NCBI GenBank assembly: GCA_963674965.2
Contig: CAXXFL010000002.1
Location: forward strand, 576,001 to 640,000
Origin: a bacterium
GTDB taxonomy: Bacteria > RBG-13-61-14 > DATKZS01
DNA length: 64,000 bases
Direction of reading: 5' to 3'
Part shown: one piece after another, positions 1 through 64,000 of the stretch
How positions within the stretch are numbered: the stretch's first letter is position 1
Layout: each line of letters opens with the position of its first letter
Position numbers and translations under genes: made by a program
The notes under the pieces: model-generated
Told to the model about the DNA's origin: nothing
The model's input: only the letters and a program-made list of their open reading frames with translations
The model's database searches: none

Positions 1-270
1 CGGAATGAGCGCGAAAAAGATTACAATTAGAGGCGCCAGGCCGTAGTATCCCCAATCAGCACATGACGCGTCCTCCTCCGCCGCCGCCCGGCATTTTGAG
101 TCGTCCGGCTCGCAATGATACTCCTGAATTATGCTCTCGCGCTGGTTTTCAATTTCATGCGCATAGTAAAGGACCGCCGCCAGAGTTACGATAATATATC
201 CCGCTATCAGGATCAGGTTTATCAGACCAAATGCGGACGCCAAATTCCCATATAGTCTTCTTGAACTCAT
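1..270 (-). CDS. Hypothetical membrane protein (5' part; continues beyond window start)
   Basis: Not in the ORF track. My translation from ATG at 270 (GAGGAG RBS upstream) reads MSSRRLYGNLASAFGLINLILIAGYIIVTLAAVLYY..., stays open to position 1 and has two hydrophobic stretches. Confidence 0.6.
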   Translation of the reverse strand, partial: MSSRRLYGNLASAFGLINLILIAGYIIVTLAAVLYYAHEIENQRESIIQEYHCEPDDSKCRAAAEEDASCADWGYYGLAPLIVIFFALIP

Positions 271-717
271 CAAGCTCCTCACGGCCGCCCCAAAACGAGC
301 GATCGATCAGGAGCTTACCGCCTGAATGTGAAGGAAATATGGCTAAAATAAGGAACGTCGCGGCGTGACGCGTCTTTTTTGCGACTCCCTCGCGGAGTTG
401 GGAAAGGACTTCGCCCAACGGACTATTGCGCCCCAAGGCGAAAAAATGCCGGACGAACGAAAATTGCGGCGAGAAATCCCTTTTGGAATTACGATTTAGA
501 TATGAAAAGAAGCGGGACTTAAGGAAATTAGAGGACTGGACGGTGATTTGCAACGGCCCCGAAAATTAGTGATCCGTGAGGAGCTTATTTTGGTACACCC
601 GTCTCGCGTCGCAAGAGCCACACGGTTTTCATAAGAACCTTTGGGGGGTTCTTCGGAACCCCTCACGCGGCAATTAGAAACCTTGACGCATCTATCGGGC
701 GTGTATTATATTGTAAA

Positions 718-903
718 AAGCTTCTTGCAAAAGCCCTTTTCTTGGCGGCATAGCCGCTTTGGAGTGCGGTCGCTTGAGACCGCTTTCGATGGCCTTGGCT
801 TGACAAGGCCTAACAATAAAACGGCTTGCCTCGCGTCAAGCCGCTCGGAAGAAAAGCGGCGTCGAGCCGCCGCACTCCAAAGCTGTGCTTTTGCAAGAGG
901 CTC
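718..903 (+). repeat. Family A element copy A1 (186 bp; REP doublet inside terminal inverted repeats)
   Basis: Near-identical to 35264-35449, 38910-39095 and the split copy 52774-54411. Ends are aAGCTTCTTGCAAAA and TTTTGCAAGAGGCTC. No target duplication is visible for this copy. Confidence 0.9.
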
Positions 904-941
904 CTTCACCAATTAATTATCAGAAGCTCATGATTTTTTTC

Positions 942-970
942 TTGACAAGCCGCGTCGATTATGCTAAATC
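942..970 (+). promoter_or_regulatory. Putative sigma70 promoter
   Basis: TTGACA-17 bp-TAAATC with TG at the extended -10 position, upstream of a long structured leader. Confidence 0.4.
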
Positions 971-1430
971 AAGCGATTGATTGAATGAGTTGCCGGTTGA
1001 ATCGGCTTGTATGGTAAAGCTTTAGCTCACTGATTATTTTGTCCAATCGAGCCCCGGTTGATTTCTGGGCCGTAAGACTCTGGACGGCGCGTCGCTCCAC
1101 CCCGGATGGCGGCCGCTAGGACAGGGTCTTACCGCCGAGAAATTATAACTTTTTTGGGGAGAGTAGCGGGGAGGATTCCGGCCTGAAGGGACGCGCGTTT
1201 ATCTTGGCGTGGGCCGAAATCTCCCCGCGATAAAAACAGCGCGGGCATAACGGTCCTTTCTTGAAGTAGATTATTGGCGTAAACTGGCGGATACATTAGC
1301 CATTATAGGCCGATTTCCGCGAGGAAGCTTTCAAGCCGTACCCCCCGTCACTCGGGAGTAAGTCGTACCCGAATGATACGAGCTTCCATTTGCCGCGACA
1401 AGCAAGTCGCGCGTGGCGGAGTTTTCGATC

Positions 1431-2846
1431 ATGAAGGGTAGACATTCTTATCTTGTTGTATTAACATATATTTTAATTTCGACTTGCCTTATAATTCCCT
1501 CCTCCAGGGCGTCCGTTCCCCAGTCAACGCTGGGAAGATACTATGACCTGGTCGAGGTCCCGGGCGACATGCTGGATTCAGCCGCTGGACATGAGATAAA
1601 GAGTCTGGCCCTGTACGCCAAAAAGAACGGCGCCTGGGATCAGGTCCTTGTTCAGGTTGACGAGAAAACGGAGAAGGGAGACTTTGTCCTGCCAAAGGGA
1701 CCGGAGGCAAACGGGTCCGAGGCTGACGGCAAGTTCGACGCGCGGGACGTGATTGCCTTTATGGCGCGTGACGCCGGCGAGAAGGCGGCCGAGGGCGAGA
1801 TTCCGGACGGAGTCTCGGCCATGGATGAAATTGAGCTTAAAGACCCGGACTCGGGAAAGAGCGCCTGGATATACCTGGCCGTCCATGACGGAAACGCGCC
1901 CGAGTGCAAGGCCGAGCCGGTTGCGAAGTTGATAGACACGGGCGGGGTATTCAATTTCCGCTTTCCCAGCTACGGCTATGACGGACTGATTAACGCCAAG
2001 GAAAAGAAGGACACGCCCACCATATTCATCAATAAGCTTTGGGTGACGAAAAGGGCGGGGGGCAACGAGCGGAACATCCTGGACCGCCAGAAGATACGAG
2101 GCTCGATCACTTTTCTGGGCGGCGTTATCGAGGTCCCCATCAACGAGAGCATCGTGAGCGGGGGAGTATCGGCGTACAAGTCGGGCCCGGTCAGGATAAT
2201 AACCCATTCCCAGATGTACCCGCTTTTTCCCATGGGGATCAAGGGTCCCAAGTTTTATATCGACTCGATAATGTCGGACACCCTGACCCTGACCACGACC
2301 ACCATGTCCGTTCCCTTTGATCCGGGGTCGCTCATCCACGACATGACCCTGGCCTTTTCCACCGACCTCACGCCCTCGGCCAAGGGCATGCTTTACTATA
2401 ATTCCCGGAACCTGGAGGGAGTCGAGATCGACGGCAAGATGGACGACAAGGAGAAGGGGCTGGACAAGGGCAAGGACGAATGGCGCATGACCACGGGGCC
2501 GCAGGGAACGCAGATACAGTTCACCCGCTTCGATCCCAAGTTCCTGAAAAACGGCGAGGCGTCCTCCACATATAACGACGACGAGACCGATGAAAACCCG
2601 CCCGAGAACTTTCCCGGCGACGTGGGGGCGGCGGCCGACCAGATAGTGATCAAGAGCCTGGAGGCCGGCTCCTATAAGATACACACCTTCGGCTGCGTGC
2701 CGGAGAATTTCTACCAGGGACGAGAGCTGGACAAGGAGCACCTCGAGGCCGTGCTGGCCGTGCCCAACCGGCCCATCTCGATCATGGCCTCGGGCAAGGA
2801 AATCAAGAATCAGGGCGGGACCCCAAGAGGCGTGATCGAAAAATAG
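1431..2846 (+). CDS. Secreted hypothetical protein
   Basis: Long ORF with GC3-biased codons and an N-terminal signal peptide (probable start ATG 1431). No family recognised. Confidence 0.8.
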   Translation: MKGRHSYLVVLTYILISTCLIIPSSRASVPQSTLGRYYDLVEVPGDMLDSAAGHEIKSLALYAKKNGAWDQVLVQVDEKTEKGDFVLPKGPEANGSEADGKFDARDVIAFMARDAGEKAAEGEIPDGVSAMDEIELKDPDSGKSAWIYLAVHDGNAPECKAEPVAKLIDTGGVFNFRFPSYGYDGLINAKEKKDTPTIFINKLWVTKRAGGNERNILDRQKIRGSITFLGGVIEVPINESIVSGGVSAYKSGPVRIITHSQMYPLFPMGIKGPKFYIDSIMSDTLTLTTTTMSVPFDPGSLIHDMTLAFSTDLTPSAKGMLYYNSRNLEGVEIDGKMDDKEKGLDKGKDEWRMTTGPQGTQIQFTRFDPKFLKNGEASSTYNDDETDENPPENFPGDVGAAADQIVIKSLEAGSYKIHTFGCVPENFYQGRELDKEHLEAVLAVPNRPISIMASGKEIKNQGGTPRGVIEK

Positions 2847-3039
2847 TCGTCTTCTCCTCGACCTCTTAAGAACTCGTAATAAACGTTTCGAGGCGTTCGA
2901 GTCGCGTTTAATAATCTCAGGTTTTTACGGGGCGCTTCAATACTCTCCGTCGATTCCCGTTTGACATATTGCGCCTGATGGATAATATGTCCATGGGGAT
3001 TTCCCAACCTTTTCAACTCACAGGGGGAGGAGTGAAGTC

Positions 3040-4353
3040 ATGAGAGTTAAAAACTCTATAGCGCGAGTATGTTTTTTCTTGGTTCTTTCAGCCGCGGCTC
3101 TGGCCTGGACGGCTTCCGCGCCTCAGTTGATAAACTACCAGGGAAGGTTATCCGACGGACTTGGCCAGCCGCTCGATAACGGATCGACGGTTGATTTGAC
3201 CTTCGCCTTTTACGGGGTTGAGTCGGGCTCGACCCCACTTTTTCTCACGGTCCTCCAGGAGGACGTGCTGGTGAACGGGGGATTATATAGCGCGCTTATC
3301 GGCTCGGGATCGATAATTCCTGGCGCGGAGAATGATCTAGCCTCGGTTTTCCAAAACCATCGGGACGTGTGGATGGGCGTTAAAGTCGACTCCGACCCCG
3401 AGATGACTCCCAGGCAAAGAATAACCAGCGCGCCCTACGCTCTCAAGGTCGATCCCGGCTGGCTTACCGCCTTTTTCAATAAAAGTGACTTTGACGGAGA
3501 CGGCTATGCCAAGGTGATGGACGGTGACACGGCCACCACGGACTGCAACGACGGCGACGCCTCGATCAACCCCGGCGCGGAAGAGAATTGCACCGACGGC
3601 GTGGACAATGATTGTAACGGACTTGCCGACGGCATGGACCCCGTTTGTCTGGGGCATGTTCCGGCGGGATGCTACTACATGGGGGACCACTTCAATGAAG
3701 GCAACTCCAATGAGCTTCCGGTCCATTACGTTTGTATTACCTCGGACATGTACATGGACGTCCATGAGGTAACCAACGCCGAGTACAAGGCCTGCGTGGA
3801 CGCGGCCGCGTGCACGGTCCCGGGCGACACGAGCAGCGACACTCGCTCTCCTTATTACGGAAACCCGGCCTATGACGATTACCCCGTGATTTACGTCAGT
3901 TGGAACCAGGCGACGGCCTACTGCTCCTGGGCGGGGAAGCGCCTTCCCACCGAGGCCGAGTGGGAGTACGCGGCCCGGGGAGGTCTTGAGGGCAAGCGTT
4001 ATTTTTGGGGTGACACCTTGACGGGGTCGGAGGCCAATTACTACGACTCGGGCGATCCCTTTGACAACGACACTTCTCCGGTGGGTTACTTTCCGCCCAA
4101 CGGCTATGGACTTTACGACATGGCGGGGAACGCCTGGGAATGGGTCAATGACAGGTATTACTCCTTATATTATCAATACTGCGTGGACAATACCATCGTC
4201 AATGACCCTCCCGGCTATTTTTCCGGTACCAATCGCGTTATTCGAAGCGGCGGATGGAACGGCGACTCGCCTTATATCCGCGCGTCATACAAGTTCAACG
4301 CTTCTCCAACGTATCAGGGATATCACATCGGCTTCCGGTGCGTTCGAAACTAA
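3040..4353 (+). CDS. Secreted FGE-sulfatase/SUMF1 (C-type lectin-like fold) domain protein with putative metal-binding repeat
   Basis: Signal peptide; PQLINYQGRL N-terminal module; DCNDxDxxxNPGAxExCxDGVDNDC repeat; RLPTEAEWEYAARGG, NGYGLYDMAGNAWEW and GFRC motifs. Confidence 0.9.
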   Translation: MRVKNSIARVCFFLVLSAAALAWTASAPQLINYQGRLSDGLGQPLDNGSTVDLTFAFYGVESGSTPLFLTVLQEDVLVNGGLYSALIGSGSIIPGAENDLASVFQNHRDVWMGVKVDSDPEMTPRQRITSAPYALKVDPGWLTAFFNKSDFDGDGYAKVMDGDTATTDCNDGDASINPGAEENCTDGVDNDCNGLADGMDPVCLGHVPAGCYYMGDHFNEGNSNELPVHYVCITSDMYMDVHEVTNAEYKACVDAAACTVPGDTSSDTRSPYYGNPAYDDYPVIYVSWNQATAYCSWAGKRLPTEAEWEYAARGGLEGKRYFWGDTLTGSEANYYDSGDPFDNDTSPVGYFPPNGYGLYDMAGNAWEWVNDRYYSLYYQYCVDNTIVNDPPGYFSGTNRVIRSGGWNGDSPYIRASYKFNASPTYQGYHIGFRCVRN

Positions 4354-4358
4354 GTCCC

Positions 4359-6362
4359 TTACTTAAACAGGCCGGGGAACGAGCACTCGATCATCTCGAT
4401 CACGGCCTTGCCGTTGAAGCCGAACTTCTCGGCCAGGACCTTGCCGGGGGCCGAGGCCCCGAAGCGGTCCATGCCGAGCGTCAGGCCCTTGAGTCCGGCG
4501 TACTTGCCCCAGCCGAAGGACACTCCGGCCTCGATGACCACGCGGTTATCGAGGGAGGGCGGGATGACCGAGTCCCTGTACGACTGGTCCTGCGCCTCGA
4601 ACTTTTCCAGGCAGGGCATGCTGACCACCCGGCACTTGACGCCCCTGGCCGTAAAGCTTTCGTAGGCCTCCATGGCCAGTGCCACTTCCGAGCCGGTGGC
4701 GATAATCACAAGGTCCGGGTCTCCCTCCCCGGCCAGGACGTAGCCGCCTTTTTTCAGGCCCTCGGCCGCCGCGTATTTCGACCGGTCAATCACCGGCAGA
4801 CCCTGCCGCGTGAGGCAAAGAGCGGTGGGACCGTCCTTTCTCCGGATGGCCTCGACCCAGGCCATGCCCGTCTCGGCGGCGTCGGCCGGCCTGATGACGT
4901 GGAGGTTGGGAATGACGCGAAGTGACGACACGTGCTCGATGGGCTGGTGGGTTGGCCCGTCCTCACCCACGAATATGCTGTCGTGAGTAAACACGTAAAT
5001 GACGCGAAGACCCATGAGGGCCGCGAGCCTGACGGGCGGCCTCATGTAGTCGGCGAAAACCAAAAAGGTCCCGCAATAGGGAATGAAGCCGTAAAGCGCC
5101 ATGCCGTTGGCCAGGGAACCCATGGCGTGCTCGCGGATGCCGAAGCGGAGGTTGACCCCCTCGTAGTTCTCGCGCGATACCGATAGCTTTTTCTTTATTA
5201 GCGTGTTGTTGGAGGGCGCCAGGTCGGCCGATCCCCCGATCAGGAAGGGCGTGGCCTTGGCCGCCTCCTGCAGGACCGCTCCGGACGCCTTGCGGGTGGC
5301 CACGGGTCCGTCGGACTTGGCCGCGGCCATGAGCACCTCCTCGAGGTCCGCCGGCGCGTCTCCCTTCAGGAAGACCTCGAGAAGGGCCGCCCGCTCGGGC
5401 TCCTCCTTCTTGAAATCCTCGAGCGTCTTCTTCCACGACTCGTACCGGGTGAGCTTGGGGGCGAGGGCCGTCTTGATGAATTCCTTCACCTCGTCCGTGA
5501 CCGCGAACTCGGGTTCCTCCCAGGCCAGGCATTCCCGGGCGCCCTGAATCTCGACCTCGCCGAGGGGAGCCCCGTGAGCGTCGGGCGTGCCCACCTTGGT
5601 GGGACAGCCGTAGCCGATCCTGGTCTTGCACATGATCAAGCTGGGTTTGCCCGTCTCGGCCTTGGCCTTGTCGATGGCGTCGCTCACGGCTTTCTTGTCA
5701 AGTCCGTCTACTTTCTGCACGTGCCAGCCCTGGGCCAGGAAACGCGCTCCCACGTCCTCGGAGAAAGCCAGGGCCGTCGGCCCCTCGATGGTCACGTCGT
5801 TGTCGTCGTAGAGGAAAACGAGGTTCCCCAGGGCCAGGTGTCCGGCCAGGGAGCAGGCCTCGGAGGCGATGCCCTCCATGAGGTCCCCGTCCGAGACGAT
5901 GGCGTACACCATGTGGTCGATCACGGAATACTTGGGCGTGTTGATTCTGGCGGCGAGAAGTTTCGCGGCCAGGGCCATGCCCACGGCGTTGCCCACGCCC
6001 TGCCCCAGCGGCCCGGTGGTGGTCTCGACGCCGGGTGTCATTTTATACTCTGGATGTCCGGGGGTTTTGGACTCCCACTGGCGAAAGTTTTTAATGTCCT
6101 CGATTGACAGGTCGAACCCAAAAAGGTGGAGCAGCGAATAAAGGAGCATGGAGCCGTGTCCCGCGCTGAGCACGAACCTGTCCCGGTTCGGCCAGCCTGG
6201 ATCGCGGGGATTGAAGTTCAGGTGGCCGGCCCAAAGGGCCAGTCCCACGTCGGCGGCGCCCATGGGCATGCCGGGATGTCCCGACTTGGCGCGCTCGACG
6301 GCCTCGGCGCTAAGCATCCTTATGGTGGTGGCGGTTTTGTCCGCTGCCTTGTTCCATTCCAT
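4359..6362 (-). CDS. tkt: Transketolase
   Basis: [15 protein letters not shown], GDGxxxEG-like ThDP motif, FGIREHAM, [16 protein letters not shown]. Confidence 0.98.
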
Positions 6363-6463
6363 TTTTTATCCTCCTTAACTCGTGAGCGCCCGCGCTTTTC
6401 GCGCGGACGCCCATGTGACGTTTCGGTCCTTCCCCTCACCGCCGAGAAGGGGAAGGCCCGCCT

Positions 6464-7726
<1,263 letters not shown>

Positions 7727-7782
7727 TTAAAATCTCCTTCGCGCCGCGGGTCTCCCGGGACGGGGCCCGCCGTTTTCGCCAA

Positions 7783-8967
7783 TCATCCGATCAGCTTGGA
7801 GGCCGCGCCGGACAAGATTTTGGCCTTGTCGGTGGCCTCCCAGGTTAATTCCTTTTCCTTCCTTCCAAAGTGTCCGTAGGCCGCGGTGGTTTTGTAGATG
7901 GGCCGGAGGAGCTTTAAGTCCTCGATGATGGCCCGCGGCCTCAGGTCGAACACCTCGAGGACGAGGTTGGCTATATCGTCCTCATGCATGGCCGAGGTCC
8001 CGTCGGTATAGACGTTGACGTAGACCGACATGGGTTTTGCCACGCCGATGGCGTAGGCGATCTGGACCTCGCAGCGTTTGGCAATCTTGGCCGCCACGAT
8101 GTTCTTGGCGATATACCTGGCCATGTAGGCGCCGCTCCGGTCCACCTTGGAGGGGTCCTTGCCGGAGAAGGCCCCGCCCCCGTGCCGGCCCATGCCCCCG
8201 TAGGTGTCGACGATTATCTTTCTGCCCGTGAGACCGCAGTCCCCGTGGGGACCGCCGATAACGAACCTGCCCGTGGGATTGATATGGAACTTGGTGTTCC
8301 TGGTGATCATCCTGGCGGGCACGATCTTTTTAACGACCTCCTCGAGTATCCCCTCCTTGAGGTCCTTGGTCTTGACCTCGGGGTCGTGCTGGGCCGCGAT
8401 AACCACGGCCGTTACCTCCTTGGGCTTGCCGGCCAGGTAATTGATGGTCACCTGGCTCTTGCCGTCGGGCCGAAGCCAGGGAAGCTTCTTGTTTTTTCTA
8501 ACGGCGGCCAGCTTCTCGGTGAGCCTGTGCGCCATATAGATGGGCATGGGCATGAGCTGGGGCGTCTCGTCGCAGGCGAAGCCGAACATCATGCCCTGGT
8601 CTCCCGCGCCCTGGTCCTTGCTGGGCGTCGAGTCCACGCCCCGAGCGATGTCGGGCGACTGCTGGTCCAGGCTCACGAGCACGGCGCACTCGTCGGCCGA
8701 GAAGCCCATGGCCCCGTCGGTGTATCCTATGCCCCTTACCGTGTCCCTCACGATGGCGGGCACGTCGATCTGGTTGAGACCCGTCGACGTGATCTCGCCC
8801 GCGACCACGGCCATTCCCGTGGTAACGAGCGTCTCGCAGGCGACCCTGCTCATTTTGTCCTTGGCCAGAAGCGCGTCAAGGATCGAGTCCGATACCTGGT
8901 CCGCCACCTTGTCCGGGTGTCCCTCAGTGACCGACTCGGACGTGAAGAGAAAATCTTTTTTCCACAT
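7783..8967 (-). CDS. metK: S-adenosylmethionine synthetase
   Basis: [28 protein letters not shown] signatures. Confidence 0.99.
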
Positions 8968-8983
8968 CGTAACCTCCCGTTCG

Positions 8984-10789
<1,806 letters not shown>

Positions 10790-10910
10790 GCTAATTACCG
10801 CGCCGTCCCCCGCGGACGCGAGTCTCCCCTAAGGCGAGTGGATGGACCGAAGGGCTTTCCTTATCTTATCGCGTGGAATGGACCAGGTCAAAGCCGCGAA
10901 AAAAGGCCGC

Positions 10911-11186
10911 CTATTCATCCTCGCCGAAGCGGTCGGCCACCAGCTTGGCCAGGGCCTCGATGGCCTCTCTCGCGTCGGGCCCCTGGGCCCTGATCGTAAA
11001 GGACACCCCCTTGGCCGCCCCCAGGGACATAAGTCCCAAAACGCTTTTGGCGTTGGCCGTGGTGTTGTCCATCACCACCTCGATCTCGGCCTTGAACCCG
11101 GCGGCGGTGCGGCGGAAATGTCCCGCGGCGCGCGCGTGCAGGCCAAGCCGGTTTACTATAGTCACGTCTTTTTCAACCACGTCCAT
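10911..11186 (-). CDS. ptsH: Phosphocarrier protein HPr/NPr
   Basis: GLHARAA (His15) and NAKSVLG (Ser46). The real start is ATG 11186 inside the longer listed ORF. Confidence 0.93.
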   Translation of the reverse strand: MDVVEKDVTIVNRLGLHARAAGHFRRTAAGFKAEIEVVMDNTTANAKSVLGLMSLGAAKGVSFTIRAQGPDAREAIEALAKLVADRFGEDE

Positions 11187-11224
11187 TATTCCATCGGCCG
11201 GCCCCGGGGCGGGCCGTTCCCCGC

Positions 11225-11629
11225 TCAGACTTTTTTCCTCATGATCTCGGAGGCCAGGGAGATGTTTTTCTTGCCGGCCGTTTTTCCCTGCCTGGCCAGT
11301 TCCTTCAAGTCGCACCCTTCCTGATGGGTGGCGATCTTTATGACCATGGGCAGGTTCACGCCCGAGAGGACCTCGACCCTGTTCTCCTGCAAAAAGGACA
11401 AGCTCACGTTGGAGGGGGTACCCCCGAAAAGGTCGGTCAGGATGAGGACCCCCTTTCCCTTGTCCGCCGCGTTGATGGTGGCCTCGACTTTTTTGGCTAT
11501 CTCGGCTATGCCCTCCTCGGGCAGTATGGTCACGGGAATGATGTTGGAACATGGTCCCACGATCAGCTCCGTGACCTCGATCAAGTCCTTGGCCAGGTTT
11601 CCATGAGTTACGATGACGACAACGACCAT
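11225..11629 (-). CDS. PTS mannose-type EIIA component
   Basis: VTHG, LTDLFGGTPSN and GVNLPM motifs. Confidence 0.93.
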   Translation of the reverse strand: MVVVVIVTHGNLAKDLIEVTELIVGPCSNIIPVTILPEEGIAEIAKKVEATINAADKGKGVLILTDLFGGTPSNVSLSFLQENRVEVLSGVNLPMVIKIATHQEGCDLKELARQGKTAGKKNISLASEIMRKKV

Positions 11630-11630
11630 T

Positions 11631-12599
11631 CTATTCCACCTCGCCGCCCGTGTGATCGAGAGCTCCCGGTGAGGACGTCAGGCCCTTGAGCAGTCTTTCC
11701 TGGAAAAGACGGGCCGAGTGATGTCCTCTCTGCTTGAGAATGTGATTGCGCGCGGCGACCTCGACGATCGAGCTCACGTTCCGGCCCGGCCGGACGGGAA
11801 TGGTAAGATGGGGCACCTCGACGCCCAGGATGGGATAGGTTTCCTCGTCCAGTCCCAGGCGGTCGTAGTCCTTTCCCTCCTCCCATTCCACCAGCTCGAT
11901 GACCAGGTCGATCCTTTTGCGGTCGCGAGTGGCCGATATCCCGAAGAGGTCTTGAATGTTGATTATTCCCAATCCGCGAATCTCCATATGGAACTGTATC
12001 ATTTCCGAGGCCCGCCCGATCAGGGATGCGTTGCCCCGGCGGTAAATCTCGACTATGTCGTCGGCCACCAGCCGGTGTCCTTTTTCCACCAGGTCCAGGG
12101 CGGTCTCGCTTTTTCCGATGCCGCTCTGGCCCAGGATGAGTATGCCCACGCCGATGACGTCGATCAGCACGCCGTGGAACCTGATCCGGGGCGCCAGATA
12201 GTCGTCCAGGAAGCGGTCCAGCCTCCTTATGAACTCTCCCGTGTCGAGCCTCGAGCCGAGGCAGGGGATGCCTTTTCCAACCAGGCTCTCCACCAGTTCC
12301 CTCGGCGGCTTGAGCTCCTTGGTGACGACCAGGACGGGAAAGTCGAACTCGAGAAGCTTGCCGATGACCTCCGTCCTCTCGGCGTCGGAGAGCATCTGGA
12401 GGTAGGCTATCTCCGCACCGCCCATGATCTGAATCTGGCCGGGGTCCAAAGAGAAATGTATGCCCGTGAGCGCCAGTCCCAGCTTGTGCACCGAGGAGTC
12501 GGTAATGGCCTTGTCCAGGCGGTCCTCCCCCGATTGGACGGACAGCTCGAGCATGTATTCGTCGTCCTCGACGAGGTCTCTTACGCTCACTCGGTTCAC
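11631..12599 (-). CDS. hprK: HPr(Ser) kinase/phosphorylase
   Basis: HGVL, GxSGIGKSETAL, LVADD, MEIRGLGII. Confidence 0.97.
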   Translation of the reverse strand: MNRVSVRDLVEDDEYMLELSVQSGEDRLDKAITDSSVHKLGLALTGIHFSLDPGQIQIMGGAEIAYLQMLSDAERTEVIGKLLEFDFPVLVVTKELKPPRELVESLVGKGIPCLGSRLDTGEFIRRLDRFLDDYLAPRIRFHGVLIDVIGVGILILGQSGIGKSETALDLVEKGHRLVADDIVEIYRRGNASLIGRASEMIQFHMEIRGLGIINIQDLFGISATRDRKRIDLVIELVEWEEGKDYDRLGLDEETYPILGVEVPHLTIPVRPGRNVSSIVEVAARNHILKQRGHHSARLFQERLLKGLTSSPGALDHTGGEVE

Positions 12600-12645
12600 T
12601 GGCCCGGTCTCCGCGTAGGGAGCATATACTTTAGGACTTTAACAG

Positions 12646-13101
12646 TCAAATGCCGGCGTCCTCCTCGGCGATGGCCTCCCATATTTCCCGGGCGTCTCCG
12701 GCCTTTATTATCCTCTCTCTCAGCGGGCTGTTGCGGCAAAGCCTGGCCACCCGGGCGAGAATCTTGAGATGGTTGGCCGTGTCGTCCACCGGGGCGAGAA
12801 GGAGGAAGAAAATTTTCGTGGGCCCGTCCTCGGCGCCGAAGTCAACGCCCGCCGGGCTTCTTCCCACGGCCATGACGAACATCTCGAGATCGGGCAGTCG
12901 GCCGTGAGGCACGGCCACTCCCCCGTTCATGGCGGTGGGCGACTGTTCCTCCCTCTCGTTAAGGACCTGGACCAGCTTCCGCGCGGGAACGGGCGACTTG
13001 TCGCCCAGTATGCCCACCAGCTCGCCAAGGACCTCGACGCGGGTCTTGCTTTTAAGGTCGGCCTCGACGTACTCGGGTTTCAGGATATCTACCAGCTTCA
13101 A
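12646..13101 (-). CDS. ptsN: PTS EIIA(Ntr)
   Basis: RE...T...GVAVPH and HLKILA motifs; located in the rpoN operon. Confidence 0.9.
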   Translation of the reverse strand: MKLVDILKPEYVEADLKSKTRVEVLGELVGILGDKSPVPARKLVQVLNEREEQSPTAMNGGVAVPHGRLPDLEMFVMAVGRSPAGVDFGAEDGPTKIFFLLLAPVDDTANHLKILARVARLCRNSPLRERIIKAGDAREIWEAIAEEDAGI

Positions 13102-13223
13102 TTAAATCTCCCAGGCGGCCCAGGGCCGGCGGCCCGCCTACAGCCGCTTTCCGTGGGTCCCAGAACGATGGAGGGGGCCGAACCCGTCCGCGGCGGACGG
13201 GGCCCGGTCCCCTTCCTCGGGTT

Positions 13224-13763
13224 TCACATCGAGGGCTCGATAAGGCCGTAGTGACCGTCGGGCCTTCTGTAAAGGACGCAAACCACCATGCTGTCCTGGT
13301 TGACGAAAACCAGAAAGTCGTCGGAGCCGTCCTCCAATAGAAGAATGGCGTCCTCGATGGACATGGGCTTGGGAACGAACCTGTCGTCCCTTATTACCTC
13401 GGGCTCGAAGCCCTCCTTGGCCGGTTCCCCCTCGGGGCCGCGGTAAACGACGAAGCCGCCGTCGCCGCCTTTTTTCCTGTCCTTGATTTTCTTTCTATGC
13501 TTGGCCGCCTGCTTGTCGAGCTTGTCAAGGGCCATGTCGATCGAGTTGCGAAGGTCCTGCGTCTCCTCCTTGCCCACCAGGGTGACGTTGTCGGCCTTAA
13601 TGCTTATTTCGGCCAGGCGCCTGAATTTCTCGGCCGTGAGCACAACCTGGCCCTCCTGGGGCCTTTTGAAGTATTTCTCGGCCAGCCTGCTCGTTTTTTC
13701 CTCCACGTACGCCCGGACGTCCTCATCCACTTCCATGTGTCTGAAGGTAACGATAACTTTCAT
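13224..13763 (-). CDS. hpf: Ribosome hibernation promoting factor (long HPF)
   Basis: S30AE N-terminal domain plus C-terminal KPMSxEDA...VLYRRxDGxYGLIEP. Confidence 0.93.
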   Translation of the reverse strand: MKVIVTFRHMEVDEDVRAYVEEKTSRLAEKYFKRPQEGQVVLTAEKFRRLAEISIKADNVTLVGKEETQDLRNSIDMALDKLDKQAAKHRKKIKDRKKGGDGGFVVYRGPEGEPAKEGFEPEVIRDDRFVPKPMSIEDAILLLEDGSDDFLVFVNQDSMVVCVLYRRPDGHYGLIEPSM

Positions 13764-13805
13764 TTCCTGTTCCTCTCCTTCAATATATGCCCGACCCGCG
13801 GGCCG

Positions 13806-15233
13806 TTATATCAGGCGCTTTCTCTTGGCCGACGAAAGTATACCGAGCATCTCGCGATATTTCGTGACCGTGCGCCTGGCTATATCGATCTGATAATCCT
13901 TTAGCTTCCTTACTATTTCCTGGTCGGACAGGGGCTTTTTCGGGTCCTCGTTCTCGATGATCTGCTTTATCTTGTCCTTGACCGACTCGGCGGCCACCTC
14001 TCCCCCCTCGGTGGTGCTCACCTTGGAATTGAAGAAAAACTTGAGGGGAAAGATGCCCTGGGGGGTGTAAACGTATTTGTTGGTGGTGACCCTGCTGACG
14101 GTCGACTCGTGCATGTCGATGTCCTGGGCCACGTCGCGGAGCACCATCGGCTTGAGATGGGCGATGCCCCTCTCGAAGAAGTCCCTCTGGTGCTTGAGTA
14201 TGGACTCGGTGACCTTGTAAATAGTCCTTTGCCGCTGGTGAAGGCTCCTTATCAGCCAAACGGCGCTCCTGAGCTTTTCCTGGATATATTCGCGGGTGAC
14301 CTCGGAGTCCTTGGACTTCTCCAGGAGAAGGCGCCTGTAATAGGGGCTGACCTTCAACTTGGGCATGCCGTCCTCGTTGAGAACGATGGCGAAGTCGTCC
14401 CCCACCTTGTAGATGTAAATGTCGGGGGTTATATACTCGGCCCGCTCCTCGGCGAAGGGCCTGCCGGGCTTGGGCTCGAGGCCCTGGATGATCTTGACCG
14501 CCTCCCTTACCCGGGGCACGGCCACCTTGAGGGCCCGGGCGATGGTTTTGTAGTCCTTGTTCTCGAGCCGGCTTATGTGCTCCTTGATGATCCGGGGAAC
14601 GATGGGGTCGATCCTGTCGAACTGCTTGATCTGAAGAAGCAGGCACTCCTGGAGGTCACGGGCGGCCACGCCGATGGGGTCGAAGGCCTGGACCTTGGCC
14701 AGGACGGCCTCGGCCTTCTTGCGGTCCACCCCCGCCTCCTGGGCGATCAGGTCCAGGCTGGTGGTGAGGTAGCCGTCGTCGTTCAAGTTGCCTATTATCA
14801 TGCCGGCGATTTTTTCCTCGCCCAGGGTGAAGTTGCTGAGCTTGATCTGCCACAGCAGGTGGTCGGCCAGGCGGATGGGCTGGCTGAGAGTGGCGTCGAC
14901 TGAGGGAAGGTCCTCGTCTCGAAGCGGCTTTCTGGAGCCCGTGTACTGGAAGTCGTCGAACTCGTCGAGGAATTTTTCCCAGTCGATGGTGTCGTAGCTG
15001 TCCTCGTCCTTTTGGGGGGCCTCGCCCTCGGCCTCGTCCGAGTGGCGGGCCGTCTCCGGCTCGAGCTCGGCCTCCTGCAGTTCCTCGAGCACGGGGTTCT
15101 CCATCATCTCCTGGTTGATGGCGTCGGTCAGCTCGAGCCGGGAAAGCTGTAGCAGCTTGATGGCCTGCTGGAGCTGAGGCGTCATGACCAGTTGCTGGGC
15201 GAGTTTTACGCTTTGCTTGAGTTCGATCGCCAT
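13806..15233 (-). CDS. rpoN: RNA polymerase sigma-54 factor
   Basis: MTPQLQQAIKLLQL, HESTVSR and the RpoN box ARRTVTKYRE. Start is ATG 15233. Confidence 0.98.
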   Translation of the reverse strand: MAIELKQSVKLAQQLVMTPQLQQAIKLLQLSRLELTDAINQEMMENPVLEELQEAELEPETARHSDEAEGEAPQKDEDSYDTIDWEKFLDEFDDFQYTGSRKPLRDEDLPSVDATLSQPIRLADHLLWQIKLSNFTLGEEKIAGMIIGNLNDDGYLTTSLDLIAQEAGVDRKKAEAVLAKVQAFDPIGVAARDLQECLLLQIKQFDRIDPIVPRIIKEHISRLENKDYKTIARALKVAVPRVREAVKIIQGLEPKPGRPFAEERAEYITPDIYIYKVGDDFAIVLNEDGMPKLKVSPYYRRLLLEKSKDSEVTREYIQEKLRSAVWLIRSLHQRQRTIYKVTESILKHQRDFFERGIAHLKPMVLRDVAQDIDMHESTVSRVTTNKYVYTPQGIFPLKFFFNSKVSTTEGGEVAAESVKDKIKQIIENEDPKKPLSDQEIVRKLKDYQIDIARRTVTKYREMLGILSSAKRKRLI

Positions 15234-15237
15234 CGAC

Positions 15238-16089
15238 TTACCTTTCTTCCTTGTCTGAGACGTAAGGCCCGGTATCCCTCCGGCCGTCGCCGCGGCGGGG
15301 AGCAATAAGCTCGAAGTCCTCCCCGAGGTAATGCTTCCTCGCCATCTCATCGTCAGCGATCTGGCGGGGCGTGCCCGAGATCATGACCCTGCCCTCGTGT
15401 ATGATGGTGGCCCGCTCGACTATGCGAAGGGTCTCCTGCACGTTATGGTCGGTTATGAGCACGCCTATGCCCATCGAGCTTAGATCGCTCACTATCTTTT
15501 GGATGTCGGCCACGGCGATAGGGTCCACGCCCGCGAAGGGCTCGTCCATTAAAATAATCTTGGGCTGGGTCACCAGGCTCCGGGCGATCTCGACCCGGCG
15601 GCGCTCGCCGCCCGAGAGGGTGATGGCCTTGTTCTTCCTTAAATGGGACACGCCCAGCCTTTCCATCAGCTTCTCGACCCGGGCCTTCCTGTCCGCCTTT
15701 GACAGGGCAAGAGACTCGGCCACGGCCATCAGGTTGTCGTGGACCGACAGTCCTTTGAATATCGAGGCCTCCTGGGGAAGGTAGCTGATGCCCTTCCTGG
15801 CCCTCTTGTACATGGGAAGACCGGTGATCTCCTCGCCGTCGAGAGTGACCCTTCCTCCCTCCGCCTGGATCACGCCCACGACCATGTAAAAGCTGGTGGT
15901 CTTGCCCGCCCCGTTGGGGCCGAGAAGGCCGGCTATCTCGCCCGGCCTGACCGAGAAGCTCACGCCGTCCACCACGCGCCTTCCCCGGTAGGCCTTGACC
16001 AGCCCCACCGCCTCGAGGCCCTTTTCCAGGCCGCGGGAGAGGCCCGCCGCGTCCGCGGGTCCGCGCTCGATGGGGGTGGAAGCCGTCAT
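15238..16089 (-). CDS. lptB: LPS export ABC ATPase
   Basis: GPNGAGKT, YLPQEASIF, LSGGERRRVEIAR, DEPFAGVDP, ITDHN. Confidence 0.96.
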   Translation of the reverse strand: MTASTPIERGPADAAGLSRGLEKGLEAVGLVKAYRGRRVVDGVSFSVRPGEIAGLLGPNGAGKTTSFYMVVGVIQAEGGRVTLDGEEITGLPMYKRARKGISYLPQEASIFKGLSVHDNLMAVAESLALSKADRKARVEKLMERLGVSHLRKNKAITLSGGERRRVEIARSLVTQPKIILMDEPFAGVDPIAVADIQKIVSDLSSMGIGVLITDHNVQETLRIVERATIIHEGRVMISGTPRQIADDEMARKHYLGEDFELIAPRRGDGRRDTGPYVSDKEER

Positions 16090-16096
16090 GCCCTCT

Positions 16097-16633
16097 TCAC
16101 TCGCTCTCCCTGGTGGCGCTTTTTTTCCTTTTGCCGGGCTCGCCCGGCGCGCCCTCCTCCGGGGCCCACTCGACGCGGGGGTCGCTGATTTTAAAACGCT
16201 CGGTGTCCATAAAATAAGTCATGGTCTTGCCCGTTACTATCTGTTTTCCCTGGACCACGCGGGGCCGGCCCAAAAGGTATATGGTCCTCTGGGCGTTGTC
16301 CATTAAAAGACGGTCGCAGGTGGCGAAGGCGTCGTCCATGCTGACCTTTACCACGCCGGTGGCCTCGAGGGTGATCAAGGTACCGTCGGGAGCGTAATGC
16401 ACGTCGATCCTTTCAGCGTAAATGACCCGCTCTCCCTGCTTGGCCCGCACGTGGCCGAAAAAGCGAATCTTGCCGCCGGACATCTCGGCCTCCATCCGGT
16501 CGGCCTTGACGTCCACCGGCGTCTTGTCGTTCGACTTGAACCCCTTGAAAGGTCCGGGCGGCGCCTCGGTCTGGGCCATGGCCAGGGCCGCCGCCATAAA
16601 GATAATAACCGATATGAAAAGCCTGAGCCTCAT
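16097..16633 (-). CDS. lptA: LptA/OstA family periplasmic LPS transport protein
   Basis: Signal peptide, OstA-like beta repeats and position between lptC and lptB. Confidence 0.85.
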   Translation of the reverse strand: MRLRLFISVIIFMAAALAMAQTEAPPGPFKGFKSNDKTPVDVKADRMEAEMSGGKIRFFGHVRAKQGERVIYAERIDVHYAPDGTLITLEATGVVKVSMDDAFATCDRLLMDNAQRTIYLLGRPRVVQGKQIVTGKTMTYFMDTERFKISDPRVEWAPEEGAPGEPGKRKKSATRESE

Positions 16634-17478
16634 TATTTTTCCTTTTTCCCGCCTTTTTCCACCGTGGCCGACTTGGCACGGAGACCGGGCGGCTTTGTTC
16701 CCTTCAGGCCGGACAGGCCCTTCTCCATCACCAAATGAACCGATTCCCTTACCACGACGTAGTTCGTTTTAAGCTCGGCGTCCATTCCCCTGCCCTCCAG
16801 GGTCCAGCCCTGGCCGACGATCCGGACGTCGGCGTCGGTACTGGCCGTCTCCTTGCCCGCGTCGTAGTCCAGCCAGTCGGTGAAAAGCTCGACCCCGCCG
16901 CTCCACCGGCAGCGGACGTCCCGCTCGAGTCGCATGGTGCGGGGCTTGATATCGTATCGGCCTTGCCCGCCCTTTATGGCCACCGAGTCGCCGCTCTCGG
17001 GATGGATCGTTCCCTCTACTCCGCCGATGAAGAAGGAATCCCTCGCCTTGCGGTAGGAGGCCGTGTCTCCCGAGATGGTCCACTCGAGGCGGCCGGTCTT
17101 GCTCATGGAAACGTTCACGTCCCCGACCAGCTCGAAGTCCTCGCTGCTCTCGAAGTAGCCGCCCCGGTCGCCCACGATATCGACCGTGCCTCCTTGTTCC
17201 ACCGGCACCTCGGCCAGGGGCCTTTCCACCTCGACCCGCCCGGCCGCGTCGTAATAAGATATGCCCCGGCTTCGCATGGTCCAGGTTATCTTGCCCCGCT
17301 CGCTGGAGGTGACCAGGGATTTGCCCTCGAGGGCCACCTGTACCCCCTCGGGAAGCACCGGCCGTCTTTCCCCTCCCGCCGAGACCTCGGGGGGCTTGGA
17401 AAGCCGGTAAAGCAATACCGCCAGCGCGGCCACGCCCGCGAGAATCGCGGCCAGAATCAGGGCTTCTTTAAATCTCAT
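16633..17478 (-). CDS. lptC: LptC-like LPS export protein (elongated)
   Basis: N-terminal TM anchor, beta-jellyroll-like repeats and synteny with lptAB. Confidence 0.75.
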   Translation of the reverse strand: MRFKEALILAAILAGVAALAVLLYRLSKPPEVSAGGERRPVLPEGVQVALEGKSLVTSSERGKITWTMRSRGISYYDAAGRVEVERPLAEVPVEQGGTVDIVGDRGGYFESSEDFELVGDVNVSMSKTGRLEWTISGDTASYRKARDSFFIGGVEGTIHPESGDSVAIKGGQGRYDIKPRTMRLERDVRCRWSGGVELFTDWLDYDAGKETASTDADVRIVGQGWTLEGRGMDAELKTNYVVVRESVHLVMEKGLSGLKGTKPPGLRAKSATVEKGGKKEK

Positions 17479-17593
17479 TCAATTTTCGCGACGGCGCCAA
17501 CCGCGGCAATATCTCCTAAAGGGAGTATAACATCTAGAAAAAATTCTGTAAAACTTTTATACTGGCATGAAGGGACCAAGGCGGGTATAAGCC

Positions 17594-18154
17594 ATGAAAT
17601 CAAGCTTCGCCAAAAGGGAGGATTTAGTGGAAGAACGGATCGCGCAAAAGGCCTCGAGGATCAGGCTCCTTTTACTGGACGTGGACGGAGTCCTCACGGA
17701 CGGCCAGATTTACTACGGCAAGGACGGCGAGGCCATCAAGCCTTTCAACGTCAAGGACGGGAGCTCGATCGTCTGGCTCAAGCGAGCGGGCATCGAGGTG
17801 GGGATACTCACGGGCCGCGTCAGTCCTCAAGTGGACGCCCGCGCCCGCGACCTGAAAATAACGACGGTTATCCAGGGCGCCTTAAGAAAGCTGCCCATCT
17901 TCGAGGAGTTCCTTAAAACCTCGGGCATGGACCCCGAGCATATCGCCTACATGGGGGACGACCTTCACGACCTGCCCGTGCTCAAAAGGGTGGGGCTCGC
18001 CATGGCCCCGGCCGACGCGATCCAAGCGGTAAGGGACGCCGCGCACTGGACCGCCCCCAGCCCCGGCGGGAAAGGGGCCGTCAGGGAGGCGGCCGAGTTG
18101 ATACTGAAGGCGACGGGAAAATGGGATGAGGTGACCGCCATTTACCATGAGTGA
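17594..18154 (+). CDS. kdsC: KDO 8-phosphate phosphatase (HAD family)
   Basis: LDVDGVLTDG, FNVKDG, GDDLHD, GGKGAVRE. Confidence 0.95.
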   Translation: MKSSFAKREDLVEERIAQKASRIRLLLLDVDGVLTDGQIYYGKDGEAIKPFNVKDGSSIVWLKRAGIEVGILTGRVSPQVDARARDLKITTVIQGALRKLPIFEEFLKTSGMDPEHIAYMGDDLHDLPVLKRVGLAMAPADAIQAVRDAAHWTAPSPGGKGAVREAAELILKATGKWDEVTAIYHE

Positions 18155-18258
18155 TAAATATCTCAATTTTTGTTGCATTCATTGATAGGTTTAGTATTAT
18201 TTTTACAAATCAATAACGTGCTATTTATGCTTTCGTCAAGTTTTAGAGGAGATATTAT

Positions 18259-19044
18259 ATGAAAAATATTAAGTGCATTTTTATTCTGGCCATTTTATCC
18301 GTTCCCTTTTTGGTTATGGGCTGCTCCTTGATATCCGAAGTAGTAGATGACGTGGCGGAAATCGCTTTTGGTGAAGATAGCAACTCGAGTGGATCAACTC
18401 AAAAACCACAACAAAGATACTTCCCAGTGACTGATGATAAACTCAATGATCCAGACAATTGGCGTTGTTATACATGCCCCCGGTGTAAAGGAGGAGGTTG
18501 CTATTACGAATGTTATCAGCAGAATATTCAATCCGGCGGAGGATACGCACCTTGCGAAAATTTAAATTTCGCCAGCGGATGGTGCTATCCTGGAACCGCC
18601 AGGACCGGCATATGTCCCATTTGTGGAGGCAAAGGCAAAGTTTGTGAAAAAAAACAAACGTCCCAACAAGCGACAACTAATACCAGTAATGGCTGCAAAT
18701 ATGAAACCTGTCCCATGTGTGGTGGCAGCGGCGGTTATTGCAGGTCAGGGTCAAAGGATTGCACCAAATTTTCAAGCGATTTTTTAAAATGTAGTAAATG
18801 CAACGGTAGCGGAAAAATTAAAATTTGTGGAAATGGCAAGACTTCCACTCCGAAGAAACAAGTAATCACCGTTACTAAGAACGCTAATATTCGTAGCGGA
18901 CCTGGCACAAACTATAGTATCCTGGGAACTCTTAAACCTGGCGTAAATGTAAACCTAATTAATGAAAAAGGAGAATGGGTTGAAATAGAGTATAGTAGCG
19001 GAAAAAGAGGCTGGATACATTCAAGCTTAGTTGCATACTACTAA
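18259..19044 (+). CDS. Cys-rich lipoprotein with CxxCxGxG repeats and C-terminal SH3b domain
   Basis: Lipobox VMGC; four CxxCxGxG motifs; ANIRSGPGT...W...GWI SH3b signature; AT-rich DNA. Confidence 0.8.
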   Translation: MKNIKCIFILAILSVPFLVMGCSLISEVVDDVAEIAFGEDSNSSGSTQKPQQRYFPVTDDKLNDPDNWRCYTCPRCKGGGCYYECYQQNIQSGGGYAPCENLNFASGWCYPGTARTGICPICGGKGKVCEKKQTSQQATTNTSNGCKYETCPMCGGSGGYCRSGSKDCTKFSSDFLKCSKCNGSGKIKICGNGKTSTPKKQVITVTKNANIRSGPGTNYSILGTLKPGVNVNLINEKGEWVEIEYSSGKRGWIHSSLVAYY

Positions 19045-19104
19045 CTCAAACGGTTAAAATTACGCGCGTATAACTAATCAAGCGCGTGGCATGCATTATT
19101 GAAT

Positions 19105-19677
19105 TTATATAATCTCCGCCATTTTCAGGAGATTGGCGGCGAAGTCCACTCCTTCCTCTCTGGACCTCTCGAGCCGTATGACGATCAGGGGTTTGCCGTC
19201 CTTTTCGTCGAACCCCATTGAGGTCCCTTTTTCCGGGAAGACGCGGCTGGCGCCGAGGGTCATGCATTTTTTGGGGACGCTGAGCCCATGCAAGGTTTCG
19301 GCCTCCGGCAAAAGGGAAGGAGAAAGATAAAGGACGCTGACGCCCTTTTCGTCCAGCCATTTCGCCAGATTCTCTTCCCCATCGTATTTCTTTATTACCG
19401 TATCATGGTCCAAACCGTTTATCTTTTTGCCTTTATAGGCGTCAAAGGAAGATTTCAACTCCTCGGCGTGGCCGAGGTCGGCGTCGGAATAAATCAGTCC
19501 TATCACTACTTTGCCGCCGGAGCGGGCCTCGAGGTTGCGGTCGAAGGTCAGCACTTTCAAAGTAAGCACGGCGACCGTGTCCGAACTCACGGATTGATTG
19601 GCATGGGCCCCGGGGGCCATGCCCGAGAACGCCAGGGCAACAAAGGTCAAAAGCGCGAACGATATTATTTTTTTCAA
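19105..19677 (-). CDS. YfiR/HmsC-like periplasmic protein
   Basis: Signal peptide; KVLTFDRNL and C-terminal GVDFAANLLKMA resemble the YfiR (DUF4154) family; TTG start with GGAGG RBS. Confidence 0.7.
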   Translation of the reverse strand: MKKIISFALLTFVALAFSGMAPGAHANQSVSSDTVAVLTLKVLTFDRNLEARSGGKVVIGLIYSDADLGHAEELKSSFDAYKGKKINGLDHDTVIKKYDGEENLAKWLDEKGVSVLYLSPSLLPEAETLHGLSVPKKCMTLGASRVFPEKGTSMGFDEKDGKPLIVIRLERSREEGVDFAANLLKMAEII

Positions 19678-19937
19678 TTCTCCTCCCTCCGCGTAAGCGC
19701 CGATATGGTGGAGTCAAATAGCGCGTTTATTTACTGCTAACGCCTTATAGAGCAAATATCGTGCTAAGGAAAGAAAAATATAGATAAAATATATTTTTGT
19801 TTAAAAACGGCGGCTTGTCAGAAAATAAAACGGATTCGGGCTTGATGAGCCAATTTTCGTGCCGCCAATATGGAATGTTATTCCATCGGAGTGCATCTTT
19901 TTGTGTCACCCTGGTGGCGACGAGGGAATTTTTAACG

Positions 19938-21338
19938 CTATCTTCTTCTCGGGACCCCTTTCTCAAGGGTCTTTGTCCAATTTTTCAGCCTGTTTCCAAG
20001 GTCTTCGGCCACGTCGGGATAAAGTTTCCTGACGTCGAAAGACTCGCTTGGATCGATCTCCATATCGAAAAGCATGGGACCTTTTTTCATGACCGAGTAG
20101 TTCGCGGTCCAGCAGGAGTGCCTCTTATGGTATTTCCAGCGCGGTGTCCTTATGCCCACTATCTTGTCGGCCCCGAGTCCGCCGTGGAAATAGAGTTCTT
20201 CATGGGGAGTGTCCGACTTTCCCGCGAGCATGGGCAAAATATTCTTGCCGTCGATGGGCCGGTCGCCGGGCGGCTCCAGCCCGGCCAGGGAAAGGGACGT
20301 GGTGAAAAGGTCGATATTCATGGCCATCTGGCCGCTGACCGAGCCTGGCGGAATTATTCCGGGAAGGCGGGCTATGCCCGGCACTCTTTGTCCTCCGTCG
20401 AAAAACGATCCTTTCCTGCCGCGTATCCCGGCGGTCCTGCCCTCATACCAGGGGCCGTTGTCCGAGGTGAAGAAAACAAAGGTATTGTCGGAGATGCCGT
20501 GTTGGTCGAGCCGGTCCAAAACCTCGCCCACGCTCCAGTCCAGTTCCTCGACGCAGTCTCCGTACGGACCTCCCCTGGACCTTCCCCTGAACTCGGGCGA
20601 GGCGTGGAGGGGAATGTGGGGGAAAGTGTGGGGCATGTATAAAAGGAAGGGACGGTCATGGTTCTCGTCTATCCAGGCGATGGCCTCCTCGGTGTATTTC
20701 CGGGTGAGATAGTTTTGGTCAACCGGGCTTTTCTCGATGATCTCGTCGTTACGATAGAGGGGAAGAGGGGTCATGTCGTTGGAGTAATGAAGCCCCATGA
20801 AATGGTCGAAGCCCCTGTGGTTGGGCCGGTACCTTTTCATGTCGCCCAGGTGCCACTTGCCTATGCAGCAGGTCTTGTAGCCCGCCTCCCCTACCAGCTC
20901 GGCCAGGGTCAGCTCGTTGACGTTCATGCCCGGTCCCACCATGTTAACGGCGTGGATAAAGGGAGTGGCGGGGTTGCGGATCGGAAAGTAAACTCCTCGA
21001 ATCCCGATCCGGGATGGATACCTTCCCGTCAGAAGTCCGCCACGCGACGGCGAGCACACGGCGGCGCTCGAGTAGAAGGAGGTCAGCCTCACTCCATCCT
21101 CGGCCAGTCCGTCCAGGTTGGGCGTCGAGATGGACTCGCAGCCGTAGCAGCCCAGGTCTCCGTAGCCCATGTCGTCGGCCATAATGATCACGATGTTGGG
21201 CCGAGACGAAACGGAATCGTCCCCCCGCGCCCGGCGCGAGAAAGCCCCGGCCGAAACTCCGGCCCCCGCGGCCAACGCCGTCTTGATAAAGCCCCGCCTT
21301 GGATAGCCTGGTCCCTTCCCGTTTTGTTTTTCCTTCAT
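19938..21338 (-). CDS. Tat-exported arylsulfatase-family sulfatase
   Basis: RRGFIK Tat motif, ADDMG, CSPSR formylglycine motif, GKWHLG, SDNG. Confidence 0.95.
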   Translation of the reverse strand: MKEKQNGKGPGYPRRGFIKTALAAGAGVSAGAFSRRARGDDSVSSRPNIVIIMADDMGYGDLGCYGCESISTPNLDGLAEDGVRLTSFYSSAAVCSPSRGGLLTGRYPSRIGIRGVYFPIRNPATPFIHAVNMVGPGMNVNELTLAELVGEAGYKTCCIGKWHLGDMKRYRPNHRGFDHFMGLHYSNDMTPLPLYRNDEIIEKSPVDQNYLTRKYTEEAIAWIDENHDRPFLLYMPHTFPHIPLHASPEFRGRSRGGPYGDCVEELDWSVGEVLDRLDQHGISDNTFVFFTSDNGPWYEGRTAGIRGRKGSFFDGGQRVPGIARLPGIIPPGSVSGQMAMNIDLFTTSLSLAGLEPPGDRPIDGKNILPMLAGKSDTPHEELYFHGGLGADKIVGIRTPRWKYHKRHSCWTANYSVMKKGPMLFDMEIDPSESFDVRKLYPDVAEDLGNRLKNWTKTLEKGVPRRR

Positions 21339-21681
21339 CGGCGTCCCTTTCTCTCGCCAATTTATTGGAGGACTTAAATCGCAACCGATTATGGGCCTCT
21401 TGAAAACCACGCCGGTTTTTCCAGCGTGAAATTACTTATCGAAAACGCCAGACCGGCTTCCGCCAGGCCATGGGGCGCGATAATCTTCAACCGGGTGAAC
21501 GGCGCGGGGCCCGTCCTCCAAAAATTCTCGACGCGGCGAATCAAACCGATGAATGAAACCGAGTCGCAATTTACGCGGCCCTCTTTGCCAAGGGGCGAGA
21601 CCTCTGTTAATTTATTATAGTTGCGCGTGAGTTACAATCCCTCGCGGATTTGCTCCATCAATGAACGGGAAGGGGAAAAAA

Positions 21682-21870
21682 ATGGGTCTTGATCCTATCC
21701 TTCTGGAAAAACTGGTTTGCCCCAAATGCAAGGGCGAGCTTTCGGTTTTCGGCGACGACGAGGGGCTTGACTGCAAGGCCTGCGGTCTCAGATACCCGGT
21801 CGAGAAGTACGGCGAGGACGTATGGGTCCCGAACATGATCATCGAGCACGCCAAGCCCGTCGGGGAATAA
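21682..21870 (+). CDS. Trm112/YcaR family small protein
   Basis: LVCPKCKG...CKAC...YPV...VPNM pattern; LPS gene context. Confidence 0.85.
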   Translation: MGLDPILLEKLVCPKCKGELSVFGDDEGLDCKACGLRYPVEKYGEDVWVPNMIIEHAKPVGE

Positions 21871-21874
21871 AGCC

Positions 21875-22915
21875 TTGGAGGAACTGGGCGACGATCCCGC
21901 CGTTTTGCTGGTCAACACGGCTTTCCTGGGCGACGTCATTCTCTGTACTCCGCTCCTTCGCGCCCTCAAGGCCAAATACCCGGGCGGCGCGCTCACCTTC
22001 ATGGGAACGCCCGCGGGTTGCGAGACCCTCCGGGGAGTTCCCTTTATCGACGACTTGATCCCCTTTGACAAGCGCGGGGGAGAACAGGGCAGAAGGGGGA
22101 CCATCGAGAAGGCCGGGCAATTGAGGGAGAGGGCCTTCGACCTGGCCATCTCCACCCATCCCAGCGCTCGAGCGGCCGTTCTTCTCGCCATGGCCGGAAT
22201 AAAAAGGCGCGTGGGCTTCGCCACCTCCGACCTTCCCTGGCTTTACCACGAGCGGGTCCCTCGCTTTCCCGACGTCCATGAGGTCGAAAGGGACCTGGCG
22301 CTTCTCGGTCCGCTGGGAGGTCCACCCGCTGGTTTCAGGCCGGACCTCAGCCTCGCCCGGCCGGAAACCGGAGTCGGGCGGGACTACATCGGCAATGCCT
22401 CGAGGCCCAGGATAGCCCTGTGCCCGGGCAGCGTGTGGCCCACCAAGAGGTGGCGCGCCGCCGGTTTCGCCAGGGTCGCCGATATTCTTCTCGACCGGAC
22501 GGGCGGAACGGTTTTCATTATCGGCTCGAGGGAGGACGAGGCGGCGGCGGCCGAGGTCGAGGCCCTCTCCTCGAAAAAGGTGGCCAACCTGGCGGGAAAA
22601 ACGAGCCTCAAGGAATGGATGGGCCTCATGGCCGGCATGGACCTTATAGTGACCAACGACAGCGCTCCCACCCATATAGCGGGGGCCTATAACGTTCCGG
22701 TGGTGGTTGTATACGGGCCCACCGCGGCGGGGCAGGGGTTTTATCCTCGCGGCCCCGGCGCGGTGGTCGAGGTCCATGACCTCAAGTGCCGGCCATGCGG
22801 AAGACACGGGTCCAAGCGCTGCCCGGAGGGGCACTTCAAATGCATGGAGCTGATTTCCCCCGAGGAGGTGGCCGGGGCCGCCATGCGTCTCCTGAAGGAG
22901 GCGGACAATAAATGA
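21875..22915 (+). CDS. waaF: LPS heptosyltransferase (GT9)
   Basis: FLGDVIL, PGSVWPTKRW, NDSAPTHIA, YGPT. Confidence 0.85.
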   Translation: MEELGDDPAVLLVNTAFLGDVILCTPLLRALKAKYPGGALTFMGTPAGCETLRGVPFIDDLIPFDKRGGEQGRRGTIEKAGQLRERAFDLAISTHPSARAAVLLAMAGIKRRVGFATSDLPWLYHERVPRFPDVHEVERDLALLGPLGGPPAGFRPDLSLARPETGVGRDYIGNASRPRIALCPGSVWPTKRWRAAGFARVADILLDRTGGTVFIIGSREDEAAAAEVEALSSKKVANLAGKTSLKEWMGLMAGMDLIVTNDSAPTHIAGAYNVPVVVVYGPTAAGQGFYPRGPGAVVEVHDLKCRPCGRHGSKRCPEGHFKCMELISPEEVAGAAMRLLKEADNK

Positions 22916-23673
22916 AGCGCCAGCCTTTCTCAGCCTCGATAGTCTGCATGAACGAGGAGGACCGGATACGCGAATGTCTCGAGAGCGTAAGGTTCGCCGA
23001 CGAGATAGTGGTGGTCGACTCGGGAAGCTCGGACAACACCGTGTCCATCGCCCGGGAGTATACCGAGAGGGTTTTACACCACCACTGGCCGGGCATGAGG
23101 GGACAGCGGGAGTGGGCCGCCGGGCAATGTTCTCATGAGTGGGTCCTTTCCCTCGACGCCGACGAAAGGGTCAGCCCCGAGCTTCGGGCCGAGATCGAGT
23201 CGGTCCTCGCCCGTCCCCGCCTCGAGGCCTCCGGCTTCACCATGCCCAGAAAAACCTTTTACCAGGGGAGATGGATACTCCATGGAGGCTGGTACCCGGA
23301 CAGGAAGCTGCGTTTTTACAGGCGGGAGGCAGCGCGTTTCCTGGGCAGGGACCCTCACGACGCGATCGAGGTCGAGGGCGAGGTCGAGGCGCTGAGGGGC
23401 GACCTCCTTCATTACACCTATCGCGACCTGGACCATCACGCCCGGAGGCTGGTAAGCCACGCCCTGGTCAACGCCGAGAGCAAGCGGGAAGCGGGCCAGC
23501 GATTCGCCATGTCCGACCTCCTGCTTCGTCCGCCTTTCGCCTTTTTCAAGTCCTACGTGATAAAGCTCGGGCTGCTCGAGGGCATGCCCGGGTTCCTCAT
23601 CGCCTCGATGATGGGCTATTACACCTTCCTCAAGTACGCCAGGATGTGGGAAATGGAAAGGGAGTCCAAATGA
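22912..23673 (+). CDS. Glycosyltransferase family 2 (KdtX/WaaE-like)
   Basis: VVVDSGSSD, LDADE, WYPD, LLHYTY. Confidence 0.9.
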   Translation: MKRQPFSASIVCMNEEDRIRECLESVRFADEIVVVDSGSSDNTVSIAREYTERVLHHHWPGMRGQREWAAGQCSHEWVLSLDADERVSPELRAEIESVLARPRLEASGFTMPRKTFYQGRWILHGGWYPDRKLRFYRREAARFLGRDPHDAIEVEGEVEALRGDLLHYTYRDLDHHARRLVSHALVNAESKREAGQRFAMSDLLLRPPFAFFKSYVIKLGLLEGMPGFLIASMMGYYTFLKYARMWEMERESK

Positions 23674-25298
23674 GCCGGGCCGGGTCGGACGGCTTCACCC
23701 GGAAACGGGTGGGCGCCGTTTGGTGGAGACTGGCCCCGGGCATGGACGAGGCCCTGTTGCCCATACTCGAGGACTTGGGAAAACGGCGGGAGTACCATCC
23801 CGCCCTCGGGGAGATCGGGACATCCTCGGTCAAGTCGGTGCGGAGGATCAAGGCCAATCGCCCGGGCCTGGCCGGGGAATTGACGGTCAAGACCTATTCC
23901 GAGTCGTCCCCCTTCTCGACGCTGACGGGGACCGCGGCGGCCTCGGCGGAAAAGGAATGGGAAATGGCCCGGGAGCACTCGAGGAGGGGACTGCCCGCTC
24001 CTTCCCATTTAGCCATGGGCAAGAGGAAGGGTAAATGGGGAGCGCGGGAGTACATCCTCATACTCGAGTCGCCGACCTCGCATGAGAGGTTCGACGATTT
24101 TTTCCGGACCACCTTCCGTCCCGAGCTTCCCAGCGCCAGGCCCATGGACAAGAGGCGGGTCATATCCGATCTTGCCGGCCTTTTGCGCCGCATGCACGAC
24201 CGGGGCATCTCGAGGCCCAAGATCGAGCCGGGCAATATACTGGCCGCCCCCCGCTCGGGCGGCGGGGTGCATTTTATTTTCGTGGACCTGGGACAGTCCC
24301 TGGTCAGGAGATCCAAAAAAGGGATTTCCGTCGAGGAAAGGACCCTCGAGCTGGCCAGGTTCCATAAAAGCTTCTCCCCCCTGTTCAGCCAGGGATACAG
24401 GATCAGGTTCTACAGGGAATATTTCAGTCCCGATAACCTGTCCTCCCGGGAGTTCCGCGAGCTGGTCAAAAAAATCGTGGACCTCTCGGCCCGGCTGGCC
24501 ATACGGGACGAGCCGGGCGTCGAAAAAAAAGTCAGGCAAAGGGTCGATCCCTACTTCTGGTTCGTGACCCGCGACCACCGCGTGTTCCTTAGAAAACCCG
24601 TCTACCAGAACTCGATCATCGAGTCCCTGGACAAGCTCGAGGCCGCCGAGAACAGGGTCCGGATCAGGATCAAGATGATCCGCGACGCCAACATGATCGA
24701 GGTCATGGCGAGAAAGCTCTCGCCGCCTCCCGACCGCGCTCGCGGCGTGGCGGGAGCGGCCGAGTGGGCCTTCATCATGAGCGCCATCATGGAGCACCAC
24801 GGCGTGTCCCATTATCGGGTCATGGCCGCCATCGAGCCCAAGGGGGACCAGGGGGGGATAACCCTCGAGATTCCCCCCGGCCGCGGCGAGTACAACCTGG
24901 CCGAGTACCTGGCGCGCAAGGTGGCCGAGGAATTCTCCGGCGCGCCCTGGGACCGAAGGTTCCTCATTCGGGTGGCGAGTTTCCTGCTCAACCTGCACAA
25001 CCTGGGATGGCGTTTTCCCCAGCCGTCGGGCGACGACCTTTGGGTCCGGTACACCGAGGAGGGGACCCATGAAATCCGCCTATCCAACCTCCAGAGAATG
25101 AGAAGGTTCAACCCGTCCGACGCCGAGGAAAGGCTAAGGAACCTTTTGGCCCTTCGCCTGGCCCTTCCCATTTCCCAGTCCGACGGGATAGTGCTGGCGG
25201 AGGAATACCTCCGGTTCTCGCGGGCCCACTCCAGCGACCGGCCCGGATGGAGAAAGAGGTTCCTCGAATGGCAGCTTGGAAGCGCGAGCGCGACTTGA
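23670..25298 (+). CDS. LPS kinase (Kdo/WaaP/InaA) family-like protein with two degenerate kinase folds
   Basis: VKTY...AEKEW, LRRMHDRG...PGNIL, FVDLG and a second LHNLG repeat. The start overlaps the upstream stop (ATGA). Confidence 0.75.
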   Translation: MSRAGSDGFTRKRVGAVWWRLAPGMDEALLPILEDLGKRREYHPALGEIGTSSVKSVRRIKANRPGLAGELTVKTYSESSPFSTLTGTAAASAEKEWEMAREHSRRGLPAPSHLAMGKRKGKWGAREYILILESPTSHERFDDFFRTTFRPELPSARPMDKRRVISDLAGLLRRMHDRGISRPKIEPGNILAAPRSGGGVHFIFVDLGQSLVRRSKKGISVEERTLELARFHKSFSPLFSQGYRIRFYREYFSPDNLSSREFRELVKKIVDLSARLAIRDEPGVEKKVRQRVDPYFWFVTRDHRVFLRKPVYQNSIIESLDKLEAAENRVRIRIKMIRDANMIEVMARKLSPPPDRARGVAGAAEWAFIMSAIMEHHGVSHYRVMAAIEPKGDQGGITLEIPPGRGEYNLAEYLARKVAEEFSGAPWDRRFLIRVASFLLNLHNLGWRFPQPSGDDLWVRYTEEGTHEIRLSNLQRMRRFNPSDAEERLRNLLALRLALPISQSDGIVLAEEYLRFSRAHSSDRPGWRKRFLEWQLGSASAT

Positions 25299-25335
25299 GC
25301 CCGGCTCCGATTATAATAAGAAACGAGATCGAGTA

Positions 25336-26454
25336 ATGAGAATACTTTTAGCCGCTCACATAAAATGGTACAACGCCGAGGCCGAGTACGTTCATCGCCT
25401 GGCCTTAAGGCTGATCCGGATGGGACACGAGCCCCTTGTCTGGGGAAAGAAGGACTCTCCCCTATTGCGGAGGGCTTCCGCCTCGGGCGTTTCCACTTAC
25501 GGCGAGGGAGACCCCTCCTCCATCGGCCCCGGGCCGGCCGGCCGGGCGGCCGCGGCCTTGTCCCATCTGGTCCGGCGGGGAGGGTTCGAGGTGGTCGACT
25601 TCCACCGCTCGGAGGGATACCCCCTCCTGGCCCGAGCGGCCAAAAGAGCGGGGGCCGCCGTGGTCCGCACCCGCGCGGACATGCGGCCCTTCAAGTTCGC
25701 CGCCGTTAACGGGATGATCCACCGCTCCCTGACCGATTACGTGATAACGGGCAACGATCTTCTGCGCGACAACTTTATCCTCCGCCTGGGGTATCCGGCC
25801 GAGCGGGTGGCGACGGCCAGGTTCGGTATCGACCCCGGCGAGGTCAGGCCGTCCATAAGCGAGGAGAAAGCCCGGGCCGAGCTCGGGCTTACCGCCTCGG
25901 ACAAGGTCGTGGGAATAATGGGCAGGCTGGGGCCGGTCAAGGGACAGGAGTTCGTTTTGCGCGCGGCCGGCAAGATTCTCGCCTCCGAGCCGCTGACGCG
26001 GTTCCTGGTGATATTCAATCACCATGAGGAGAGCGACAAGTTTCTTCCCGAGCTTAGGCGCTCTCCCTACCAGGATAAATTCACGCTGGCGGGCACTCGG
26101 GAAAACCCGGCCGACGTCATGCAGGTTTGCCGGGCGGCGATCATTCCCTCCGTGGGCAGCGAGGCCCATTGTCGGGTGGCACTCGAGTGGATGGACATGG
26201 GCGTGCCGGTGATAGGCTCGAGGGTCGGCGTCATACCGGAGCTCATCGATCACGGGGACACGGGCTACCTGGTCCAGCCCCGCTATTCCGACGCCATCGC
26301 CGAGTGCGCTCTCCAGCTTCTTAAGTACCCCGAGCGGGCCCGCGCCATGGGCCTGGCCGGCCAAAAGAAGCTGGCGGCCGAGTTCAGCCTGGACAAGACC
26401 GCCGAGGACAACGTGGACGCCTTCGAGCGGGCCGTCCGTCTGGCGAGGAGATGA
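25336..26454 (+). CDS. Glycosyltransferase family 4
   Basis: GRLxxxKG, E-x7-E motif (EAHCRVALE), PVIGSRVG...ELI...TG. Confidence 0.9.
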   Translation: MRILLAAHIKWYNAEAEYVHRLALRLIRMGHEPLVWGKKDSPLLRRASASGVSTYGEGDPSSIGPGPAGRAAAALSHLVRRGGFEVVDFHRSEGYPLLARAAKRAGAAVVRTRADMRPFKFAAVNGMIHRSLTDYVITGNDLLRDNFILRLGYPAERVATARFGIDPGEVRPSISEEKARAELGLTASDKVVGIMGRLGPVKGQEFVLRAAGKILASEPLTRFLVIFNHHEESDKFLPELRRSPYQDKFTLAGTRENPADVMQVCRAAIIPSVGSEAHCRVALEWMDMGVPVIGSRVGVIPELIDHGDTGYLVQPRYSDAIAECALQLLKYPERARAMGLAGQKKLAAEFSLDKTAEDNVDAFERAVRLARR

Positions 26455-26516
26455 TTGACGCCCGGCTTGGCGTCTGTTGTAATTATAAGGACTTGCGGTA
26501 CAAGGAGGATTAAAGG

Positions 26517-27299
26517 ATGTATTTCGCGGGAGTTGACGTAGGCTCCATATCGGCCGAGGTCGTGATAATCGACGAGACCGGCCAAGTCGCGGGCCAGGCC
26601 ATCGGCTACACCGGGGCCAACAGCGTGGCGGCCAGCGAGCGCACCCTCGAGGAGGCGCTGGCCAAGGCCGGGATTAAAAAGGAAGACATTAAAAGGGTGG
26701 TGAGCACCGGCTACGGTCGGGAACGCGTTCCCTACGCCGACGACAAGGTCACGGAGATAACCTGCCACGGGAGGGGAGCGGTGCATCTGTTCCCCGAGAC
26801 CAGGACCGTGATCGACATCGGCGGCCAGGACAGCAAGGCCATCAGCATCGACGAGAACGGGCGGGTGCAGAACTTCCAGATGAACGACAAGTGCGCCGCG
26901 GGCACCGGCCGTTTTCTCGAGGTCATGGCCCGGGCGCTCGAGGTAGACCTGGTTGACATGGGAAATCTCGGGCTGGCCAGCGAAAAGGACGTTTCGGTCA
27001 GCTCGGTTTGCACGGTCTTCGCCGAGAGCGAGGTGGTTGGCCTCATCCACCAGGGCACGGACAAAAAGGACATCATCAACGGCATCCACAAGGCGGTGGC
27101 GGACAGGACCCGCGCCCTGGCCGGGCGGGTGGGGATAAAACCCATGGTGACCATGACCGGCGGCGTGGCCAAGAACCCCGGCGTGGTCAAGGTGCTCGAG
27201 AACAAGATCGGCGAGAAGCTCCATATCCCGGAGGAGCCGCAAACGGTCGGGGCCCTGGGAGCGGCGCTTATCGCCCGCGACAGGCACGCGGCCGGTTAG
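26517..27299 (+). CDS. 2-hydroxyacyl-CoA dehydratase activator (HgdC/BadFG ATPase family)
   Basis: GVDVGS, TGYGR, IDIGGQDSK, NDKCAAGTG, CTVFAESE. Confidence 0.95.
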   Translation: MYFAGVDVGSISAEVVIIDETGQVAGQAIGYTGANSVAASERTLEEALAKAGIKKEDIKRVVSTGYGRERVPYADDKVTEITCHGRGAVHLFPETRTVIDIGGQDSKAISIDENGRVQNFQMNDKCAAGTGRFLEVMARALEVDLVDMGNLGLASEKDVSVSSVCTVFAESEVVGLIHQGTDKKDIINGIHKAVADRTRALAGRVGIKPMVTMTGGVAKNPGVVKVLENKIGEKLHIPEEPQTVGALGAALIARDRHAAG

Positions 27300-27321
27300 G
27301 CCGGCGTTGGCCGAGGAAGCA

Positions 27322-28485
27322 ATGATGACGGACGGCGGCCGCGCGGAGACCCGGGAGGTTTTGCTTACCGAGGCGTCTTACGATGACGCCCGGTCGGCCC
27401 TCGACCGCGTGATAGAGGGCCTTGACCTCGAGGACTGGCTCATGGGCCTTAAGGGCAAGAAGGTCTTCGTCAAGCCCAACATGCTGGGGGTGTTTTCTCC
27501 CGATCAACACGCCACCACCCATCCCTCCCTGGTGGCGGCCGCGGTCGGGGTGCTGCGCGAGGTGGGGGCCGAGGTCACGGTGGGAGACAACTGCGGCGTG
27601 GGCGGCTACGGTCTTAACCAGCGGGTGGCCAAGGTGACGGGGATCATGGAGGCCTCCGACGGCGCCTACGTCAACGTGGCCAAGGACATACTGATGGCGA
27701 GGCTCGATTCCCGCTTCATGGACCGCATACCGGTCTCGCGGGCCATGCTCGAGGCCGACGCCCTTATCAGTCTTCCCAAGATGAAGACCCACTCGCTCAC
27801 GGTGGTGACGGGAGGGGTCAAGAACATGTTCGGTCTCGTGGCGGGGGCGGGAAAGGGAAAAGCCCACGGCTCGGCCTGCGGCAACAAGGACTTCGGCGAG
27901 ATGCTGACCTCGATTTACTCGCTGCGCCCTCCCGACCTGACGATCATGGACGCGGTGGTGGCCATGGAGGGAAACGGGCCCTCGGGCGGTCCCCTTAAAA
28001 AAGTCGGCAAGCTCCTGGCCTCGAGAAACGCCGTGGCCCTCGACGCGGTGACCTGCAAGATCATGGGCATCCCGGCCGAGGAGGTCCACCACCTAAGGTA
28101 CGCGAATAAAAAAGGCCTTGGACCCCTCGACCTCGAGTCGATCAGGATCATCGGCTCGGTCCCGGCGGGAGGGAATTTCAAGCTGCCCGTTACCGTTCAC
28201 AAGTACAGCTTTCTGGGAAGGTTTTTCAACCAGAGGTTTTTCCGTCCCCTTTCCAAGACCAGACTGGTCCTGGACCCCTCGAAGTGCAAAAGGTGCGAAA
28301 TATGCGTCCAGGCTTGTCCCACTGGCGCCATGGGCATGGATGGGGACTTTCCCCGCATAGACGAGGGACTTTGTATCAAGTGTCTTTGCTGCCACGAGCT
28401 TTGCCCCGAGCACGCGTGGGATTTCAAGGGTTTATTCAGCCGGTTCATGGGCGGGGGGAGAATGTTTTCATGGAAGAAAGAGTAA
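27322..28485 (+). CDS. DUF362 domain protein with 2x[4Fe-4S] ferredoxin domain
   Basis: VKPN, PKMKTH, GGVKN, MEGNGP and two CxxCxxCxxxCP motifs. Confidence 0.9.
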   Translation: MMTDGGRAETREVLLTEASYDDARSALDRVIEGLDLEDWLMGLKGKKVFVKPNMLGVFSPDQHATTHPSLVAAAVGVLREVGAEVTVGDNCGVGGYGLNQRVAKVTGIMEASDGAYVNVAKDILMARLDSRFMDRIPVSRAMLEADALISLPKMKTHSLTVVTGGVKNMFGLVAGAGKGKAHGSACGNKDFGEMLTSIYSLRPPDLTIMDAVVAMEGNGPSGGPLKKVGKLLASRNAVALDAVTCKIMGIPAEEVHHLRYANKKGLGPLDLESIRIIGSVPAGGNFKLPVTVHKYSFLGRFFNQRFFRPLSKTRLVLDPSKCKRCEICVQACPTGAMGMDGDFPRIDEGLCIKCLCCHELCPEHAWDFKGLFSRFMGGGRMFSWKKE

Positions 28486-29681
28486 CTCTGGAGAGGGCGT
28501 GGGAGCTTATCGACCTTAACGTCAAGCCCCTCGATATCGAGCCCGTCGAGATCATGTTCAGCGAGGGCAGGGTGCTGGCCGAGCGGGTCATGTCCTGGGT
28601 GGACCTTCCCGGCGCCGACTCCTCCAAGCTCGACGGGTACGCGCTCAGGTCGGGCGACGTTCCACCCGGCGGCGCGGACCTCGAGGTGGTGGGAGCGGCC
28701 ATGGCGGCCGAGCCCTATGAAGGGGACGTGCCCTTTGGCTCGTGCGTCAAGATCGCCACCGGGGCGATAGTGCCCAAGGACCTCGACGCGGTCGTGGCGG
28801 AAGAGGACGTGGATGAGAAAGAGGGCAAGGTCAGGGTCTCGGGTCCGGTTTCAGGGGGACAAGGCGTAAGGCCCAGGTCCGAGGAGATGCACGTGGGCAT
28901 GGGCGTGGCCAACCCGGGCGAGGTTATGACTCCGGGCCGCATAAGTTTGCTCATAGCGGCGGGATGGGTCGAGGCCCGCTACGTGAAGCAGCCCCGGGCA
29001 AGGGTCATCGCCACGGGCGACGAGCTTAAGTCCCCCGGCTCGGCCCTCGAGCCGGGGGACGTCTACCCCAGCGCCGCGGCGGGAGTGGTCGCCTGGTGCC
29101 GGGCCATGGGCATGAGCGACGTGAGGCTGAGCCTGGTGGCGGACCATCCCTACGACGTGCAGGACGCCTTTCCCGACGAGTACGGGGCCGACCTCGTCGT
29201 CACCATCGGCGGGACCGGGAGAGGGGAAAGGGACGTGGTCATGAAGGCCCTGGACGCGCTGGGAGTGGAGATACTCTTTAGGGGAATTAAAATAAGGCCC
29301 GGGCATCAGGCGACGTTCGGAACGCTCGCGGGCGTGCCCGTGCTTTGTCTTCCCGGCGGTCCCTCCGCCTGCGACGTAACTTTCCAGGTCCTGGCCCGGC
29401 GGGTTGTAAGCGCCCTCAAGGGCATTCCCGAAAGGGGACTTCCCTACCGCCTGTCCACCCTGTCCGAGGACGTCAAGTCCCGGGATGAGGAGGACCATCT
29501 GGTCCGGGTCAAGCTCGAGTGCCTGGAGATGGAGAACGTGGCCACGCCCTATTTTTCTCCCAAGGCCCATCTCGAGATCGCCGGCTCTCATGGAATCGTA
29601 AGGGCCCCGGCGGGGCAGGACCTGAAAGCCGGGCAAAAAGTCAAGGTCTGGCTTAGCGGGGAGGGGCTGCGGGGAGGCTGA
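28470..29681 (+). CDS. moeA: Molybdopterin molybdenumtransferase (divergent)
   Basis: GRVLAE, DGYA, IATGA, TGDEL, LPG.P; several motifs deviate from consensus. Confidence 0.8.
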   Translation: MEERVTLERAWELIDLNVKPLDIEPVEIMFSEGRVLAERVMSWVDLPGADSSKLDGYALRSGDVPPGGADLEVVGAAMAAEPYEGDVPFGSCVKIATGAIVPKDLDAVVAEEDVDEKEGKVRVSGPVSGGQGVRPRSEEMHVGMGVANPGEVMTPGRISLLIAAGWVEARYVKQPRARVIATGDELKSPGSALEPGDVYPSAAAGVVAWCRAMGMSDVRLSLVADHPYDVQDAFPDEYGADLVVTIGGTGRGERDVVMKALDALGVEILFRGIKIRPGHQATFGTLAGVPVLCLPGGPSACDVTFQVLARRVVSALKGIPERGLPYRLSTLSEDVKSRDEEDHLVRVKLECLEMENVATPYFSPKAHLEIAGSHGIVRAPAGQDLKAGQKVKVWLSGEGLRGG

Positions 29682-29760
29682 AGGCAAGAAGGGAGGTCGT
29701 CTCGGCGGGAAAGGCTCTAAAGCATTTCTTTCTCGGCCGGGTCAAGAAAGACGACTCGAG

Positions 29761-29991
29761 TCATTTGATCCGTTTCATGGCCAACTCGAAAACCCGATCG
29801 GCCGGCTTGGCTCCTGTTCTTCCCGACCGATATTCCCGGTATCTTCTTTCCGCTTCCTCTAACCACGGTCCTTCAACGTCATCGTCCTCGCCCCGGTCCA
29901 GCGTGGCCAAAAGCCTCTCAACCAGTAAAGCTCTTTCACGCAAGGGCAAAGCCGGCGCTTCTTTTTCGATTTCGCCAAGACTTTTATGCAT
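29761..29991 (-). CDS. Addiction module antitoxin-like small protein
   Basis: LPxxERAxLxExL...WxEEAERR pattern of the putative addiction module component family. Confidence 0.7.
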   Translation of the reverse strand: MHKSLGEIEKEAPALPLRERALLVERLLATLDRGEDDDVEGPWLEEAERRYREYRSGRTGAKPADRVFELAMKRIK

Positions 29992-30133
29992 TTGAATATC
30001 TCCATCAGTTAATTCGGTAACCGCGCCATCGGGCGATGAGGTTACGCGGCGGTTTTTTGAAAGAGGCCGCGATAGAAAACCATCCCGCGCCTCGCGGCGC
30101 CCGGATAGCGGAAGCTATCCGGGATACCCCGCG

Positions 30134-33100
30134 TTATTCTTCTTTTTTTGTATCGTCCTTTTTAGGATCGTTCTTTTCCGGTCCCTCCCAGGTCCCCTTG
30201 GATAACCTCCCCCAGACTTTTCCAATTACCTTGCCCGAGGACCCGGTAATGGTTTCCATGACCACGAAGAGTGCGGGCACGGCGTAGAAGGTGAAGATGG
30301 TTGAAACGGCGACCCCGCCCATGGTGGCGGCGGCGATGGGTACCAGGTATTCCGTTCCGGAGCCTCCGAAGATTTGCGGCGCGATGCCGGCGATGATGGC
30401 CAGGTTGGTCATGAGTATGGCCCGAAACCTCACGTCGGCGGCCTCCTTTACGCAGTGGGCCAGGGTCGCGTCGCATTCCCGCGTCCGCTGGATGGCGTAA
30501 TCGATGATGAGGATTCCGTTGTTGACCACTATTCCCACGAGCATGACCACGGCCATGAGGGACATGACGTTGATGGTGAGGCCGGTGAAGAAGAGGGTCA
30601 GCACCACCCCGACCACGCCGTAGAGCACGGTCACGCCGATGGTGATGGGATGGACGAAGGAGTTGAGGATGGCGGCCAGGAGCATGTAGGTCAGGATGAC
30701 GGCCAGGATGAATGCCACCATGATGTTCTGGAAGGTCTCCTGCATTTCCTCGGCGTTGCCCGCGAACTTATAGGAGTAGCCGGGCGGGAAGTCGACTTTT
30801 TTGAAATTCTCCGCCAGGAGCGCCTGGTTCTCGTTAAGGGTCAGGTTGGATATGTAGGAATAGAGTAATATGACCCTTTCCTTGTCCACCCTCTTGATGG
30901 AGGAGTAGCCCTTGGTCACCTTGAACTCCCCGAGCTGCGAAAGGGGGATGGCGCCCGAGGGCGACATGACCTTATAGGAAGCCAGGTCGGTTTCCGAGTC
31001 TCTCGCGCTTTCCTCCAGGCGGGCCACGATCTCGTATTCCTCCCCTCCCACGCGGAGCACGGCGCCCTTCTGGCCCTCGATCATGTAGCGCATGTTTATG
31101 CCGAGGTAGGCGTTGGGCAAGCCGTAATTGGCTTTCCTGTACTGGTTGGGGATGAAGTGTATCTCGTCCTTTGGAATCCGGTAGGAGTTGACCACGGCCC
31201 TGAAGTTTCCCGTCTCGAGCATGATCTCTCGCAGTTGGCTGGATATCTCGGCCAGCTTGTCGTAGTCGGGCCCTCTAACCTCGATGTCCAGGTCCGAGGT
31301 ACCGGGGCCACCCTGCTCCGAGCCGGTGGTATAAATCTCCGCGCCCGGTATTTTGGCCAGGTCCTCCTGCAGGGAGTACATGATCTCCTCGAAATCTCGG
31401 TCCCTCTTTTCCATGTCCACCAGGCGGACCTTGACGGCGATCTCGTCGAAGCCCACGTTTTCGCCGCCCGCCTGGGCCGTGTAGTCCAGGAGCTCGGCCT
31501 CGGGTACCTCCTCCCTTATCACCGTCTCGATCTTCCTGACCAGCTCGAGGGCCGAGGAGTAGCTCGTTCCCTTCGGCATTTGGGCCTTCACGTTGAACAC
31601 GCCCTCGTCGCTGACGGGAAAGAACTCGCCGCCCACGAACCGGATGAGGGAGAGGAATAAAAAGGATATCACTATGGTGGCGAGCACGGTCAGCCACGGA
31701 TGCTTAAGCGCCGGTTCGACGCTCGCGACGTATATTTCCTTGATCCAGTCCACGCCTTTTTGGAAAACCTCGAGGGGCGCGTGGAGAAGCCTGGTGACAA
31801 GGAGCCTTGGTTTTTCCCCTTCCTCCTTTTTACGCAGGAAGATCGAGCTGAGCATGGGGGTGAGGGAGAAAGAGGCCACGAGTGAGAAGATGGTGGCGAA
31901 AACCACGGTCAGTCCGAACTGGTAGAAGAACTGGCCCACGATGCCGCCCATGAAGGCGATGGGCGTGAACACGACAATGTTGGTGCCGGCGGCCGCCAGG
32001 ACGGCCACGGCTATCTCGGAGGTCCCTACCACGGCGGCGTCCTTGACGTCCTTTCCCATCTCGATGTGGCGGGTGATGTTCTCGAGCACGACGATGGCGT
32101 TGGCCACCAGGGTCCCGATGGATATACCCAGGGCCGCCAGGCTGAGCATGTTCATGGTGAAGCCGAAGGCGTCCATCAGGAGGAAGGCCGAGATGATGGA
32201 AGTGGGGATGACGGCCGAGGCCACGACGGTAATGCGCAGGTCCCGGAGGAACACGTAAAGCACGATGGCGCAGAAGATGACGCCGAGGAAGATGTTGGAG
32301 GTGGCGTTCTTGACGGCGGACCTTATGAAGGTCGAGGAATCGTCGGCCTTTTGCAGGGTCACGCCGGGGGGGACCATCTCGGCGGCTTTCTCGAGTCTTT
32401 TGTCGATGCCGTCGGCCACCTCGATGGCGTTGCCGTCTGAGCGCTTATAGATATCGAGAAGCACCGCCTCCTTGCCCAGGAAGCGCACGAAGGACTTGAC
32501 CTGCTCGGAGCCGTCCTCGATCCGGGCTATGTCCTTGAGCCGGATCACGCCGTGGCCCGGAGCGTAAAAGGTAACGTTCTCGATCTCCTCGATGGACTTG
32601 GCCTCGGCCTTGAACCTGACCCCGACCTCGCCGTCCCTTTTATAGACGTTTCCCGCGGGCACGTCCAGGTTCTCCTGACCCAGGTGCTGGACCACGTCGG
32701 TGAGAGTCATGTGGTACTGGGCCAGTTTCTCCAACTTGACCAGGACGTTGATCTGACGCTTGGCCCCGCCCAGGACCTCGACCTTGGCCACGCCCGAGGC
32801 CTGGCTGAAGTAGTTCTTAAGGTCCTTGTCCGCCATCTCGTAAAGCTCGAGCGGCGTGTGCTGGTCGGAGAGCACGGCCACCTTGATAACGGGCATGCTG
32901 AGGGGATCATACTTGGCGATGACCGGGTCCTCGGCGTCCTCGGGCAGGTCCTGCTTGATGCCCTCCACCTTGTCCTTAACGTCAAGGGCCTTGACGTCTA
33001 TGTCCACCCCCAGCTTGAAGCGAACGATGATATAGCCGTAGCTTTCGTTGATCTCGGACTGGATCGTCTTGATGTCGCTGATGTTCGAGACCTCGTCCTC

Positions 33101-33301
33101 GATCTTCTTGATCATCTGGCTCTCGATCTCGTCCGGACCGGCGCCCGGATATATACAGACTATCTGGACGAGGGGAAAGTCAAGCTCGGGAAAGAGATCG
33201 ACGACCATGCGGGAATATGATTGGACGCCCAGCACCACGAAAACCATGACTATCATCACGGTGGTGACGGGACGGCCCACGAAGGTCTTGATCAGGTTCA
33301 T
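30134..33301 (-). CDS. RND efflux transporter permease (AcrB/AcrD/AcrF family)
   Basis: 1055 aa; RPVT start, AIVVLENI, GIVVNNGIL, RFRAILMT. Confidence 0.95.
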   Translation of the reverse strand: MNLIKTFVGRPVTTVMIVMVFVVLGVQSYSRMVVDLFPELDFPLVQIVCIYPGAGPDEIESQMIKKIEDEVSNISDIKTIQSEINESYGYIIVRFKLGVDIDVKALDVKDKVEGIKQDLPEDAEDPVIAKYDPLSMPVIKVAVLSDQHTPLELYEMADKDLKNYFSQASGVAKVEVLGGAKRQINVLVKLEKLAQYHMTLTDVVQHLGQENLDVPAGNVYKRDGEVGVRFKAEAKSIEEIENVTFYAPGHGVIRLKDIARIEDGSEQVKSFVRFLGKEAVLLDIYKRSDGNAIEVADGIDKRLEKAAEMVPPGVTLQKADDSSTFIRSAVKNATSNIFLGVIFCAIVLYVFLRDLRITVVASAVIPTSIISAFLLMDAFGFTMNMLSLAALGISIGTLVANAIVVLENITRHIEMGKDVKDAAVVGTSEIAVAVLAAAGTNIVVFTPIAFMGGIVGQFFYQFGLTVVFATIFSLVASFSLTPMLSSIFLRKKEEGEKPRLLVTRLLHAPLEVFQKGVDWIKEIYVASVEPALKHPWLTVLATIVISFLFLSLIRFVGGEFFPVSDEGVFNVKAQMPKGTSYSSALELVRKIETVIREEVPEAELLDYTAQAGGENVGFDEIAVKVRLVDMEKRDRDFEEIMYSLQEDLAKIPGAEIYTTGSEQGGPGTSDLDIEVRGPDYDKLAEISSQLREIMLETGNFRAVVNSYRIPKDEIHFIPNQYRKANYGLPNAYLGINMRYMIEGQKGAVLRVGGEEYEIVARLEESARDSETDLASYKVMSPSGAIPLSQLGEFKVTKGYSSIKRVDKERVILLYSYISNLTLNENQALLAENFKKVDFPPGYSYKFAGNAEEMQETFQNIMVAFILAVILTYMLLAAILNSFVHPITIGVTVLYGVVGVVLTLFFTGLTINVMSLMAVVMLVGIVVNNGILIIDYAIQRTRECDATLAHCVKEAADVRFRAILMTNLAIIAGIAPQIFGGSGTEYLVPIAAATMGGVAVSTIFTFYAVPALFVVMETITGSSGKVIGKVWGRLSKGTWEGPEKNDPKKDDTKKEE

Positions 33302-34416
33302 TACTCGCCCTCCGCCTCCGCCTTGTCGGCTTTTGGCGTTTTTGATTCGCCAAGGTCCTCCTGGACCCGTATTTTCACGCCGTCGCGAAGGAGGGTCTTG
33401 CCGCGGAGGACCGCGGGCAGTTTCGGGTCGAGCCCTTCCCCGGAGACGACCGAGCGGTCCTCATTCACCGTCTCGACCCTGACGGGGACCTTGACCGCCT
33501 TGCCGTCCTTGACCTGGTAGATATACTGGCTGTCGTCCAGGTCCCGGAGCACGCAGCGGGAGGGCACGCTCACGGCCTCTTTCTCGTCGAAGACCTTGAC
33601 CTTGGCCGCGGCGAAGGTCCCGATTTTAAGGGCCTGGTTTTTATTGTCCACCATCATCTCGAGGTCGAAGAGGCTGGTATAAGGGTCGGCGCCGATGGAA
33701 ACGCGGTCCACCGTCCCGGACATGGTGGTCCCGTCGGCGGCGGTCACGGCCACGTCCTGTCCTTCCTTCATCTCGACGACGTCGGTGTCGCTGATATTGG
33801 CCTGAATCCGGACCTTGTCCAGGTCCGACACGATGGCCAGGGTGGTGTTGGACTCGGCCCTTTCCCCGACCCGGACCGTAAGCTTCGTGAGCACTCCGGG
33901 GATGGGGCTGATAAGGTCCACCGCGCTCAGGGCCATATCGAGGTCGGCCTTGGCCGCGTCCATTTGTATCTTCGATTTGTCCACCGCGTCCTTTTGCAGG
34001 ACGCCCTTGGCGTGGAGCCTTTTATAGGACTCGTGGTCGCTTTTGTATTCCTCGTAAAGCTCCCGGGCCAGGTTGACGCGCGTCATGTTCTGGGGGTCGT
34101 CCACGTCCAGCCTGATAATGGGGGTGTCGGCCGGTACCATGTCGCCTATCTTGAACTCGATGGACTTGATGCGGGAGGGGTCGGCGGTTTGAAGGTGGGC
34201 CTCGACCGAGCCCATCACCCGGCCCTGTATCTCGCGCCACACCGCAAAGGGGCCGACCTCGACGGCCGTTGTCACCACGGGATATCCCTCCCGCCGGTTG
34301 ATGGTCTCGATGCCCTCCCGCCGGCTTTCCCGCTCGCCTTTGACCATGTGAATCCGGCCGAACACGGCCAGGACCGCGGCCAGAGCGATAATCGCCAGGA
34401 TTAAAGTCCTCTTCAT
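33301..34416 (-). CDS. RND efflux periplasmic adaptor (MFP)
   Basis: TM anchor, lipoyl/hairpin pattern (SPIPG...GE) and coupling to the RND permease. Confidence 0.92.
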   Translation of the reverse strand: MKRTLILAIIALAAVLAVFGRIHMVKGERESRREGIETINRREGYPVVTTAVEVGPFAVWREIQGRVMGSVEAHLQTADPSRIKSIEFKIGDMVPADTPIIRLDVDDPQNMTRVNLARELYEEYKSDHESYKRLHAKGVLQKDAVDKSKIQMDAAKADLDMALSAVDLISPIPGVLTKLTVRVGERAESNTTLAIVSDLDKVRIQANISDTDVVEMKEGQDVAVTAADGTTMSGTVDRVSIGADPYTSLFDLEMMVDNKNQALKIGTFAAAKVKVFDEKEAVSVPSRCVLRDLDDSQYIYQVKDGKAVKVPVRVETVNEDRSVVSGEGLDPKLPAVLRGKTLLRDGVKIRVQEDLGESKTPKADKAEAEGE

Positions 34417-34495
34417 TTTCTCCTCCTTCGGCGCGACCTTCTCGAGCGTCAAATATTAAAAGGGGCAAGTGCCGGCGGCTCGCGGCGCGTAAAAT

Positions 34496-35152
34496 TCAAA
34501 CGGCTAAATTCTTTCGGTCTTCCAGGTCTTCGTGGTGGCCGGTCGTGATCAGTTCGTTAAGCAGGACGACCACTTTGCCGATGGCTTCCTTGCCCGCGTA
34601 CATCTCGGGCCAGATGACGCCGTTGAAGCGAAGGCCGTCGTGAAAGGCGATCATCAGCTTCACCAGGGTCGGCACGTCGAAATCTCTTATTTCTCCATCG
34701 GCCTTGCTTTGGGAAAGGTATACCTGAAGAGCGTCGAAGAACCTTTTGGAGATCATGTTCAGCCTGTTCCTCACCCTCTCCTCGCGGCAGGCCGCGGTGG
34801 AGAACTCGAGCCAGGCCAGGGTGAACGACCTCTCCTCGTTAAGATAGCTGTACATTCTTTCCACGTTGTTTTTTACGATATCATCGACGCTCATCTCATC
34901 GTTCTCGAAATCTTCCTTTAAATCGGCCAGGGCCTTTTCGCACCACTTCTCGAAAACGGCGAGAAAAATGTCCTCCTTGCTGGGGAAATGCCAGTAGATG
35001 CTGCCCTTGCTAAGGCCCGACACCCTCATGATATCGCTAAGGCTCGAGCCGTGATATCCCTTCTGGCAGAAGCACTCCATGGCCGCGTCCATGATTTGTC
35101 TTCTCCTTATTTCTTTGGGCATTTTTTTTCCCGACACGACTCGCTCCTTCAT
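34496..35152 (-). CDS. TetR/AcrR family regulator
   Basis: HTH motif GLSKGSIYWHFPSKE. The start is uncertain (ATG 35152 or GTG 35137). Confidence 0.93.
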   Translation of the reverse strand: MKERVVSGKKMPKEIRRRQIMDAAMECFCQKGYHGSSLSDIMRVSGLSKGSIYWHFPSKEDIFLAVFEKWCEKALADLKEDFENDEMSVDDIVKNNVERMYSYLNEERSFTLAWLEFSTAACREERVRNRLNMISKRFFDALQVYLSQSKADGEIRDFDVPTLVKLMIAFHDGLRFNGVIWPEMYAGKEAIGKVVVLLNELITTGHHEDLEDRKNLAV

Positions 35153-35167
35153 GTTCGCGGCAAGATA

Positions 35168-35224
35168 AACCGACCGTTCGGTCTGTTGACGTGAAAATAT
35201 ACAACCCGACTCCCAAAATGTCAA
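35168..35224 (-). promoter_or_regulatory. sigma70 promoter and putative TetR operator
   Basis: Minus strand TTGACA-17-TATATT (35224-35196), followed by the imperfect palindrome AACAGACCGAACGGTCGGTT. Confidence 0.65.
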
Positions 35225-35263
35225 TATATAGGAGGGGTAAAATTAAGACTCAACTTATATGAA

Positions 35264-35449
35264 GAGCTTCTTGCAAAAGTCCTTTTCTTTGCGGCATAGC
35301 CGCTTTGGAGTGCGGTCGCTTGAGACCGCTTTCGATGGCCTTGGCTTGACAAGGCCTATTAATACACCGGCTTGCCTCGCGTCAAGCCGCTCGGAAGAAA
35401 AGCGGCGTCGAGCCGCCGCACTCCAAATCGGGAATTTTGCAAGAGGCTC
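35264..35449 (+). mobile_element. Family A MITE-like element copy A2, TGAA target duplication
   Basis: TIRs GAGCTTCTTGCAAAA / TTTTGCAAGAGGCTC; TGAA on both flanks (35260-35263, 35450-35453). Confidence 0.9.
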
Positions 35450-35542
35450 TGAAAATAGAAATTAAAGAATCCACTATGGCAAGTAACGTTTAATATGCAA
35501 TTGTAACAATACGTTAAGAAAATTCGCGCGTGGCCTTAAGGC

Positions 35543-37324
35543 TCAGTGGACGCACGATCCGTCGTGCCAGTCTTTAAGACGCCTGGCGTCCGAGGTTTTG
35601 CCCAGGGTCTGGTAGCATTTCATGGCGCCCTGAACGGCATCCTTCAAGGGGGCCGAGCACGACGGCTTGGGCAAGGTCCCGCTTTTCGCGTACCCGTAGC
35701 GAAAAAGGACTTCCTCGTAAGACTCGAGGGCCTTTTGATAGTCTCCCCTTTCCATGTTTTTACTCGCCTGGAAGAGGAGATAATCGGTGGTCTTGCTTTT
35801 CTTGCCGAAGATGGTCCCCTTGAACTTGAACATGGAGTCTTCGGACTCATCAGCTTGCGGCGCCGCGGGTGGGGGCGGCGCCGAGGCGGTCTCGTCCTTG
35901 GCCGAGGCGCCGGCCGGTCCGTTCCCTCCGGAAAGGGGCGCGGTGGGCGCGGGAGCGGCGGCGGGAGCCGGGGCCGAGGAAGGCTTGGATTTCTTCATGT
36001 CCCATCCCCAGAATTCCTCGGCCGCGACGTTCTCCGGCTGAGCCGGCGCGGGGGCGGGGGTGGCCGCTCCGATCGGGACGGCCGTTCCCGGGGCCGCTCC
36101 CGGGGCGGTTTTCACGAACCCGTCCTCTAACCCTCGCTCGGGGGGTACAGTCTCATCCGCCGCCGGCACCTTGGCCACGGCCACCTCGATGGGAGGCTCG
36201 TCCACTATAAAGAGGTCGTCGATCGATTTTTCCGCCGCCTTATCCGCCTCGGTTTTGACGGCGTCCGGCTGGGCCTCGGCTGGCGCCGCTTCAGGGATAA
36301 TTACGGAAAAATATATTCCGGCGCCTTCGGTTTCAGAGGGAAAATCTTCTGGTTGATTGTCCGCCGATTTGGGTTCGGCAGGCTCGGTTTCCTTGGGGGC
36401 CTCGGTTTTTGTCTCCTCCTTGGGCTTGGGAGGCTCGGCCGTTTTCTCGGCGGGAGCGACCGTTGCGGCGGCGGGAGGAGGAGCCATTTCGGGCGCGAGC
36501 TTGGCCGAGGCCCCGCCGGCGTCGGTATCCATGACGGGGGCCGCGGCGACGGCCGGCTCGGCTTTTTTCGGTTCCGGCTTGTCTTCCAGCGGCTCGGCTC
36601 CCTTTGTTTCCTCGGGGGCTATATAGGCGAGGATCAACGGCTTGGCGGTGGACCCCTCCTTCTCGCCGGCGGTGGTCCTGGCCATGATCTCGGCCTCGTC
36701 GGCGTCGGCTTTCATTTCCTCCAGTTCTTTATCGCGTTTTGCTTTTGTCTCTTGGTTAGCGTCTTTATCTTCGTCCGAGGCGGAAAGGGCTCTTTCAACC
36801 ATCTCCTCCGCTTTTTTAATCTCGTCGTCGCTTGGAGCGGTGGGCGCGAGGCCGAGCTTGGCTTTTCTCGTTTCCATGCCTCTTTCGGGAGGGGGAGGCG
36901 CGGCTTCCCTTTTCGCGCTCAGGTCCTCGGTGGACATGGCCACGGTCATGTCCGCCTTATCGGTTCCTCCGATGCGCTTGCCGCCGAACCATCCCACGGC
37001 GAAGACGAGTCCCAGCCCGATTATGGCGACGGCGGCCGTCGCCAGGGGCCGGCTCATAAAGTAGGAGAAATCCAGTCTCGATATAATTGATGGCGGCTCT
37101 TCCTGGGATGCCCTTACCAGGTCCATGATTTTTTTATCGATCTGGACGGGCGCGGGAGGATCGGGCAGGGCCCTTATCAAGATGGCGGTCTTTTTAAGTT
37201 CCTCGAAATCCCGGGCGCACTCGTCGCACTCGGCGAGGTGGGCCATGAGTTCTTCTTCCTCCTCGCGGGGGAGTCCTCCGTAGATCAGGTCGATTATTTT
37301 TTCGTGGAACTTATCGCACTTCAT
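35543..37324 (-). CDS. Anti-sigma factor (zf-HC2) with long Pro/Ala/Glu-rich linker and TPR-like end
   Basis: HLAECDEC motif, TM helix, low-complexity region; coupled to the ECF sigma. Confidence 0.85.
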   Translation of the reverse strand: MKCDKFHEKIIDLIYGGLPREEEEELMAHLAECDECARDFEELKKTAILIRALPDPPAPVQIDKKIMDLVRASQEEPPSIISRLDFSYFMSRPLATAAVAIIGLGLVFAVGWFGGKRIGGTDKADMTVAMSTEDLSAKREAAPPPPERGMETRKAKLGLAPTAPSDDEIKKAEEMVERALSASDEDKDANQETKAKRDKELEEMKADADEAEIMARTTAGEKEGSTAKPLILAYIAPEETKGAEPLEDKPEPKKAEPAVAAAPVMDTDAGGASAKLAPEMAPPPAAATVAPAEKTAEPPKPKEETKTEAPKETEPAEPKSADNQPEDFPSETEGAGIYFSVIIPEAAPAEAQPDAVKTEADKAAEKSIDDLFIVDEPPIEVAVAKVPAADETVPPERGLEDGFVKTAPGAAPGTAVPIGAATPAPAPAQPENVAAEEFWGWDMKKSKPSSAPAPAAAPAPTAPLSGGNGPAGASAKDETASAPPPPAAPQADESEDSMFKFKGTIFGKKSKTTDYLLFQASKNMERGDYQKALESYEEVLFRYGYAKSGTLPKPSCSAPLKDAVQGAMKCYQTLGKTSDARRLKDWHDGSCVH

Positions 37325-37968
37325 TTTTTTTCCTCTGCCAGGAACCCGCCCTGGCTAAGCGCCTTCCGCAGATGGCCAAGGGCGTAATGCATCCTGGTCT
37401 TGACCGTGTTGAGGGGCACGCCGGTTATCTCGGCGATTTCCTTAAAGGGCAGCCCGGCGCGTTCCCTTAACAGTACAACCTCCTTTTGTTCGGCCGAGAG
37501 GGTCTCGAAGGCCTCCTCGATGGCCTGGGCCAGTTCCCGGCCGCGAAGGTCATCCTCCGGGGTGGGGCCGTGATGGGCCATCAGGTCCAGGCGGGTACCG
37601 CCTCCATCCTCCCCGATCGGGTCGTCGAGGGACTCGGTTATCCTGATCTTTTCCCTCCTCGCGTGGTCGATGGCCACGTTGCGCGCGATGGTGTAAAGCC
37701 AGGACGTGAAGTTCGCCGTGGGCCTGTAATCCTCGGCCGCCCGTACCACTCTCAAAAAGACGTCCTGATACGCGTCCTCCGCGCTTTCGCGCCCGCCGGT
37801 CAGGCGATAGAGGAAACCGAAAAGCCGCGAGCCGTGCCTTTGGATGATCTCGCTCAGGGCCTCGACGTCACCCCCGCCAAAGGCCTCCATGAGCTCCTCA
37901 TCGCTCATCTTCGACCTCGATACCGGCGGGACCAGCTTAACCACCCCGGTCTTTTTATTGCCTTTCAT
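37321..37968 (-). CDS. ECF RNA polymerase sigma factor
   Basis: AEDAYQDVFL, FTSWLYTIARN, EIAE...NTVKTRM. Confidence 0.95.
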   Translation of the reverse strand: MKGNKKTGVVKLVPPVSRSKMSDEELMEAFGGGDVEALSEIIQRHGSRLFGFLYRLTGGRESAEDAYQDVFLRVVRAAEDYRPTANFTSWLYTIARNVAIDHARREKIRITESLDDPIGEDGGGTRLDLMAHHGPTPEDDLRGRELAQAIEEAFETLSAEQKEVVLLRERAGLPFKEIAEITGVPLNTVKTRMHYALGHLRKALSQGGFLAEEKK

Positions 37969-38065
37969 AGTTATAAACGAATCAACCTCTTTCAGGTTCT
38001 AGCCTCGTCCGCACAAATCGGAAAATTTCGAGCCAAAAGGCCCGCCGCGGGTAAAGGCCATAAAA

Positions 38066-38596
38066 TCAAGCTTTTTCAAGCAGGTCGGCCACCCTGCCAA
38101 AGTCCGAGATATCTTTGCCATAATAGGCGAAGACAACCTCGCCCTCGGGAGACAATAAAAAGGAAGCCGGGACCTGAAACTCGTCTCCCTCGAACATGCC
38201 GTGCATATGGCCCTTGAACGTGGCCCGGAGGCTGGCCTTCAGCACGGAGGGCGCCGTGAACTCCTTGAGCCCGCCCCGCCTGACCTCGAACCTGTCGTAG
38301 AGCTTTTTCTCCTTGTCCGGCACGAGAACGAAAGGGAGATGCCGGCTCCTCGAGTAGGTCTCGGCCCGTTTCTCCGTGGCCTGAACCACTACCACCAGCC
38401 GAATCTTCTTGGACTCGAAAAGAGAAAACGACTCGATAAGCTCGTCGATCTTTTCCTTGCAAAGGGGACAGCCGAGATGGCGTAAAAAGAAAAGCGCCAG
38501 CTTGCCGTCCTGACAATCGGCGGGCCAGTTTATTTCCTTGCCGTTCTGGTCATTAAAGGAAAAGCTGTCTATTTTGTCGCCGGCTTTTAGCGCCAT
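38066..38596 (-). CDS. Peroxiredoxin-like (AhpC/TSA_2) redoxin
   Basis: FFLRHLGCPLC CxxC motif and a thioredoxin-fold pattern. Confidence 0.85.
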   Translation of the reverse strand: MALKAGDKIDSFSFNDQNGKEINWPADCQDGKLALFFLRHLGCPLCKEKIDELIESFSLFESKKIRLVVVVQATEKRAETYSRSRHLPFVLVPDKEKKLYDRFEVRRGGLKEFTAPSVLKASLRATFKGHMHGMFEGDEFQVPASFLLSPEGEVVFAYYGKDISDFGRVADLLEKA

Positions 38597-38909
38597 TAAT
38601 ATTGTCCTCCCTCTTTATCGTCCGCTTAGTATTCCGACTGATCGCCAAGGCAACTTTTTTCGCCTTAAGCGACGCCAGTATAGCATATATCCTCCATTGG
38701 CTCTACATGCAAACGTGGCCGAATTTCCGTATTCAAGGCAAAACGTCTTCGCGGCGACGACCTCGAATAATGACTACGGACATCCAGCCAGGATAGAAAG
38801 TTCTTCCTCCAGGCCTTCCTTCTTAAGCTGAAAAAACTCTTATGATAGAAAAATCCTGGGAAGTTCTGGCGGACAAATTTCCCGATCTCGGCTAAACGAC
38901 TTTAATATA

Positions 38910-39095
38910 GAGCCTCTTGCAAAAGTCCAGCTTTGGAGTGCGGCGGCTCGACGCCGCTTTTCTTCCGAGCGGCTTGGCGCGAGGCAAACCGCTGTATTGA
39001 TAGGCCTTGTCAAGCCAAGGCCATCGAAAGCGGTCTCAAGCGACCGCACTCCAAAGCGGCTATGCCGCCAAGAAAAGGACTTTTGCAAGAAGCTC
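38910..39095 (-). mobile_element. Family A MITE-like element copy A3 (reverse), TATA target duplication
   Basis: Reverse complement of A1/A2; TATA at 38906-38909 and 39096-39099. Confidence 0.9.
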
Positions 39096-39375
39096 TATAA
39101 TCATTATTTATCGGAATTTATCCGCGCCGTTCTAACCTTTGATTTTTCTTTTTTCCACGCTCCCCGATAGCAAGCCTCGGCAATATAAATTGCCAAAAGT
39201 GGGATTGTTTTTCCCGGTTCGGAGCATTGGGGGACAACCCGTATTCCCTCTTGATCGTAATGGCTTAATAAATAAAGACAATATTTGAGGAAAACAAAAA
39301 ATCTCCGGCGCCGGGCTTGCATAAATCTCTTGATCGAACCTTACTCGACAATAGCTTTGTCTTTGGAGCCAAGTT

Positions 39376-42090
39376 ATGATCAATAAATTTCTTTTCCTGG
39401 TCGTCAAGTTTCCCAAGCTGACCATAGCCGTGGTTTTGGCCTTAACGGCGGTCTTCGGGTATGGCTTTACCAAGGTCGAGTTCACCAGCTCGGCCGAGAA
39501 ATTTTTCATCAAGAACGACCCCGACCGTACTTTTTTCGACCTGGTAAAGGAGACCTTTGGCAACGACGGCGTAACGGTCGTGGCCATGGTGGCCCCTCCG
39601 GGGGAGGACATATATGACACCCAGAGGTTGAAGCGTCTCAAAAGGGTATGCGACGAGCTCGAGTCGATCAAGGGCATAAAAAAGGTCGTGAGTTTGACCC
39701 ACGTGGAAAGGATTTACGGCTCGGGCATGTCCATCAACGTTCAACCCCTGATCCCGGAGATACCGGACGAGCCCGAGGAATGGGCCGCCCTGAAAAACGC
39801 TCTTGCCGAAAACCACATGTACGACCGCAACCTGGTCAGCCCGGACAGGCGGACCGCGGCGATCAACATATTCATGGACGACTTCGACGACCGGCAGGGC
39901 CGCTATTCGGAGATACTCGACGAGGTCTCGGCCGTGCTCAACTCCCAGGCGGGGCCGGACTCTTTTTACGTCTCGGGCATACACGCCACCAAGCAGGAAA
40001 CCCTGCGCGCCATCAAGCGGGACCTGGGAAGGTTCATGCCTCTGACCTTCGTTCTCATCGTGATTATTCTGGCCGTCAGCTTCCGTACTTTCCGGGGCGT
40101 GCTGTTGCCGCTGGCGTCGGTTTGCCTGGCCTCGGTGTGGACGGTCGGCTTCATGGGCCTGGCCGGGATTTCCCTCAGCATGGTAACGGTGGTGCTGCCG
40201 CCCCTCATCGTGGCCATAGGCAACGCCTATACCATCCACGTCATGAGCGAGTACGTCGAGCAGAGCGTCGAGGCGTCCGATCCCTCGGACCTGGTTTATT
40301 CCATCCTGAACCGGGTGTCCCTGCCCCTGGTGGTGTGCGGCTTCACCACGGTGATAGGCTTCGGCTCCCTGGGTTTTAACAAGATACCGGCCATCCGCGA
40401 CCTGGGCGTTTCCTCCGCGGTGGGCGTCGTCTTCTGCGTGTTCATGTCCCTCGTGTTCGTGCCCGCGGTCCTGGCCCTGATGCCCTCGCTGAGGACGGGG
40501 GCGGAAAAGGAGGAAGAGGAAAAGGATGGGGCCGAGAAGCAGGGCCTGCTCGACGAGTTCCTCGCCTCGGCGGCCGAGTTCTCCCTGCGGAACCGGGTCA
40601 TGATCCTGGCCGCGTGCATGGTCCTGGCCCTGGCCGGGGCCCTGGGCGGGTTCAGGATCGACGTGGACACCGACTTCCTCAGCTTCTTCGACAAGGACGA
40701 CCCCGTAACCGTGTCCAACGAGATGCAGACCAAATACCTGGCCGGCGCGGCCCCCTTCTTCGTGATCATGGACGGCAAGGGGCCAGACGTTTTCAAGGAC
40801 CCGGCCCTGCTCAGGAAAATGGACCTTTTTCACAACTGGCTGACCCAGGAGGTCGAGGGAATCGACCTGGCCGTGTCCCTGGTCGATTTCATCAAGATAC
40901 TAAACAAGGTCTTCCATAAAAACGACCCGGCCTTTTTCAAAGTGCCCGACGACGGGAGAATGGTGGCCCAGCTCCTGCTCTTCTACTCCTTTTCCGGAGA
41001 CCCCGCGGACTTCGCCCCCTACGTGAACGGCGACTACTCCCAAGTCAACGTCATGGTGCGAAGCCGCCTGGTGGGGTCCAAGGAAACGGACGCGGCCATC
41101 CGGGAGATCGAGGCCTACGCGAACAAGCTCTTCGGGGACAAGGTGGACGTAAAGGTCACGGGCACCATCAAGATGATGAACAAGAGCGCCAACGAGGTGG
41201 CCCTGGGCCAGATCAAGGGCATAGCCACCTGCCTTATCGTGATCTTCCTGGTGATGAGCGTGCTTTTCATTTCCCCTCGCGTGGGTTTTCTCGCCATGCT
41301 GCCCAACGTGCTTCCCGTGCTGGTCCTTTTCGGGGTAATGGGCTTCGCGGGCGTGACCTTGAACTTTTCCACCAGCCTTATCGCCTGCATCGCCATCGGC
41401 CTGGGCGTGGACGACACGATCCATCTCATGAGCCGGTACAACTCCGAGCTGAAGGAGGCCATCGACCCGGACGAGGCCATCAGGAGGACGATCAAGTCCC
41501 TGGGCAAGCCCGTTATATATACCTCGCTCAGTCTCTTCTTCGGCTTCAGTATCATCGCCGGCTCGGACTTCGTGCCCATCCGGCACTTCGGGGCCCTCAC
41601 GGGAATGAGCATACTCGTTTGCCTTCTGGCCGACCTGTTCCTCCTGCCCGCCCTTATCTCCACGGTGCGGATCACCACCTTGTGGGACCACGTGGACCTG
41701 GGCATAGGCGGCCAGGTAAAGGGAGAGATTAGGCTTTTCAAGGGGCTGTCTCCCCACCAGGCCAAGATGGCCACGCTGATGGGGGTGTTCGGTTTCTACG
41801 CTGACGACGAGCGGATCGTGCAAGAGGGCGAGGTGGTAAAGGACCTTTTCGTGGTGCTGGAGGGAGGCGTGAAAAGCCACAACGGCGATATGGCCAAGGA
41901 GTCCAGAGTTGGCGAGGGCATGGAGTTCGGCTGTGCTCCCGGCCGGGACCCCTACTCCTCCGACGTCAACTGGGTCGCCGTGGGCGAGACCAAGGTCCTC
42001 ATGATAAACCCCATGACCCTGGACCGGCTCAAGGGCGCCCATCCCAAGATAGCCGAGAGGATCGAGGCCAACCTGGCCAGGATTTCGTGA
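39376..42090 (+). CDS. MMPL/RND-family exporter with C-terminal cNMP-binding-like domain
   Basis: Two MMPL repeats (GLGVDDTIH, TTVIGFGSL). The C-terminal LFKGLS...IVQEGE...LFVVLEG...FG resembles a cNMP fold. Confidence 0.85.
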   Translation: MINKFLFLVVKFPKLTIAVVLALTAVFGYGFTKVEFTSSAEKFFIKNDPDRTFFDLVKETFGNDGVTVVAMVAPPGEDIYDTQRLKRLKRVCDELESIKGIKKVVSLTHVERIYGSGMSINVQPLIPEIPDEPEEWAALKNALAENHMYDRNLVSPDRRTAAINIFMDDFDDRQGRYSEILDEVSAVLNSQAGPDSFYVSGIHATKQETLRAIKRDLGRFMPLTFVLIVIILAVSFRTFRGVLLPLASVCLASVWTVGFMGLAGISLSMVTVVLPPLIVAIGNAYTIHVMSEYVEQSVEASDPSDLVYSILNRVSLPLVVCGFTTVIGFGSLGFNKIPAIRDLGVSSAVGVVFCVFMSLVFVPAVLALMPSLRTGAEKEEEEKDGAEKQGLLDEFLASAAEFSLRNRVMILAACMVLALAGALGGFRIDVDTDFLSFFDKDDPVTVSNEMQTKYLAGAAPFFVIMDGKGPDVFKDPALLRKMDLFHNWLTQEVEGIDLAVSLVDFIKILNKVFHKNDPAFFKVPDDGRMVAQLLLFYSFSGDPADFAPYVNGDYSQVNVMVRSRLVGSKETDAAIREIEAYANKLFGDKVDVKVTGTIKMMNKSANEVALGQIKGIATCLIVIFLVMSVLFISPRVGFLAMLPNVLPVLVLFGVMGFAGVTLNFSTSLIACIAIGLGVDDTIHLMSRYNSELKEAIDPDEAIRRTIKSLGKPVIYTSLSLFFGFSIIAGSDFVPIRHFGALTGMSILVCLLADLFLLPALISTVRITTLWDHVDLGIGGQVKGEIRLFKGLSPHQAKMATLMGVFGFYADDERIVQEGEVVKDLFVVLEGGVKSHNGDMAKESRVGEGMEFGCAPGRDPYSSDVNWVAVGETKVLMINPMTLDRLKGAHPKIAERIEANLARIS

Positions 42091-42101
42091 AAGGGAAGCG
42101 C

Positions 42102-42665
42102 TTACTTCTTGTAGTCCTTGCCCATCTGCCAGGCCGGACCCACGCGCTCGCCCATCCGGTAGTAGCTCCTGTCACCCACCGAGTAAACCAGCGGGGCGAC
42201 CTTCATCATGTCGGGCTTGCCGTCCACCAGGCAATCCTCCTCCGCGTGGGCCCCGACGACCTCGCCGAAAAAGGCCGTGTCCGGACTTAGCTCCACTTCA
42301 TGGATCAGCCTGCACTCGAGGCATACCGGGCATTCCCCGGCCATGGGGGCCGTGCCCAGCTCTCCGTAAAAGGTCTCGAAAACCTGGGTCTTGTCCACTT
42401 TATGGCCGGAGTTGATCCCGCAGTAATCCACGGCCCGGGCCATCGAGACGGAGGGCACGTTCACGCTGAAGGTCTTGTTCTCGCGTATGCCCCGTACCGT
42501 GTAGTGGGCCTCGTTAAGAGAGACGCACAAGGTGGAGGGCTGAAGGTTCACTACCCCGCAAAAGGCCGCCGTCATGTAATTGGGCTTGCCCCCGACGTTC
42601 GCCCCCACCAGCACCGCCGGCATGGGATACAGGAAATGTCCCGAGCCAAGGTTCTTTTTCGCCAT
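42102..42665 (-). CDS. Flavin reductase / flavoredoxin family protein
   Basis: YPMPAVLVGA, FSVNVPS, CGINSG...DK, ECPVCLEC. Confidence 0.9.
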   Translation of the reverse strand: MAKKNLGSGHFLYPMPAVLVGANVGGKPNYMTAAFCGVVNLQPSTLCVSLNEAHYTVRGIRENKTFSVNVPSVSMARAVDYCGINSGHKVDKTQVFETFYGELGTAPMAGECPVCLECRLIHEVELSPDTAFFGEVVGAHAEEDCLVDGKPDMMKVAPLVYSVGDRSYYRMGERVGPAWQMGKDYKK

Positions 42666-42688
42666 CCGTTCCTCCTTCTCGCTTCCAA

Positions 42689-42916
42689 TCAGCTTCGGTC
42701 CGCGTCGCCCTTCTTGCCGAAACCCGGACCGAGCTTGTCCGAATGAAGCTCTCCGCCGCTGGCCCAGTTTTCGCGGTCGTGCTCCTCGATGATGACCGTC
42801 ACCCACTCGGGCTTGACCTCGAGTATTTCAACCATGGAGTCGGTCACGGCCCTGGCCAGGGCGCGCTTCTTCTCCACCGGCCTTCCCTTGGCTATTTTGA
42901 TCGTAACGATGGGCAT
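42689..42916 (-). CDS. 4-oxalocrotonate tautomerase family protein
   Basis: Catalytic Pro1 (MPIVTI), GR..EKKR.L, ENWASGG. Confidence 0.92.
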   Translation of the reverse strand: MPIVTIKIAKGRPVEKKRALARAVTDSMVEILEVKPEWVTVIIEEHDRENWASGGELHSDKLGPGFGKKGDADRS

Positions 42917-42935
42917 GTTGTTCACCTTTGAATCA

Positions 42936-42971
42936 AACGGGTAACCCATAGCTCGCCTATGTGGGCGACCG
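42936..42971 (+). repeat. Family B partial left end (B0)
   Basis: AACGGGTAACCCATAGCTCGCCTATGTGGGCGACCG is identical to the left end of copy B3. Confidence 0.85.
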
Positions 42972-43282
42972 CCAGGAAGCAGTTCATCCCCTCCGCCATA
43001 ACGGGTAACCCACATAGCTCGCCTATGTGGGCGACCGAAGGGAGCAGGTCGGCGCGTATAACTTTAATACCCGACCCGCGACTTTATATTTTCCAAGCAT
43101 AATCGCGGGAGAGCGGCAACCCCCATTCTTGGTACCACCCGACCTGCTCGCTATGCTCGCCCACATAGGCGAGCTATGTGTAAACATGAAAGCGGGCTGT
43201 CCTCCAAGACGGTTTGAGGTATAACCGTAAACCAAGGGGTTGCAATGCAGGGCCCCAAATAAATGAAGGGAGGTACAGCCCA

Positions 43283-44368
43283 ATGACAACTTATCTCGGA
43301 TTGGACGTGCATTCAAGGAGGACGGTGTTCGTGGCCCAGGAGGAGGACGGAAAAATAATCGCCCGGGGGGACGTGGCTACCGACCGCGCCGGCTTCGAGG
43401 AACTTCTCGGCCGGCTCGGAGGCGAGCTCGGGATCAAGACCGGCCTGGAGAGCGGGGCCCAGTCCTTTTGGGTCAGCGAGCAACTCTCCGAGCTGGGGTT
43501 TCACCCTTACGTGATCAACGCCGCCGAAGTGCGGGCCAAGTCGCTCCGCCCCAACCAGAAGAGCGACGGCCGCGACGCCCTCGAGATTTGCGACGGTCTG
43601 CGCCGCGATCTTTACGTCAGCCGCGTCTACGTGCCCGGCCGGTCCGTTCGCCGCCTGCGGTCCCTGCTCGGCCGCCGCCGTTTTTTCATCCGCCAAATGA
43701 CGTCCCAGGTCAACTCGGCCAAGGCCCTTTTGCGGGGCGAGGGAGTTCGAGTGTCTTTCCGCCTGAACACCGCCTCAGGCTGGAAGCGGGCGCTGGAGTC
43801 CTGCCCGGACTCCTTCCAGCGCGACCTTTTGCGGATGCACTTTCGGACCTGGCGTCAGGTCTCGGAGGAAGTCGCTCGCTTGAACAAGAAAATCGAAAAG
43901 GAGGCGGGCGCCCATTTCGCCGATGCTTATCCCCTGCTCCAGACCGTCCCCGGCGTGGGTCCGGTGACGGCGGCGACCTTTCTTTCCGTTATCGCCGACG
44001 CCGGGCGGTTCGAGCGGAGCGGCCAGGCGGTAAGCTACCTTGGACTCTGTCCGTCCAGTTGGGACAGCGGCGACCGGGTGGTCCACGGCCGTATCACCAA
44101 GCGCGGGTCCTCGGAGGCCCGCTCGATGCTGGTGGAGGCGGCCCATCACGCGGGCCGTCCCACTCACCCCCTCAACCCGTATTTCGCCCGGGTGGCGGCG
44201 AGGCAGGGTTACAAGAAGGCGGTGGTCTGCGTGGCCCAGCGGCTTTGCCGCGTCATGTGGAGAATGATGTTGGACGGCGAGGAATTCGACGCGGGCAAGC
44301 TCAACGTGACGCCCACGAGCAAGGTCAAGACGAGGAAGTATTACTGGAAGATCAAGGAGGCCGTTTGA
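43283..44368 (+). CDS. IS110 family transposase/recombinase
   Basis: DEDD RuvC-like residues (GLDVH, GLES, KSDGRDA); TVPGVG, YLGLCP...SG and ITKRG in the Tnp domain. Confidence 0.97.
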   Translation: MTTYLGLDVHSRRTVFVAQEEDGKIIARGDVATDRAGFEELLGRLGGELGIKTGLESGAQSFWVSEQLSELGFHPYVINAAEVRAKSLRPNQKSDGRDALEICDGLRRDLYVSRVYVPGRSVRRLRSLLGRRRFFIRQMTSQVNSAKALLRGEGVRVSFRLNTASGWKRALESCPDSFQRDLLRMHFRTWRQVSEEVARLNKKIEKEAGAHFADAYPLLQTVPGVGPVTAATFLSVIADAGRFERSGQAVSYLGLCPSSWDSGDRVVHGRITKRGSSEARSMLVEAAHHAGRPTHPLNPYFARVAARQGYKKAVVCVAQRLCRVMWRMMLDGEEFDAGKLNVTPTSKVKTRKYYWKIKEAV

Positions 44369-44620
44369 CTCGTTGAGGTCGCGTCCGTGACTTGGCCGGC
44401 TTGAGGGCGGGCCAGGAGGCGCGAGAATCCGTGTCACTCCAAAATAGTTTTCGGCGACTCCTTGGTAACCCGTGGCCGCGAAGGCCTTCTATGTGTATGG
44501 AGCAACGCCGGGACACCGAACGTATTCGTGAGGCTTACGACCTCTTGACCTCGAATAGATGGTTGGAGGGAGGCACGGACCGGGGGGCGCTTTTTCATCT
44601 TTCCGTCATGGGATTGACCC
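44369..44620 (+). ncRNA. Putative bridge/seekRNA of the IS1111-type element (ends approximate)
   Basis: Nested stems enclose an internal loop with GTAACCC and CTATGTG, which match both strands of the insertion target. ATAGATG matches the donor junction. Confidence 0.75.
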
Positions 44621-44841
44621 GAAACAATCCCGCCCTCCGTCCCTCGCCCGCTCGGTCCTCCGGTCATGATTCTTTCGGGTAAAGGAGGGTAGACGGAAAG
44701 AAGAAAAAGCTTTGGCAACTGGAGGATGAGACCGTCCAGGGTTGACAATTTGCTTTCATAGATGGGTTACGCCGGAGGTCCCACGCCTGGGGGCAATGAA
44801 GGTTACCTGTTGGGCATGTTGTTCCCATTTGAATTAATCCA

Positions 44842-45444
44842 TCAATTTCCGTTCCGTATATTGTTCTTGGCTTTCTCGATAAGGTTATATACTCTCCTCA
44901 CGTCATCGATATATTCGAAACTCGGGATAAATGGGCCGATGTTCCATGTAGACCAAGCCGCTATCTTCCCATTGTCAAAGTGGGCTGGGAAAAATGACTT
45001 TGCACCGAAAAATATGCTCCCGCTTCCGTCTTTTTTCTCCGAGACGCCGACCATGCGGGGAGTAGCCAGACACAACGTCAATTTATTTAATTTCATTATT
45101 TTTGAAAGAAAGATAATCCTATTTGTGGTCACGGCATAGATCGTATTCTTTCTTCTATAAGATTCAATTAATAGTCTTCCGAATGAGAAGTAGAATCCAA
45201 GTAACATAAATGGAATAGAATCAATTAAGATAAAAACGGACGGCCAGAATTTTCCGGGGTTTACCAAAATGCCTATTTCTAAAATGATTAAGAAAGAAAA
45301 TATATAAGTGCCGAAAAAAAACATGATTACTTCATCTGCATATGGCCTCATCTTCAATCCGGCATCAGGATAGCCGTACCAGAGTATCTTTTCCTCTGGG
45401 AGCAGGATATTTTCGACGTCTTTTTTGCTTAATGGCCTCATCAA
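44842..45444 (-). CDS. Membrane protein with bacterial PH-like domain
   Basis: L.PEEKILW.G.P, two TM helices, YAVTTNRII, DGSGSIFF; AT-rich. Confidence 0.8.
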   Translation of the reverse strand: MMRPLSKKDVENILLPEEKILWYGYPDAGLKMRPYADEVIMFFFGTYIFSFLIILEIGILVNPGKFWPSVFILIDSIPFMLLGFYFSFGRLLIESYRRKNTIYAVTTNRIIFLSKIMKLNKLTLCLATPRMVGVSEKKDGSGSIFFGAKSFFPAHFDNGKIAAWSTWNIGPFIPSFEYIDDVRRVYNLIEKAKNNIRNGN

Positions 45445-45479
45445 TCATTTTCCCGATGGTTCAATTGGAAATATACATG

Positions 45480-45669
45480 AACGGGTAACCCACATAGCTC
45501 GCCTATGTGGGCGACCGAAGGGAGCAGGTCGGCGCGTATAACTTCAATACCCGACCCGCGACTTTATATTTTCCAAGCATAACCGCGGGAAAGCGGCAAC
45601 CCCATTCTTGGTACCATGCGACCTGCTCGCTATGCTCGCCCACATAGCAAAAGCGATGGGTTACCTGTT
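45480..45669 (+). repeat. Family B repeat copy B2 (190 bp)
   Basis: Near-identical core to B1/B3; ends AACGGGTAACC / GGTTACCTGTT. Confidence 0.92.
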
Positions 45670-45690
45670 CCAGATGATCCACCGATCCCT

Positions 45691-48162
45691 CTAATCCCGG
45701 ATAATTTTCCTGTAAAGGCCGGGGCGATGATATTTACCTAGGTATTCATCGAGAGGGTATATTGTGTTGCCCACCGTCCAGGTAAGGTCGTCCTTAACGT
45801 TTTCTGAAAAATCAATTGAACCATCGGGACCGAGAATTGCCCATCCATCTTCAAAAAGGTAAAGTTTGCATAAGAGATCGCCCGTCGAAGGGTTGTAAAA
45901 AACGATCCACTGATCAATGGCTTCATACATGAGAGCTTTACCATTAAGGACGTATCTAAAACTCTCATCCACCTCACCCATCCTTGGTCTTAGCCCTTTA
46001 AAACTGTTGGCAAGGGAACCATTAGTAGAATTGTAAATCAATATTTCCCCATTTCCGGTTATTGCCGCAATTTGCTCGCTGTCTGGGCTAAAATCAACTG
46101 AAAAAACTGTAACCTCTTCAATGCTTACAATCAATCTGCCGAGATTGCCCTGCTCTTCATCTTCAAAGTCCTTCAATCGTGTTGGATTCTCCACTGAAAT
46201 ATCATAAATGTCTATTGAATCGTCACAAATTGCTATTTTTGAGGAGTCCGGACTGAACGCAAAACTTAAGCCATGGCTTGGACAATATCTACAAATGAGT
46301 TCCTCTCCAGAAAAAGTATCAATGACACAAAAGACTCCTGCCCCACTGCTTCCCTGTCCCCAAACGCGTTCACCTTTTTTACCATCTGGGCTAAAAGTTG
46401 AAAGATCTGGTAAAGTAGAAATTTCCTGCATATCTTTTGAGTCAATTAACTTTCCGTCAGATAAATCCCAAATTGACAATTTCTCAAACCAGGAAGTCGT
46501 CACTAAAACGTTTTTGCCATTTGAAAGTTTAGGAGGTCCTAGGATAAAATCAGATTTCGTTTGAATTGTAAGGAGTGATGCGCTGGATGACATGTCCCAT
46601 AAATCAATCACACCATCTTGACGCCCTGTAATAACAATATTATCTTCTAGGATAAAGCCTAATAACTGTGAATCTTTTGCATTGCCTTTGAGCGTTGCTG
46701 TAATGGTTCCGGTTTCGAGGTCGATAATATCAATTTGTCCATCCTCTAGAATAATGGCAATCCTCGAATCATCCGGACTAACAAGGTAATCACGATATGC
46801 CGATTCTGTTAAGACAACGATATTGCCCTGCTTGATGTTGTAGGCCATTAGCTTGTCCTTAACAAACACACCAGTACAGAAGGCTCCCTTAAATATCTCT
46901 TCCTCAGTTTCTTTAAAAATTGTTTTTTCGTTTTCCAGAAGAAGAAAGTCATCATTAGGAGTCACTCGTTTTGAATTCACTTGAATATCATGATCATCAA
47001 AGGACCAAATTGGTTTACGAGTAGAGATTTTCCAGAGTTTATCAAAACCAATTAAATATAAATTGCTTTGGGCAAGTCCTAAGCCTGGTACGGAATCACA
47101 GTATACTTTTCTCGGAACAATTTCTAGAGTATCGAATTCTGAAGATGTAAGATACCCAAGCCTCAGAACAATTGACTCGCCTTTTTCTACATATTGGGCT
47201 ATCGTTTGACAGTTTGGACCTAAGGAGGAAAAAATGACGTTAGAATGATCAAAAATTGTCCTAATCTTTTTCCCCGAGGGGACTTCATAATAGCTCAATG
47301 ATGATGTAGTATCATTAACTTTACAGCTTACGACCAGCATGTCTTCTTCCCGTGTTAATCCTACATCAAGAGGAATGCCTTCAGGCTTGATAGAAGCAAG
47401 CATATCTCCGGCTACAGCCTCCCAAAGTTTCACATATTCGCCAGCAGTGATTAGAAGTTTGCCATTTGCGCTAATAATTATCTTGTCAATGGAACTATAG
47501 TATCTTTCTTCAAAAATATTGCTGCTGATTCTATCCCCCACCCATCTTACATCCCCTGAGTTATTATCGATAATCTCGATTTGGCCATCAAAATTACCCA
47601 ATGCTATGAACTCACCATCCGGGCTGAAGGCAATATCAGTCGGCAGGTAGACGCCCCATTTTATGTAATTATAATCAATATGCTCATACTCGCTCTTTGG
47701 GAGGTGAGCGTTTTTAATGGTTTTCCTGCATTCACCTGTGGACACATCCCACAAATTAATTTCATCAATTATACCGCCTTCAACATAGTAGCTAGTCGCT
47801 GAAGCAATTAGCTTTGAATCAGGGCTGAAAGCGATGACACTCGGTTTGCCTGCGTCTATTTGTCGAATAATTTGTCCTGTTGACGGTTCCCATAAATCAA
47901 TTAGGCCATCATCGTTCGCTGTGGCTAGTAGGCTACCATCACTGCTGAATGCCATATCCGAGGCTGAAAAGTTCTTCTTTTGAACGGTAAGCCTCTGCTT
48001 TACTCCCGGTCGTTCATACGGGTTGAGTCGCCCTGAAGATAAAGCTCCAGCATCGTCAAGGTTTTCGCTTTTCTGGCTTGCATCTTTTTCTTTCTTGGTT
48101 GAGCAGGATATGACTAATAATGAGCATAGTAACGCAGATAATATTTTTGCCGATCTTACCAT
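45691..48162 (-). CDS. WD40-repeat (beta-propeller) lipoprotein
   Basis: Lipobox VISC, many AFSPDG...LWD repeats and a C-terminal W...PDG..D motif; AT-rich. Confidence 0.9.
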   Translation of the reverse strand: MVRSAKILSALLCSLLVISCSTKKEKDASQKSENLDDAGALSSGRLNPYERPGVKQRLTVQKKNFSASDMAFSSDGSLLATANDDGLIDLWEPSTGQIIRQIDAGKPSVIAFSPDSKLIASATSYYVEGGIIDEINLWDVSTGECRKTIKNAHLPKSEYEHIDYNYIKWGVYLPTDIAFSPDGEFIALGNFDGQIEIIDNNSGDVRWVGDRISSNIFEERYYSSIDKIIISANGKLLITAGEYVKLWEAVAGDMLASIKPEGIPLDVGLTREEDMLVVSCKVNDTTSSLSYYEVPSGKKIRTIFDHSNVIFSSLGPNCQTIAQYVEKGESIVLRLGYLTSSEFDTLEIVPRKVYCDSVPGLGLAQSNLYLIGFDKLWKISTRKPIWSFDDHDIQVNSKRVTPNDDFLLLENEKTIFKETEEEIFKGAFCTGVFVKDKLMAYNIKQGNIVVLTESAYRDYLVSPDDSRIAIILEDGQIDIIDLETGTITATLKGNAKDSQLLGFILEDNIVITGRQDGVIDLWDMSSSASLLTIQTKSDFILGPPKLSNGKNVLVTTSWFEKLSIWDLSDGKLIDSKDMQEISTLPDLSTFSPDGKKGERVWGQGSSGAGVFCVIDTFSGEELICRYCPSHGLSFAFSPDSSKIAICDDSIDIYDISVENPTRLKDFEDEEQGNLGRLIVSIEEVTVFSVDFSPDSEQIAAITGNGEILIYNSTNGSLANSFKGLRPRMGEVDESFRYVLNGKALMYEAIDQWIVFYNPSTGDLLCKLYLFEDGWAILGPDGSIDFSENVKDDLTWTVGNTIYPLDEYLGKYHRPGLYRKIIRD

Positions 48163-48291
48163 GTTTGATACCTCTCAATGTCCACGTTCAGGGAGAGCGA
48201 ACCTTGATTTATCGATGGAGACCATCAGAAAGATTTCTCCCTGATGTTAAATACCATCATATCAAACTGCTTACCTAACGAAAAGTGTCCA

Positions 48292-48340
48292 CTCCTTTTG
48301 CTCCTCAATTCTCCTTTTGCTCCTCAATTCTCCTTTTGCT
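48292..48340. repeat. 19-bp tandem repeat (about 2.6 units)
   Basis: CTCCTTTTGCTCCTCAATT twice plus a partial third unit. Confidence 0.9.
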
Positions 48341-48397
48341 ATATTTTTAGACACTGCTGTCCAAAATAGGACGGACCTTGCCTTTGCCCCATTATAA

Positions 48398-48622
48398 AAC
48401 GGGTAACCCATAGCTCGCCTATGTGGGCGACCGAAGGGAGCAGGTCGGCGCGTATAACTTCAATACCCGACCCGCGACTTTATATTTTCCAAGCATAACC
48501 GCGGGAAAGCGGCAACCCCATTCTTGGTACCACCCGACCTGCTCGCTATGCTCGCCCACATAGGCGAGCTATGTGGGTTACGCCGGAAGTCCCACGCCTG
48601 GGGGCAATGTAGGTTACCTGTT
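48398..48622 (+). repeat. Family B repeat copy B3 (225 bp, empty IS target)
   Basis: Uninterrupted equivalent of B1; contains CTATGTGGGTTAC at 48569-48581. Confidence 0.93.
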
Positions 48623-48628
48623 GTTATG

Positions 48629-49081
48629 TTACCAATGAAATTCAATAGATCTTAATTCGCTACATGTATCTGAAGTCCTCCAGCTACCGTCATCATACTC
48701 GTATGCTTTGCATACCCACCAATAACGTACTCCAGGACCAAATGTCCCGGAAAATCCATTGGATTGCGTATATGTTGGCACGGAAGTCCTTACAAAAGAA
48801 CCTCCTCCCGTTGGTGGAACCGGATCAATGGCAATCAGCAGTTCGTAGCAATTTGAACAATGGTTATAGCCTGTGTCCGCGCCTTCAAAATCTCCTCCCC
48901 AAGTAAAAGTGATAGGGTCCCCTATTTTGTGAGAACTACCCTCTTCAGGGGTCAGCAAAGTTATGGGGGCGTTAGGGCCGCATGGGGATTCATCACCTCC
49001 ACCTCCGCCTTCTCCACATCCATTCAGGATAAAAAATGTTACAATAAAAAACAAGACTGTATTTCTTGTCACCTTCATCAT
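48629..49081 (-). CDS. Small Cys-containing lipoprotein (Ig/Fn3-like module)
   Basis: GGAGG RBS, lipobox LNGC, Gly linker and L.TP..G...ITFTW...YWWV pattern; AT-rich. Confidence 0.75.
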   Translation of the reverse strand: MMKVTRNTVLFFIVTFFILNGCGEGGGGGDESPCGPNAPITLLTPEEGSSHKIGDPITFTWGGDFEGADTGYNHCSNCYELLIAIDPVPPTGGGSFVRTSVPTYTQSNGFSGTFGPGVRYWWVCKAYEYDDGSWRTSDTCSELRSIEFHW

Positions 49082-49343
49082 TATTTTCCGCCTCCTCAAG
49101 ATAATATTAAGACCGTTCTGGATAGTCTTTTGGCCTGAAAAAACTGCATTAGAACTGGCTGTCAATAACCTCGCGGGTTTTCTATTTTGAAGATTTGAAG
49201 TTTTCGTCCCTTTTGCGATAGTCTCCATTAAGTACAATAGATGGTCACTTTAACCCATTATGGAAAGAAGCCTCGATAATGCTTTGACATATTTTATATA
49301 TACCAACTTGCTGATCTATGTCAAGAAAAAAGAAATATTACCC

Positions 49344-50384
49344 CTACTCCTTCACGCTCCTTTCATCAATTCCCAAATAGGGATTAAAGGCGTAGTCGGT
49401 GGAGAAGCCCTCGGGGAAGCTCCATTGGCTCGATATGGCCCGGGCGGGGTCGAGGCCGAAGTGACGCCAGGGGGCGCCGGCTCCGCCTTTTTCGCCTCCC
49501 TTGCTTGGCGCGTCTCCGTCCAGGGCGAAGGGGAGGAGGCCGTTTGCGGTAAGCTCGGGCGGGACGCCGTGAGCGCCCGGCGGCGGGACGTAGGCCCGGT
49601 ACTGGCTAAAGGTTTCCCGCTGGTGGCGGCGCGGCCAGAAGCCGTTGTCGCCCGAAACAAGAATAAGGTCGTAGCCCACGTCGCGGTCGCTCGGTCCCTT
49701 TGGCTCCTCGGCCTTGGCCTTGTATCGGTATTCCACTCCCGTGCCGCCGCGGAAGTCCTTTCTTTTCAGGACGCCCCCGGCCCTGGACCCCAGCGCGTAC
49801 GGGCCGTGGCCGCCTTGCTGAATATAGATTTGAGGATGAGTGCCGTCCCGGAAACGGGGCCGTCCCGCGGACAAAGGCTTTTTCGGCTTCACGGACGGGT
49901 CGGTAATATAGTGCCTTGTATAGCCGTGGGGCTTGGTCATAAGGAGTCTGAACTCCTCCCCCTTCCCGGTCTTTTGGAGGACAAGCATAATGCCTTCCGT
50001 GTCGTTTTCATGATAGGCGCCGGGCACGGCCTTCATCCATTTTCGGTCGTAGTCGTAGGGGTGGAAAAACTCGTAGAGCACCAGGTAATGGGTCCTCGTC
50101 TCCATGACCTCGTAGTAGACGTAGGCGCGGTATGGAGCGAACTTTCCCGCGGCCAGGCTCTCCTGGTTGTTGGCGCCGATCCAGTCGCCGTCGCCGTTAA
50201 AGGCCGCCAGGTAATCGGCCTCCGGGTAATACCAGGTATCCTGCCAAACGTCCGGGCTCCAGCGGGCGGCAATCTCGAGATAGGGCTCGCCTCCCCGAGC
50301 GGGAAGCGCGATCAAAAGCGGCGCGAGCGCGGCAAGGGCCGCGAGAAAAATAAGGCCGTAGCCGTTTTTCGCAAGCCGAGGCAT
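49344..50384 (-). CDS. Secreted hypothetical protein (NPP1/Vps62-like HxxDxE motif)
   Basis: Signal peptide; YVYY...LYEFFHPYD, HENDTEG, GGHG. Confidence 0.7.
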   Translation of the reverse strand: MPRLAKNGYGLIFLAALAALAPLLIALPARGGEPYLEIAARWSPDVWQDTWYYPEADYLAAFNGDGDWIGANNQESLAAGKFAPYRAYVYYEVMETRTHYLVLYEFFHPYDYDRKWMKAVPGAYHENDTEGIMLVLQKTGKGEEFRLLMTKPHGYTRHYITDPSVKPKKPLSAGRPRFRDGTHPQIYIQQGGHGPYALGSRAGGVLKRKDFRGGTGVEYRYKAKAEEPKGPSDRDVGYDLILVSGDNGFWPRRHQRETFSQYRAYVPPPGAHGVPPELTANGLLPFALDGDAPSKGGEKGGAGAPWRHFGLDPARAISSQWSFPEGFSTDYAFNPYLGIDERSVKE

Positions 50385-50399
50385 TATTAGCGTCCGGCC

Positions 50400-51509
50400 T
50401 TACTCGGTGAAGATGATTTCATTGAAGGCCGTGCCCTTGACCTTGATGGTTTCTCCATTGGCCGTCAACTCGACCTCGACAGGCTCGACCACGCGGAAGT
50501 ACCAGGGCTCGGCGATGAAGGTGTTGATGGCGACCTTGGCCGCCTTGCCCCACCACTTCTGGTCCAGCTTGGCCAGCACGTCGAACTTCTCGGTGGGATT
50601 ACTCGTGTCCACCATGGCCCTGGCCGAGCAGCCGTCGCCGGACAGCGCGTAGGTCACCTTGCCCGGATAGGGCTTGCCGCTGGTCTGGTCGGTCTTGACT
50701 TCCTCCTCCTCGACCTTGACGTCGGTAAAGGTGCAGATCACCTCGTCGTCGTTGGCCACCAGTCCGAAGCTGAAGTCCTTGTCGAACTTGTCCGGCGTGG
50801 TGAAGCTCGAGATAAGCAGGGTGTGAGTGTCCGAGCGGAACTTCATGTTGTGCCACACCTTCTGGAAGTTGGCCGGGTTGGTCACGGTCAGGCTGTGGTC
50901 GATATATCCCCAGCCCGAGACTGGTACTTCCTTGCCCTCGACCGTGAACTTCCCCGTCACCTCGGGCCTGGGGGCCGGGTAGTTGATGTACAGGTAGTCG
51001 CCCTCCGAGCCGAACGCGGCCTTGCCGTTGCCCAGGACCATGCCCGGGACCCGGTTCTTGTACTTGAGCTCCATGCCCAGGCCGTCGGCCTCGAGTTTAA
51101 GCTCGTAGCCGTCCGCCGTCTGTCTGAAGTAATTGTCCTTCAGGGTAAGGTCGAACTTGTCCTTCTTCATGACCAGGTCCTCGGGAGCGAAGTCAACGTC
51201 GCGCACGATCCGCTTTCGCTCCGGCGTGACCACGGTAAAGCTCACGGCCGGCGTGTGCTTCTTGACGCCCGTGTTCGAGATCAGGATGTTGACGTACCCG
51301 TAATGGCCGCCCTCGGTGATGGCGATGAGGAAGTAGTTCTCGTTGTAGAAGAAATCCTCCGTGGGGTGGAGGTTCTGGTCGGCCATGGTCAGGGCGTTCA
51401 CTTTGCCGGGCGAGCCGTCGTCCTCCAGGAAAAGTTTGACCGGCTCGGCGCCGAAAACCGACGCGGCCCAGACAATAGCGAGAGCCAATAGGGCGTAACG
51501 TTTTTTCAC
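50400..51509 (-). CDS. Secreted hypothetical protein, Svf1/AttH (tocopherol-cyclase-like) fold candidate
   Basis: Signal peptide; E.Y, V.G.GYIDH and YP motifs resemble AttH-like double barrels; GTG start with GGAGG RBS. Confidence 0.65.
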   Translation of the reverse strand: MKKRYALLALAIVWAASVFGAEPVKLFLEDDGSPGKVNALTMADQNLHPTEDFFYNENYFLIAITEGGHYGYVNILISNTGVKKHTPAVSFTVVTPERKRIVRDVDFAPEDLVMKKDKFDLTLKDNYFRQTADGYELKLEADGLGMELKYKNRVPGMVLGNGKAAFGSEGDYLYINYPAPRPEVTGKFTVEGKEVPVSGWGYIDHSLTVTNPANFQKVWHNMKFRSDTHTLLISSFTTPDKFDKDFSFGLVANDDEVICTFTDVKVEEEEVKTDQTSGKPYPGKVTYALSGDGCSARAMVDTSNPTEKFDVLAKLDQKWWGKAAKVAINTFIAEPWYFRVVEPVEVELTANGETIKVKGTAFNEIIFTE

Positions 51510-51785
51510 AACCTGTCCTCCCTTGGTTTGGTGCTTGGTCCCGGAGGGCCCCAGGCGGAGCCGGCCCCGGATGCCAAGAGTATATGGCCTTGCCAGGGAA
51601 ACGTCAAAGCCCCTGAATTTATTATTATACTCGACTGTCAGGAAATGAGCGGCGGCGATATTTCAACCTGGAAAAAAATTTCGCGCTCTAAAATGCCTTC
51701 CGCGTTTAAGGGATTATTTTTTATTGCGAAAGATACTGAAATTCAAGGCTTATTAAAAATATTCGCCAACTTTGAAAAATTTTAC

Positions 51786-51813
51786 TAAAGTTTTTTCCCC
51801 TTCGAGCCGATAA
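51786..51813 (+). promoter_or_regulatory. Putative sigma28 (FliA) promoter
   Basis: TAAAGTTT-N12-GCCGATAA about 50 bp upstream of the SprA-related gene. Confidence 0.7.
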
Positions 51814-51863
51814 GTATACCAGCGGAGCGAGCGCCCATTTGGCGCTCCCTTTGGTGAACGGAT

Positions 51864-52658
51864 ATGAGAGTTGGCGGATATGGCAATAATATCCAGTACT
51901 ACCCGGGCATGAAAACGGGCGGGGCACGAGGGATCGTCCCGGGCGACGAAACCGGGGACGAGGCCCCAAAACCCGCGGGGCTGCCCGACAAGGACGCCGT
52001 CTCGGATGGGATGTTCCAATTACCCGAAAAAGCAAAGGAATCTTCATCGGGGCGGATGAATCCCCAGGACCTTTCCAGGGAAGAGAAGGAGACGGTCGAG
52101 AAACTCAGGGCGCGGGACCGGGAAGTTCGCGCTCACGAGCAGGCCCACCTCGCGGCCGGCGGTCCCTATACGGGGGGCGTCCAATACGAGTTTGCCGCGG
52201 GGCCGGACGGGTCCCGATACGCGGTGGGCGGTGAAGTCAAGATCGACGTCTCCGAGGTACCGGACGATCCCCAGGCCACCATCCAGAAAGCCCAGGTAAT
52301 AAGGAGGGCCGCCCTGGCCCCGGCCAACCCCTCGCCGGCCGACCGCAAAGTCGCCTCTCAGGCCTCCCGCATGGAAAGGCGGGCCCGGGCCGAGCTGGCC
52401 GAGGAAAAGGCCGAAGAGGCCGAGGAAACGCGGGAAGAATCGGCCGGGAAGACCAACGTGTCCGGCGAGGAAGCCGCCGCCGAGAAGCCCAAGGCCCCTG
52501 AAATCGACGCTTTGTCCCCCGCGCCTTCACCCCCCGGCGGCGTGGCGACCCTCGAGTACTCCTATTCATCCCACCTGAGGAGGGTCAGCACCTCCGGCGC
52601 CAATCATCTCCACTTTCTGCCCGACCCCAGGCAACTGCATTTCGATATCTATGTTTAA
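51864..52658 (+). CDS. SprA-related family protein (putative metalloprotease motif)
   Basis: RDREVRAHEQAH, GPDG..YAVGGEV, AALAPA.PS..D..VA. Confidence 0.88.
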   Translation: MRVGGYGNNIQYYPGMKTGGARGIVPGDETGDEAPKPAGLPDKDAVSDGMFQLPEKAKESSSGRMNPQDLSREEKETVEKLRARDREVRAHEQAHLAAGGPYTGGVQYEFAAGPDGSRYAVGGEVKIDVSEVPDDPQATIQKAQVIRRAALAPANPSPADRKVASQASRMERRARAELAEEKAEEAEETREESAGKTNVSGEEAAAEKPKAPEIDALSPAPSPPGGVATLEYSYSSHLRRVSTSGANHLHFLPDPRQLHFDIYV

Positions 52659-52814
52659 CGCCGCCAAACGCGAGAGCCCCGGGGACCTTATGGGCTTCCG
52701 TGGTCCGGGACGTTAGCCGTTCCGCGGCGTGCCTATCTTTGAACAATCCCGCGACCGTAAAAAGGATAGTTAAGAGCCTCTTGCAAAATTCCCGCTTTGG
52801 AGTGCGGCGGCTTG

Positions 52815-54262
52815 TGTACAGACCGGAGACATGCTTCACAAGTGTTCGGGCACATAGGTAACATATTTCCTCGCTTGCTCGCGCTCCTGCTATTGACCTA
52901 TTTTTCCTCGACCTAAGTTTATCTATGCATCGATCACGTGGCCAGTCAAGGGCGGCGCAGCCGTCCCGCAGGGATTTACCCTTGACGGGCCTCGTGGAGA
53001 TGCTATCGTCCTCATGGTCGAGAAAACCTTTTATCACGTTTGCCTCCAGCTATGGTCTCGCAGATCGACGACCATGATCCGTTGGCGGCAGTAATAAACC
53101 TCGATCACGCCGTCCACTTGTGTATTTCGCAAGCCGACCTTTTCACCAACGAAGGCCCGCCCCACCGGATAAAACTCGCCTTTGATTCTAACCGCCCCGC
53201 CCGGGTTCACCTTGCAAGTCGGCCAATCATCCCGATACCAGACTTCGGGCAGAGTCTCGGGATAGGCAAAGGGGCTCATCGCGTAACGGCTGGCCGGCGT
53301 GTTCATGTCCAGGGCCTCGTGGGGACGTTCATGGTTATAGCAGTCGCGAAAACGGTCGAAGGCTTTCTGACAGTCGTTCAGGGCGCCGAAGTTGCGTCCC
53401 CTTATCGCCTCCTCCTTAAGGGTCCGGTTGAACCGCTCGTTCTTGCCCTGGGTCTGGGGATGAAAGGGACGGCCGTGGCTGATGCCGACGCCGAGCCTGA
53501 TCAGCCAGGCGCTCATGTAGTTGTAACGCGAGTTCGGCGCGCAGAAGCTCGATCCGTTGTCGGTAAGTATGCGGCTGGGCAGGCCGTAGCGCATGAAGAC
53601 CGGCGCCAGGCTTGCCCGCACGGTGTCCGCCCGTTCGTTGGAGCAGGCGGTGACCGTCAACGCGAACCTGGAGTGGTCGTCCACCACGGTGAGAGGGTGA
53701 CAGGAACCGGCCGCCGTCGGAAAATGTCCCTTGAAATCCATCTGCCACAACTGGTTGGGAGCCTCTCGTTCGAAACGCTTCATGGGACCGCGAGCCTTGC
53801 GCTGGGCGTCCCGCAGCCTGCCGTTGCGGTCGAGGATCGCCGTGATCGTGCTCGGCCTTGGCACTTCGTCGTGACCAAGATCGATCAGCCGCCGCTCGAT
53901 TTTGCGCCCTCCCCAGGTCGGATGCTCGTCGCGAACCGAAAGCACCAACTGCTCGACCTCCGGGCAAACACGCTGGGGAGATCGCCTGGGACGGCGGGAC
54001 CTGTCACATGCCCAGTCCTCTTCACCGCTTTGCCCACGGCTGATCCACTTGTAGCCGGTGCGGCGACTGATACCGAATCGACGGCATAACTCGCTTATGT
54101 TGGAACCTGGCTGCATCGCTAAATAAACAAAATCCTTCCTCTGAGACACTTCGGTAACCTCATTCCATGGCATCTTTCTTCTCCTGTATTGACATACAGA
54201 AGAATGTACCAACTGTTACCCATGTCTCCGAACACCTGTTACCCATGTCTCCGGTCTGTACA
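52815..54262 (-). mobile_element. IS481-family insertion sequence (about 1448 bp)
   Basis: Perfect 19-bp TIR TGTACAGACCGGAGACATG, TGT...ACA ends and subterminal repeats TGTTACCCATGTCTCCG. Confidence 0.93.
53034..54173 (-). CDS. IS481 family transposase
   Basis: MPW start, HTH LCRRFGISRRTGYKW, and DDE residues WQMDFKG, TDNG, GKNERFNRTLK. Confidence 0.96.
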   Translation of the reverse strand: MPWNEVTEVSQRKDFVYLAMQPGSNISELCRRFGISRRTGYKWISRGQSGEEDWACDRSRRPRRSPQRVCPEVEQLVLSVRDEHPTWGGRKIERRLIDLGHDEVPRPSTITAILDRNGRLRDAQRKARGPMKRFEREAPNQLWQMDFKGHFPTAAGSCHPLTVVDDHSRFALTVTACSNERADTVRASLAPVFMRYGLPSRILTDNGSSFCAPNSRYNYMSAWLIRLGVGISHGRPFHPQTQGKNERFNRTLKEEAIRGRNFGALNDCQKAFDRFRDCYNHERPHEALDMNTPASRYAMSPFAYPETLPEVWYRDDWPTCKVNPGGAVRIKGEFYPVGRAFVGEKVGLRNTQVDGVIEVYYCRQRIMVVDLRDHSWRQT

Positions 54263-54659
54263 CTCGACGCCGCTTTTCTTCCGAGCGGCTTGACGCGAGG
54301 CAAGCAGGTGTATTAATAGGCCTTGTCAAGCCAAGGCCATCGAAAGCGGTCTCAAGCGACCGCACTCCAAAGCGGCTATGCCGCAAAGAAAAGTACTTTT
54401 GCAAGAAGCTCTTAAGTGTATACATAACTTTGCCGCGGAGAGGGACGCGCAATCCCCAGCATACAAGCTAAGACATGCCATTATTCTTTTCATCTTGATT
54501 TTCTCTTATCATTATTGATAGATGCATAAGTAATGCGGCGGTTTAGGGCAAGAACGGCGTATTTCTGATCTGTGGATGCATGCTCTGAGGCTTGACCTCG
54601 CGACTATGGCCACATGCCGGCACATCCGCTTTGGGGATGCTTACATTATATTGAATCAA

Positions 54660-55040
54660 TTTTCCACCCTGGGCAAGGTGGTGGTCGATCCCATGATAAG
54701 CCATATAGACGAGGGCGTCTGCATAGGATGCCAGGCCTGTATAGGCCTTTGCCACTACGGGGCCATAAAGTTCGACGAGCTGAGGAAGATAAGCGTTATC
54801 AACGAGGCCGTATGCAGGGGATGTGGAAGCTGCCCCGGGGACAAATACATGAACTGGGCCGACAAGCACGAGTTTTTCAAGATTCCCGGCGACACCCTCA
54901 TGTTTCATATGACGCGCATGCTGCACATGAGCGCCTTGTGCGTCGGCTGCGGCCAGTGCTCGAGCGCGTGCCCTCCCAGCCGTCTGGACTTCTCGATGAA
55001 GGGATTAGGCGGTGGATTATGGTTTCCCGCGCCGTGTTGA
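54660..55040 (+). pseudogene. Fused remnant of HdrA-like ferredoxin tail and FdhB/FrhB-like C-terminus
   Basis: CIGCQAC...CRGCGSC breaks abruptly into FHMTRMLHM...CVGCGQCSSACP. There is no convincing start and no neighbouring partner genes. Confidence 0.55.
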
Positions 55041-55104
55041 AGATTTTTCCCGGTTGTGATAACCAAATGTAAGGCGATCCAACACTATTTACAAGGGACG
55101 GAGC

Positions 55105-55998
55105 ATGAATCGTAATACAATGGGAAAAATCATCGTATCGCTTTTGCTTTTACTTTTTTCGCCGGCCATGGCGACCCTCTCGCTGGCCGAGGATGGGGAA
55201 GGGGAGGGCGGGGGCGTCACCGTGCGGGTGCGCACCGTGCCGCCGGGGGCGACGGTCAAGGTGGACGGCGTGGAAACCGAGCACCTTACGCCCGTCGAGT
55301 TCGAGGTCGAGCCCGGAGCGCGCGAGGTGGTCATATCGCTTGAGGGTTACGACGAGGTCACCCGCGTGATCGAGGCCCGTCCCGGCGAGGTGAACGACGT
55401 CAGGGCCACCTTGCACCCGACGCCCGAGCACGCGGCCGAGGATAAAAAGGCAACCTTCGAGGGCGGGTACGCCATGATCGGAATGAACCACCTGGACCTT
55501 GTTACCTCGAGCGTCATGCTCGAGAAGGAGGGGACCGAGCTGCTCTTCCGAGACGTGGCCGAGCGCGACTCGGGCCTGCTCATCATGTTACGTTACGTAA
55601 GACCGCTGGATGACAACGTCTTTTTGCTGGTCGACGCCGGCTACCAGGACGTGAGGTTTAACCTGGCCAACCCCGAGTTCCCCGAGCCGGTGGGAGAGGG
55701 CCCGGACATTGACGTTTTTTTAATGAGGGGAACGCTGGACTTCTCCCTCGGCGTCGGCGTCGGCGACAACCTCATGGCCTACCTGGGGGCGGGAGGTCAC
55801 TACTCGACCCTGTACGACGAGGATGAGACGGGCCTGTTCCGAGGAAACAACCTCAAGTCTTTCCAGGGTTACACCCTAAAGGGAGGCGGTTTCTGGGACA
55901 CGAGATACCACGTCATGTTGGGCGCGGAATACCAGTATCACTGGTCCTACGAGATGGAGGACTTTTCCCTGGCCTGGTACCTGGGATATCACTTCTGA
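55105..55998 (+). CDS. PEGA domain protein with C-terminal outer-membrane beta-barrel-like region
   Basis: Signal peptide, T.PPGA.V.VDG...TP...LEGY PEGA motif and terminal YLGYHF. Confidence 0.8.
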   Translation: MNRNTMGKIIVSLLLLLFSPAMATLSLAEDGEGEGGGVTVRVRTVPPGATVKVDGVETEHLTPVEFEVEPGAREVVISLEGYDEVTRVIEARPGEVNDVRATLHPTPEHAAEDKKATFEGGYAMIGMNHLDLVTSSVMLEKEGTELLFRDVAERDSGLLIMLRYVRPLDDNVFLLVDAGYQDVRFNLANPEFPEPVGEGPDIDVFLMRGTLDFSLGVGVGDNLMAYLGAGGHYSTLYDEDETGLFRGNNLKSFQGYTLKGGGFWDTRYHVMLGAEYQYHWSYEMEDFSLAWYLGYHF

Positions 55999-56208
55999 TA
56001 AAGTCCCTTTTATACTCTCCTTGTCGCCGGCGAAACCGTCCGTATATTTGGATGGGGCGACAATCTTTATGAGTTGAACAATACCTCATCCTACCCTTCA
56101 CCGGGAAATTGTCTCGCCTTTTTTCCCTGAAAGGCCTTTACTATGTTAATATTCACTTGTCCGCGAGGTGAGTTGTAAAGAATAACATTCCTTCCAGGGG
56201 GGCATACA

Positions 56209-58179
56209 ATGAACGGCGACGATACTTCGCGTCTTTTGAGTGAGCTTTTAGCCTCGGTAAAAAGTCTCGAGGCAAGGGTCGCGGCCCTGGAGCGGGCCAT
56301 GCCGGCGGATATAGGGCCCGCCGAGTCTCCGCCGCCTCTGCCCGTTTCGGTGACCGCGTCTCCTCCCAGGGAAACGCCCGCGGCGGTCTCAAGCGAAGCC
56401 GTACCAGCCCCTGCGGTTCAGGCGGACTCTCCGCCCGCTCCCGTGCCCGGCGCCCAGGTCAACGTTCCTTATCCTCCTCCTCCCGCCGCCGCCCCCGCGC
56501 CTCCCAAGGCGGGGATGGAGGGCAGGGTGGGAGTGCTTCTTTCCCGGATCGGGGCCGTGCTGGTTTTTCTGGGAGTGGCTTTCTTCCTCAAGATCGCCAT
56601 GGACCATATCGGAGACGTGGGCAAAGTGGCGATAGGTATCGTCTCGGGCATGACGCTTCTCGGCGGCGGAGAGCTGGCCCAGAGGAAATCTTACAACGCC
56701 TTTGCCCGGGCGTTGACCGGAGGCGGGTTGGCCGTTCTGTACCTCTCGGTCTTCGCCGCTTTCTCCTTTTTCGATCTTATCGGACAGGCGCCGGCCTTCG
56801 CCATTATGGCCCTCATCACGGCGGCGGGCGTGACGCTTTCCGTCCGCTACAACTCGCAGGTGATCGTGGTGCTGGCCATGATCGGCGGTTACCTTACGCC
56901 TGTTTTATTGTCCACGCACAGGGACGCCCAGGTCGCGCTCATGTCCTATATCATTATCCTCGACGTCGGTCTCCTGGGCCTGGCCTATTGGCGGCGGTGG
57001 AGGGTGGTGGCGCTCCTTTGTTTCCTGGCCACCTGGGGAATTCAACTGGGATGGATGCTCGCGTTTTTCTCGACCCATAAGTTCGCCCCGACCTTTTTCT
57101 TCGCCACCGTCTTCTTCCTTATATTCGCCGCGATCCACGTTCTCCATTCCCTTATCAACCGGATCAAGGCCGGCCCCGAGGACCTGGTGCTGGTCACGCT
57201 GAACGCGGCGGCATACTTCTTTTTTGGTTACGGCCTTTTATCGGACCTGGGTTATGAAAAGGCCCTGGGAGGATTCTCCCTGGCCCTTGCCCTCGTGTAC
57301 CTTCTCCAGGTCCGCCTGTCCATGCGGCTAAACCCGGAGGACTCGAACCTTCACCGCTTTATGGTCGGCCTATGTGTCGCCTTTCTGACCGTGGCCATAC
57401 CGCTTCAGCTCGAGTACGAGAGCGTGACCATCGCCTGGGCGGCCGAGGCCCTGGCCCTTACCGCCTTCGGTCTCTGGTCGAAGAACCAGTTCATACGGTA
57501 CCTTGGCGTCATCGTTCTCGCGGCCGCGGTGGGCCATCTGTTCTCCATGGACACCGAGCTGTTCCACGACAAGGCCATCCACCAGGGCAAGTTCGGACCC
57601 ATACTGTTCGCCGTAATCGTCACCTATGGCTCGACCCTGGCCGCCCTGCAAGGGACCCTGTTCTGTTACAAGAAACTGGGCGACCCCGCCGAGACGCCCA
57701 ACTGGCTGAAACCCCTTCTGCACCTGGCCAGCTCGGTGGTGCTTTTAGTCGGCATTATGATCGCCAACCATTACATGTTCGAGACGGACGCGAACCCGGA
57801 CTTCTTCTATGGGAGCTCGAGAAGGGCCGAGTCTTTAAGCGTTTCGCTCATTCTCGGCCTTTACGCCTCGGCCATGATTTTCCTGGGCATCCTTTACCGG
57901 TTCAAATGGCTCAGGTACTTCGGGCTGGGAATTCTGGCCATTGCCCTGTTCAAGGTTGTTTTTGTCGATATGGCCAGGCTGGCCCTGACCCTTCGCGTGG
58001 CGTCCTTTTTGGTCCTGGGCATACTGCTTATCGGGCTTTCCTTCCTCTACCAGAAATACAAGGACAGGATCGAGGGTATAGCCTTCGCGGAGGAGGAAAC
58101 GTCTTCCCAGGCGCCTGCGTCCGAGGCCTTGCCTCCACAACCCGAGGATAAAGTCGAGGAGAATGGAAATGAAGATTGA
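56209..58179 (+). CDS. DUF2339 family multi-pass membrane protein
   Basis: Pro-rich N-terminus, GGYLTPVLLST, TIAWAAE, RVASFLVLG...SFLYQK. Confidence 0.88.
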   Translation: MNGDDTSRLLSELLASVKSLEARVAALERAMPADIGPAESPPPLPVSVTASPPRETPAAVSSEAVPAPAVQADSPPAPVPGAQVNVPYPPPPAAAPAPPKAGMEGRVGVLLSRIGAVLVFLGVAFFLKIAMDHIGDVGKVAIGIVSGMTLLGGGELAQRKSYNAFARALTGGGLAVLYLSVFAAFSFFDLIGQAPAFAIMALITAAGVTLSVRYNSQVIVVLAMIGGYLTPVLLSTHRDAQVALMSYIIILDVGLLGLAYWRRWRVVALLCFLATWGIQLGWMLAFFSTHKFAPTFFFATVFFLIFAAIHVLHSLINRIKAGPEDLVLVTLNAAAYFFFGYGLLSDLGYEKALGGFSLALALVYLLQVRLSMRLNPEDSNLHRFMVGLCVAFLTVAIPLQLEYESVTIAWAAEALALTAFGLWSKNQFIRYLGVIVLAAAVGHLFSMDTELFHDKAIHQGKFGPILFAVIVTYGSTLAALQGTLFCYKKLGDPAETPNWLKPLLHLASSVVLLVGIMIANHYMFETDANPDFFYGSSRRAESLSVSLILGLYASAMIFLGILYRFKWLRYFGLGILAIALFKVVFVDMARLALTLRVASFLVLGILLIGLSFLYQKYKDRIEGIAFAEEETSSQAPASEALPPQPEDKVEENGNED

Positions 58180-59731
58180 GTGGATCGGCCGGTCGGCCGC
58201 GGCAACGGCGCTTCTCATGGCTATCGCCATCTTACTGCCCCGTCCGGCGGGGGCGGACTTCGATCCGAAGGACTGGCGTTTTTATAAAGAGGCGCTTCCG
58301 TCGCCGCCCGGTCCTGACGGCTTCGCGGCCGCGGCCCTTGACGGCGAGGTTTACGAAGGGTCAAGGGGGGACTTCGCCGACCTTCGCCTGATAAGCGAGT
58401 CGGGCGAGGAAATCCCCTACGTGCTGGTGACCTACTCGACCGAGGTCAAGCGGACCGCGCTTCAACCGGAGATACTGAACGTGGCGCGGACCGGCGAGGG
58501 GCAGGAGTTCACGGCCGACCTTGGCGAGTCGGGCAAGCGTCACAACCGGATAGACCTCGTCCTGGGAGGGATCAACTTCAAAAGACCGGTCACGGTCCTG
58601 GGCTCGGACGACGCCAAGGACTGGAAAACCCTGCGGGAGGGGGCGTACATCTTCGACTTCACCGGCGACGTCCGCGCCCGGAACACGGCCGTCAATTATC
58701 CGGAGTGCACCTTCCGCTTTCTCAAAATCGAGATAGGCCTGGAGGACGGACCGCCCCTGGACGTGGAGGGGGCCACCCAGTATTTCATCGAGGAGGATAA
58801 AAGCGTCTATGACAAGTTCACGCCAAGGCCGACCTGGAAAAGAACGGACTCGAGACGCAAGGCGGCCGAGACGCGCTACGAGTTCGAGGTGGACGGCCTT
58901 CCGATAAAGAGGATAAACCTCGAAGTGGCGGACGCCGAGTTCATCCGCGACGTCAAGGCCTACTTGATAGACCAGTACGAGCCGGCGTCAAGATACGATC
59001 TGGTGGACCTTGAAAGCGGAGGCACGGCCCTGGCCGAGCCTGACGGCGACCGGATCGGCGGCAAGCTAAGCTCGATCGAGGTCCTTATGTGGCGAAGGAT
59101 ATTATTGGTTGGAGGGGCCGGAGAAGAGGAACTTGTTAAGACGCTGAAGAAGGCGGGGACCGGAGGAGATGAGGCCAGGTCTCTCGCTCGAGACTTTCTG
59201 AGACGGAACTGGGAGGCTTGTCTTCTGGACGGGAGGGAAGGACAGGGGACCACCCTGGGGCAGGGCGCCATATACCGTTATTTTTTCAGGACCTTCAAGT
59301 CCGAGGACCTGACCATAATGACCAGCGAGAGGCCGACGGGGCATTTCTTTATCCGCGTGGTGAACCACGACGACAAGCCCCTCGAGGTGACCGGGGTCGA
59401 GGCCGAGGTGCTCACTCGAGCCCTCGTCTTCCGGCCCCCGGAGAAGGGTAAGCTGAGGGTTTTTTTCGGCGCGCCCGAGGCCGATAAGGCCACCTACGAC
59501 CTGGAGCGGCTATACTCGAGGGTCAGGGAGAAGCGGCCCGCCTTGGGAAAACTGGGACCGAGGCTGGATAATCCGTCATTTATCGCCAAGGCGAAAAAAC
59601 CCGAGCCGGCGCCGCCGAGGGATTACAGGCTCCTCATCTGGCTGGCCCTTGTCCCGGCGGTGTTGTTCGTGGGGTGGCTGGTTTTCAAATCCATGAAGGA
59701 CATTAACGCGGGTTCGGGAGAGGAAAGATAG
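58169..59731 (+). CDS. DUF3999-like exported protein
   Basis: Signal peptide, DLRL....GEEIPY, GSDD...W, YDL and C-terminal TM; typical partner of DUF2339. Confidence 0.75.
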   Translation: MKIEWIGRSAAATALLMAIAILLPRPAGADFDPKDWRFYKEALPSPPGPDGFAAAALDGEVYEGSRGDFADLRLISESGEEIPYVLVTYSTEVKRTALQPEILNVARTGEGQEFTADLGESGKRHNRIDLVLGGINFKRPVTVLGSDDAKDWKTLREGAYIFDFTGDVRARNTAVNYPECTFRFLKIEIGLEDGPPLDVEGATQYFIEEDKSVYDKFTPRPTWKRTDSRRKAAETRYEFEVDGLPIKRINLEVADAEFIRDVKAYLIDQYEPASRYDLVDLESGGTALAEPDGDRIGGKLSSIEVLMWRRILLVGGAGEEELVKTLKKAGTGGDEARSLARDFLRRNWEACLLDGREGQGTTLGQGAIYRYFFRTFKSEDLTIMTSERPTGHFFIRVVNHDDKPLEVTGVEAEVLTRALVFRPPEKGKLRVFFGAPEADKATYDLERLYSRVREKRPALGKLGPRLDNPSFIAKAKKPEPAPPRDYRLLIWLALVPAVLFVGWLVFKSMKDINAGSGEER

Positions 59732-59765
59732 AAGTCGAGCCGGGATAGTATTTCGGGAGGTTTTT

Positions 59766-60626
59766 ATGCGCGTTGGTTTTTTTGGGGTGGGCCTGATGGG
59801 AGCCCCCATGGTCGAGCGGCTCGCCATGGGCGGACACGAGGTCATGGTCTTCAACCGCACTCGGGACAAGGCCGAGGCGATAAGGAACGGCAAAGTATCC
59901 GCGGCTGGCTCGCCTTTGGAGGCCGTTCGTTTCGGGGAATGCATCATCCTCATGCTGGCCGACTTCACGGCCATCGATGAGACCCTGCTTCGGCCCGAGT
60001 GCCTGGAGGCGTTGAAGGACAAGTCCGTCATCCAGATGGGAACCATCTCGCCGGGGCAGAGCCTGGAGGCGGACGAAAAGGTCAGGGCCGCCGGCGGCAG
60101 GTACCTCGAGTGCCCGGTGCTGGGCAGCATCGGCCAGGCGAGGTCCGGGACCCTGCTCCTTATGGCGGGCGGAGACGAGGAAGTCTTTCTGGACCTGAAG
60201 TGGATTCTCGATCGCTTCGGTCCGTCCCCCAGGCTGATAGGGCCCGTGGGCCACGGCGCCGCCATCAAGCTGGCCATGAACCAACTCATCGCCGCCCATA
60301 TGGCGGCCTTTTCCCTGTCCCTCGGTTATATTCAAAAGAGCGGCGTCGATCTCGACAAGTTCCTGTCCATACTCAGGGAAAGCGCCCTTAACGCCAAGAT
60401 GTTCGACAACAAGCTGCCCCGGCTTCTGGAAAGGAAATACGACAACCCCAACTTTCCCGCCAAGCACCTTCTAAAAGACGTTGACCTTTTCCTGGGCGAG
60501 GCCCAAAAAAGCGGGCTCGACGCGGCGGCCCTGGCGGCGATCAAGGGCATCCTGGAAAAGACGATCGACTCCGGCGGGGGGGAGGACGACTACTCGAGCG
60601 TTTTCGAGAGAATATTTTCCGGTTGA
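59766..60626 (+). CDS. NAD(P)-dependent oxidoreductase (beta-hydroxyacid dehydrogenase family)
   Basis: GVGLMG, FNRT, ECPVLGS, KLAMN, F...HLLKD. Confidence 0.92.
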   Translation: MRVGFFGVGLMGAPMVERLAMGGHEVMVFNRTRDKAEAIRNGKVSAAGSPLEAVRFGECIILMLADFTAIDETLLRPECLEALKDKSVIQMGTISPGQSLEADEKVRAAGGRYLECPVLGSIGQARSGTLLLMAGGDEEVFLDLKWILDRFGPSPRLIGPVGHGAAIKLAMNQLIAAHMAAFSLSLGYIQKSGVDLDKFLSILRESALNAKMFDNKLPRLLERKYDNPNFPAKHLLKDVDLFLGEAQKSGLDAAALAAIKGILEKTIDSGGGEDDYSSVFERIFSG

Positions 60627-60730
60627 TCCATCCGCGCTTTACTCCTCACTTTATCGGAGCATGATAGCTAAACGGATGTATATACGAACGCCGTAAAATC
60701 GCCGCGATTAAATTTTTCTCGAAAAACATC

Positions 60731-60766
60731 TTGACAGCATTTACCATATTTGGTAATATGTAAAGC
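60731..60766 (+). promoter_or_regulatory. sigma70 promoter of xerD overlapped by a palindromic operator
   Basis: TTGACA-17-TAATAT with the perfect inverted repeat TTACCA-N4-TGGTAA in the spacer/-10. Confidence 0.65.
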
Positions 60767-60808
60767 GGCCACGAATTTAATCTAATGTTCTCAAGCGGAG
60801 GCTCAAAA

Positions 60809-61693
60809 GTGGAAATGGAATACGTGGACGAGTATTTGAATCACCTTGTGGTTGAACGCGGACTTTCGATGAACTCGGTGGAGGCATATTCACATGACCT
60901 CTGCCGTTTTTTTTCCTGGCTCCCCGGCAAGGACCCCGAGAAGGTCGAGGCCGAGGACCTTCGAAAGTTCATGGCCTGGCTCAGGCGTGACGGTTTGTCC
61001 GCAAGGTCCGTGGCTCGCGCCATGTCCGGCGTGAGAGGTTATTTTCGCTATCTCCTCGAGGAGGAGTTGATCGACGAGGACCCGACCGAGCTTCTTGATC
61101 GTCCCAAACTTGGCAGGACCCTTCCCGGGTGCCTCAGCAGGGAGGACATGGAGCGTCTTCTCGACGTTCCCGACCAGCACAACGCCGAGGGCATAAGGGA
61201 CAGGGCCATGCTCGAGCTCCTTTACGGAGCGGGCATGAGGGTTTCGGAACTCGTGCGCATCGCGATCAACGACGTGGACCTTGGCGCCGGCGTGGTCAGG
61301 CTCTACGGCAAGGGATCGAAGGAAAGACTGGTTCCCGTCGGGGACGTGGCGGTCAAGAGGGTCGCGCGTTACATGCGGGAAGTCAGGCCCGGCTTCATGC
61401 GCAACGGCGTGGCCGACGAGCTTTTCCTCTCGAGACGCGGCAAGGCCCTCACGCGGCAGGCCGTTTGGTACAGGATCAAGCGGCACTGCGAGTCGGCCAA
61501 CATCAGCAGGAAGGTCTCTCCCCACACCTTCCGCCACAGCTTCGCCACCCACATGCTCGAGGGTGGGGCGGACCTGAGGTCGGTCCAGGCCATGCTGGGC
61601 CACTCGGACATCTCCACCACCCAGATTTACACGCACATCGACAGGCAAAGGCTTAGAAAGGAATACGATAAGTATCATCCCCGCGCGGGTTGA
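60809..61693 (+). CDS. xerD: Tyrosine recombinase XerD
   Basis: RDRAMLELLYGAGMRVSEL, GKGSKER, HTFRHSFATH, LGHSDISTTQIYTH, HPRA. Confidence 0.93.
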   Translation: MEMEYVDEYLNHLVVERGLSMNSVEAYSHDLCRFFSWLPGKDPEKVEAEDLRKFMAWLRRDGLSARSVARAMSGVRGYFRYLLEEELIDEDPTELLDRPKLGRTLPGCLSREDMERLLDVPDQHNAEGIRDRAMLELLYGAGMRVSELVRIAINDVDLGAGVVRLYGKGSKERLVPVGDVAVKRVARYMREVRPGFMRNGVADELFLSRRGKALTRQAVWYRIKRHCESANISRKVSPHTFRHSFATHMLEGGADLRSVQAMLGHSDISTTQIYTHIDRQRLRKEYDKYHPRAG

Positions 61694-61839
61694 TATAGTG
61701 GTTGAATACGCTCTCACGTCAAAAAACCACCCTAACCAAGCCAGAGGCCCGGCGAATACGTCGGGCCTCGAACTTTTGCCTTGAGCGATGGCCCGCGTCG
61801 CAATAAAATAAGGTAAATCCGGGAAAGGAAGACCGAGCC

Positions 61840-62121
61840 ATGATAAACATCGAACTTACCGAGCATGAGCGGGACCTCATTCGTCTGTGGATCGAGAACG
61901 TGCAGATGGAAGGCCAGCACTGGGGCGACGGCATGGCCGTTTTCCCCGACGAAAAAATGGTTATAGACAAACTCGACAGGCCCGGCGGCCTGCGGTTCAC
62001 CAGGTTCCACCTCGAGCTGGTTCTCGATTGGGCCAAGTCCACTCACGGCAACGCCGCCTTTACGGTGGACGAGCTTAACCTGCTGGATAAAATCGGGAAG
62101 GCGCTGGCCGAGTCAAAATGA
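61840..62121 (+). CDS. Small hypothetical protein
   Basis: The stop overlaps the start of the next gene (ATGA); codon usage is host-like. Confidence 0.65.
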   Translation: MINIELTEHERDLIRLWIENVQMEGQHWGDGMAVFPDEKMVIDKLDRPGGLRFTRFHLELVLDWAKSTHGNAAFTVDELNLLDKIGKALAESK

Positions 62122-63452
62122 AGTCGTCGATGAAAAAGGACGCGCTCCTCCTGGCCAGAAGGCTCCGGGAGGCGGGCTATGAGTCATACCTGGTCGGCGG
62201 CTGCGTTCGCGACGCCCTGATGGGCATAAGGCCCAAGGATTACGACATAGCCACCAGCGCTCTTCCCGGGGAGGTGATGGGGCTTTTTAAAAAGACCATA
62301 CCCGTGGGCGCCCAGTTCGGCGTGGTCATCGTACGCTTTCGGGGCCAAAACTACGAGGTCGCCACCTTCCGGGAGGAATGGGGATACGAGGACGGCAGAA
62401 GGCCCGATGGGGTCCGCTTCACCACGGCCAGGCAAGACGCGAAGAGACGGGACTTCACCATCAACGGCCTTTTCTACGACCCGGTGGAAGACAAGGTCAT
62501 CGACCACGTGGGCGGCCAAAGGGACTTGGAGCGCGGCGTGATCCGGGCCATCGGCGACCCTGACGCTCGCTTCGATGAGGACAAGCTGAGGATGCTTCGG
62601 GCGGTGAGGTTTTACGCCCGCCTCGGGTTCGGGATCGAGAAGAAAACGGCCGCGGCGATCAGGCAAAGGGCCGGGGAGATAAACCAGGTGAGCGCGGAAA
62701 GGGTAGGGGAGGAGATCGGAAGGGTCCTAACCCAGGGCGGCGCGGCCGGGGGGATACGGATGATGGACGAGCTTTTGCTACTCGAGCAAGTCCTGCCCGA
62801 GGTCAAGGCCATGAGGGGCGTCGAGCAGCCCGCGGCCTTTCACCCGGAGGGAGACGTGTTCGAGCACACCATGATCATGCTCGAGTCCATGAAGCCCCGC
62901 TACGGATCGCGTATCGAGTTCGCCATGGCCGTCCTGTTGCACGACGTGGGCAAGCCTCCCACCTTCGAGGTCTCGGACAGGATCAGGTTCAACGGCCACG
63001 CCTCGGTGGGCGAGAGGATGGCGGCCAAAATTATGAGGCGGCTTCGGTACCCGAACGAGAAGATATCCATAGTTAAGGAACTGGTGCGGGACCATCTGAA
63101 GTTTATCGACGTTCCCCGCATGAGGCCCTCCACGTTGAAGCGCTTTCTCAGGGCGGACCATTTCGACCTCCACCTCGAGCTTCACCGCCTCGACTGCCTG
63201 GCCAGCCACGGCGACCTCTCCAATTACCGCCTGTGCCGCTCGGCTCTCCGGGAGATGAAGGACGACGTGAAGAAACTCCGGCCGCCCCGCCTTATAAGCG
63301 GCGACGACCTCATCGATATGGGCCTCGCGCCGGGCCCTGACTTCAAGCTCATCCTGACGGCCGTGGAGGACGCCCAACTGGAAGGCCGCATTACCACCCG
63401 CGACGAGGCCCTGAACTTCGCGAGGGACTTTCATGTTCCAAGGGAAGAATAG
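62118..63452 (+). CDS. cca: CCA tRNA nucleotidyltransferase / poly(A) polymerase family with HD domain
   Basis: VGGCVRD, DYDIAT, RRDFTING, EDKLRMLRAVRF, LLHDVGKP. Confidence 0.92.
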   Translation: MKSSMKKDALLLARRLREAGYESYLVGGCVRDALMGIRPKDYDIATSALPGEVMGLFKKTIPVGAQFGVVIVRFRGQNYEVATFREEWGYEDGRRPDGVRFTTARQDAKRRDFTINGLFYDPVEDKVIDHVGGQRDLERGVIRAIGDPDARFDEDKLRMLRAVRFYARLGFGIEKKTAAAIRQRAGEINQVSAERVGEEIGRVLTQGGAAGGIRMMDELLLLEQVLPEVKAMRGVEQPAAFHPEGDVFEHTMIMLESMKPRYGSRIEFAMAVLLHDVGKPPTFEVSDRIRFNGHASVGERMAAKIMRRLRYPNEKISIVKELVRDHLKFIDVPRMRPSTLKRFLRADHFDLHLELHRLDCLASHGDLSNYRLCRSALREMKDDVKKLRPPRLISGDDLIDMGLAPGPDFKLILTAVEDAQLEGRITTRDEALNFARDFHVPREE

Positions 63453-63512
63453 GTTTTAAATACATGGAGTAAAAAGTAATCGCGAGCCATCAATTTGCAT
63501 CACCTCTCAATA

Positions 63513-63679
63513 ACCCGAAGGGTGATATTTGAATAGCCGGAAGGTATTCCTATGAGACAAACGCCCCTGAAGGGGGCGGACAAGAAAGAGGTCCGACCCC
63601 CGCGGGGCCGAAATATCCATCCCATTCGTTCCGTAGGCCAATGGGCCTACGGCTATTCAAATCAGTCCCCCGCGGGGAC
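63513..63679. repeat. Multi-hairpin inverted-repeat element (family C, single copy)
   Basis: ATTTGAATAGCCG / CGGCTATTCAAAT inverted pair, CCGTAGGCC-AATG-GGCCTACGG and two CCCCGCGGGG palindromes. Confidence 0.7.
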
Positions 63680-63710
63680 ATGACGCATGACAATATTTAT
63701 CCGCTCGTTA

Positions 63711-64000
63711 CTATTCTGAATCCGGTTTCGCCTTTCCCTTCAAATCCTCCAGTTCTTTCATGGCCAGGGGCATGAAGATGAGGCCCACGCCTCCGCGGAA
63801 GATAAGCTTGACCGCGGGGATGAAGAGGGTGGCGGCGGCTATCTCCTCGGCCCCGCCGTACATGGAGAAGAAGGTTATCCAGGCCACGGTGGTGGTGCCG
63901 AACTGGCCGAAGGCGATGGGCAGGGCGGATATGACCGACACCAGGGGAATGCAAAAAAGGAAATATAAAAATGGCACGCGAATCCCAAAGGCGTGGGCCA
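63711..64000 (-). CDS. Lysylphosphatidylglycerol synthase TM / flippase-like membrane protein (3' part)
   Basis: The frame is open to the window end; LPI.FG.FG motif and hydrophobic helices. Confidence 0.65.
   Translation of the reverse strand, partial: AHAFGIRVPFLYFLFCIPLVSVISALPIAFGQFGTTTVAWITFFSMYGGAEEIAAATLFIPAVKLIFRGGVGLIFMPLAMKELEDLKGKAKPDSE

What the first reader, a model, noticed from the sequence alone, without database searches (positions are those of the whole stretch)
44431..44516. RNA-guided recombinase aimed at a REP repeat: target guides readable in the IS 3' non-coding region
Seen: the empty site (B3) is GAGCTATG-TG-GGTTAC, and the IS sits at the TG. Downstream of the transposase, nested stems GTGTC/GACAC, CGGCG/CGCCG and CTCC/GGAG close an internal loop capped by GGCC-GCGAA-GGCC. 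One side of the loop is GTAACCC (44465-44471), the reverse complement of the right target half. The other side is CTATGTG (44489-44495), identical to the left half including the core. Established: IS110/IS1111 recombinases use a bridge/seekRNA with two such short guides, encoded downstream of the gene in the IS1111 group. Inference: this is a complete and apparently intact programmable system with target CTATGTGGGTTAC that uses a multicopy repeat as a safe harbour. The guide, an occupied site and empty sites all lie within 6 kb. The class is known, but this specificity and repeat host may be new.
Basis: partly seen in the sequence, partly recalled or inferred. Interest (0 to 1): 0.9.

Follow-up and report, generated by a model that had tools for sequence, protein, structure and literature searches.

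The report
RNA-guided insertion sequence aimed at a repeat

Summary
Window 43179-44762 is a 1584-bp IS1111-group (IS110 family) insertion sequence. It has four internally identical copies in the genome, an intact 361-aa DEDD transposase and a bridge/seekRNA module 3' of the gene (44430-44579). The two sides of the target loop, GGTAACCCG and TTCTATGTG, match the insertion site CTATG-TG-GGTTAC in a REP-like hairpin repeat.

- **Insertion sites:** three of four copies sit at CTATGTG|GGTT and the fourth at CAATGTG|GGTTAC. One of the three is outside any repeat.
- **Covariation:** in 54 metagenomic relatives with readable ends, both loop sides match the element's own flanks (at least 6 nt exact) in 27. 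Mismatched pairings do so in 5 of 2816.
- **Structure:** stems show compensatory changes at 10 of 16 pairs.
- **Closest relative:** it is 64% identical in protein, carries the same guides and sits in the same repeat.

Not shown: RNA expression, protein binding or reprogramming. REP targeting by such elements is already published (ISPa11, IS621, ISPpu9/10). Verdict: correct reading, new member of a known kind, modest interest.

The parts
43160..43180 (+). Left part of the interrupted REP-like hairpin (CCCACATAG-GCGAG-CTATGTG). Left target half CTATG is 43174-78 and the crossover dinucleotide TG is 43179-80.
   Evidence: Sequence. The repeat family is listed (about 25 copies of the hairpin core; the other hits in that list belong to an unrelated IS).
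43179..44762 (+). The whole insertion sequence, 1584 bp, written as TGTAAAC...AGA. With a shared TG it can equally be written 43181-44764.
   Evidence: Four copies in the genome show no difference in alignment columns 300-1800, and their flanks diverge exactly at these ends.
43179..43197 (+). Left end: 7-nt extension TGTAAAC (43179-85), then the subterminal inverted repeat ATGAAAGC (43186-93). Relatives extend the repeat to 12 nt, ATGAAAGnGGGC.
   Evidence: The 7-left/3-right extension rule is taken from PMC11187229.
43283..44368 (+). Transposase gene, 361 aa, intact.
   Evidence: PF01548 (63 bits) and PF02371 (78 bits). NCBIfam NF033542 'IS110 family RNA-guided transposase' scores 219 bits against a cut-off of 140. 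D8, E56, D95 and D98 are invariant in 36 homologs. The motif GLCPSSWDSG is at 254-263.
44430..44579 (+). Bridge/seekRNA module: target-binding loop followed by donor-binding loop.
   Evidence: Covariance model R1 hit of 99.3 bits, E = 3.9e-25. [quoted passage not shown] Pair counts are.
44452..44510 (+). Target-binding loop. Stems CGGCG/CGCCG and CTCC/GGAG; 5' side GGTAACCCG (44464-72), complementary to the top strand (T/C)GGGTTACC; hairpin 44474-86; 3' side TTCTATGTG (44487-95), identical to the left half plus TG.
   Evidence: Helices 1 and 2 have compensatory changes at 7 of 7 pairs.
44516..44566 (+). Donor-binding loop.
- Outer stem CCG (44516-18) / TGG (44564-66).
- 5' side AACGTATTCG (44519-28), a candidate guide for the left end.
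- Hairpin TGAGGC...GACCTCG (44529-53), with an extra GACCTCTT shared only with L023.
- 3' side AATAGATGGT (44554-63), in which ATAGATG (44555-61) is identical to the right end at 44758-64.
   Evidence: The right-end guide changes to ATAGGCG or ATAGGTG in L025 and L031, whose right ends read AGG.
44742..44747 (+). TTGACA, a perfect -35 hexamer facing outward, 15 nt from the right end. In a circular form it would lie 17-18 nt from TG-T-AAACAT of the left end.
   Evidence: Sequence. TTGACA is present at this place in all 15 close relatives printed. The junction promoter is known for IS1111/IS110 elements. The promoter scan itself called nothing.
44752..44770 (+). Right end: inverted repeat GCTTTCAT (44752-59), extension AGA (44760-62), TG (44763-64), then the right target half GGTTAC (44765-70).
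43005..43017 (-). Empty target site CTATGTGGGTTAC in a neighbouring repeat copy.
   Evidence: C2:619005.
45485..45497 (-). Empty target site.
   Evidence: C2:621485.
48569..48581 (+). Empty target site in a paralog of the occupied repeat unit.
   Evidence: C2:624569.

Best explanation
Window 43179-44762 is an active or very recently active IS1111-group insertion sequence of the IS110 family.

**Proposed mechanism.** Its DEDD/serine recombinase is guided by an RNA of roughly 140 nt transcribed from the 3' non-coding region (about 44430-44579). That RNA has two internal loops.

- **Target loop.** It reads the chromosomal site. Its 5' side, GGUAACCCG, pairs with the top strand (T/C)GGGTTACC. Its 3' side, UUCUAUGUG, pairs with the bottom strand opposite TTCTATGTG.
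- **Donor loop.** It reads the joined ends of the excised circle. AUAGAUG matches the right end plus TG, and GUAUUCG matches the left end imperfectly.
- **Recombination.** It occurs at the TG dinucleotide and places the element between CTATG and TGGGTTAC, at the 3' foot of a REP-like hairpin repeat.
- **Expression.** Circle formation would bring the TTGACA in the right end next to a weak extended -10 in the left end and so drive expression.

**Shown here:** the anatomy, the copy number, the insertion sites, the conserved RNA structure and the guide/target covariation.

**Inferred from published relatives:** that the RNA is made, that it binds the protein, and that it directs recombination.
For: 1. 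**Family.** PF01548 plus PF02371. NF033542 scores 219 bits against a cut-off of 140. The C-terminal domain matches the solved ISCro4 and IS621 transposases at E about 1e-10.
2. **Activity.** Four copies have identical interiors and lie in four different places. A fifth, truncated right end abuts GGTTACGCCGGAGG.
3. **Site specificity.**
   - Flanks are GAGCTATGTG|GGTTACGCC, GGAGCTATGTG|GGTTACCTG, GGGCAATGTG|GGTTACCTG and TCAATTCTATGTG|GGTTCACG.
   - The last site is not in a repeat. Its left flank matches 9 nt of the 3' loop side (TTCTATGTG), two more than the repeat does. This argues for sequence reading rather than hairpin reading.
4. **Chance.** Both 7-mers occur within 40 nt in 8 of 20000 shuffles.
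5. **Covariation with targets.**
   - Among 28 relatives with both flanks, both loop sides match the element's own flanks by at least 6 exact nt in 18. Cross pairings do so in 2 of 744.
   - With the model-based alignment the figures are 27 of 54 against 5 of 2816.
6. **RNA structure.** On 68 distinct sequences, 98% of cells are paired and 10 of 16 pairs show compensatory changes. None of 500 shuffles reaches the observed value, and slid controls reach at most 53% paired.
7. **Module position.** It is found downstream on the same strand in 74 of 80 loci. Four of the six misses have under 160 nt of downstream contig.
8. **Closest relative.** L023 (64% identical in protein) has the same two guides and sits at the same position in the same repeat.
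9. **Donor side.**
   - ATAGATG equals the right end, and this guide changes together with the end in L025 and L031.
   - The left-end guide pairs better with its own end than with other elements' ends: mean 5.75 against 4.27 of 9.
10. **Agreement with the literature.** The guide order, the 7/3 terminal extensions and the downstream non-coding region match the published IS1111 description.
Against: - **No RNA evidence of any kind.** Rfam has no matching family.
- **Fold energy is unremarkable.** z = -0.38 for the loop region and -2.1 for the whole 405 nt.
- **The left-end guide is weak in this element.** It forms 5 Watson-Crick pairs plus 1 G-U of 9.
- **The right inverted repeat is short.** It matches the left one over only 8 of 12 positions, where most relatives match 10-12.
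- **A wobble at the crossover.** The 5' loop side reads CG where the site has TG, so one G-T wobble must be assumed.
- **Half of the relatives fail the strict test.** 27 of 54 fail the exact 6+6 test, mostly through single mismatches. L064 shows no match at all on its right side.
- **One relative lacks the module.** The same-order homolog L002 has a short non-coding region and no hit to the RNA model.
- **No promoter called.** The promoter scan called nothing in the element or across the natural end-to-end junction in L031.
- **Relatedness.** The relatives are related to one another, so the cross-pairing contrast overstates independence.
Confidence: 0.88

Rival explanations
1. The transposase recognises the REP hairpin itself, by shape or by protein-DNA contacts. 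The matching 7-mers in the non-coding region play no part in targeting.
For: Three of four full copies, plus the truncated one, lie in or beside the palindromic repeat. Many relatives also sit in palindromic sites. Before 2024 this was the usual view of REP- and attC-targeting IS1111 elements (recalled; no call supports this).
Against: - One copy sits in a non-palindromic, non-repeat site that still reads TTCTATGTG|GGTT.
- Loop sequences change with the flanks across relatives that have unrelated targets.
- The crossover is at the foot of the hairpin, not on its axis of symmetry.
- Published relatives need the RNA for transposition (PMC11187229, abstract and sections read).
Confidence: 0.04
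2. The architecture is right but this particular lineage is no longer autonomous. A degenerate right inverted repeat, a weak left-end guide and an 8-nt expansion in the donor hairpin have crippled donor recognition, so the four copies are relics.
For: - The right inverted repeat matches over 8 of 12 positions.
- The left-end guide forms 5 Watson-Crick pairs plus 1 G-U of 9, near the low end of the family range of 3-8.
- An extra GACCTCTT lies in the donor hairpin, absent from 34 of 36 aligned sequences.
Against: - Four copies without a single internal difference lie at four sites, so transposition was recent and happened with exactly this sequence.
- The 8-nt expansion is shared with L023, whose protein is only 64% identical. 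It is therefore old and has been tolerated.
- The open reading frame and the conserved catalytic positions are intact.
Confidence: 0.07
3. The two 7-mers are leftovers of target DNA captured inside the element, or a coincidence, and are not functional guides.
For: The element lives in the repeat, so carry-over of repeat sequence is conceivable. No call supports it.
Against: - The two halves are separated by a conserved hairpin. One half is inverted and they lie in the reverse order relative to the repeat.
- The same layout holds in relatives with unrelated targets.
- Shuffles give both matches in 8 of 20000.
Confidence: 0.01

Closest known systems
ISPa11 (IS1111 family, Pseudomonas aeruginosa)
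   Same: It targets a fixed position in a REP sequence. Its non-coding region lies downstream of the transposase gene. Its seekRNA co-purifies with the transposase and carries a top-strand complement 5' of a bottom-strand complement (PMC11187229, passages and sections read).
   Different: The host, the repeat and the target sequence differ. Protein relatedness was not measured here because no reference sequence was available. The best plasmid-borne relatives of the window's protein are at most 33% identical. Here nothing has been tested experimentally.
ISEc11 / ISXne4 (IS1111 family)
   Same: Subterminal inverted repeats with a 7-nt left and a 3-nt right extension. A short 3' seekRNA is sufficient for movement. 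Natural retargeting occurs by changes in the two loop segments, which is the same kind of covariation seen here across relatives (PMC11187229, sections read).
   Different: [quoted passage not shown] Its transposase is 339 aa against 361 aa here. The published minimal 82-nt RNA carries the target matches, whereas here a conserved donor loop follows directly.
IS621 (IS110 group, E. coli)
   Same: A DEDD plus serine recombinase. A bridge RNA with separate target and donor loops, each reading both strands around a 2-nt core. The natural target is a REP element. A junction promoter forms in the circle (PMC11208160 passages; PMC13626964 passages). The C-terminal domain matches at E = 4e-10.
   Different: In IS621 the RNA is encoded upstream in the left end and the guide order is reversed. 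It has only a 2-3-bp terminal repeat and a CT core, against TG or CG here.
ISPpu9 / ISPpu10 (Pseudomonas putida)
   Same: IS110-family elements that occupy REP sequences at a defined dinucleotide (PMC12288879, introduction read).
   Different: They belong to the IS110 group and lack long subterminal repeats. ISPpu9 carries extra small RNAs (Asr9, Ssr9) and forms no junction promoter.

Membership tests
IS110 family (DEDD RNA-guided transposases) | [quoted passage not shown] | tested here: met
   PF01548 at 63.2 bits (cut-off 29) and PF02371 at 78.5 bits (cut-off 21.3). NF033542 at 219.3 bits (cut-off 140).
IS110 family (DEDD RNA-guided transposases) | Conserved acidic tetrad, and an S/T-G in a GL-P----SG motif | tested here: met
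   D8, E56, D95 and D98 are invariant in 36 homologs. G254-L-C-P-S-S-W-D-S262-G263 is seen. The motif definition comes from PMC11187229. The catalytic role of these residues is inferred, not tested.
IS110 family (DEDD RNA-guided transposases) | Insertion at one specific sequence | tested here: met
   Four of four full copies lie at C(T/A)ATGTG|GGTT.
IS1111 group | Subterminal inverted repeats (usually 11-13 bp by PMC11187229; 7-17 bp by PMC11208160) | tested here: met
   ATGAAAGC / GCTTTCAT, 8 bp perfect here. It is 12 bp, with 10-12 positions matching, in 15 close relatives. This is short by the first definition and within range by the second.
IS1111 group | Asymmetric terminal extensions, 7 bp on the left and 3 bp on the right | tested here: met
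   TGTAAAC before the left repeat and AGA after the right repeat.
IS1111 group | The longer non-coding region lies downstream of the transposase gene | tested here: met
   104 nt upstream (43179-43282) against 394 nt downstream (44369-44762).
IS1111 group | Transposase related over its full length to that of IS1111; length 330-350 aa | tested here: inconclusive
   No IS1111 reference sequence was available to compare. The length is 361 aa, just outside the range quoted in PMC11187229.
Bridge RNA / seekRNA | Internal loop whose two sides pair with opposite strands of the target and overlap at the crossover; in IS1111 types the top-strand complement comes first | tested here: met
   GGTAACCCG (44464-72) and TTCTATGTG (44487-95) against CTATG-TG-GGTTAC. 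Covariation is 27 of 54 own pairings against 5 of 2816 cross pairings.
Bridge RNA / seekRNA | Second loop that reads the donor (joined element ends) | tested here: inconclusive
   The right-end guide ATAGATG is exact and covaries. The left-end guide forms only 5 Watson-Crick pairs plus 1 G-U of 9 here. The family mean is 5.75 for own ends against 4.27 for other elements' ends.
Bridge RNA / seekRNA | Conserved secondary structure supported by compensatory changes | tested here: met
   98% of cells paired, 10 of 16 pairs with changes on both sides, and none of 500 shuffles as high.
Bridge RNA / seekRNA | The RNA is expressed, binds the transposase and is required for transposition | not testable with these tools
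   No RNA run is listed for this sequence. This needs bench work.
REP (repetitive extragenic palindromic) elements | Short imperfect palindrome, many copies, extragenic, often in inverted pairs | tested here: met
   A 9-bp stem, CCCACATAG/CTATGTGGG. There are about 25 copies, several in inverted pairs about 150 bp apart. The window copies lie between open reading frames. Copy number is low for a REP family.
REP (repetitive extragenic palindromic) elements | Associated REP-type Y1 transposase flanked by the repeats | tested here: not met
   Five PF01797 matches in the genome. None is near a copy of this repeat in the list. 'REP-like' is therefore the safer name.

The most novel reading that the evidence does not exclude
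In this IS1111-like clade the dinucleotide at the crossover may not be a shared 2-nt core of the IS621 kind.

- **The data.** In 13 of 54 relatives the left and right junction dinucleotides differ. In 9 of the 10 where the RNA can be read, the left junction carries the dinucleotide written in the donor loop. In at least six of those nine the right junction carries the dinucleotide written in the target loop, and in the other three the second base agrees.
- **What it suggests.** Both strands may be exchanged on the same side of that dinucleotide, which would be a real mechanistic difference between IS1111-type and IS110-type bridge recombination.
- **A possible link to the host.** Four of ten strictly matching repeat copies lack exactly this TG, against none of four in an IS-free relative. 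These could then be immune alleles, or scars of element activity.
Probability: 0.15. Interest if true: 0.55.

Novelty: new member of a known kind. Interest (0 to 1): 0.3.

Why it matters
As biology it is ordinary. RNA-guided IS110/IS1111 recombinases and their liking for REP elements are in print.

It still has some practical value.

- **A clean natural example.** The guide, an occupied site, empty sites, a one-mismatch site and an off-repeat site all lie in one genome from a phylum with only 13 species-level genomes in the held set.
- **A reusable family.** The clade yields a covariance model and about 50 natural guide/target pairs. These could seed an Rfam family, since none matched, and offer new orthologs for bridge-recombinase engineering.
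- **A mechanistic lead.** Natural insertions with unequal junction dinucleotides may bear on how IS1111-type elements exchange strands. Siddiquee et al. 2024 leave that question open.

Tried and rejected
- **Rfam**, permissive search of 42800-45000: no match.
- **Genome-contig scan** with the single protein: only two relatives, at 28% identity, so of no use for covariation. A search of the host phylum (13 genomes) gave two partial homologs at contig ends.
- **L002:** it has a short non-coding region with no recognisable module.
- **RNA evidence:** no RNA holder is listed.
- **Laying the three DNA runs (contigs only):**
  - A joint from 43178 to 44763 skips the element. It has only 28 nt on its shorter side, and a near-identical empty paralog lies at window 48555. 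I do not count it as excision.
  - The contig depths are not copy numbers.
- **Promoter scan** of the element and of the natural end-to-end junction in L031: nothing called.
- **Hamming scan** of the genome with the 18-nt guide-implied site: uninformative, because the outer positions add noise.
- **Source names** for the closest proteins: none given.
- **Handshake-type dinucleotide** after the right-end guide: own mean 1.23 of 2 against 0.90 for cross pairings, with 10 of 31 matching at both positions against 18% in cross pairings. This is too weak to claim.
- **REP-type Y1 transposase** next to the repeat: not found.
- **First end-calling script:** it mis-placed the right end of the window element and of L023 at an internal TTTTCAT. 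This was corrected by requiring the RGR extension.
- **Papers:** supplementary files were not opened. The ISfinder-wide tables of Durrant et al. and Siddiquee et al. may already list close relatives.

Full report
**Observation.**
- Stems: GTGTC 44431-35 / GACAC 44512-16; CGGCG 44452-56 / CGCCG 44506-10; CTCC 44458-61 / GGAG 44499-502.
- Hairpin: GGCC-GCGAA-GGCC at 44474-86.
- Loop sides: GTAACCC at 44465-71 and CTATGTG at 44489-95.

The minimum-energy fold of 44425-44525 reproduces this nesting, but it is no more stable than shuffled sequence (z = -0.38). The 405-nt non-coding region as a whole gives z = -2.1. Rfam has nothing here.

**The element.**
- An open reading frame at 43283-44368 encodes 361 aa with PF01548 and PF02371. 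It passes NCBIfam NF033542, 'IS110 family RNA-guided transposase', at 219 bits against a cut-off of 140.
- Its C-terminal domain matches the solved ISCro4 and IS621 transposases at E about 1e-10.
- D8, E56, D95 and D98 are invariant in an alignment with 35 homologs. The motif GLCPSSWDSG is at 254-263.
- BLAST against the laid genome finds four full copies. Their alignment shows no difference between columns 300 and 1800, and the flanks diverge at TGTAAAC on the left and AGA on the right.
- The element is therefore 43179-44762, 1584 bp. It has a 7-nt left extension, the subterminal inverted repeat ATGAAAGC/GCTTTCAT, and a 3-nt right extension.
- The short upstream region (104 nt), the long downstream region (394 nt), the inverted repeats and the 7/3 extensions are the features by which Siddiquee et al. 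2024 and Durrant et al. 2024 set the IS1111 group apart (PMC11187229; PMC11208160).

**Insertion sites.** The four copies are flanked as follows:

| Copy | Left flank \| right flank |
|---|---|
| window | GAGCTATGTG \| GGTTACGCC |
| C6:741645 | GGAGCTATGTG \| GGTTACCTG |
| C2:7285 | GGGCAATGTG \| GGTTACCTG |
| C6:787623 | TCAATTCTATGTG \| GGTTCACG |

- The first two lie in a REP-like hairpin, CCCACATAG-GCGAG-CTATGTGGG, of which about 25 copies exist, several as inverted pairs.
- The third lies in a second, degenerate site 35 bp downstream in the same composite repeat, with one mismatch in the left half.
- The fourth is not in a repeat at all. Its left flank agrees with 9 nt of the 3' loop side (TTCTATGTG), two more than the repeat does.
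- A truncated fifth right end also abuts GGTTACGCCGGAGG.
- The empty 13-mer CTATGTGGGTTAC occurs 7 times against 0.14 expected. Six are in the repeat list. The seventh lies in a BLAST match to the repeat unit. Three lie in the window, at 43005, 45485 and 48569.

**Is the match more than chance?** In 20000 dinucleotide-preserving shuffles of the 383-nt non-coding region, a 7-mer of the left flank and a 7-mer of the reverse-complemented right flank occur within 40 nt of each other 8 times.

**Relatives.**
- The host phylum holds only 13 genomes in the collection, with two partial homologs. A single-protein scan of genome contigs was unproductive.
- The protein database holds 789 homologs at E <= 1e-30 among the candidates scored, the best at 64-66% identity.
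- An alignment of 36 of them pulled 80 metagenomic loci.
- Fifteen share the repeat ATGAAAGnGGGC/GCCCnCTTTCAT and have both ends on the contig. Read by eye, in 14 of these 15 the 5' loop side is the reverse complement of the right flank and the 3' loop side equals the left flank. L064 fails on the right side, and in L031, whose left flank is another copy's right end, only the right side can be read.
- Counted by script on 28 elements, both sides match the element's own flanks by at least 6 exact nt in 18, against 2 of 744 cross pairings. Eight of the 36 aligned rows were dropped, four for missing ends and four for short flanks.
- After building a covariance model and aligning 74 hits, the count is 27 of 54 against 5 of 2816. 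Twenty rows were dropped for the same reasons.
- The relatives are related to one another, so these contrasts overstate independence. The targets are nonetheless very diverse.

**RNA structure.**
- RNAalifold on 36 sequences recovers the inner stem and hairpin of the target loop, and an outer stem and hairpin of a second loop.
- On 68 distinct sequences, 98.0% of cells pair and 10 of 16 pairs carry changes on both sides. None of 500 shuffles reaches the observed values, and sliding the partners gives at most 52.6% paired. That alignment was fitted to the model, which favours the structure.
[quoted passage not shown] Four of the six misses have fewer than 160 nt of downstream contig, and L002 has no hit.

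**The donor loop.** It lies directly after the target loop, at 44516-44566.
- Layout: outer stem CCG/TGG; 5' side AACGTATTCG; hairpin TGAGGC...GACCTCG; 3' side AATAGATGGT.
- ATAGATG (44555-61) is identical to the right end plus TG (44758-64).
- In L025 and L031, whose right ends read AGG, the guide reads ATAGGCG and ATAGGTG.
- The 5' side pairs with the element's own left end at a mean of 5.75 of 9 positions, against 4.27 for other elements' ends (32 elements). The window element scores 5 plus one G-U.
- The donor hairpin carries an extra GACCTCTT found otherwise only in L023, so it is an old, tolerated feature.

**Closest relative.** L023 (64% protein identity) has GTAACCC and TTCTATGTG in the same places. 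It sits at GCAAGCTATGTG|...|GGTTACCCG inside ...TTCGGTCGCCCACATAGGCAAGCTATGTG, which is the same repeat family. A same-family genome without a detectable copy of the element (G001) also has the repeat. The pairing of element and repeat is therefore older than the species.

**Expression.**
- The right end carries TTGACA at 44742-47, 15 nt from the element's end. The same hexamer stands there in all 15 close relatives.
- Joined to the left end it would face TG-T-AAACAT at a spacing of 17-18 nt.
- Junction promoters are documented for this family.
- The simple scan called no promoter, so this step is inference.
- No RNA run is listed. The contig-level lay-out added nothing decisive.

**Comparison with the known.**
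- The element works like ISPa11 and ISEc11 (IS1111-type seekRNA) and, with the order of parts reversed, like IS621.
- REP targeting is documented for IS621, ISPa11, ISPpu9 and ISPpu10.
- The specific target and repeat sequences were not found in the searched literature. One search searched three strings in the full text of 8.1 million PMC papers and 0.36 million preprints. Supplements were not searched.
- I file it as a new member of a known kind.

**Verdict.** Confidence that this is an RNA-guided IS1111-type element whose loop sides are the target guides is 0.88. Interest is 0.3.

Noticed in passing
window 42947-42969 (-) and genome-wide (C2:267993, 618941, 624403; C6:849032; others): Repeat alleles lack exactly the TG at the crossover (CTATGGGTTAC, 7 copies). 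This leaves a 2-nt bulge in the hairpin. They occur in both flank subtypes of the repeat. Under one strict pattern the host has 6 copies with TG and 4 without. The IS-free relative G001 has 3 with TG, 1 with CA and none without. They could be slippage products, immune alleles or scars. The numbers are too small to tell.
   Followed up: partly
relatives L026, L028, L029, L031, L039, L051, L062, L072, L095 (junctions): In 13 of 54 relatives the dinucleotides at the left and right junctions differ. In 9 of the 10 that can be read, the left one equals the dinucleotide in the donor loop, and in at least six of those nine the right one equals the dinucleotide in the target loop. This hints that the crossover lies to one side of the dinucleotide rather than across a shared 2-nt core.
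   Followed up: partly
window 44464-44472 and 44487-44495: The two target guides write the crossover dinucleotide differently: CG on the 5' side and UG on the 3' side. With G-T and U-G wobble, both TG and CG targets could be read. The same arrangement recurs in relatives.
   Followed up: partly
window 44580-44740: A further stretch of about 160 nt lies between the donor loop and the right end (...GATTGACCCGAAACAATCCCGCCCTCCG...CGGTCATGATTCTTTCGGG...). It is conserved in L023, L003 and L058 and in two genomic remnants, but is absent from relatives with short non-coding regions. Its function is unknown.
   Followed up: no
L031:1-70: This metagenomic contig begins with a right end joined directly to a left end (…GCTTTCATAGG-TG-TAATGATGAAAG…). 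That is a circle or tandem junction of a related element caught in an assembly.
   Followed up: no
window 52775-54411: A separate insertion sequence of the IS481 type (rve integrase core plus the IS481 leucine-zipper domain, 392 aa on the - strand). It has 9 copies in the genome at 98.8-100% identity.
   Followed up: yes
genome C7:766950-767300, C1:9760-10060, C5:429700-430000, C7:667100-668480: Truncated or rearranged remnants of the same or a sister element. They include a right end in another copy of the repeat and a diverged donor-loop fragment at 87% identity.
   Followed up: partly
genome, 10 or more loci (e.g. C2:65722, C7:7177, C3:20695): A second, unrelated IS110-family element (27% protein identity to this one) is present in at least ten copies, and two further single homologs reach 29%. 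Their RNAs and targets were not examined.
   Followed up: no
relatives L039, L063, L068, L080, L090 and others: Many relatives of the ATGAAGACGGG-repeat subgroup sit in perfectly palindromic targets such as AACTTGCCCCG|CGGGGCAAGT. In these the two guides are nearly the same sequence.
   Followed up: no
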